Shown here in pieces: positions 1 through 21,485 of a stretch of 21,485 bases of DNA. Source of the DNA: an uncultured Candidatus Saccharibacteria bacterium (GTDB lineage: Bacteria > Patescibacteriota > Minisyncoccia > Phycocordibacterales > CAYRGE01); assembly GCA_964612415.1 (NCBI GenBank), contig CAZTCT010000009.1, positions 1 to 21,485 of the forward strand, written 5' to 3'. The notes under the pieces are model-generated. The model searched no databases. It was given only the letters and a program-made list of their open reading frames with translations, and was not told where the DNA came from. The translations under genes and the position numbers were made by a program. Within the stretch, counting starts at the first letter, position 1, and every line of letters begins with the position of its first letter.

Positions 1-30
1 CCCATGGAGGTTCAAGTCCTCTCCCCAGCA
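1..30 (+). tRNA. 3' portion of a tRNA gene truncated by the window edge
   Basis: T-arm GGAGG/TTCAAGT/CCTCT (one G-U pair) followed by 7-nt acceptor 3' strand CCCCAGC and discriminator A; identity cannot be assigned without the anticodon. Confidence 0.4.
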
Positions 31-50
31 CCGTATAATACTAACTGCTT

Positions 51-132
51 GCCGATGTGGTGAAATTGGTAAACACGTACGCTTCAGAAGCGTATGCCGC
101 AAGGCTTGGGAGTTCAAATCTCCCCATCGGCA
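51..132 (+). tRNA. tRNA-Leu (anticodon CAG), class II with long variable arm
   Basis: Acceptor GCCGATG/CATCGGC fully paired; D-arm GTG-AAATTGGTAAA-CAC; anticodon stem TACGC/GCGTA with loop TTCAGAA (CAG); 13-nt variable arm; T-arm GGGAG-TTCAAAT-CTCCC; discriminator A; no encoded CCA. Confidence 0.85.
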
Positions 133-205
133 CTAAATATTTCTTTCTTCCCTTTTTTGTGTTACCCTCTTGCCAGTTCTTTAAATCTTTTGAGAGGAGG
201 CCCTC

Positions 206-721
206 ATGCGTGAAGTGTATATCTATGTGGCAAGCCCATACGGATTTTCTGAAGCAGGAAGATTTTTCTACTACGAAAAGCTTATCCCGATGATTGAGAG
301 GATTGGGTACAAAGTTCTTGATCCATGGAAGCTCACGGACGAAGAGATCATCCACCAAGCACAGATTGCTCCCGTGAGCCCTGAACAAGACGAACTCTGG
401 CGCAAGGCAAACGAGATCATTGGCGAGAACAATTTCACCGCAATAAACATGGCGCACATCCTTCTTGCATGCCTTGATGGGGTTGATGTTGATAGTGGCA
501 CTGCATCTGAAGCAAGCCATGCAAGCATCCAGAACAAACCTGTCATAGGATACAGAAGCGATTTTCGCCTTGCGGGCGACAACCCAGGATCCATCGTCAA
601 CCTTCAGGTGGAATATTACATCCACAGAAGCGCGCACGGTCAGGGGGTAATCATTACAACACTCACGTCCCTCGAAGAAACCCTCCGTGAGTGGTACAGA
701 AAACTGCTCATCTCTACCTAA
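206..721 (+). CDS. nucleoside 2-deoxyribosyltransferase-like (PF05014/YtoQ-like Rossmannoid) protein
   Basis: 171 aa; strong SD GAGGAGG 5 nt before ATG; N-terminal YIYVASPYGF resembles the IYLAGPFF motif; LDGVDVDSGTASEASHASIQNKPVIGY resembles the DxDSGTAxExGYAxxxGKPV catalytic Glu region of the family; followed by a strong terminator. Confidence 0.55.
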   Translation: MREVYIYVASPYGFSEAGRFFYYEKLIPMIERIGYKVLDPWKLTDEEIIHQAQIAPVSPEQDELWRKANEIIGENNFTAINMAHILLACLDGVDVDSGTASEASHASIQNKPVIGYRSDFRLAGDNPGSIVNLQVEYYIHRSAHGQGVIITTLTSLEETLREWYRKLLIST

Positions 722-754
722 AAAATCGGCCTCTCTGAGGCCGATTTTCTTTTC
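721..754 (+). terminator. rho-independent terminator after the 206..721 gene
   Basis: 9-bp stem ATCGGCCTC / GAGGCCGAT (loop TCTG) followed by TTTTCTTTTC. Confidence 0.7.
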
Positions 755-772
755 TCACTCTCACTTGGGATG

Positions 773-801
773 TTGACTTTTTGCCATTTTTATAATATAA
801 T
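773..801 (+). promoter_or_regulatory. consensus sigma70-type promoter for the 858..2839 operon
   Basis: TTGACT (773-778), 17-nt spacer, TATAAT (796-801); downstream SD GGAGG 7 nt before ATG 858. Confidence 0.6.
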
Positions 802-857
802 TAATAACAGTTTTGCCCTTTGAAATTCCTGAATAAACAACCGATTGGAGGTGTGAG

Positions 858-1943
858 ATGGATACAACTAGTCTTGTTGCGGCAAGTTTGACTGCTGGGT
901 CATTTCTGGCAGGGCTCCAAACCCTACCCGAGGGACGGACTTTGGTCGTCAAATTTCTTGGTGGTGCTTTTGCAGTAAAGTTGTCGTACAGGGATCACAA
1001 ATTTCGATATCTGTGCGAACGATACAATCTTAAGCCCGACATCCATTACAGAGAAATTCCCAACCTCAGAGAGGATTACCGACATAAATGGGATATCCTT
1101 GAGCTCACACGAGCAGGAGTTACTGAAATTGAGTCACACTGGCGTGCCAGAATAAATTTCGGCGGCTTAGTGTGGGTTGGACCTTGGCCATTCTTTAAAG
1201 AAGACCGCCAACGATTCTCGTGGGTATCTTACGAACAGACCCGTCAGCAAGACGGGACGGTAGTGGATAAATTCGTTGGAAGAGAGCAGCTACAGGGATT
1301 CTTGCTCGCACAAAAGGATATCTACGCATCAGACATTAAAACAGTGTTGACTGCAGATAATTACCCAGTAGATGTCCTTATTCTGATGGATATTCATGTG
1401 GTAAATCCGTATAAAGCACGATTCCGGACACAGCATTGGCTTGAATACATTCATAACAATGTGCGCCCCATTATTCGTGCATACATACAGTCACATGAAT
1501 ACATACACCTTGCAAAAGAAGGTGGTGCAAGCGAAGAAGAACTCATGAAGCTTCTTCATGGGGAAAGAACTTCTACAAAAGGCGCTCATACCAACAAGAA
1601 AAACCTCTTGCAAGAATTTCTGGAGGCGAATGGTGCAAGTGTAAATAGTGTGAGAATCCTTGACATAGATCCAAACGAAAAGTACCAGAATATTCTCCTT
1701 TTAAAGGCTACCGGCCAAGCAGAAGCAGATCGTATACGCGCTAAGTACGAAGCAATAAAAGACTACGGCTCGAATGGCCTGCACATGCAATTCAATGAAG
1801 CTATCATTGAGGCATCAAAAGGCAATGCAAGTCTTTCTCTTTTTGCAGGTGACCGCACAGACGATTCTCGCATACTGCAAACGGCGGCTCAGCGCATCAT
1901 TAGTGAGCCCATGTCTATACACGCAGCAAGGAGACAGGCATGA
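858..1943 (+). CDS. SPFH/band 7 (stomatin/prohibitin/flotillin-like) domain membrane protein
   Basis: 361 aa; N-terminal hydrophobic anchor; TADNYPVDVLILMDIHVVNPYKARF resembles the SPFH T-x-D-N...v-x-y-r-V-x-dP-x-ka-x-f block; VRILDIDPNE then AEADRIRAKYEAIKDYG coiled/Ala-Glu-rich C-terminal part typical of band-7 proteins; stop overlaps next start (ATGA). Confidence 0.5.
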   Translation: MDTTSLVAASLTAGSFLAGLQTLPEGRTLVVKFLGGAFAVKLSYRDHKFRYLCERYNLKPDIHYREIPNLREDYRHKWDILELTRAGVTEIESHWRARINFGGLVWVGPWPFFKEDRQRFSWVSYEQTRQQDGTVVDKFVGREQLQGFLLAQKDIYASDIKTVLTADNYPVDVLILMDIHVVNPYKARFRTQHWLEYIHNNVRPIIRAYIQSHEYIHLAKEGGASEEELMKLLHGERTSTKGAHTNKKNLLQEFLEANGASVNSVRILDIDPNEKYQNILLLKATGQAEADRIRAKYEAIKDYGSNGLHMQFNEAIIEASKGNASLSLFAGDRTDDSRILQTAAQRIISEPMSIHAARRQA

Positions 1944-2839
1944 ACAGTGATTTGATTATTGTACTAGCAATCATCGCTGTAGTACTTTTCCTCAAGTGGT
2001 ACCCTATCTTGTGGCAAAGTGAGGAACCTACTAAAGGAAACGGAAAGGGTCTATCCCTCCTTGCTTCCGAGCTAGCAAAAAAGGCAGCTTCGTCTGGCTT
2101 CGTAGGCGTCTTGCTCATGATAGGTGGGATATTGTTGATGTTTTGGCAGCTTTTCCCTGACGCATGGAACTGGACGAATGAAGATAGCCACGCCGGTATT
2201 TTCTGGTCTGGACTCGTGCTTTTACTTCTTGTAATCGCATGGAGCACTTTCTCTGGGAACACAAGGTTTGTAATGTTCATTTTTGGTGTAGGCGCTTTGA
2301 TTTTGTTTAGCAAAGGACTCTATACAACCCTCTCCGATGAAGGACATGTAGGCGCATGTAAAGGCAAAAAAGGCGCTGAGCTCTCTCAGTGTGTTACCAG
2401 GCAGAAAACAGCTAGCAACACAACGAGAAACTCCCCGCCCGCAGCAAAGTCTTACTCCGCCACCACGATGCCAACATTCTGTTGGCGCCGAGAGCACATA
2501 GGGCCCGGTGCAAACCAGTCCACTTCTAGCAAGCCAGACTGCAGCGCCATTGTGACATATTTCAAGTACGAGAAGTCGCCAGACGACAACGTGTTTGTAC
2601 AACTTGAATATAAGTTACATGGAGCATCTGGAGTCGCAACTTTAGACACCCGGGTGAACCCCAATGTCGGTGGATGGACGCTCATGTCAGCAGATGGTCA
2701 GCAACTAGACGGCGGTGTATTTAAGATCGCCGAAGATGGAGATGGATATTCAGGAACCATGATTTCCTATTACGACGAGCGTGGCAATTTATTGCCCCGT
2801 GGAGAGTATGGGCAACTGCCCATAACAATTTCGTTTTAG
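1940..2839 (+). CDS. polytopic membrane protein (about 4 TM helices) with C-terminal extracytoplasmic domain; possible NfeD-like partner of the SPFH protein
   Basis: 299 aa; translationally coupled to the SPFH gene (4-bp overlap); SD AGGAG 8 nt upstream; four hydrophobic helices in the first 135 aa, then a soluble Gly/Asp-rich domain; NfeD assignment is by operon analogy only. Confidence 0.55.
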   Translation: MNSDLIIVLAIIAVVLFLKWYPILWQSEEPTKGNGKGLSLLASELAKKAASSGFVGVLLMIGGILLMFWQLFPDAWNWTNEDSHAGIFWSGLVLLLLVIAWSTFSGNTRFVMFIFGVGALILFSKGLYTTLSDEGHVGACKGKKGAELSQCVTRQKTASNTTRNSPPAAKSYSATTMPTFCWRREHIGPGANQSTSSKPDCSAIVTYFKYEKSPDDNVFVQLEYKLHGASGVATLDTRVNPNVGGWTLMSADGQQLDGGVFKIAEDGDGYSGTMISYYDERGNLLPRGEYGQLPITISF

Positions 2840-2849
2840 GAATTTGTCA

Positions 2850-2914
2850 CAGCTCGTCGCGTCTGAACAAAATATCGTTCAGACAGGAAAAAGCGACGAG
2901 CTGTTTTTCTTTTC
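2850..2914 (+). terminator. rho-independent terminator (nested hairpins) after the 1940..2839 gene
   Basis: Outer perfect 11-bp stem CAGCTCGTCGC / GCGACGAGCTG enclosing an inner 8-bp hairpin GTCTGAAC / GTTCAGAC, followed by TTTTTCTTTTC. Confidence 0.65.
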
Positions 2915-2924
2915 ATACAAAAAG

Positions 2925-2953
2925 AAAAAGCCTCGCGAATGCGAGGCCTTTTC
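2925..2953. terminator. bidirectional rho-independent terminator between convergent genes
   Basis: AAAAAG-CCTCGCG-AAT-GCGAGGC-CTTTT; A-run on one side and T-run on the other serve both the + operon and the minus-strand pilin-like array. Confidence 0.65.
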
Positions 2954-2968
2954 TAGAAAGTGGAGATT

Positions 2969-3265
2969 TTAGCGGAAGCACCTAGGGATTTGGTCCGTAA
3001 TGCCCGAATCAGCTCCAACCATCCGCGCGAGCAAACACATGATTGCAAATACAGCCATCATTAGGAACATTCCAACAATTCCCCACACCATGTGTCTTTT
3101 CCCTTTATCGCGCCCTTCGTCACTTTCCCCACTTCTTATGAAGTCAGCAACCCCCCAGAGAAAGAATACTACTGCTGCTGCGAAGAAGAATGTAATTAGT
3201 GGGTTTACGATATTATCGTAGAGCTTAACCATGAACCCACTGATATCAAACACTTGCGCTTCCAT
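2969..3265 (-). CDS. small two-helix membrane protein, VirB2/TrbC (T4SS pilin)-like paralog 6 (no signal peptide)
   Basis: 98 aa; hydrophobic helix FFFAAAVVFFLWGVADFI, charged loop RSGESDEGRDKGKR, second helix HMVWGIVGMFLMMAVFAIMCLL; C-terminal GITDQIPRCF motif shared with the 4260..4529 paralog. Confidence 0.6.
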   Translation of the reverse strand: MEAQVFDISGFMVKLYDNIVNPLITFFFAAAVVFFLWGVADFIRSGESDEGRDKGKRHMVWGIVGMFLMMAVFAIMCLLARMVGADSGITDQIPRCFR

Positions 3266-3300
3266 GCAATAATATTTCTTTGAAAGTTAGCGTGAGCTAG

Positions 3301-3669
3301 TTAGGGAAAGATAGGTGTTGGCGTTGTAGGTGCAGTCTGTGTTGAGTTATCAAGTGCAAGCTGGTTAGTAAGCAATGCTACCAAACCCCAGACAGACACC
3401 ATAACAGCGATTGCAACAATACCCCAAATGATCTTGCCGCGACCAGCTTTTTGCTTTTCAGCATCATCACCAGCAGTAACGTACTGGAATACACCGATGA
3501 TGAAAAGAAGGACTGCGAGCGCGATGATGAACGGAATCAACGCATTGATAAAGTTGTAGATCAGCTCAAGCAAGCCAGAAAGCGTTGTTACCGCAAATGC
3601 GACTGCAGGAGTAGCGAGTGCAAGTGCTGTAAGCGCTGCAAGAGCTGTTCCTTTTTGTGTACCTTTCAT
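3301..3669 (-). CDS. small secreted/membrane protein, VirB2/TrbC (T4SS pilin)-like paralog 5 (with signal peptide)
   Basis: 122 aa; signal peptide ending AVAFA; helix LIPFIIALAVLLFIIGVFQYVTAG, loop DDAEKQKAGRGK, helix IIWGIVAIAVMVSVWGLVALL; Pro/Thr-rich C-terminal tail. Confidence 0.6.
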   Translation of the reverse strand: MKGTQKGTALAALTALALATPAVAFAVTTLSGLLELIYNFINALIPFIIALAVLLFIIGVFQYVTAGDDAEKQKAGRGKIIWGIVAIAVMVSVWGLVALLTNQLALDNSTQTAPTTPTPIFP

Positions 3670-3769
3670 GAATAAAAAGTATGAAGATTAATGAATAAGC
3701 TAATAAGACCGTGCCCTAAATTTCCTGAACGCGCTTACGCGCATATCAGCAGCAAAAATGCCTTTTTAT

Positions 3770-3798
3770 ATGATATACAGAGTGAGGTTTTTGAGCAA
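3770..3798 (-). promoter_or_regulatory. candidate internal promoter of the pilin-like array (for 3301..3669 and downstream)
   Basis: On the minus strand TTGCTC (3798-3793), 15-16 nt spacer, TATATC (3775-3770), inside the only long (156 bp) intergenic gap of the array. Confidence 0.3.
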
Positions 3799-3825
3799 CC
3801 AGCAATGTGGATAGCTCGCGGGAAC

Positions 3826-4203
3826 TTACGGAATTGGCAAAACAGGGACATCAGGCACATTTGAATTGCTATCCTCAAGGCCAAAAGTAAGAAGGAGCAT
3901 GTTCACCAGACCCCATACTGACACCATCACCGCAAGACCAATGACCCCGTAGATGATAAGATCGCGCCCTTTCTTTCGAGCCTCTTCATTGTCCCCCGCC
4001 GCGACATACCGCAACACCCCAATGAGGAAAAGAAGTACTGCAAGACCGATGATGAGCCCTATTAATCCTTGCGCGATAGACCAAATGACACCGATAGCGC
4101 CCTGAATAGTGCCATCTCCTGCAGATCCTCCCGAAGTGAATGTAATGGTGGGGTCAGGGCCTCCGCCCGCTAACAAGTTGCTCAAATGTATTGAAAGATT
4201 CAT
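3826..4203 (-). CDS. small two-helix membrane protein, VirB2/TrbC (T4SS pilin)-like paralog 4
   Basis: 125 aa; Gly-rich N-terminal region without a classical signal peptide; helix IGLIIGLAVLLFLIGVLRYVAAG, loop DNEEARKKGRD, helix LIIYGVIGLAVMVSVWGLVNML; Pro-rich tail DVPVLPIP. Confidence 0.6.
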   Translation of the reverse strand: MNLSIHLSNLLAGGGPDPTITFTSGGSAGDGTIQGAIGVIWSIAQGLIGLIIGLAVLLFLIGVLRYVAAGDNEEARKKGRDLIIYGVIGLAVMVSVWGLVNMLLLTFGLEDSNSNVPDVPVLPIP

Positions 4204-4259
4204 AGTGCTTCTATTATCGCATGTAGCAACCGCCGTTAAAAAGTCCTCCTGTGTATAGC

Positions 4260-4529
4260 TTAAAATCCGGGAATAACATTATCTATCCCGAATGACGTGG
4301 TAATCAAACTTACCAACCCCCACACAGACATCATCACCGCAAGCCCAATAAGCCCAAAAATGATCTGATTTCTCCCCTTTGTGCGCTCCGATTCGTTCTC
4401 TCCAGATTTGATAAAGTTGACCACCCCGATGAAGAAATAAAGCACCGCGAGCGCTACAAAAAGCGCAGTGAGGGGAGAAAAAATGCCTTCAATGACGGCC
4501 TGGACTAGTGATTTGAAGTCAGTGATCAT
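4260..4529 (-). CDS. small two-helix membrane protein, VirB2/TrbC (T4SS pilin)-like paralog 3 (no signal peptide)
   Basis: 89 aa; helix LTALFVALAVLYFFIGVVNFIKSG, loop ENESERTKGRNQ, helix IIFGLIGLAVMMSVWGLVSLI; C-terminal GIDNVIPGF. Confidence 0.6.
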   Translation of the reverse strand: MITDFKSLVQAVIEGIFSPLTALFVALAVLYFFIGVVNFIKSGENESERTKGRNQIIFGLIGLAVMMSVWGLVSLITTSFGIDNVIPGF

Positions 4530-4531
4530 AT

Positions 4532-4903
4532 TTATTGAAGTGAATTAATGGTCTGGGTGATTACATTTGAAAGCACCTGTGCGCCAACGAGGATCGCAGT
4601 ACCTATAATCGCCCCTACAAAAGCACGCTTTGCGGTAGCAAGCTGCTGCTCGTTGCCCTTTGCCGTCACGAACATAAATCCTGCATAAATGAGGAATATT
4701 GCTGCAACAGGTATGCCAATAGTGATGATTATATCAATAATGGCTTTAATAAAATCTGGGAACGTAGGAACATTGATGGGGTTTTCGATCCCCCCGGCCG
4801 CAGCAAGTGACACTCTCGCCCACGTGAAAAATACCGCAAACGCACTCGTGATAATTGCTGCAAATTTGTTCAGGCTCTTCCTCATATTTTTTGTGTTAAG
4901 CAA
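4532..4903 (-). CDS. small secreted/membrane protein, VirB2/TrbC/TraA (T4SS pilin)-like paralog 2
   Basis: ORF-track start is TTG (4903); an in-frame ATG at 4885 gives MRKSLNKFAAIITSAFAVFFTWARVSLA as a signal peptide; helix IPVAAIFLIYAGFMFVTAKGNEQQ, loop, helix AFVGAIIGTAILVGAQVL; FMFVTAKGNE resembles the F-pilin TraA MYMMTKN motif. Confidence 0.6.
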   Translation of the reverse strand: MLNTKNMRKSLNKFAAIITSAFAVFFTWARVSLAAAGGIENPINVPTFPDFIKAIIDIIITIGIPVAAIFLIYAGFMFVTAKGNEQQLATAKRAFVGAIIGTAILVGAQVLSNVITQTINSLQ

Positions 4904-4950
4904 GCTCCATTATATCAGAATAAACTACCCTTTTTGGACATGGTGGGGAT

Positions 4951-5334
4951 TTATGGCGACAGATAATCGGCAGGGTTAAATCCACCTGGCCTGTCAAGAG
5001 ATGTAACAATAAAGTTGACAATCAGCCACGCAGAGAGTGCAATAACAAACCCAATAAATACATAGACAAAGATGCTCTTCGCTTTTGCGTGCTGAGCTTC
5101 ATTCCCTTTTGCGGTCATGTACATGAACCCTGCAACGGCAAAAGAGAGCGCGGCAAGAGGAGCGGCAATATCAAATATCAGAAAATTTATGACTCTTTGC
5201 GCCAAGATCACGAGGTCCTCAAAACTACAGTCTGGACCGTTGCAAGGCACAAGCTGCGCGTGCGCAGCTATGGGAATAAGCAGAACGATCAGAGTGACAG
5301 AAAGTATCGGAGCAAATAAGATGTATTTTTTCAT
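4951..5334 (-). CDS. small secreted/membrane protein, VirB2/TrbC/TraA (T4SS pilin)-like paralog 1
   Basis: 127 aa; signal peptide MKKYILFAPILSVTLIVLLIPIAAHA; helix IAAPLAALSFAVAGFMYMTAKGNE, loop AQHAKAKS, helix IFVYVFIGFVIALSAWLIVNFIV; starts 2 bp after the upstream gene. Confidence 0.6.
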   Translation of the reverse strand: MKKYILFAPILSVTLIVLLIPIAAHAQLVPCNGPDCSFEDLVILAQRVINFLIFDIAAPLAALSFAVAGFMYMTAKGNEAQHAKAKSIFVYVFIGFVIALSAWLIVNFIVTSLDRPGGFNPADYLSP

Positions 5335-5336
5335 AT

Positions 5337-6674
5337 TTACTCAATTTGAAGTGATCTAAATAGCTGGTCAAACTTCTGTCGTGCGCTACTGATAGCATTG
5401 AGGACCCTTTTCTCGTCGGACCCTACGTCATTCACAAGCTGTGCAAAAATATTATTTGTTTGTATTGGATCTGGATCAAACCAACTCTTGCTGATAAGTG
5501 CTGAACGGTAGAAGATGCTTGCTCGAGGATCTGTTCCAGGTGGAGCCGCGATCAATGCCTTTTGCGCAGGGGCCATGCTTTCCATTTGAGCAAAATTTTT
5601 GACTGCAGGAGAGTACGCAAGCCCTGTTGCCACCGCAAGAGTAAGGGGAGTGCCTTTTCCCTTGAGAATTGAGAGTCCGTACATGCGTCCAAAAGTAGTA
5701 GAGATGGTACTTCCTTCAAGTTGTGGCAGTATCGCAACGTCAAAATCTAGATGCGGATTCCTGCGAGCAATTTCGGGTGCTTCGCTTGCAAGCCCAAAGT
5801 AAATGGCAAGTTTCCCTGATGCAAACATTTCTTGAGCATCAGACAAGGAACGATTCCATGTGTAAGCAGGGCTGCTCTCTTTTGCAAATTGCAAATAAAA
5901 ACGCAGTACTGATGCTAGTGGCGCCTCACTTTCTCTGCTTGTAGCATCCTGCCCAAAATAAAGAGTTATCTTCCCTGTCGCTGGGTCACGCGCAATGATA
6001 CGATCTCCCGCCTGCAGCAAGAACGCTGAGAGAATCTCTTTTGCATCTGGAATATTCACATACTCCCCGAGACTAACCGCACTTTGCGCAATGCTCTTTG
6101 TGATTGGGTCAGAGAAGATAGTAAGCTGCGGAACAAGGGCGAAAAATTCCTCCCATTTCTCTGGCGGCCTGACAAGCCCCGCAGAAGAAAAGATGGAGCG
6201 ATTCCAGTACATGACGAGTGGGTCAACCACAAGGGGTAATGCTGCTACTTGATTGCTTGTTAGGTACATCTCACTTTGAGGAATGAAAGTGTCTTGAAAA
6301 TCTCGAATAGAGAGAACAAGCGGTTGTATCTTGAGTTGATGTCTTAAAAATCTATCTTGTGGAATGAGTATTATGTCAGGACCTGTGCCAACGGCGATTG
6401 CTTCAGCAAGCTGTCTATCTATGGTATCAGCAGTCTTCTCAACGTAATTCAGCGAGAGTTTCGTATCGTTTGGAAATGCCTCCTTCACAAGATCGTTAAA
6501 GTTATCCGCCGAGAGTGTACCCCATACAGTAACAGTACCCACCAGCCCTTGATCTTTTTTAGTCTCACTGGCAAACCATCCAAGCGAGAACGCCATCATG
6601 GCAAAAAAGGCGAAAAAGGCGAACGCACCTATGAGCGCTACCTGGAAAGGACTAAGTGACTTGAGTGAATTCAT
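5337..6674 (-). CDS. membrane-anchored extracellular solute-binding protein (SBP family 1-like); no cognate permease or ATPase in window
   Basis: 445 aa; N-terminal TM anchor; TVTVWGTLSADNFNDLVKEAFPNDTKLSLNYVEKTADTIDRQLAEAIAVGTGPDIILIPQD matches the start of family-1 SBPs (tvW...y..kl.ta.aag.gPDv). Confidence 0.5.
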   Translation of the reverse strand: MNSLKSLSPFQVALIGAFAFFAFFAMMAFSLGWFASETKKDQGLVGTVTVWGTLSADNFNDLVKEAFPNDTKLSLNYVEKTADTIDRQLAEAIAVGTGPDIILIPQDRFLRHQLKIQPLVLSIRDFQDTFIPQSEMYLTSNQVAALPLVVDPLVMYWNRSIFSSAGLVRPPEKWEEFFALVPQLTIFSDPITKSIAQSAVSLGEYVNIPDAKEILSAFLLQAGDRIIARDPATGKITLYFGQDATSRESEAPLASVLRFYLQFAKESSPAYTWNRSLSDAQEMFASGKLAIYFGLASEAPEIARRNPHLDFDVAILPQLEGSTISTTFGRMYGLSILKGKGTPLTLAVATGLAYSPAVKNFAQMESMAPAQKALIAAPPGTDPRASIFYRSALISKSWFDPDPIQTNNIFAQLVNDVGSDEKRVLNAISSARQKFDQLFRSLQIE

Positions 6675-6676
6675 AA

Positions 6677-7282
6677 CTATTGTCGCGCGCCATACTGATT
6701 GTTAAATGATATCGCCGCTCCGTTTGCTCCCGCCTTCTTAACAATGAATCCGTAATGCTGTCTTCCTGGCGCAATATCTTTTTCAAAAGAAAACCCTTTT
6801 GCTAAAAAGAGATGCTTGGCTTGATCTGCGGACAAAACCGCGCCCGCTTCAGGGCCCATCCCTCCATAAGACTCTTTCCAGTCAATCACAAGGACCTTGC
6901 CCCCTGGTTTTAAAATACGATCTATCTCAGAAACTGAGCCCTCCTTGTCCTCAAGCTGGAAAAGCACATTGGAAGCAATGACTGCGTCAACACTACTATC
7001 CGCAAGCTTTGTGCCTCCACGCCTCTCGATGTCACCCCATATTGCTTCAACATTTGAAAGCCCCTCTTTGGAAGCAGCGTTCTTCACGCGAATTGCCAAA
7101 TCTTTCTGCACTTCAATTGCATACACTTTGCCAAAATCGCGCACGCGACGAGCTGCTGCAACGGTGTACGCACCAGAGCCGGCGCCAAGATCGGCGACCG
7201 TCATATGTGCAGTCAGTCCAAATTGCTCCAGATTTTTATCCGGATCGGAAAACATTGCTTGTATTATATCTCCTAAAGACAA
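6677..7282 (-). CDS. class I SAM-dependent methyltransferase
   Basis: Motif [13 protein letters not shown] and post-motif [12 protein letters not shown]; ORF-track start is TTG (7282, overlapping the gyrA stop by 10 bp); alternative ATG at 7255 gives no overlap. Confidence 0.7.
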
Positions 7283-9726
7283 ACGAGCGAAGCGATGCTA
7301 TCCCCAGGTCGCAATTTCATGATGCGAACTCCTTGAGTTTGTCGTCCAAGACACGGCACACTTGCAAGATCTGTTCTGATGACCTGACTCTTCTTTGAAA
7401 TCGCTACGATCTCTTCGTATTCATCAGTAACGACTTGCGCTGCCATTATTTTGCCAGTCTTTGCGGTAACCTTTGCGGTCTTGATACCTGACCCTCCTCG
7501 CTTCTGAGTCTTATACTCTTTGGCAGATGTGCGCTTCCCAAAACCATTCTGACTGAGTACTAAAATATCCGTCGCTCCTTCGGCGCCCTTCTTGATGATA
7601 TCCACTCCGACAATGTGGTCGCCTTTACCGAGCTTCATTGCGCGCACGCCACCAGCGCCACGTCCCATTTCTCTAATATCACTCTCTTTGAAGCGTACAG
7701 ATTGCCCATTGGCAGTGATGAGAATGACTTCATCGCCCTTCTCGACAAATCGCGCAGCAAGCAACTCGTCCTTTGGAGCCAACTTAATGGCGATCAGCCC
7801 GCCTCTTCGTACATCACGGAAGCTTTTTGCGGCTACCTTTTTTGCGGTGCCCTCTTTTGTCACCATAAGAAGCGAGAGGTTCTCCTGCTTTTTTGTCTCT
7901 TTTGGTACTGCAAGGATCGAGCTTACATGCTCTTCGCCAGAAAGTGAGAGGAAGTTCATTACTGACTTACCACGAGTGGCGCGCTTTCCTTCCGGAATAT
8001 CATACATTTTGATCTGATACGCCTTTCCTTTGTCAGAGAAAAAGAGCAAATCATTGTGAGTGCTTGTGCTAAGGAAGTGCGTAATAAAATCCTCTTCTTT
8101 TGTATGTAAATCAACGATACCTACCCCTCCCCGCTTTTGTTTTCGATATTCAGATGGATTGGTGCGCTTTATATAGCCTCCTCCGGTGAACACAAGCACT
8201 GATTCTTCATCGGGGATCATGTCCTCAACAGAGATTTCTTTCGCACCGTGCTTGACGATCTTTGTACGGCGCTCGTCATTGTACTTCTCTTTGATGGCAA
8301 GAAGCTCATCTTTCACCACACCCATGATCTTCTTAGGGCTTCCGAGAAGCTCTTTAAGAGCCTTAATGAGTTCTTTCTTTTCTTTGAGCTCGTCCTCAAT
8401 CGCTTTGCGCTCAAGACCGGCGAGCTTCTGGAGGCGCATATCAAGAATCGCCACTGCCTGTCGCTCGGAGAATTTAAACTCCTTCATCAAGTTCTGCTGC
8501 GCTGTGGGAGTATCTTTTGAGCGCTTAATGACCTTGATGACCTCATCAATATGGTCAAGTGCTTTTTTGAGCCCTTCAAGAATGTGTGCGCGTTCTTCCG
8601 CCTTACGAAGATCATACTCCGCGCGTCGGATTACAACCACCTTGCGATGTTTTACAAATTCACCAAGGATGGACTTGAGAGAAAGCGTCTGTGGCTCCCC
8701 GTCTACAAGTGCAACAAGGTTGAAGTGGAATGAGGTCTCAAGATCAGTGTGCTTGTACAGCGCGTTAAGAACTTTCTGTGGATATGCCCCGCTCTTGAGG
8801 TCAATAACCACACGAATATCTCTTGTGGATTCATCGCGAAGGTTTTTGATACCTTCTACTTTTTTGTCGCGTACAAGGTCAGCAATCTGCACCACGAGAT
8901 CAGACTTGTTCACACGAAAAGGAATAGAGGTGATGACGATTTGATCATGAGACTTTGCCTCTACTATTTCCGCTACTCCACGCACCACTACACCTCCTCG
9001 CCCAGAGGCATACGCATGTCGCAAGTCGCTCTCTCCAAACACAATACCTCCCGTTGGGAAGTCAGGACCTTTCACGTAAGTAAGGAGATCTTCGGTTGTT
9101 GCATTTGGATCGTCAATAAGATGCGCACACGCATCCACCACTTCACCCAGATGATGCGGAGGAACATTCGTCGCCATACCGACAGCAATACCAAGCGTCC
9201 CATTAAGAAGAAAATTGGGTACTGCCGCAGGCAAAACGATTGGTTCCTTGAGACGCCCATCATAGTTGGGACGCCAGTCAACAGTCTCTTTCTCAAGATC
9301 AGCGAGCATTTCTCCTGCAAGACGAGACATTTTTGCCTCCGTATAACGCATAGCTGCTGGGGCATCACCGTCAATTGAACCAAAGTTACCCTGTCCAAGT
9401 ACAAGAGGATAGCGTGTTGCAAAAGTCTGTGCGATCTTGACCATCGCATCATATACAGACGCATCGCCATGCGGGTGATACTTACCAAGCACATCACCAA
9501 CGACTGTCGCCGATTTGCGGAACTTGGCATTTGAGGTAAGGCCCGCTTCATACATCGCATAAAGGATGCGGCGATGTACTGGTTTGAGCCCGTCGCGCAC
9601 ATCAGGAAGCGCACGAGAAGTGATGACCGACATCGCATAGTCGAGATAAGAGGCCTGCATTTCGGCCGTAATATCAATTGGGAGAATCCTTTCCTGTCCT
9701 TCGTCTTTACGCGGTTCGTCAGCCAT
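7273..9726 (-). CDS. gyrA: DNA gyrase subunit A
   Basis: 817 aa; [32 protein letters not shown], active-site region [34 protein letters not shown], and C-terminal GyrA-box QKRGGSGI (supports GyrA over ParC). Confidence 0.92.
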
Positions 9727-9738
9727 ATTACTCTTTAA

Positions 9739-10155
9739 TTATAGCATAAATTCATCGGGATTTGAAGGGGCTGGAGGCACCGGAAAACCTTCATTTTCAA
9801 GGCTATTTTGGCCCTCTTCGGTAGTTGAAGCATTGTCGACACCCGCACCGAGCGCCCCTGGCGCGGTTTCAGGATTCCCGTTGATGAGCTGGAAGATTAA
9901 TTCGCTCGTCTCAGGGTCAGTATTGCCAGAACCTCCTGCATTAAGCGGGTTCCCAAACTTCTCTTTAATATTGGAAAACATTGAAGAAAAAGCCTTGGCG
10001 GGGCTTTCTCCTGTTTTTTTGGAACTATTTTCTTTAGAAAAATCGGGGAGCGTAAAGCCGATCGCGCAAATGATAAACATAATGCTTACCGTAAGCGCAA
10101 TAGCCATCTTGCGACGAGTGGCAACTGGTTTTTGTCTAAGATCTTCAAGGCTCAT
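9739..10155 (-). CDS. hypothetical single-pass membrane protein with low-complexity extracytoplasmic tail
   Basis: 138 aa; basic N-terminus then TM helix MAIALTVSIMFIICAIGF; Gly/Asn/Glu/Pro-rich remainder; no recognisable family. Confidence 0.45.
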   Translation of the reverse strand: MSLEDLRQKPVATRRKMAIALTVSIMFIICAIGFTLPDFSKENSSKKTGESPAKAFSSMFSNIKEKFGNPLNAGGSGNTDPETSELIFQLINGNPETAPGALGAGVDNASTTEEGQNSLENEGFPVPPAPSNPDEFML

Positions 10156-10186
10156 TTTAAAAGGGCAGAAACTAAGTTATGACTTT

Positions 10187-10828
10187 CTACGACATCGTTG
10201 GGGTAAGCACCACAATGGCTCCCTCTTTACCAGACAAGTCCTTCTTTTTGATCGTAAGCTTATCAAGCTCCTCAGAAGGATTCGCCGCTTCTTTAAGGAA
10301 AGCCTGCAGCTCCTTACTTTTGCCTTCGCCATAGTGCATAGGGATTATAATATTGGGCTCAAGTAGTACCGCTACTTTACTATATGCATCAGATGGGTTA
10401 AGGACATCGCCTCCACCAATAGGAGCAAAGAGGATCTCGACCTGCCCTATCTTCTCTCGAATATCAGCAGTAAGCTGAGTATGCGAAGAAAGCGCACCCA
10501 AAAAACACAGCGAAATATTTTCAAACACCACGGAATAAATTGTGTTCATCTTCTTTGCGCCACCATAGGTGGTCTCCACACCAAACCCACGAATTGAAAC
10601 CCCGCTTTTTTCATATTCCCCAGGACCAGAGATGACAAAGGGCTTTTTATCTCCGTAAGAAAGGGTCTCTTCGCCGTCAAAGTCAGGATGCTTCATGGAA
10701 ACAAGCGCTATATCTGCGCCAAATTTCCCTGATTTAAAATCAGATGTCTTTGCAGGAGGATTGTAGCCAATGACAGTGTCTCCCACCTGCAATTTAAAGA
10801 ATTCTCCACCGTAGTATGTAATCACCAT
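10187..10828 (-). CDS. MBL-fold (UPF0173-like) metal-dependent hydrolase family protein with degenerate His motif
   Basis: 213 aa; MVITYYGGEFFKLQ...IGYNP resembles MKITYLGHSCFLIE...ILIDP; FAPIGGGDV...LEPNIIIPMHYG resembles the PIGG...LL.P..IPMHY tail; HxHxDH replaced by SMKHPDFDG. Confidence 0.5.
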   Translation of the reverse strand: MVITYYGGEFFKLQVGDTVIGYNPPAKTSDFKSGKFGADIALVSMKHPDFDGEETLSYGDKKPFVISGPGEYEKSGVSIRGFGVETTYGGAKKMNTIYSVVFENISLCFLGALSSHTQLTADIREKIGQVEILFAPIGGGDVLNPSDAYSKVAVLLEPNIIIPMHYGEGKSKELQAFLKEAANPSEELDKLTIKKKDLSGKEGAIVVLTPTMS

Positions 10829-10834
10829 ATAGGC

Positions 10835-10862
10835 AGTATACTAGCAGAAATCTGGGTCCAAA
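10835..10862 (-). promoter_or_regulatory. candidate promoter giving a leaderless transcript for 10187..10828
   Basis: Minus strand TTTGGA/TTGGAC, 15-16 nt spacer, TATACT (10840-10835), only 6 nt before the ATG. Confidence 0.35.
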
Positions 10863-10879
10863 GAAAAGAAAAAGTGGGC

Positions 10880-10908
10880 TTTACAAAGATCGTTTGATTT
10901 GTTATATT
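10880..10908 (+). promoter_or_regulatory. near-consensus sigma70 promoter upstream of rpsA
   Basis: TTTACA (10880-10885), 17-nt spacer, TATATT (10903-10908). Confidence 0.6.
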
Positions 10909-11012
10909 GGCCCCCATAGAGTGAGTGTGAGTAAAAGTTCATATTGATTAATAACAACTTTGAGGCTAACCCCGGCTGATGCACGTAGATCTTTCGGAAC
11001 CTTAAGGCGGAG

Positions 11013-11036
11013 CCCCGCTTTAAGCGGGCATTTTTT
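11013..11036 (+). promoter_or_regulatory. terminator/attenuator-like hairpin in the rpsA leader
   Basis: CCCGC-TTTAA-GCGGG followed by TTTTTT, ending 5 nt before the rpsA ATG. Confidence 0.4.
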
Positions 11037-11040
11037 AATT

Positions 11041-12174
11041 ATGGAAAAAACAATTGACGTAGAAGAGATTAAGCGCCTTGCTCAGGAAGATGACAAAGGG
11101 AAAGGCGGCAAAATCACCATAGGCGGTTCAATGAAGGATATACACGAGCATCCGGCTGTTTCTGACCTTGTTGAAGGACAAGTGATTGACATAGACAAAG
11201 CAGCAATGTACATAGACTTGCCTCCGTTTGGCACGGGTATTATTTACGGCCGCGAATTCATCAATGCACGCGACATTATAAAGAAAGTTGCCATCGGCGA
11301 TACGATCACCGCAAAAGTGGTTGATGTTGAGAATGAGGATGGCTACATTGAACTCTCCCTTAAAGAGGCCCGCCAGGCGATGACTTGGGGTGAAGCAGAG
11401 GACGCACTTAAGCACAAATCGGTATTTGACCTGACGGTAAAAGAAGCAAACAAGGGTGGTCTTCTTATTGAATGGCAAGGAATCCAAGGATTTCTGCCTG
11501 CTTCTCAACTCAAAGCAGAACATTATCCACGAGTTGAAGATGGCGACAAGGACAAAATTCTTGAGGAACTCAAAAAACTTGTTGGCACTAAACTCTCAGT
11601 AATGATCATCACCGCAGACGCAAAGGAGAATAAACTTATCTTCTCCGAAAAAGACCCTGAGCAGGAGGACCGCACAGAGATTATAGAAAAATACCGTGTT
11701 GGCGATGTTGTCACAGGAGAGATCACGGGCATTGTTGATTTTGGAATCTTTGTGAAGCTTGAAGAAAATCTCGAGGGCCTTGTGCACATTTCAGAGATTG
11801 ATTGGGGTCTCGTAGAGAATCCTCGTGCACTGTACCAGCCAGGAGACAAGGTTGAAGTAAAAGTAATTGAGGTGAAAGGAGGGAAAATTTCTCTCTCCAT
11901 CAAGGCGCTCAAGCCAAATCCTTGGATGGATGCAGAGAAGCGCTACAAGAAAGGAGATGACGTATCTGCAGTTATCATCAAGTACAACCAATATGGTGCA
12001 CTTGCTTCAATAGAAGAAGGTGTCGCTGGTCTTGTACACATCTCTGAGTTCGGTGGCTCACTTGAAGAACTCAAAAAACACCTTGAACTCGGAAAGAAAT
12101 ACTCTTTCAAAATCAACGTCTTTGAGCCAAAGGAGCAACGAATGACACTCCACTTCGCAAAAGAGAAGGAGTAA
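11041..12174 (+). CDS. rpsA: 30S ribosomal protein S1 (short, four S1 domains)
   Basis: Repeated S1/OB motifs (GQVIDIDKAAMYIDL..., GDTITAKVVDVENEDGYIELSLKEA, GDVVTGEITGIVDFGIFVKL...GLVHISEI, GDKVEVKVIEVKGGKISLSIKA, GLVHISEF); ATG at 11041 preferred over the TTG-initiated extension at 10960 because of the leader hairpin and N-terminal alignment. Confidence 0.8.
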   Translation: MEKTIDVEEIKRLAQEDDKGKGGKITIGGSMKDIHEHPAVSDLVEGQVIDIDKAAMYIDLPPFGTGIIYGREFINARDIIKKVAIGDTITAKVVDVENEDGYIELSLKEARQAMTWGEAEDALKHKSVFDLTVKEANKGGLLIEWQGIQGFLPASQLKAEHYPRVEDGDKDKILEELKKLVGTKLSVMIITADAKENKLIFSEKDPEQEDRTEIIEKYRVGDVVTGEITGIVDFGIFVKLEENLEGLVHISEIDWGLVENPRALYQPGDKVEVKVIEVKGGKISLSIKALKPNPWMDAEKRYKKGDDVSAVIIKYNQYGALASIEEGVAGLVHISEFGGSLEELKKHLELGKKYSFKINVFEPKEQRMTLHFAKEKE

Positions 12175-12177
12175 GCA

Positions 12178-12210
12178 ATAAAAAACCTCGCCACATGGCG
12201 AGGTTTTTTA
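12178..12210. terminator. bidirectional rho-independent terminator between rpsA and pth
   Basis: AAAAAA-CCTCGCC-ACAT-GGCGAGG-TTTTTT. Confidence 0.7.
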
Positions 12211-12810
12211 TTTGACTCCCTCGTTTTGAGAGAAAAGACTCAACGCCTTATCTTTCCCATGTCGAATAAATAATCCAAGGGCACGATCAACGTCTTTCGC
12301 GACTGCCAGGAGCCCTTGTTCATCTTTTTTGCCAAATGGAGAAAGCAAGAAAGCTTCCACTGCCTGCTCCCCTTTTGGTTTTTTCACATGTCCAAAGAGG
12401 CTGCGGTGCAAAATGCCCACACGAACTCGAAAAAAATCTCTGGTTCCAAGTTCATCAATGACTGATTGTACGCCTCGATGCCCCCCAGAACCTCGTCCAA
12501 ACGACAGTTTTATCTCGCCCAGCGGTATATCGAGATCGTCATACACCAAAACGAGCGCCACTTCTTGTTCTCGGGCAATAATCTTCTTAATCACTGTCCC
12601 TGAAATATTCATGAACCGCTCTGGGAATGCGAAAGTGACATTATTATCTTCAAGTGTTCCTTGTGAGGTGAGTGCTCCAGCGCCATCAGTTCTCCACTCT
12701 GAGAAGCCATGTGCTTTTCTTATTTCTTCCAGCACGATCCGCCCCGCGTTATGTCGCGTTCGTTCATATGTTTTCCCTGGATTCCCAAGCCCAACTACCA
12801 AATACAGCAT
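12208..12810 (-). CDS. pth: peptidyl-tRNA hydrolase
   Basis: LVVGLGNPGKTYERTRHNAG N-terminal signature; GHRGVQS; 200 aa. Confidence 0.9.
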   Translation of the reverse strand: MLYLVVGLGNPGKTYERTRHNAGRIVLEEIRKAHGFSEWRTDGAGALTSQGTLEDNNVTFAFPERFMNISGTVIKKIIAREQEVALVLVYDDLDIPLGEIKLSFGRGSGGHRGVQSVIDELGTRDFFRVRVGILHRSLFGHVKKPKGEQAVEAFLLSPFGKKDEQGLLAVAKDVDRALGLFIRHGKDKALSLFSQNEGVK

Positions 12811-12850
12811 ATTGAGGCAATTGTATCACGACCGATAAAAGAAAAGCTTC

Positions 12851-12879
12851 TTGCTCCACAAAATATTTTGCATTATGAT
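12851..12879 (+). promoter_or_regulatory. candidate promoter for lepB-hisS
   Basis: TTGCTC (12851-12856), 17-nt spacer, TATGAT (12874-12879) in the divergent pth/lepB gap. Confidence 0.45.
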
Positions 12880-12894
12880 GTATGCACTAGAAAA

Positions 12895-13512
12895 ATGCCT
12901 CCAGACTCTTCCATCCCTGAACAAGATCTAAACCCTTCGGCTCCACCACCACCCCGCCAGAGCACAGGCCTTCTTTTTGCTAAAGAAATATTCAAGTTTT
13001 TCCTCCTCGTCCTCATGGTCGTAGTGCCAATCCGCCTTTTTGTGGCACAGCCATTTATTGTCTCAGGTCCTTCTATGGAGCCCACCTTCTCTACTCGTAA
13101 TTACTTAATCATTGATGAGCTCTCATATCACCTACGATCCCCCGCCAGAGGAGAAGTGATTGTTCTTGAGGACCCAAGAAATACTGCCCTCTTCTTGATC
13201 AAGCGAGTTATCGGTCTCCCGGGAGACATAATTGACATTGAAGGAGGGCTAGTGAAGATCACGGACGACGAACATCCTGAAGGATTCTTTATTGACGAGC
13301 CGTATATCAGCGCCCCTGGTGGAGAGGGAGAATACTCACATGTTGAATTAGGAGAAAACCAATATTTTGTAATGGGAGACAATCGCCCTTACAGTCTTGA
13401 TTCAAGGGCGCTCGGACCTGTATCGGAAAACTTGATCGTAGGACGGGCATTGCTTCGCCTCTTGCCCATCAGCCAAGCAGCTGTATTGCCTGGGAATTAT
13501 AAAGAGGAATAA
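12895..13512 (+). CDS. lepB: signal peptidase I
   Basis: SGPSMEPT (catalytic Ser box), KRVIGLPGD, GDNRPYSLDSR boxes; start moved to the first ATG (12895) downstream of the divergent pth gene. Confidence 0.85.
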   Translation: MPPDSSIPEQDLNPSAPPPPRQSTGLLFAKEIFKFFLLVLMVVVPIRLFVAQPFIVSGPSMEPTFSTRNYLIIDELSYHLRSPARGEVIVLEDPRNTALFLIKRVIGLPGDIIDIEGGLVKITDDEHPEGFFIDEPYISAPGGEGEYSHVELGENQYFVMGDNRPYSLDSRALGPVSENLIVGRALLRLLPISQAAVLPGNYKEE

Positions 13513-13528
13513 TAAAGACCGCCACGAT

Positions 13529-14872
13529 ATGACCCGAAGCCAACCAAGCAAGAAAGAAACATTAGGAAGTCCAAAAGGGATGCACGACATTTTAGGTGAT
13601 GCATATTTTGACTACCAAGGTTTTTTTGAAAAAGCAGCAGATATCGCACTTTATTATGGATTCCAGCCCATTGAAACACCCATCCTTGAGAAAGAGGATG
13701 TGTTCGCTCGCACCCAAGAGGAAGGATCTGAATTGCTCGAGAAGGAAATGTACACACTTCGTACAAAAGGCGGTGATCGCCTCGCGCTTCGCCCAGAAGG
13801 AACAGCAAGTATCATGCGTGCATACATTGAACACGGCATGAATGCGCTCCCTCAACCGGTTTTGCTTTTTTATCACGGCCAATTTTTCCGCCATGAGAAC
13901 CCGCAGCACGGCCGTCTTCGTGAACTTCGGCAATTTGGAGTGGAGTGTCTTGGGACACAGAAGAGCATCGCGGATGCCCTCGTAATTAAAACCATTCTTG
14001 CGATTCTTGAGGAGGCGGGGGTGAAAAATACAGTAGTTGAAGTAAACAGTATTGGCGACAAAACATGCCGGGGGACCTTTGTGCGCAATTTGGTTACTTA
14101 CTACAAGAGACATATTAATGATATATGCCCGGATTGTAGACAAAGGCTTAAAACAAATCCTCTCCGTCTTCTTGATTGCAAGAACGCTAAATGCCAGGAG
14201 ATAAAGGAGGGTGCACCAGTACCGCTCGGAGATTTGTGCACCGAGTGTCGCCGACACTTCAAGGAGGTACTTGAATATCTTGAGGCGCTCGCTATCCCCT
14301 ACCGTATCAACGGGCATCTTGTCCGTGGTCTTGATTACTATACAAAAACCGTCTTTGAGGTGTTCTCTGAGGAGAAAGAGGATGCGGAAAGTCCTACAGG
14401 GGATGAAGCCCAAAAGGAAGAAAAAAAGGAGGCACCTGCTCCTTCACTTGCAATTGGAAGTGGCGGAAGATTTGACGAGCTTGGCGCAGCACTCGGCAGT
14501 CGAAAACCAATCCCTGCAATTGGTGGAGCTATTGGAGTTGATCGTGTATTAGGGCTCCCACATAAACGCCTCGCTCCCCGAATTCTCAAGAAGCCAAAAG
14601 TCTACTTTATACAATTAGGGTTCGAGGCAAAACTCAAGAGTCTCGCGGTTATTGATATCCTTAGAAAGTGCCGCATCCCCATCGTTCAATCCCTCGCAAA
14701 GGATGGGCTAAGTGCCCAACTCTCTCACGCAGAGAAACTTGAGGTGCCCTACACCATCATCTTCGGACAAAAGGAGGCTCTTGAGGATTCAGTTATTATC
14801 CGAGCAATGAAGGACCGGTCACAGGAAACAGTCAAGATAAGTGATTTAGGCAACTACCTCAAAGAACTCTAG
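13529..14872 (+). CDS. hisS: histidyl-tRNA synthetase (with Cys-rich insertion and a Glu/Lys-rich low-complexity insert)
   Basis: GMHDILGD (GMxDxLP), RPEGTAS, FRHENPQHGRLRELRQFGVE motif 2, GGRFDEL...GGAIGVDR motif 3; CPDC...CKNAKC...CTEC insertion. Confidence 0.88.
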   Translation: MTRSQPSKKETLGSPKGMHDILGDAYFDYQGFFEKAADIALYYGFQPIETPILEKEDVFARTQEEGSELLEKEMYTLRTKGGDRLALRPEGTASIMRAYIEHGMNALPQPVLLFYHGQFFRHENPQHGRLRELRQFGVECLGTQKSIADALVIKTILAILEEAGVKNTVVEVNSIGDKTCRGTFVRNLVTYYKRHINDICPDCRQRLKTNPLRLLDCKNAKCQEIKEGAPVPLGDLCTECRRHFKEVLEYLEALAIPYRINGHLVRGLDYYTKTVFEVFSEEKEDAESPTGDEAQKEEKKEAPAPSLAIGSGGRFDELGAALGSRKPIPAIGGAIGVDRVLGLPHKRLAPRILKKPKVYFIQLGFEAKLKSLAVIDILRKCRIPIVQSLAKDGLSAQLSHAEKLEVPYTIIFGQKEALEDSVIIRAMKDRSQETVKISDLGNYLKEL

Positions 14873-14922
14873 GAGGCCCACTAATTGCAAAAATAGCCAC
14901 ACTGTGGTACTCTAGCCGCCAT

Positions 14923-15153
14923 ATGACAGCAATTAATGCAGAGGTTCACAAGAACCCCAACGAGAACCCCGTAAACCTTCTCCGAAGGTTTACAAAGCGT
15001 GTCCAGGGCACCCGCGTCCTCTCTCGTGTTCGTAGTATCCGATTTTATAGCCGCCCTTCCTCAAAATTGGTCAAGCGAGAACAGGCTATCAAAAGGATCA
15101 AGCGCCACGCAGAAGTAACACGCCTCAAAAAACTCGGCAAAATCCCCTCTTAA
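14923..15153 (+). CDS. rpsU: 30S ribosomal protein S21
   Basis: 76 aa basic protein; LRRFTKRVQGTRVLSRVRSIRFYSRPS...KRHAEVTRLKKL resembles S21 (ALRRFKR...G.L.E.RRRE.YEKPT...KRHA). Confidence 0.8.
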   Translation: MTAINAEVHKNPNENPVNLLRRFTKRVQGTRVLSRVRSIRFYSRPSSKLVKREQAIKRIKRHAEVTRLKKLGKIPS

Positions 15154-15164
15154 GCATACGCGCA

Positions 15165-15542
15165 ATGCCATTTTCTGTTTCTAATACAACAAAGGGTAAG
15201 CATCCGCGCTTACCCTTTTCTCGTATAAAAGAGCACATATTCGGAGAGGCATACGATTTGAGCCTCGTCTTTATCGGGAGTGCCCGATCCCGCGCATTAA
15301 ATAAAAAGTACCGTGGCAAAGACCACCCCACAAACGTACTCTCCTTCCCTTTAGACAAAAATGCTGGCGAGATTTTTATAGATCTTTCTGTCGCAGTAAA
15401 AGAAGCACCGCTTTACGGTGAAACAACCAGATCTTTTGTCGCACTTTTGTTTATACACGGGTGTTTCCATTTGAAAGGTTTCGCACATGGTAGTAAAATG
15501 GAAAAAAAGGAAAAGGAAGTGCGTGCAGTGTTTTCAGTTTAG
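15165..15542 (+). CDS. ybeY: rRNA maturation endoribonuclease YbeY
   Basis: LSLVFIGSARSRALNKKYRGKDHPTNVLSFP and IHGCFHLKGFAHG (HxxxHxxGxxH zinc motif). Confidence 0.85.
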   Translation: MPFSVSNTTKGKHPRLPFSRIKEHIFGEAYDLSLVFIGSARSRALNKKYRGKDHPTNVLSFPLDKNAGEIFIDLSVAVKEAPLYGETTRSFVALLFIHGCFHLKGFAHGSKMEKKEKEVRAVFSV

Positions 15543-15628
15543 GTGCGTCGTGTGAAATGTGTGGAATGACACTGGGCACGAAAATATGGCACGCATTTTC
15601 TTTTTTGAAATTTGCCGCTTTTTGAGAT

Positions 15629-16804
15629 ATGGCACGCACAATCATCACCGGTATTGACGTAGGCACTTCTGCAACGCGCGTTGTAATAGCAGAATTGGAA
15701 AAAGGGCGCGTGCTTCCTCGTATTATCGGAACTGGTATCGCAGAATCCAAGGGACTCCGTCACGGCTATGTAGTCAACCGTCATGAGGCAGCAGAAAGCA
15801 TTGAGCTGGCAATCCGCATGGCAGAGAAATCAGCCGGGGTACGCGTCAAAAATGCCCTTATCTCCGTGGGCGGAATCAGCCTTGAATCAATTACCTCTCA
15901 TGGCACAGCAGTTGTATCCCGCGCCGACAGCGAGGTCACTGAGCTTGATGTCGAAAAGGCAATGACAAATAGCGAGGAGAACGTAGGGTCACTATCAAAC
16001 AAGCATATTATTCAATCTGTTCCACTCCAGTTCATCCTTGATGGGAAAGAAGTATACGGTCGCCCTGAGGGCATGCGAGGATCTAAGCTTGAAGTCAAAA
16101 CCTTGCTCGTTACCTGTCTTGATCAACATCTCCGCGAACTTGTACAGTCGATAGAGGACGCCGGGATTGATGTGGAGCACATTGTCGCAGCGCCTATCGC
16201 TGCAAGCTTGGTGGCACTTACGCGGCGGCAGCGTACAGTGGGATGCGCTCTGGTAAATATTGGAGCGGAGACAGTTTCTTTGGTTGTTTTTGAGGAAGAC
16301 CTCCCCATAACCCTTGGTGTCTTTAATATTGGTTCGAGCGATATCACAAGTGACATCGCCCTTGGTTTGCGCATCCCGCTTGAAGAGGCGGAAGAGATAA
16401 AAGTGAGTGGCGCAAACCCATCTCAATATCCAAAACGCAAATTGGACGAAATCATAGAAGCTCGTCTCTCTGACATATTTGAACTCATTGAAGCTCAGCT
16501 TAAAAAGATTTCTAGAAATGGCCTACTCCCTGCAGGAATCGTTATCACCGGAAAGGGTGCTGGTATTGCAACGATCGATGATCTGGCGCGAGCAGTCTTG
16601 CAACTGCCCTCCACGCGACCATCCGTAGATATCTTGCACACCATCACTCCGGTACCTCAAGGAATCCAGGATTCTTCTTGGTTTGTCGCATATGGACTCT
16701 GTATTTTTGGAGCAACTCAACGAAGTGGACAGGGGGGCATTTTCCCAGGAACATCCAAGATCGGACAGCAGCTAAAAAGCTGGCTAAAACAGCTTCTCCC
16801 ATAG
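15629..16804 (+). CDS. ftsA: cell division protein FtsA
   Basis: Actin-fold N-terminus ITGIDVGTSATRVVIAE; GTGIAESKGLRHGYVVN; 391 aa; position immediately upstream of ftsZ. Confidence 0.88.
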   Translation: MARTIITGIDVGTSATRVVIAELEKGRVLPRIIGTGIAESKGLRHGYVVNRHEAAESIELAIRMAEKSAGVRVKNALISVGGISLESITSHGTAVVSRADSEVTELDVEKAMTNSEENVGSLSNKHIIQSVPLQFILDGKEVYGRPEGMRGSKLEVKTLLVTCLDQHLRELVQSIEDAGIDVEHIVAAPIAASLVALTRRQRTVGCALVNIGAETVSLVVFEEDLPITLGVFNIGSSDITSDIALGLRIPLEEAEEIKVSGANPSQYPKRKLDEIIEARLSDIFELIEAQLKKISRNGLLPAGIVITGKGAGIATIDDLARAVLQLPSTRPSVDILHTITPVPQGIQDSSWFVAYGLCIFGATQRSGQGGIFPGTSKIGQQLKSWLKQLLP

Positions 16805-16896
16805 GGTCAAAAACCAAAATACCCTTGTAAATTGGCGCTTTTTTGCGCTTTTCTTTTTGTCATTTTCTGCTATCATTACAGCATTACTACTACGAA

Positions 16897-18171
16897 ATGA
16901 CGAAGAGAAACATGCCGAAATTGGAACCTGAAGTTGAATCATTTGCCCGAATACGAGTCATTGGTGCTGGTGGATCTGGAAAAAACGCGATCAACCACAT
17001 GGTGAACTCAAAAGTGAAAGGCGTTGACTTCATCGTTGCAAACACGGATGCGCAAGATCTTCATCATTCCCTCGCAAAAAAGAAGATCCATCTTGGAAAA
17101 TCCCTTACCAAAGGCCTCGGCACAGGGATGAATCCAGATCTTGGAAGAAAAGCTGCCGAGGAAACTCGTGAGGAGCTCCAGGATGCTATACGCGGAGCAG
17201 ATATGGTCTTCGTAACTTGTGGAATGGGCGGTGGCACAGGAACAGGCTCCGCTCCTGTTATTGCTCGTATCGCAAAAGAGGAAGGAGCACTCACAGTTGG
17301 AGTTGTTACAAAGCCTTTCACTTTTGAGGGCGCTCAGCGCGGACGCATTGCCGCACAGGGGCTTGAAGATCTCCGCAAAGAGGTAGACGCCCTCATTGTT
17401 ATCCCAAATGATCGTCTCCTTGATCTTGTGGACAAGCAAACCTCTTTTAAGGCAGCGTTTGCGATGTGTGATGAGATTCTTCGCCAGGCAGTTGAAGGTA
17501 TCTCAGACCTCATTACCACCCCGGGCATCATCAATGTGGACTTTGCTGACATCAAAGCAGTCATGTCTTCGGCTGGCTCTGCTCTTATGGGTATTGGTTA
17601 TGCATCAGGGGAAAAGCGCGCCGAAGAAGCTGCATTGGCAGCCATCAATTCCCCACTTCTTGATCTCTCTATCAATGGAGCACGTGGCGTGCTCTTTGCA
17701 ATAGCTGGAGGATCGGACCTCACTATGCACGAAGTTCAAGAAGCGGCAAATATCATCACTGAATCAATTGATAGTAACGCAAAGGTTATCTTCGGGGCCG
17801 TTAATGACGACAAGCTCAAGAAAAATGAGATCAAGATCACGGTGATCGCATCAGGATTCCCCGAACAGGCGCAAAAACAACTCTCCCTTCCTAAACATGC
17901 GCGAGAAGAAGAGATGCGCATTAACATCAAAAAGCCTGAGCGCGAGCGAGAGCCAGAAAAGCGCGAGATTCACAACTCAATCATCCCTCCCATAACCCAA
18001 AAGGAAAAGGAGCGCGACACAAAGGAAGCCCCCCCACAAAAGGAAATAAAGACGACCCGTGAAATAAAAGAGACAAAGGAGCCAGAACCAGAAAAGAAAG
18101 TCACCCCTACCCCCGATGAGGAGGATGACTGGAGCGCAATTCCTGCATTCCTGAGACGCCCACGCAAGTAG
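16897..18171 (+). CDS. ftsZ: cell division GTPase FtsZ with long Lys/Glu-rich C-terminal linker
   Basis: [17 protein letters not shown], tubulin signature [22 protein letters not shown], and conserved C-terminal peptide [12 protein letters not shown]; start set at first ATG (16897) rather than the ORF-track extension. Confidence 0.9.
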
Positions 18172-18204
18172 AGAGATTATTCGTTTTAAATTTATTGTTC
18201 TTTT

Positions 18205-19128
18205 ATGTATGACTTGGCAATTTTAGGAGGAGGACCTGCTGGCATCGCTGCAGGAGTATATGCTGCACGCAAGCGATTGAAGACCGTGCTTATCACAGAG
18301 GAAATCGGCGGTCAGTCGAAAGTATCTTTTGATATTCAAAATTGGATAGGCACCGTCTCAATCTCAGGTGACGATCTCGCAAAATCTCTTAAGGAACACG
18401 TCCTTGCCTACGCAAGCGACGTACTTGCGCTCAAAGAGCACAATCTAGTTGATAAGGTCGTCAAAGAAGGTGAGAAATTTATCGTCACCACCAACAAAGG
18501 TGACCAATACGAGTCAAGAGCAGTGCTGGTGACCACGGGAAGCAGACGTCGCAAACTGACTGTGCCAGGTGCCGAAGAGTATGACGGCAAAGGAATCGTC
18601 TATTGCGCATCATGTGATGGGCCTCTCTTTGCCGATCTTGATGTGGTGGTTATTGGAGGCGGTAACGCAGGGTTTGAAACTGCATCCCAACTCACAGAAT
18701 ATGCAAAAAGTGTCACGCTTCTTGAATACAATGAGGCATTCAAGGCAGAGCCTGTAACGGTAGAAAAAGTGCTCGCTCACCCCAAGATGACCGCTGTTGC
18801 AAACGCAGAGGTTTCAGCTGTACATGGGGAGAAAACGGTTACAGGAATTTCATATAAAGACCGCAAAACTGGCGAGGAAAAAACTCTCTCCGTTGGAGGA
18901 GTATTTGTTGAAATTGGCCAGATTCCTAATACAGAATTTGTGAAAGACCTTGTGAAAACGAACGAGTTCGGTGGGATTATTATTGATCCACGCACACAAC
19001 AAACCTCTACCCCTGGCATCTGGGCTGCTGGAGACAACACGGATGTCTTGTACCACCAAAACAATATTGCCGCGGGCGATGCAGTGCGCGCAATCGAAGA
19101 CATCTACCGCAACCTAAAAACGAAATAA
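18205..19128 (+). CDS. trxB: thioredoxin-disulfide reductase (pyridine nucleotide-disulfide oxidoreductase)
   Basis: FAD motif YDLAILGGGPAG, redox CASCDG (CxxC), NAD(P) motif VVVIGGGNAG, C-terminal GIWAAGD. Confidence 0.82.
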   Translation: MYDLAILGGGPAGIAAGVYAARKRLKTVLITEEIGGQSKVSFDIQNWIGTVSISGDDLAKSLKEHVLAYASDVLALKEHNLVDKVVKEGEKFIVTTNKGDQYESRAVLVTTGSRRRKLTVPGAEEYDGKGIVYCASCDGPLFADLDVVVIGGGNAGFETASQLTEYAKSVTLLEYNEAFKAEPVTVEKVLAHPKMTAVANAEVSAVHGEKTVTGISYKDRKTGEEKTLSVGGVFVEIGQIPNTEFVKDLVKTNEFGGIIIDPRTQQTSTPGIWAAGDNTDVLYHQNNIAAGDAVRAIEDIYRNLKTK

Positions 19129-19160
19129 AAAAAGAGGCGCATGGGCGCCTCTTTTGATTT
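19126..19160. terminator. bidirectional rho-independent terminator between trxB and the convergent small gene
   Basis: AAAAAAA-GAGGCGC-ATGG-GCGCCTC-TTTTGATTT. Confidence 0.7.
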
Positions 19161-19175
19161 ACACTGTATTTTTAT

Positions 19176-19502
19176 TTACGCCGCTACGGCGAAATAGTGT
19201 TCGGGAACTTCAAGCCCCTTTTTCTTCATCGCTTCCTGGATGTCTTGTATCGTCATCCCATGGCGCTGGAGTTTTTGAAGGCATTTCTCAATTTTCAGAT
19301 GCACGGAGTGCACTTGATGACCGAACGTTTCGCCGGGCATAAGACCAGAGGTATTGGCTGATTTCATTTCACACCCACCTCTCACATTCACTGTTGCGCC
19401 TTGCTCGAGTGCTGTATTTACCGCTCGTTCTTCAATAAGAGCTTCGGCAAGTATCTCAAGTGCCTGAGAACGCTCGTTCCCAAAAGAGCTTACATGAGCC
19501 AT
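19176..19502 (-). CDS. hypothetical small protein (108 aa), own promoter and strong SD
   Basis: SD GGAGG 8 nt upstream of ATG; two Cys (GGCEM, EKCLQ); weak resemblance to small redox/helical domains only; no confident family. Confidence 0.5.
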   Translation of the reverse strand: MAHVSSFGNERSQALEILAEALIEERAVNTALEQGATVNVRGGCEMKSANTSGLMPGETFGHQVHSVHLKIEKCLQKLQRHGMTIQDIQEAMKKKGLEVPEHYFAVAA

Positions 19503-19552
19503 TTTCTTTTCCTCCCTGTTGGTTGAGGTTAGAGGCCAAAACTTCTACTTGC

Positions 19553-19581
19553 AACGTAACAACAAAACTCTGCTGAGTCAA
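19553..19581 (-). promoter_or_regulatory. candidate promoter for 19176..19502
   Basis: Minus strand TTGACT (19581-19576), 17-nt spacer, TACGTT (19558-19553). Confidence 0.4.
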
Positions 19582-20928
19582 CTACTTTCTAAACCCCTGG
19601 AGATTCCAAGAGGACACTGCGCACACATTATCCTGACATCCACATTTCCAAGAGGAGTTTTGGTATAGCACGCACACATATGCAGCAAAGAAGTTCTGGG
19701 TTTGCTGTTCTGCTGTCGTCATGGATTCTATACGTTCTCCTTTGCCAATAATCCAAAGCCCTCCTCCAGCTGTTGTTGCCCCTGTTAAATTAATCGGCAC
19801 CCAGTCACGTGCATTTTTTGTGTAGTAAGCTTGGTGCCAAACATATGTTGTTGGTTGTCCATTCCCTGCTGAAAATGTAACCTGAGTATTTGTGCCTCCA
19901 CAAAGCACATTTAAAATGAGCTCTTTCGCAGTACTAAAGATATTATACGCCACTCCGTAACCAGCTGGCGTTGTTGTTGTATTGGTATACGAATTACAAA
20001 AACCTCCCCCACCCCCAGAAGGAGCTGGTGCTCCTCCCGCAGGTGCCACTTCTGCATAACTTGAATTCGCATCACCAATGCGATATTCGTCATGATATAC
20101 AGAACGTCGGGGTTCATCTGCGTCTTCTGGATGAATATCGTCTCTCCACCATGCCTTGTAATCACCTATTTTCCAGTAAGGTCCTAAGGTATCGTGTGGC
20201 ATATTTTTGCCATAATAACTATGTACCAACACGCCGTCCTTCCAAATCTCCATTATTCCATTGTCATCATATGTCCATTTCACATGAATAACCCAGTCGT
20301 ACCACTTATCGTGCTCAACAACTCCAGAAAGGTTGTAGTCACCATAATTTGTCTCAATTCTCCATATCAAATTACCGCTCTGTTTCCTGCCAAGTCCTGG
20401 CTCTGGCATTGTCGCGATAATAAGTGGGTAACAGTCCCCACAGAACTCTTGTGCTGTGAGCGAATCCAGATTGGCATGCCATTGATAGATCATATCCCTA
20501 TCCCATGGGACCCCTCCTCCACTATTCCTGAAAGCGTATTCAGATGATGGGAAATAAACACTGAAGCCGATCCAGAACTCCTTACCGTTCCAATTTTTCT
20601 CTGCAAGACGAGCGTTGCTTGGAGAGGTCACTTCTGATCTCCAGGCAGCCTGCATGTCCGTGCCAACTGTTGAACGAAGATAGTATTGTCCTGCTCGTGC
20701 TGGAACATTATTCTCCACAGCTCTCGATGGTCCAGGAGGATTACCGTCGTGGCAGGTATATTTTCCATTTGGATTACTACCAGCTACCCCCTGGCATGGC
20801 TGGTCATCCCAATCAATCGTTCCTGATTCAAATCCATCATAAAAAAGGAGTGCCGCCTGAGCTGGAACCGGCATAAACCAAGTGAAAAGAGTGACCGCCG
20901 CAAACAACAGTGAGATGATAAGATTCAT
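19582..20928 (-). CDS. secreted ConA-like polysaccharide lyase family (PF14099-like) protein with Gly/Pro/Ala linker and Cys-rich C-terminal module
   Basis: Signal peptide ...PVPAQA; ALLFYDGFESGTIDW; FWIGFSVYFP; YQWH; CGDCYPLI; KWYDWVIHVKWTYDDNGIMEIWKDGVLV; GPYWKIGDYK; VYHDEYRIGD...SYAEVAP, matching remembered hallmarks of the heparin-lyase-I-like ConA-fold lyase family; linker APAGGAPAPSGGGGG then a 150-aa C-terminal domain with CGC..C cluster. Confidence 0.55.
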   Translation of the reverse strand: MNLIISLLFAAVTLFTWFMPVPAQAALLFYDGFESGTIDWDDQPCQGVAGSNPNGKYTCHDGNPPGPSRAVENNVPARAGQYYLRSTVGTDMQAAWRSEVTSPSNARLAEKNWNGKEFWIGFSVYFPSSEYAFRNSGGGVPWDRDMIYQWHANLDSLTAQEFCGDCYPLIIATMPEPGLGRKQSGNLIWRIETNYGDYNLSGVVEHDKWYDWVIHVKWTYDDNGIMEIWKDGVLVHSYYGKNMPHDTLGPYWKIGDYKAWWRDDIHPEDADEPRRSVYHDEYRIGDANSSYAEVAPAGGAPAPSGGGGGFCNSYTNTTTTPAGYGVAYNIFSTAKELILNVLCGGTNTQVTFSAGNGQPTTYVWHQAYYTKNARDWVPINLTGATTAGGGLWIIGKGERIESMTTAEQQTQNFFAAYVCVLYQNSSWKCGCQDNVCAVSSWNLQGFRK

Positions 20929-20934
20929 CTTCTA

Positions 20935-20963
20935 ATTATAAAGTAGCCTCGCAATTGTCCCAA
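20935..20963 (-). promoter_or_regulatory. candidate promoter giving a leaderless transcript for 19582..20928
   Basis: Minus strand TTGGGA (20963-20958), 17-nt spacer, TATAAT (20940-20935), 6 nt before the ATG. Confidence 0.45.
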
Positions 20964-20980
20964 TTTTCTGGGGAAAACAT

Positions 20981-21000
20981 TGTGGGCGGTAGAGGACTCG
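20981..21000. repeat. 20-bp direct repeat copy of the tRNA-Val 3' end (att-like)
   Basis: TGTGGGCGGTAGAGGACTCG identical to 21096..21115 (last 18 nt of tRNA-Val plus 2 flanking nt); sequence diverges immediately on both sides. Confidence 0.75.
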
Positions 21001-21095
21001 GTCACAAATAATTTTCTGCTGAAAGTTTTCGCGACCCCGGCTCGGCGCCGTCGCGCCTGCGCCCTTCTCGTCCCCTACAGTCCTACGGACTCACC

Positions 21096-21115
21096 TGTGG
21101 GCGGTAGAGGACTCG
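21096..21115. repeat. second copy of the 20-bp repeat, inside tRNA-Val
   Basis: Identical 20-mer; forms the T-loop-to-3'-end segment of the tRNA, the usual integrase att core region. Confidence 0.75.
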
Positions 21116-21170
21116 AACCTCTGACCCTGTCTACGTCAAAGACATGCTCTACCAACTGAGCTAACCGCCC
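21098..21170 (-). tRNA. tRNA-Val (anticodon GAC)
   Basis: Reverse complement GGGCGGT-TA-GCTC-AGTTGGTA-GAGC-A-TGTCT-TTGACGT-AGACA-GGGTC-AGAGG-TTCGAGT-CCTCT-ACCGCCC-A; all stems pair; 73 nt, no encoded CCA. Confidence 0.85.
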
Positions 21171-21222
21171 GATGAGGTGTTTTATACCATATTTGGTACG
21201 CAGACTCCAGTACTTGTTTCAA

Positions 21223-21309
21223 CGGAGAGGGAGGGATTCGAACCCTCGGTCCAGTTTCCCGGACACCGCATTTCGAGTGCGACGCCTTCGACCACTCAGC
21301 CACCTCTCC
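21223..21309 (-). tRNA. tRNA-Ser (anticodon CGA), class II
   Basis: Reverse complement GGAGAGG-TG-GCT-GAGTGGTCGAA-GGC-G-TCGCA-CTCGAAA-TGCGG-[TGTCCGGGAAACTGGACC]-GAGGG-TTCGAAT-CCCTC-CCTCTCC-G; long variable arm, discriminator G; 87 nt. Confidence 0.85.
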
Positions 21310-21335
21310 AGATGATGCTTTACGCATCATAACCT
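21298..21335. repeat. 38-bp direct repeat, copy 1 (first 12 nt of tRNA-Ser plus 26 nt of 5' leader)
   Basis: AGCCACCTCTCCAGATGATGCTTTACGCATCATAACCT identical to 21448..21485; contains internal hairpin ATGATGC-TTTAC-GCATCAT. Confidence 0.8.
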
Positions 21336-21419
21336 GAAAGGAGGCTTCGCCCAAAGGGCTTCCTTAAAGCCTGCTCGGCTCCTTAGCCTCGCACTGGCTT
21401 TTCCGCCAATGCGGACCAG

Positions 21420-21447
21420 ATGCAATATGACGCAGGTCATATTGCAT
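21420..21447. repeat. perfect palindrome (12-bp arms, 4-nt spacer) abutting repeat copy 2
   Basis: ATGCAATATGAC-GCAG-GTCATATTGCAT; no flanking T-run on either strand, so it is not a canonical intrinsic terminator. Confidence 0.7.
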
Positions 21448-21485
21448 AGCCACCTCTCCAGATGATGCTTTACGCATCATAACCT
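21448..21485. repeat. 38-bp direct repeat, copy 2 (runs to the window end; may extend further)
   Basis: Identical to 21298..21335; the sequence below it (21373..21447) does not fold as a tRNA, so this is not a second intact tRNA-Ser gene. Confidence 0.8.

What the first reader, a model, noticed from the sequence alone, without database searches (positions are those of the whole stretch)
2969..5334. Tandem array of six divergent VirB2/TrbC/TraA-like mini-pilin paralogs with no secretion machinery nearby
Six consecutive, co-oriented small ORFs (89-127 aa) share one architecture: a hydrophobic helix, a 10-14 residue K/R/D/E loop (SGE[SN][DE]E.R.KG[KR] in four of them, TAKGNE[QA]Q in two), and a second Gly-punctuated hydrophobic helix. 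This two-helix design is that of conjugative or T4SS pilins (VirB2, TrbC, F-pilin TraA). The FMYMTAKGNE / FMFVTAKGNE blocks specifically recall the TraA MYMMTKN segment. Three paralogs carry cleavable-looking signal peptides and three start directly at the first helix. No VirB4/VirB6/VirD4, relaxase or prepilin peptidase lies within 21 kb; the flanking genes are a solute-binding-like protein, a methyltransferase and gyrA. Six diversified copies in a housekeeping neighbourhood suggest an orphan or re-purposed pilin-like surface filament, or antigenically variable cell-surface system, in a probable episymbiont-type lineage. This is not a described operon type.
Basis: partly seen in the sequence, partly recalled or inferred. 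Interest (0 to 1): 0.8.

Follow-up and report, generated by a model that had tools for sequence, protein, structure and literature searches.

The report
VirB2-like pilin array, Patescibacteria chromosome
Six small adjacent genes encode divergent copies of a secretion-system pilin typical of ultra-small Patescibacteria; such arrays are already published and are essential in one cultured species, so this is an ordinary new member, notable only for a conserved position next to gyrA and a sugar-binding-protein gene.

Summary
Six co-oriented minus-strand ORFs (2969-5334, 89-127 aa) are homologous two-helix membrane hairpins. All six pass the curated cut-off of Pfam PF18895 (T4SS_pilin). The two at the 5' end also pass PF04956 (TrbC/VirB2).

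The lineage guess is right: this is a Patescibacteria genome of class Paceibacteria, close to Yonathbacteria.

The novelty claim is wrong. Tandem arrays of 2-11 divergent VirB2-like pilins in Patescibacteria are published (Microb Genom 2025). A six-gene PF18895 array is essential in Southlakia epibionticum (Cell 2023).

"No machinery nearby" holds for the window, but the window is a complete 21.5-kb MAG contig. Most Yonathbacteria draft genomes are scored VirB4-positive.

What I add:
- The block MBL-gyrA-methyltransferase-(MalE-like, membrane-anchored SBP)-pilin array is conserved in 66 of 80 Paceibacteria species, with no VirB4 within about 10 kb.
- The SBP stop and the first pilin start are typically 4 nt apart.
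- Paralogs 1, 2 and 6 keep position-specific orthologs. Paralogs 3-5 are lineage-specific duplicates.
- The published survey does not list these gyrA-linked arrays.

Verdict: a new member of a known kind, of modest interest.

The parts
4951..5334 (-). Pilin paralog d1 (127 aa), B-type (TrbC-like). It has a signal peptide ending AHA, then a conserved Cys-x5-Cys-x-Phe motif (QLVPCNGPDCSF) and the loop TAKGNEAQ.
   Evidence: PF18895 39.2 bits and PF04956 30.1 bits, both above their cut-offs. Position-1 orthologs share the Cys motif. In 40 of 66 loci the best hit scores above d1's best own paralog.
4532..4903 (-). Pilin paralog d2 (123 aa from TTG; more likely 117 aa from the ATG at 4885), B-type. 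It has a signal peptide ending SLA, a conserved N-P-I motif and the loop TAKGNEQQ.
   Evidence: PF18895 33.4 bits and PF04956 32.7 bits, both above their cut-offs. The Logan gene call is 117 aa. Position-2 orthologs score above the best own paralog in 57 of 66 loci.
4260..4529 (-). Pilin paralog d3 (89 aa), A-type, with no signal peptide. It is a helical hairpin.
   Evidence: PF18895 41.7 bits. AlphaFold2 model with pLDDT 81.6 and helices 2-41 and 46-79. Its closest relatives are its own paralogs d4 and d5.
3826..4203 (-). Pilin paralog d4 (125 aa), A-type, with a 35-residue G/S/T/P-rich N-terminal extension.
   Evidence: PF18895 39.0 bits. Hydropathy. 47-51% identical to d5 and d3. Interpreted as a lineage-specific duplicate.
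3301..3669 (-). Pilin paralog d5 (122 aa), A-type, with a signal peptide ending AFA and a Thr/Pro-rich C-terminal tail.
   Evidence: PF18895 34.4 bits. Hydropathy. Closest to d4.
2969..3265 (-). Pilin paralog d6 (98 aa), the terminal A-type paralog, with no signal peptide and the loop SGESDEGRDKGKR.
   Evidence: PF18895 27.8 bits, just above the cut-off of 26.6. In 46 of 62 loci the best hit beats d6's best own paralog; in five of the eight loci examined that hit was the last gene of the array.
5337..6674 (-). Membrane-anchored MalE-type solute-binding protein (445 aa; N-terminal TM helix 9-30). It lies immediately upstream of d1 with a 2-nt gap and is the conserved partner of the array.
   Evidence: SBP_bac_1 and SBP_bac_8 above their cut-offs. 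AlphaFold2 pLDDT 91.2. Foldseek hits to MalE, GacH and other sugar SBPs at E about 2e-20. Present upstream of the array in 68 of 80 loci. Median gap from its stop to the first pilin ATG is 4 nt over 66 loci.
6677..7282 (-). Class I SAM-dependent methyltransferase. It lies between gyrA and the SBP gene in what appears to be the same tightly packed transcription unit. No role in pilin biology is shown.
   Evidence: Methyltransf_31, _11 and _25 hits. Present in this position in 67 of 80 loci. 2-nt gap to the SBP gene; it overlaps the gyrA stop if the TTG start is used.
7273..9726 (-). gyrA, the first recognisable gene of the conserved block gyrA-MTase-SBP-pilins.
   Evidence: DNA_topoisoIV 540 bits plus six DNA_gyraseA_C repeats. 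Synteny shown.
2923..2954 (-). Intrinsic-terminator-like hairpin (14-bp stem, 7 GC pairs, followed by a T-run) 15 nt after the d6 stop. It marks the likely end of the transcription unit and is bidirectional with the convergent + strand genes.
   Evidence: Terminator scan and sequence. This is a consensus match only; function is inferred.

Best explanation
The six genes are a chromosomal array of VirB2-like (Pfam T4SS_pilin) pilin paralogs in a Patescibacteria bacterium of class Paceibacteria, close to Ca. Yonathbacteria. This is the same kind of array already described in Patescibacteria and shown to be essential in Southlakia epibionticum.

Shown:
- Family membership.
- The two-helix hairpin architecture.
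- Tight packing behind gyrA, a methyltransferase and a membrane-anchored MalE-like SBP, ending at a terminator-like hairpin.
- Conservation of this block across the class.
- A fixed array order: two TrbC-like pilins first, then a variable number of A-type pilins, then a terminal short A-type pilin.

Inferred, by analogy with VirB2/TraA and with the S. epibionticum system:
- Each protein is inserted into the cytoplasmic membrane by Sec/YidC, with the charged loop in the cytoplasm.
- Signal peptides, where present, are removed by signal peptidase I.
- The hairpins are then extracted and polymerised by the lineage's chromosomal monoderm-type T4SS (VirB4, TrsD, VirB3/PrgI, VirB6), which is encoded elsewhere in the genome.
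- The product is a heteromeric pilus-like filament or conduit at the interface with the host cell.
- The position-conserved paralogs (d1, d2, d6) are specialised subunits. The duplicated middle ones (d3-d5) are the bulk or adaptable subunits.

The role of the co-transcribed SBP is unknown. My guess is that it binds host-surface or host-derived glycan at the same interface.

The confidence of 0.6 is for the whole mechanism. Family membership alone I would put at about 0.95.
For: Family:
- All six pass the PF18895 cut-off, and d1 and d2 also pass PF04956.
- The A-type and B-type profiles are homologous (hhalign 98.7%, E 1.9e-16).
- The family is very large: 28,718 representatives at E <= 1e-3.

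Architecture: hydropathy and the hairpin model.

Lineage: GyrA is 72-74% identical to Yonathbacteria and other Paceibacteria.

Known kind:
- PMC12102498 reports 441 arrays of 2-11 VirB2-like genes, with mean identity 25% and maximum 54%. Here the range is 16-51%.
- S. epibionticum SEML1_0014-0019 are six tandem PF18895 genes. Two of them also hit PF04956. All are essential in Tn-seq (review).

Machinery elsewhere is plausible:
- The window is a whole 21,485-bp contig.
- 7 of the 9 Yonathbacteria drafts read from Table S1 are VirB4-positive, and 3 of 5 mapped array-bearing genomes are VirB4-positive.
- In that survey the pilin gene lies away from virB4 in 813 of 1,948 assemblies.

Operon and conservation:
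- Synteny in 66 of 80 species loci and in two long JGI contigs.
- Median SBP-to-pilin gap of 4 nt.
- Terminator-like hairpin after d6.

Specialised subunits:
- Positional orthology of d1, d2 and d6.
- Paralog-specific motifs.
- All six have one-to-one orthologs at 72-93% identity on short contigs from closely related organisms.
Against: - No VirB4, VirB6, VirB3 or TrsD lies in the window. None lies within about 10 kb of the array in any of the 80 related loci or the 2 JGI contigs.
- Two array-bearing draft genomes are scored VirB4-negative in the published table. They are Yonathbacteria RIFOXYC2_FULL_47_9 (828 kb, the closest named relative) and Parcubacteria GW2011_GWA2_43_11 (929 kb). A VirB4-independent role is therefore not excluded.
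- No filament has been seen for any Patescibacteria VirB2-like protein. The review says only 'potential to elaborate conjugative pili'.
- Covalently fused 2-7-domain versions exist. These would be harder to extract from a membrane than single hairpins.
Confidence: 0.6

Rival explanations
1. VirB4-independent module. The hairpin proteins, together with the co-transcribed membrane-anchored MalE-like SBP, form a membrane-embedded oligomer (ring or pore) or a self-assembling surface structure for capturing or taking up host-derived carbohydrate. They have no need of a T4SS ATPase.
For: - Class-wide, tight coupling of the SBP gene to the first pilin gene (68 of 80 loci; median gap 4 nt).
- No ABC permease or ATPase sits next to the SBP.
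- No T4SS gene lies within about 10 kb in any relative.
- Two array-bearing drafts are scored VirB4-negative.
- Tandem-fused 2-7-hairpin proteins recall ring-forming hairpins such as duplicated ATPase c-subunits. In the published structure-based annotation, one S. epibionticum pilin has an ECOD hit to the F1F0 ATP synthase c subunit.
Against: - The family is defined by homology to TrbC/VirB2.
- In S. epibionticum the equivalent array sits inside the T4SS cluster and shares its essentiality.
- In other Paceibacteria a PF18895 gene lies two genes from virB4.
- The VirB4-negative calls come from draft assemblies. The 2-of-5 rate is close to the share of 'No' entries among Paceibacteria drafts in the same table.
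- Adjacency to an SBP gene alone shows co-expression, not physical partnership.
Confidence: 0.15
2. Antigenic or host-range variation system. The copies are interchangeable variants that diversify rapidly, so the exposed surface can change.
For: - Low identity between copies (16-51%).
- d3-d5 look like lineage-specific duplicates.
- The array copy number varies from 2 to 8 between species.
- The published survey raises this idea by analogy with Bartonella and Anaplasma virB2 paralogs.
Against: - d1, d2 and d6 keep position-specific orthologs and their own motifs across species whose GyrA is only 64-74% identical.
- Between close relatives the pilins (72-90% identity) change about as fast as the neighbouring SBP (91%). 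In a more distant pair they are more conserved than the SBP (73-77% against 68%).
- All six have intact starts within one tightly packed co-oriented unit.
- DNA repeats are limited to a 67-nt stretch at 61-73% identity. There are no flanking inverted repeats and no silent cassettes.
Confidence: 0.06
3. Unrelated small membrane proteins (holins, bacteriocin-immunity proteins or similar) that resemble pilins only because both are two-helix hairpins. A variant of this is leftover genes from a decayed conjugative element.
For: - A two-helix hairpin is a generic design, and the fold search cannot tell it apart from others.
- d6 passes the PF18895 cut-off by only 1.2 bits.
Against: - No holin or immunity family appears among the Pfam hits at E <= 1, whereas PF18895 is the top hit for all six.
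- NCBIfam's best hit for all six is a pilin-like conjugal-transfer protein.
- The block is conserved in a housekeeping context in 66 of 80 species, with no integrase or relaxase nearby. Base composition is uniform at 0.43-0.50 GC. That does not fit a decaying mobile element.
Confidence: 0.04

Closest known systems
Pilin array SEML1_0014-0019 of Candidatus Southlakia epibionticum ML1 (Saccharimonadia). Wang et al., Cell 2023, PMC10633639; reviewed in PMC12857230.
   Same: Six tandem, co-oriented small genes (312-558 bp). All are PF18895, and two also hit PF04956. The sequences are divergent but the structures are conserved. The host is a chromosomal Patescibacteria genome.
   Different: There the array lies inside the T4SS cluster (SEML1_0006-0019), next to VirB4, PrgI and VirB6-like genes, and Tn-seq shows it to be essential. 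Here it sits behind gyrA, a methyltransferase and an SBP gene, with no T4SS gene in the contig and no experimental data. The TrbC-like pair is last there and first here.
VirB2-like pilin arrays of Patescibacteria surveyed by Quinonero-Coronel et al., Microb Genom 2025 (PMC12102498).
   Same: 2-11 tandem PF18895/PF04956 genes, mean identity 25% and maximum 54%, on the chromosome with no relaxase. This array has six genes at 16-51% identity.
   Different: Those arrays were recorded near virB4 (Fig. S9 ring 5) and were reported as most abundant in Microgenomatia and Saccharimonadia. The gyrA-linked Paceibacteria array is not listed. For GCA_000998805.1, where I find five pilin ORFs (L058), Table S3 shows one I_traR hit and no PF18895 entries. 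The paper does not mention gyrA or solute-binding proteins.
VirB2 / TrbC pilins of diderm conjugative and effector T4SSs (Pfam PF04956; Agrobacterium VirB2, RP4 TrbC).
   Same: The design is shared: signal peptide, two hydrophobic helices and a charged loop. d1 and d2 pass the family's curated cut-off.
   Different: d3-d6 do not reach PF04956. The host here is a monoderm. No VirB5, VirB7, VirB9 or VirB10 context is present. There is no detectable sequence similarity to any solved pilin. Cyclisation and other maturation steps are unknown.
Tandem virB2 paralogs of obligate intracellular Alphaproteobacteria (Bartonella, Anaplasma), as cited in PMC12102498.
   Same: Several divergent virB2 copies lie side by side in a host-dependent bacterium with a reduced genome.
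   Different: Those belong to diderm MPF-T systems and are thought to serve immune evasion. Here the positional orthology and ordinary evolutionary rates argue for specialised subunits instead.
Mbov_0395 / MMCAP2_0565 pilin-like conjugal transfer protein of Mycoplasma ICEs (NCBIfam NF045849).
   Same: It is the best NCBIfam match for all six ORFs (E 1.9e-8 to 3.6e-4), aligned over nearly the whole 80-position model. It is a monoderm system of the MPF-FATA world.
   Different: The scores (20-34 bits) are below the family cut-off of 40, so these ORFs are not members. The match only hints at a wider monoderm pilin-like superfamily.

Membership tests
Pfam PF18895 T4SS_pilin | Whole-protein HMM score at or above the curated gathering score (26.6 bits). 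| tested here: met
   27.8, 34.4, 39.0, 41.7, 33.4 and 39.2 bits for the ORFs at 2969, 3301, 3826, 4260, 4532 and 4951. The precomputed annotation of the same proteins agrees.
Pfam PF04956 TrbC/VirB2 pilin | Whole-protein HMM score at or above the gathering score (27.9 bits). | tested here: inconclusive
   Met by d2 (32.7 bits) and d1 (30.1 bits). Not met by the other four; the best is d5 at 10.8 bits, E 0.58. The four A-type genes connect to the B-type only through PF18895 and hhalign.
F-type pilin TraA | Detectable sequence similarity to TraA (Pfam TraA model, or solved F or pED208 pilins). | tested here: not met
No TraA family among the Pfam hits at E <= 1. No pilin chain among the PDB sequence hits at E <= 10 for d1, d2 or the A-type profile.
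VirB2-type T4SS pilin (functional class) | Two hydrophobic helices joined by a short charged loop (helical hairpin). | tested here: met
   Hydropathy segments in all six. AlphaFold2 hairpin for d3 with pLDDT 81.6. The feature is necessary but generic.
VirB2-type T4SS pilin (functional class) | N-terminal Sec signal peptide removed by signal peptidase I. | tested here: inconclusive
   d1, d2 and d5 have an n-h-c pattern ending AHA, SLA and AFA, and this is conserved in orthologs of d1 and d2. d3, d4 and d6 lack it. No dedicated predictor was available. A signal peptidase I gene lies at 12709-13512.
VirB2-type T4SS pilin (functional class) | Encoded together with VirB4 and other mating-pair-formation genes. 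| tested here: not met
   No T4SS domain in any window ORF. None within about 10 kb in 80 related loci and 2 long metagenome contigs, apart from a VirD4-like coupling protein in L009, which lacks the array. The rest of the genome could not be examined.
VirB2-type T4SS pilin (functional class) | Polymerises into an extracellular pilus, dependent on VirB4. | not testable with these tools
   This needs multimer modelling, proteomics or cryo-ET. No filament has been demonstrated for any Patescibacteria homolog.
Patescibacteria VirB2-like pilin array (PMC12102498; PMC10633639) | Two to eleven tandem pilin genes, allowing at most one intervening gene, with low mutual identity. | tested here: met
   Six consecutive genes with gaps of 2-156 nt. 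Identity 16-51%, against a published mean of 25% and maximum of 54%.
Patescibacteria VirB2-like pilin array (PMC12102498; PMC10633639) | Host genome is Patescibacteria. | tested here: met
   All 80 best GyrA loci are Patescibacteria MAGs. The top hits are Yonathbacteria at 72-74% identity. Gene order is shared with them.
Patescibacteria VirB2-like pilin array (PMC12102498; PMC10633639) | Located near virB4 (within 20 CDSs), as in the published arrays. | tested here: not met
   No virB4 among the three ORFs between the array and one contig end or the ORFs over 16 kb on the other side, nor in relatives. This differs in location, not in kind. The same paper finds pilin genes away from virB4 in 813 of 1,948 assemblies.
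NCBIfam NF045849 Mbov_0395 pilin-like conjugal transfer protein | Score at or above the curated cut-off (40 bits). | tested here: not met
   20.1-33.9 bits.
Type IV pilin (T4P, prepilin-peptidase dependent) | Class III signal peptide with the G|F/M-T-L-x-E cleavage motif, followed by a single N-terminal hydrophobic helix. | tested here: not met
   Direct reading of the six sequences shows no such motif and two hydrophobic helices instead of one. No T4P pilin family appears among the Pfam hits.
Holins / bacteriocin immunity proteins | Match to any holin or immunity family model. | tested here: not met
   None among the Pfam hits at E <= 1 or the NCBIfam hits at E <= 0.01.

The most novel reading that the evidence does not exclude
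The gyrA-linked operon (membrane-anchored MalE-like sugar-binding protein plus 4-8 VirB2-like hairpin proteins) is a distinct, class-wide organelle of Paceibacteria that works without, or only loosely with, the VirB4 machinery. One possibility is a heteromeric hairpin filament or pore, coupled to a glycan receptor, that senses or imports host-derived carbohydrate. The evidence that leaves this open:
- The block persists in two fairly large draft genomes scored VirB4-negative.
- It is never next to T4SS genes in any of the loci examined.
- Related arrays include covalently fused poly-hairpins and hairpins carrying C-terminal domains of about 600 aa.
Probability: 0.12. Interest if true: 0.7.

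Novelty: new member of a known kind. Interest (0 to 1): 0.3.

Why it matters
Patescibacteria make up a large share of bacterial diversity, and how they attach to and feed on host cells is mostly unknown. Their T4SS and its VirB2-like pilin array are essential in the one species tested. They are also the only case in which a monoderm T4SS is proposed to build a pilus. This window adds nothing new in kind.

The comparison does show three things about Paceibacteria, the best-sampled class:
- Most of the pilin repertoire sits in a conserved operon away from virB4, welded to a MalE-like binding-protein gene.
- The array has a fixed frame of specialised paralogs and a variable middle.
- A survey centred on virB4 misses these arrays.

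That gives a concrete candidate partner (the SBP) and a subunit-specialisation hypothesis to test once a Paceibacteria culture becomes genetically tractable.

Tried and rejected
- Sequence searches of d1, d2 and the A-type profile against all PDB chains found no pilin.
- Finding VirB4 in the same genome was not possible. The window is the entire contig. The only other copy is a shorter Logan contig.
- I looked for VirB4 among all ORFs of 450 aa or more in the 80 related loci. I clustered them and ran Pfam on ten of the unclustered or small-cluster candidates; the remaining unclustered ORFs were not scanned. This found only one VirD4-like coupling protein, in L009, a locus that lacks the array. 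ORFs of 611, 652 and 702 aa with Walker A motifs had no Pfam hit and are not VirB4 by that test.
- I tried to correlate array presence with VirB4 presence using the published Table S1. Only five array-bearing genomes could be mapped by name (3 Yes, 2 No). That is too few to decide, and later rows of the table are truncated.
- Kuroda et al. 2022 (PMC9763046) on a Paceibacteria 'pilin' cluster concerns type IV pili (pilBCDMT), not VirB2-like proteins. It is irrelevant here.
- I considered a decayed mobile element and rejected it. Composition is uniform, the flanks are housekeeping genes and the synteny is class-wide.
- I looked for extra or relic pilin fragments in the intergenic gaps by scoring six-frame pieces of 20 aa or more with the HMM. 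Only the six genes scored.
- The promoter scan gave no more sites than shuffled sequence (7 against 6.6 +/- 2.5), so I make no promoter claim.

Full report
**1. What is in the sequence**

The region 2969-5334 holds six consecutive minus-strand ORFs. In the direction of transcription I call them:
- d1: 4951-5334, 127 aa
- d2: 4532-4903, 123 aa from a TTG. The Logan assembly aa from the ATG at 4885.
- d3: 4260-4529, 89 aa
- d4: 3826-4203, 125 aa
- d5: 3301-3669, 122 aa
- d6: 2969-3265, 98 aa

The gaps between them are 47, 2, 56, 156 and 35 nt. Each protein has two hydrophobic stretches flanking a short charged loop. Pairwise identity is 16-51%.

They fall into two subfamilies (alignment A1):
- B-type (d1, d2), with the loop TAKGNE[AQ]Q.
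- A-type (d3-d6), with loops such as SGENESERTKGR.

Scoring six-frame translated pieces of 20 aa or more from 2801-5400 with the HMM found no seventh copy or relic.

At DNA level the only repeat is a 67-nt stretch encoding helix 2 of d3, d4 and d5, at 61-73% identity. There are no long identical repeats and no flanking inverted repeats.

**2. Family assignment**

[quoted passage not shown] The A-type and B-type profiles are homologous by hhalign (98.7%, E 1.9e-16).

NCBIfam gives every one of the six the same best match, below its cut-off: the Mycoplasma ICE 'Mbov_0395 pilin-like conjugal transfer protein' (20-34 bits, cut-off 40). d3 and d5 also have faint hits to the IncI1 TraQ pilin.

Nothing supports a link to F-pilin TraA. 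No TraA model appears at E <= 1, and no solved pilin is hit at E <= 10.

The family is very large. There are 28,718 cluster representatives at E <= 1e-3 and 8,380 at E <= 1e-10 among 1.84 billion representatives.

**3. Surroundings and organism**

The rest of the window is housekeeping:
- On one side of the array: an SPFH protein and a 299-aa membrane protein.
- On the other side: the SBP-like gene (5337-6674), a class I methyltransferase (6677-7282), gyrA (7273-9726), an MBL-fold protein, ribosomal protein S1, Pth, signal peptidase I (12709-13512), HisS, YbeY, FtsA, FtsZ, TrxB and a polysaccharide lyase.

No VirB4, VirB6, VirD4, relaxase or integrase domain is present. GC content is even at 0.43-0.50.

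The window's own proteins are on record with a longest contig of 21,485 bp. The window is therefore a whole MAG contig, and 'nothing within 21 kb' says nothing about the rest of the genome.

All 80 best GyrA matches among GTDB species representatives are Patescibacteria. The closest are Ca. Yonathbacteria and unnamed Paceibacteria at 72-74% identity.

**4. The block is conserved across the class**

I scanned the 80 GyrA loci with an HMM of the six ORFs and with the window's other proteins.
- 66 loci carry 1-8 pilin-like ORFs downstream of gyrA on the same strand. Many that carry fewer or none end within about 3 kb of gyrA, but at least five (L009, L052, L059, L070, L071) have 2-10 kb of downstream sequence and still lack the array.
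- The order is almost always MBL - gyrA - methyltransferase - SBP - pilins. The SBP gene is present in 68 loci and the methyltransferase in 67.
- Two long JGI metagenome contigs (185 and 198 kb) show the same order.
- The distance from the SBP stop to the first ATG of the first pilin ORF has a median of 4 nt over 66 loci, with many -4 and -1 overlaps. In the window it is 2 nt.
- gyrA, the methyltransferase and the SBP gene are equally tightly packed. A strong terminator-like hairpin (2923-2954) follows d6.

Co-transcription is inferred from this packing, not shown.

Downstream of the arrays, the relatives carry IF-2, RbfA, an aminotransferase, ClpB and lineage-specific unknowns. None carries T4SS genes. 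Among all ORFs of 450 aa or more in the loci, the ten candidates I scanned with Pfam yielded only one T4SS-related hit: a VirD4-like coupling protein in L009, a locus that lacks the array.

**5. Anatomy of the array**

The position of a gene in the array predicts which window paralog it resembles.
- The first two genes match d1 and d2.
- The last gene matches d6 most often (29 loci), and d3 in a further 21.
- The middle genes match d3, d4 and d5.

d1, d2 and d6 score higher against genes in other genomes than against their best paralog in their own genome. This holds in 40, 57 and 46 of about 65 loci respectively. d3, d4 and d5 are almost always closest to each other.

Position-1 orthologs share a Cys-x(4-12)-Cys-x-[FY] motif directly after an AxA-type signal-peptide end (AHA|QLVPCNGPDCSF in the window). 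Position-2 orthologs share an N-P-[ILF] motif.

All six window paralogs have one-to-one orthologs at 72-93% identity on short contigs from closely related organisms. Where the neighbouring SBP is 91% identical, the five pilins assigned to the same contig are 72-90% identical. In a more distant relative the SBP is 68% identical and the d4 and d5 orthologs are 73-77%.

I conclude three things:
- The array has an old, fixed frame of specialised subunits: two TrbC-like pilins first and a short A-type pilin last.
- The middle has expanded by lineage-specific duplication.
- The genes are not hypervariable.

This argues against an antigenic-variation cassette system and for non-redundant subunits.

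**6. The partner gene**

The SBP-like protein models confidently (pLDDT 91.2). It has an N-terminal transmembrane helix (residues 9-30) followed by a two-lobed MalE-type fold. The closest solved structures are maltose/maltodextrin, acarbose (GacH), sucrose and beta-glycoside binding proteins (E about 2e-20, TM 0.65-0.78). Its homologs are all Paceibacteria proteins of about 430-445 aa. No ABC permease or ATPase lies nearby. Its function in this operon is unknown.

**7. Comparison with what is known**

- PMC12102498 (Microb Genom 2025) searched 3,035 Patescibacteria genomes with PF04956, PF18895 and CONJScan profiles. It found VirB2-like pilins in 1,948 VirB4-positive assemblies, near virB4 in 1,135 of them. 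[quoted passage not shown]
- Wang et al. [quoted passage not shown] Their tables list SEML1_0014-0019 as six tandem 312-558-bp genes. All are PF18895, two also hit PF04956, and all are scored essential.

What differs here is location. The published arrays are those near virB4 (legend of Fig. S9). They are said to be most abundant in Microgenomatia and Saccharimonadia. The paper does not mention gyrA or solute-binding proteins.

In its Table S3, Paceibacteria genomes show a single PF18895 gene two genes from virB4. For GCA_000998805.1, where I find five pilin ORFs behind gyrA-MTase-SBP (L058), the table lists one I_traR hit and no PF18895 entries.

I found no other paper in the searchable library on this arrangement. 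The gyrA-linked, SBP-coupled array of Paceibacteria thus appears not to have been pointed out. That is a modest addition within a known kind.

**8. Is the machinery elsewhere?**

I could not test this for the organism itself. In the published Table S1, 7 of the 9 Yonathbacteria drafts I read are VirB4-positive.

Five array-bearing genomes could be mapped by name:
- VirB4-positive: Zambryskibacteria 02_FULL_43_14, Nomurabacteria 01_FULL_39_18 and Campbellbacteria 02_35_12.
- VirB4-negative: Yonathbacteria RIFOXYC2_FULL_47_9 (828 kb) and Parcubacteria GW2011_GWA2_43_11 (929 kb).

All are drafts, and roughly a third of the Paceibacteria drafts in the part of the table I read are also scored 'No'. 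The data therefore fit a T4SS encoded elsewhere, but they do not prove it.

**9. Most likely mechanism**

This is inference from established VirB2/TraA biology and from the S. epibionticum data.
- The six proteins are inserted into the cytoplasmic membrane as hairpins with the charged loop inside.
- d1, d2 and d5 lose a signal peptide to signal peptidase I.
- A VirB4-driven monoderm-type T4SS encoded elsewhere extracts them and assembles a heteromeric pilus-like filament or conduit towards the host cell.
- d1, d2 and d6 serve as specialised (initiating, tip or adaptor) subunits. d3-d5 serve as bulk subunits.

I put this at about 0.6.

The main rival, at about 0.15, is a VirB4-independent membrane or surface assembly working with the SBP. 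The evidence behind it:
- The invariant SBP coupling.
- The complete absence of T4SS genes from any of the related loci, apart from the coupling protein in L009.
- The two VirB4-negative drafts.
- The existence of covalently fused 2-7-hairpin proteins.

Antigenic variation (about 0.06) and non-pilin small membrane proteins or element remnants (about 0.04) are disfavoured for the reasons given above.

**10. Verdict**

This is a new member of a known kind. Interest is about 0.3. The value lies in the class-wide gyrA-MTase-SBP-pilin synteny and in the evidence for subunit specialisation, not in the existence of the array.

Noticed in passing
window 2969-9726; loci L002-L081 downstream of gyrA; L082, L083: The gene order MBL-gyrA-methyltransferase-(MalE-like SBP)-pilin array is conserved in 66 of 80 Paceibacteria species representatives and in two long JGI contigs. 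The SBP stop and the first pilin ATG are a median of 4 nt apart. The published T4SS survey of Patescibacteria does not list these arrays. For GCA_000998805.1 (L058), its Table S3 shows only one I_traR hit.
   Followed up: yes
L035:15142-16158, L014:15726-16556, L029:15395-16075 and five other loci; proteins P0241, P0288, P0294: Some relatives have single ORFs with 2-3 pilin hairpin domains joined by G/S/N/P linkers of about 30 aa. These are always A-type domains and always follow the d1-like and d2-like genes. In the representative library the top hits to the A-type profile are proteins with 2-7 hairpin domains, up to 606 aa. Covalent poly-pilins have implications for how, and whether, these subunits are extracted from the membrane.
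   Followed up: partly
L075:14369-16639 and L075:17213-19219; also long first or last array ORFs in L014, L015, L033, L065, L069 and L074: In some arrays a PF18895 hairpin sits at the N-terminus of a 670-760-aa protein whose remaining 550-600 residues or so have no Pfam match. This may be a pilin-anchored surface domain (an adhesin-like display).
   Followed up: partly
window 5230-5262 (d1 residues 25-35) and 4780-4800 (d2 residues 35-41); alignment A3: There are paralog-specific conserved motifs. Position-1 pilins have two cysteines (C-x4-12-C-x-F/Y) right after the signal-peptide end, suggesting a disulfide loop at the mature N-terminus. Position-2 pilins have an N-P-[ILF] motif at the same place.
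   Followed up: partly
all six ORFs, window 2969-5334: The best NCBIfam match for every ORF is the Mycoplasma ICE 'Mbov_0395 pilin-like conjugal transfer protein' (NF045849; 20-34 bits, below the 40-bit cut-off). This hints that monoderm MPF-FATA-type elements do have VirB2-like proteins. That bears on the published question of where the Patescibacteria pilins came from.
   Followed up: no
L009:18966-21581: L009 is one of the few gyrA loci without the SBP-pilin block. About 6.5 kb downstream of gyrA it carries an 872-aa VirD4-like coupling protein (TrwB_AAD_bind, TraG-D_C) with a treble-clef zinc finger.
   Followed up: no
window upstream of 9726 (gyrA), 4903 (d2) and 4203 (d4): TATAAT- or GATAAT-like boxes lie only 8-12 nt upstream of these start codons, and no Shine-Dalgarno-like sequence is evident before any of the nine genes. 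This suggests leaderless or very short-leader transcripts and internal promoters. The generic promoter scan was not above the shuffled expectation.
   Followed up: no
window 858-1943 (+) and 1940-2839 (+): An SPFH/Band 7 protein and an overlapping 299-aa multi-pass membrane protein with no family match lie convergent to the array. An SPFH gene recurs directly after the array in the closest relatives (L003, L054, L083) but not class-wide.
   Followed up: partly
window 19582-20928 (-): A 448-aa protein with a Polysacc_lyase domain (93 bits) lies in an otherwise housekeeping stretch. It is possibly a host-envelope-degrading enzyme of an epibiont.
   Followed up: no
window 12709-13512 (+) and 12208-12810 (-): The longest ORF for signal peptidase I overlaps the Pth gene by about 100 nt. 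The Logan gene call is 205 aa, so the true start is probably near 12895. Signal peptidase I is the enzyme class expected to process the three pilins that carry signal peptides, but here it belongs to the conserved housekeeping block.
   Followed up: no

Follow-up and report, generated by a model that had tools for sequence, protein, structure and literature searches.

The window, that is, the whole 21,485-nt stretch analysed, contains six tandem genes on the minus strand between positions 2969 and 5334, denoted as pil6 (the first gene) to pil1 (the last). The array lies directly downstream of a gene encoding a membrane-anchored extracellular solute-binding protein (SBP) of 445 aa (5337..6674, minus strand; SBP_bac_1/8 in Pfam), whose stop codon falls 2 nt before pil6. 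Upstream of the SBP gene, a class I SAM methyltransferase identified with Pfam forms the adjoining context gene (6677..7282, minus strand). No permease or ATPase gene stands beside the SBP gene here. An intrinsic terminator, comprising a 14-bp G+C-rich stem, a 4-nt loop and a T-run, follows pil1 (2918..2954, minus strand), and the terminator scan found none after pil3. Sub-threshold Rfam look-alikes of leaders and terminators were also observed at the terminator (~2920-2970). The sequence-only reading of this DNA had singled out four distal paralogs; these are complete ORFs but form part of a six-gene array, which continues with pil5 and pil6. As that reading stated, the 156 nt at 3670-3825 are the only long gap in the array.

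Family assignments were made with Pfam profile HMMs at their curated gathering scores. All six ORFs score 27.8-41.7 bits against PF18895 (T4SS_pilin, VirB2/TrbC-like; cut-off 26.6), with pil1 barely over the threshold, and pil5 (32.7 bits) and pil6 (30.1 bits) also pass the cut-off of 27.9 for PF04956 (TrbC/VirB2). The latter two belong to subfamily B (TrbC/VirB2-like), and the others to subfamily A (PF18895-type). The two subfamilies are homologous (hhalign probability 98.1%, E 9e-14), and pairwise identity within the six-gene array is 15-51%.

The products differ in length, N-terminus and tail. The pil6 product (4951..5334, minus strand; 127 aa; PF18895 39.2 bits) carries a putative signal peptide (…AAHA|QLVP), followed by a Cys pair (PCNGPDC) at the mature N-terminus. 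That of pil5 (4532..4885, minus strand; 117 aa from the ATG; PF18895 33.4 bits) likewise has a putative signal peptide, with a mature N-terminus from about …GIENPINVP. Neither pil4 (4260..4529, minus strand; 89 aa; 41.7 bits) nor the final gene pil1 (2969..3265, minus strand; 98 aa; 27.8 bits) encodes one. The pil3 product (3826..4203, minus strand; 125 aa; 39 bits) begins with a Gly-rich, non-hydrophobic extension (residues 1-31) and ends in …GLEDSNSNVPDVPVLPIP, while the penultimate gene pil2 (3301..3669, minus strand; 122 aa; 34.4 bits) encodes a putative Sec-type signal peptide (…AVAFA|VTT) at one end and a Pro/Thr-rich tail at the other. The signal peptides of pil2, pil5 and pil6 were recognized by inspection, each comprising a basic n-region, a hydrophobic h-region and an AxA-type site. 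The two long N-terminal extensions reported earlier are thus those of pil2, which resembles a Sec signal, and pil3. The four tails reported alongside them each belong to a single ORF: TAPTTPTPIFP to pil2, DVPVLPIP to pil3, GIDNVIPGF to pil4 and GITDQIPRCF to pil1.

The near-identical core that had been proposed for the four distal copies holds in part. The helix-2 pattern fits all of them but pil1, which shows 7 mismatches over 18 positions, and the KG[KR] loop fits all but pil2, where GRGK stands instead. Each motif therefore occurs in three of the four copies, and their cores are only 26-53% identical. Within the array, the basic loop between the helices reads KGK, GRGK or KGR, depending on the copy.

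The AlphaFold model of pil3 adopts a two-helix hairpin (helices 33-68 and 73-106, helix pLDDT 80-88). Residues 13-31 have a pLDDT below 50, and residues 107-125 are non-helical, with a block pLDDT of ~59-68. The proposal of a structural core with unstructured termini is thus borne out by the model. A two-helix hairpin is too simple a fold to be diagnostic alone. A Foldseek search of the pil3 model against the PDB returned nothing at E ≤0.001 and placed the Aeropyrum pernix conjugation pilus (8dfu) at rank 2 (E 1.3, probability 0.69); HMM and sequence searches of PDB sequences gave no relevant pilin match. Across 65 homologs, the column entropy is 2.5-2.7 bits in the tails, which vary in length, compared with 1.2-1.6 bits in the helices, and the tails therefore do diverge faster than the helices over the long term, as had been suggested. 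Throughout the family, conservation of at least 90% is seen at a proline that lies 8 residues before the C-terminal end and corresponds to P117 of pil3.

Conservation of the module across Paceibacteria

All homologs and syntenic loci carry the names Parcubacteria or Paceibacterota. At 57 of 60 untruncated loci of other Paceibacteria, which represent distinct GTDB species, the SBP gene is directly followed by four to seven pilin genes. The recurrent order is methyltransferase, SBP, two TrbC-like (B) pilins and three to five PF18895-type (A) pilins, and the arrays read BBAAA in 32, BBAAAA in 16 and BBAAAAA in 3. The number of subfamily-A genes before the gap ranges from 1 to 3 depending on the species, and the largest gap precedes the final two genes in 49 of 57 arrays. 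A methyltransferase homolog is located upstream of the SBP gene at 76 of 76 loci, and 57 of 63 have gyrA upstream in the same orientation. The pilin array also directly follows the SBP gene in the compared loci L001, L002, L005, L035, L036 and L037.

Gene number, order and sizes are the same in three near-identical strains (97-99.8% DNA identity) and in relatives whose SBPs are 91% and 68% identical to that of the window. Six-gene arrays of matching size and order are found in L001, L002 and L005, and on a JGI contig with the 68%-identical SBP (sample 3300056388), which was compared by gene table only. Every paralog has a 1:1 ortholog with 72-90% amino-acid identity that retains the paralog-specific tail. 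This positional orthology persists at ~40% SBP identity, in Yonathbacteria and two other lineages, and position-specific consensus features hold across 48 species. The Cys pair of pil6 is kept in L005, L035 and L036 as well as in the consensus of its class, B1, and pil5 represents class B2. In the orthologs P0001-P0003 of pil3, the C-tail is near-invariant and the N-extension is variable, with indels. The consensus of the pil2 class begins MKK…lP..A.Aq, and that of the pil1 class, 'A-last', reads …IlnP.i.LlFalA..yFlwGv…Gk.hm.WG… over the 48 species. The pil1 product is 88% identical to its L005 ortholog and 48% identical to the product of the last gene of the Yonathbacteria array. The most conserved copy is pil2 (90% identity in L005, 77% in L004; pN 0.051), and, as read from the per-locus scores, the penultimate gene is the top scorer against the subfamily-A profile in most of the arrays listed. 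We infer that pil2 is a candidate for the major subunit. A scan of genome contigs with the SBP protein gave 68 pattern matches, none of them confirmed, and a scan of metagenome contigs with the pil2-ortholog alignment, which yielded poor patterns, confirmed 0 of 600 stretches.

The internal gap and its candidate promoter

The 156-nt gap between pil3 and pil2 (3670..3825, minus strand) contains, according to comparative motifs, a candidate promoter with a leader of ~95 nt. A DnaA-box-like site, CTATCCACA (3806-3814, minus strand), is located 7 nt upstream of the -35-like hexamer TTGCTC (3793-3798, minus strand), which a 17-nt spacer separates from the -10-like hexamer TATCAT (3770-3775, minus strand). 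The leader comprises the invariant stretch AAGGCAnTTTTGCTGCTGAT (3745-3764, minus strand) and a putative hairpin (3725-3749, minus strand) with 3 compensatory pairs among the three sequences compared. Although the spacer has diverged in sequence, its length of 17 nt and both hexamers are common to the window, L004 and L005. Since the promoter matches only 8 of 12 consensus positions, a simple consensus scan did not call it. The fold of the leader is not unusually stable (z-score -0.95), so that the support for the hairpin comes from these three sequences only.

Within the 54 gaps compared, 32 contain a box with at most one mismatch to TTATCCACA, against 2.4 in shuffled sequences. The density of such boxes is 4.30/kb in the gaps versus 0.28/kb elsewhere in the loci, an approximately 15-fold difference, and the 9-mer usually lies 5-9 nt upstream of a TTGnnn hexamer. 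The internal promoter predicted earlier for 3670-3825 thereby gains good comparative support from the conserved -35/-10 pair, the recurrent position of the largest gap and the recurrence of the box. The protein that binds the putative box would be DnaA. A role of the gap as oriC was considered and rejected, since DnaA boxes are not enriched over the whole window (6 versus 4 expected) and the GC skew tracks gene orientation. Rfam searches at gathering and permissive thresholds gave no match in the gap and three tRNAs elsewhere. A search of metagenome contigs for the 20-nt leader motif returned 29 matches, none of which lay near a pilin or SBP gene by tblastn; all are therefore attributed to chance.

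Strain divergence and alternative explanations

Between the window and L005, subfamily A shows a pN of 0.091 for the N-region, 0.069 for the core and 0.112 for the C-tail, while pS is 0.63-0.74, with synonymous sites saturated. The low pN relative to this pS places omega far below 1 in every subfamily-A region. Fast-evolving segments are the signal peptides and the C-tail of pil6 (pN 0.30-0.36), the latter with an omega of ~0.69. Among strains, pil3 shows 9 synonymous and 0 non-synonymous differences, pil2 a single nucleotide difference that changes no amino acid, and pil1 two amino-acid changes; 13 of the 15 amino-acid changes in pil6 fall within the signal peptide. No tail varies by more than one residue among the four haplotypes, which, together with two or three species-level relatives in public data, form a sample of low power for rare tail variants. 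The window and contig L001 (13.3 kb) differ by 21 substitutions, all of them in nt 78-159 of pil4, the TM1/loop core, and the divergence of L002 from the window is ~2.5 times as high in the array as in the flanks. Of the 21 pil4 sites, the L005 ortholog shares 13 with the L001 allele and 5 with that of the window. This one clear recombination patch resembles an orthologous allele and not a neighbouring paralog, and the strain differences are, judging from the alleles compared, short and mostly synonymous imports from orthologous alleles. Chimeric metagenome assembly of co-existing strains may account for some of the strain 'mosaics', which would leave these allele-level conclusions unchanged.

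The sequence-only reading had taken the array for a substrate of recombination or antigenic variation. In such a system, the paralogs would constitute a recombination repertoire, and gene conversion or hypermutation would alter the exposed tails and thereby evade recognition. The idea has been raised for Patescibacteria arrays by analogy with Bartonella and Anaplasma (PMC12102498), and it accords with the strong differences among the paralog tails, the presence of short similar nucleotide stretches and the concentration of strain differences in the array. The 20-mers highlighted as short identities do occur at 3917-3936 and 4324-4343 (0 expected by chance), but since the paralogs are 39-56% identical in DNA and their longest exact shared run is 12 nt, they reflect the common AVM[VM]SVWG peptide and not recent exchange. 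The pil4 patch of L001 and the synonymous patch of pil3 were searched for donors among the local paralogs; none matched, and gene conversion within the array is therefore rejected. Repeat families in the array are 61-81% identical, and the repeat search found no near-identical pair in 2800-5450. A diversity-generating mechanism of the DGR type was likewise rejected, as no such repeat pair was found, none of the scanned window ORFs matched a reverse transcriptase, and the strain differences are mostly synonymous third-position changes, unlike the adenine-specific DGR pattern. The six genes are full-length with constant copy number and order, no tail is reshuffled between strains, and the same positional classes persist across the class. 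What had been called hypervariable is thus a difference between paralogs, not between strains: per-region non-synonymous divergence in subfamily A is 0.09-0.11 in the tails and 0.07 in the core, and the arrays compared across strains and relatives are constant in gene number and show no elevated variation in their tails, the outcome that the sequence-only reading itself had named as refuting it. The antigenic-variation reading is already largely refuted, and we regard it as highly improbable, whereas the underlying observation is confirmed in part and its interpretation partly supported, notably in the structural core and the internal promoter.

A slower process is also conceivable, in which the pilins are alternative adhesive or tip subunits whose tails, together with the copy number of the pre-gap A genes, adapt to host surfaces over speciation time. 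Adaptation to different host strains has been suggested (PMC12102498), and the tails are the least conserved, length-variable segments across the 65 homologs. The interspecific range of 1 to 3 pre-gap A genes, the omega of the pil6 tail and the fused double pilins found in the relatives P0004-P0017 point in the same direction. Nevertheless, the subfamily-A tails of this lineage are under purifying selection, the conserved proline in the C-terminal region argues for a common structural or processing role instead of free variation, and unstructured termini are expected to evolve fast without an adaptive drive. Such host-range diversification is accordingly unlikely. Comparably doubtful, and if anything a little more so, is an explanation that dispenses with a T4SS pilus, in which the two-helix proteins and the anchored SBP form an envelope complex for substrate capture and uptake or a membrane scaffold, and 'pilin' denotes distant homology only. 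Its appeal lies in the constant genetic linkage that ties the array to an orphan SBP gene, seen in 57 of 60 species and with 2-nt spacing in the window, in a fold search that does not discriminate, and in a weak, below-cut-off match of pil5 (E 6e-4) to DctQ, the small membrane subunit of an SBP-dependent transporter. Furthermore, VirB4, VirB6, VirB3 and coupling-protein genes are absent from the 21.5-kb window and from the four Pfam-annotated gene tables of L001, L035, L036 and L037, a screen with the 80 genome-collection loci outside it, so that the link to a T4SS is one of family annotation only. Against it, pil5 and pil6 exceed the curated TrbC/VirB2 threshold, and the SBP here has neither a permease nor an ATPase gene. 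In addition, 1135 of 1948 Patescibacteria assemblies have a VirB2-like gene in the vicinity of virB4 (PMC12102498), and a series of predicted pilins is located in the essential T4SS cluster of Ca. Southlakia epibionticum ML1 (Cell 2023, PMC10633639).

A probable fixed set of subunits and its relation to known systems

The comparisons directly show family membership, synteny, orthology, the selection regime and the conservation of the gap and its motifs, and the explanation that we favour builds on these. The six-gene VirB2/TrbC-like array is probably an ancient fixed module of differentiated subunits in the core chromosome of Paceibacteria (Parcubacteria, Patescibacteria/CPR), with the order gyrA, methyltransferase, SBP, two B pilins, one to three A pilins, the gap and two A pilins. 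On the comparative evidence, each array position is a long-lived subunit type with its own signal-peptide status, length and tail, and the tails within each ortholog line are, judging from the substitution patterns, under purifying selection. The paralogs had already separated when the families of Paceibacteria diverged, which accounts for their different tails. Since the set is kept gene for gene across the class, the differing tails mark old specialised subunits and not a fast-changing disguise.

The transcription units, topology, filament assembly and T4SS link can be sketched as follows. The SBP gene and pil6 to pil3 would be co-transcribed from upstream, while a second promoter in the 156-nt gap would add expression of pil2 and pil1, with transcription ending at the hairpin 2918-2954. 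The products would insert into the membrane as helical hairpins with the basic loop in the cytoplasm and both termini outside, in the case of pil2, pil5 and pil6 after cleavage of the signal peptide. The subunits may then build a single heteromeric filament or conduit at the surface, in which they act as major or accessory components. This structure presumably cooperates with the chromosomally encoded VirB4-type T4SS, which Patescibacteria require to grow as epibionts. Under this mechanism of co-assembly, the array would be a set of parts and not a repertoire of alternatives. More speculatively, the methyltransferase-SBP-BB-A(n)-gap-AA module by gyrA could be an undescribed core apparatus of Paceibacteria, in which differentiated VirB2-like subunits join the SBP in a single heteromeric surface structure apart from the virB4 locus, and DnaA, acting through the box 5-9 nt upstream of the -35 element, sets the expression of the two final pilins, one of which is probably the major subunit. 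If this tentative idea is correct, such control would couple assembly of a host-contact organelle to replication or the cell cycle.

Few envelope components have been shown to be indispensable to a cultivated Patescibacterium living as an epibiont, and VirB2-like pilins are among them. To explain why such small genomes retain numerous divergent copies, antigenic or host-range variation has been conjectured in the literature. The comparison of strains, species and families of Paceibacteria argues instead for non-redundant parts at fixed positions, as old as the class. The question thus shifts from how the copies vary to which heteromeric structure they build and what the SBP does therein, with the conserved internal promoter and DnaA-box-like site providing a concrete regulatory handle. 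Tails varying within populations would represent the first antigenic-variation system in CPR bacteria, of which the present data show no sign.

In Neisseria, the pilS copies are silent and truncated and carry long conserved DNA tracts in common with pilE. The resemblance to pilE/pilS is that of a pilin family with a conserved hydrophobic part and variable exposed parts; however, fold and machinery are unrelated, and in the present array every copy is a complete gene, with no identical run longer than 12 nt between any two of them. In type IV pili and type II secretion pseudopili, differentiated, conserved subunits, one of them abundant, are encoded together and form one filament. This functional analogy is our working model for the array, in which assembly into a single filament would be comparable, although the superfamily is different and the array has neither class III signal peptides nor a prepilin peptidase site. 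VirB2 of Agrobacterium, TrbC of RP4 and TraA of F are similarly small, with two hydrophobic helices, a short basic loop and, as putatively in some copies here, a signal or leader sequence at the N-terminus. The T4SS operons of those systems, which belong to diderm bacteria, usually include a single pilin gene, whereas the array comprises six paralogs that are differentiated from one another, three of which lack a signal peptide. No T4SS genes adjoin it, and PDB sequence searches and Foldseek gave no detectable similarity to solved pilin structures. The VirB2 paralog clusters of Bartonella and Anaplasma phagocytophilum, for which antigenic variation has been proposed according to PMC12102498, share the tandem arrangement of several divergent virB2-type genes; compared by description only, they contrast with the array here, which lacks variation signatures, as indicated by its 1:1 orthologs, fixed copy number and purifying selection on tails. 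The closest counterparts are the tandem VirB2-like arrays of Patescibacteria, including those of Southlakia and Nanosynbacter lyticus TM7x, which comprise 2-11 genes with a mean identity of ~25% and a maximum of 54% (Microb Genom 2025, PMC12102498). The present array matches them in its PF18895/PF04956 families, its tandem chromosomal genes in CPR, its six copies and its identities of 15-51%. Published arrays are said to be most abundant in Microgenomatia and Saccharimonadia, pilins lie away from virB4 in 813 of 1948 assemblies, and a term search of the main text found no mention of an SBP linkage (PMC12102498). The array described here differs in that it is not beside virB4 but joined to an anchored SBP gene near gyrA, and in its fixed BB-A(n)-gap-AA composition with a promoter gap and a DnaA-box-like site across Paceibacteria. 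This fixed architecture, the SBP link and the DnaA-like box appear to be previously undescribed.

A tandem array of six VirB2-like pilin genes

Six small ORFs lie in tandem on the minus strand at 2969–5334: in the order of transcription, pil6 (4951–5334, 127 aa), pil5 (4532–4885, 117 aa), pil4 (4260–4529, 89 aa), pil3 (3826–4203, 125 aa), pil2 (3301–3669, 122 aa), and pil1 (2969–3265, 98 aa). A gene for a 445-aa membrane-anchored solute-binding protein (SBP; 5337–6674, minus strand) is positioned 2 nt upstream of pil6, and a strong intrinsic terminator (2918–2954) follows the 3' end of pil1. Another long inverted repeat, CAGCTCGTCGC … GCGACGAGCTG, is observed at 2845–2900, between pil1 and the convergent plus-strand gene at 1940–2839, for which it is probably the terminator. 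The latter gene encodes a 299-aa membrane protein without a Pfam family and overlaps by 4 nt with an SPFH/Band-7 protein gene (858–1943, plus strand). Of the relatives, the closest ones (L001, L002, and a JGI contig) keep this pair, which is not conserved in the deeper Paceibacteria loci, with 0 and 5 matches among 60. The remaining genes of the window are housekeeping genes (gyrA, S1, pth, lepB, hisS, ybeY, ftsA, ftsZ, and trxB). A 448-aa protein encoded at 19582–20928 (minus strand) combines an N-terminal hydrophobic signal-like segment with a polysaccharide-lyase domain (PF14099, E 2e-26), and is possibly an enzyme with which an epibiont degrades the surface of its host.

All six ORFs pass the curated Pfam threshold of PF18895 (T4SS_pilin), and pil5 and pil6 additionally pass that of PF04956 (TrbC/VirB2 pilin). 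Subfamilies A (pil1–pil4) and B (pil5 and pil6) are homologous, as judged by profile–profile comparison (98.1%, E 9e-14). Where homologs of the pilins and of the SBP come with a source name, the label is mostly Parcubacteria, Paceibacterota, or Patescibacteria. Modeled with AlphaFold from 65 homologs, pil3 is predicted to fold as a hairpin of two helices (residues 33–68 and 73–106), with pLDDT below 50 at residues 13–31 and a non-helical, low-confidence C-terminal tail (107–125). Among solved structures, the best pilin match is the Aeropyrum conjugation pilus (E 1.3), the fold being too simple to discriminate. In some relatives, homologs of pil3 (P0004–P0017, about 190–210 aa) are fused chains with two complete PF18895 hairpins each, which suggests that neighboring array subunits can be covalently joined.

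By inspection, Sec-type signal peptides are present in pil2, pil5, and pil6 and absent from pil1 and pil4. The N-terminal extension of pil3 (3826–3918, residues 1–31) is Gly-rich, non-hydrophobic, and predicted to be disordered, with indels between orthologs; it is not a normal signal peptide. Directly after its predicted cleavage site, pil6 carries a Cys pair (PCNGPDC in the window) that is kept across the deep relatives (L035 11320–11703 and L036 11330–11719, compared with 4951–5334 in the window), suggesting a disulfide-bonded N-terminal loop.

A sequence-only reading had described the four subfamily-A copies as a conserved core with hypervariable tails, and had interpreted them as a substrate for recombination or antigenic variation. 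Its observation was largely correct. The four quoted tails are found in pil1–pil4, two copies have long N-terminal extensions, and the two quoted 20-mers occur in the window, where 0 would be expected by chance. The proposed helix-2 pattern holds for pil2, pil3, and pil4 and fails in pil1, while the KG[KR] loop is found in pil1, pil3, and pil4 and is missing from pil2. Identity of the core between copies is no higher than 26–53%. Their DNA sequences are 39–56% identical with no shared run longer than 12 bases, and the sole repeat families in the array are stretches of 61–81% identity coding for the two helices.

One-to-one orthology and purifying selection

Three further contigs from independent samples (L001–L003) were found by exact-protein look-ups, with DNA identities to the window of 99.84% (13.3 kb), 97.0% (8.7 kb), and 99.0% (1.2 kb), respectively. 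L001 and L002 carry all six pilin genes in window order, and L003 matches over its covered part. More distant relatives retain the same arrangement: the six pilins of L005 (SBP identity 91%) measure 126, 120, 89, 124, 122, and 98 aa, and the gene table of the JGI contig (SBP 68% identical) lists pilins of 128, 119, 90, 112, 124, and 99 aa, both in window order. For every paralog of the window, L005 has a single clear ortholog (72–90% identity) that keeps its own tail. The tails of window and L005 read GIDNVIPGF and GISNVIPQF in pil4, …TAPTTPTPIFP and …NAPTTQPPIFP in pil2, GADSGITDQIPRCFR and GADSTITDQIPACFR in pil1, and …SNSNVPDVPVLPIP and …SNSNVPDVPVLPTPY in pil3.

Between the window and L005, the pooled pN of pil1–pil4 (Nei–Gojobori) is 0.091 in the N-regions, 0.069 in the core, and 0.112 in the C-tails, and pS is near saturation at 0.63–0.74. 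Since pN is 0.112 in the tails versus 0.069 in the core at near-saturated pS, constraint on the subfamily-A tails is weaker than on the helices by a factor of no more than 1.6; omega stays far below 1 in all regions, so that all parts are under purifying selection. Rapidly evolving segments are the pil5 and pil6 signal peptides (pN 0.34), the pil6 tail (pN 0.36), and likewise the pil3 N-extension, which also has indels. Across the 65 pil3 homologs, the tails vary in length and are the least conserved parts (2.5–2.7 bits versus 1.2–1.6 for the helices); a motif with a Pro is nevertheless common to them, and conservation at P117 of pil3 reaches at least 90%.

All 21 differences between L001 and the window fall within an 82-nt patch of pil4 (nt 78–159, TM1 and loop; window 4350–4452, L001 9752–9833), which causes five amino-acid changes and leaves the termini identical; the remainder of the 13.3-kb contigs is identical. 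In L002, a block of about 1 kb (window about 4750–5600) that runs from the N-terminal part of pil5 through pil6 into the SBP gene at its 3' end diverges by 9–17% against a background of about 1%, and almost all of its amino-acid changes are in the pil5 and pil6 signal peptides. Elsewhere in the array, all nine pil3 differences of L002 and L003 and the single pil2 difference of L002 are synonymous, and three pil1 differences of L002 cause two amino-acid changes. Summed over per-region counts, the L002 array diverges about 2.5 times as much as its flanks; similar diverged patches occur in its methyltransferase and gyrA genes. At the 21 pil4 patch sites, the L005 ortholog has the L001 base at 13 and the window base at 5, and a neighboring paralog was rejected as donor because no paralog resembles the patch. 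Given these two results, the strain patches are ascribed either to orthologous alleles imported in short stretches from diverged lineages or to assemblies that are chimeras of co-existing strains, not to paralog conversion. The 90%-identity clusters of the six pilins hold 1–2 sequences each among about 15 billion proteins; no pool of pilin alleles was seen in public data, where the lineage is thinly sampled.

The arrangement extends far beyond the species level. In Yonathbacteria and two further lineages, SBP homologs (about 40% identity) share the window neighborhood, in the order of a metallo-beta-lactamase-fold gene, a small gene, gyrA, a methyltransferase, the SBP, and then pilins whose best matches follow the window order (pil6, pil5, pil4, pil3/pil2, pil1). 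An SBP-alignment scan with one genome per GTDB species returned at least 597 loci, 80 of which were fetched, and profiles of subfamilies A and B were run over all their ORFs. Four to seven pilins directly follow the SBP in 57 of the 60 loci whose downstream DNA is uncut by a contig end, mostly as BBAAA (32 loci), BBAAAA (16, the window type), or BBAAAAA (3). The largest intergenic gap immediately precedes the last two genes in 49/57 arrays, with a median minimum length of 118 nt. The methyltransferase is upstream in 76/76 loci and gyrA in 57/63. The membrane-anchored SBP_bac_1 protein (5337–6674, minus strand, in the window; L038–L117 in the genome collection) is an orphan, with no permease or ATPase gene nearby, and is the constant upstream partner of the Paceibacteria pilin array.

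In per-position alignments of 48 species, each slot has a distinct consensus: a Cys pair after the signal peptide in B1, NPl…IYsGFLFV.AqGne in B2, MKK… with a signal peptide in the penultimate slot, and a short form without a signal peptide (Gk.hm.WG) in the last. The paralogs are therefore older than the divergence of the Paceibacteria families and have retained separate identities, as expected for non-redundant subunits rather than interchangeable variants. In substance, the outcome is the one that the sequence-only reading had named as its refutation: related genomes with the same paralogs in number and sequence and without elevated tail variation. The comparative data largely refute the proposal of a recombination or antigenic-variation substrate.

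The gap between pil3 and pil2

The interval at 3670–3825 is indeed the only long gap in the array, and the internal promoter suggested there is supported by comparison. In an alignment of the gap from the window, L002, L005, and L004, TTGCT[CG] and TAT[CG]AT are kept at a constant 17-nt distance while the spacer sequence diverges. Downstream come an invariant AAGGCAnTTTTGCTGCTGAT, confined to close relatives, and a hairpin with compensatory changes. With 8 of 12 consensus positions matched, this promoter escaped a simple consensus scan; the same scan found no terminator 3' of pil3. Yonathbacteria-type gaps instead have in common a near-consensus promoter (TTGTAG, 17 nt, TATAAT). The internal promoter is thus real in a comparative sense.

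The DnaA-box consensus is TTATCCACA, and a sequence with one mismatch from it, CTATCCACA (3806–3814, minus strand), is located 7 nt upstream of the −35 hexamer. A 9-mer within one mismatch of this consensus occurs in 32 of 54 equivalent gaps, on the coding strand in 30 of the 32, compared with a mean of 2.4 and a maximum of 10 in 500 shuffles. The gaps contain 4.30 such 9-mers per kb, compared with 0.28 per kb elsewhere in the same loci, a difference of about 15-fold, and the 9-mer usually ends 5–9 nt before a TTGnnn hexamer. The occurrences are in gaps before the last two pilin genes of the window, the relatives L004 and L005, the deep relative L037, and the genome-collection loci L039–L112. 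An origin of replication in the gap was rejected because such 9-mers are not enriched over the whole window. The internal promoter probably has a dedicated regulator site, with DnaA as the putative binding protein.

Some 50 nt ahead of the start codon, the leader (3709–3764, minus strand) carries a GGTCG-type motif. The GGTCG pentamer occurs in 13/54 gaps against 1.7 expected (the motif loci being L037, L040, L047–L049, L058, L062, L081, L082, L090, and L112). The leader matched no Rfam family, and its fold is not unusually stable.

Working model and comparison with described arrays

In the model that we propose, a first transcription unit would run from the SBP gene to pil3 with read-through, and a second, overlapping unit would arise from the extra start before pil2 and pil1 and end at the terminator. 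In the membrane, the products would form hairpins whose basic loop faces inward and whose two termini face outward; proteins with a signal peptide would take up this topology once the peptide has been cleaved. The six proteins would assemble, as one major and several accessory subunits, into one and the same surface filament or conduit. For the major subunit, pil2 is the foremost candidate, since it is the most conserved copy and has its own promoter, and since the penultimate gene is the top scorer against the family profile in most of the arrays listed.

The filament or conduit would work with a chromosomal T4SS; no VirB4, VirB6, or coupling-protein genes are found within the 21.5-kb window, and the proteins may alternatively form a T4SS-independent envelope complex. 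The T4SS of Patescibacteria is without a relaxase (PMC12102498), and in Southlakia the T4SS and its pilins are essential for growth on the host (PMC10633639).

Tandem arrays of 2–11 divergent VirB2-like genes were described in Patescibacteria in 2025, with similarly low identity within the array and with the antigenic-variation analogy offered speculatively (PMC12102498). A term search of the main text of that paper gave no mention of an SBP and a single passage on arrays. In the literature searched, four features deduced here from sequence comparison appear to be new: the constant pairing with the SBP and the location next to gyrA; the layout fixed across a class, in which two B genes and one to three A genes precede the gap and two A genes follow it; evidence for the copies being stable orthologous subunits, not variants; and the DnaA-box-like element at the putative internal promoter. 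These deserve specialist attention. The feature itself belongs to a known kind of conserved structural gene set, the window holding another tandem VirB2-like Patescibacteria array of the kind already described (PMC12102498).
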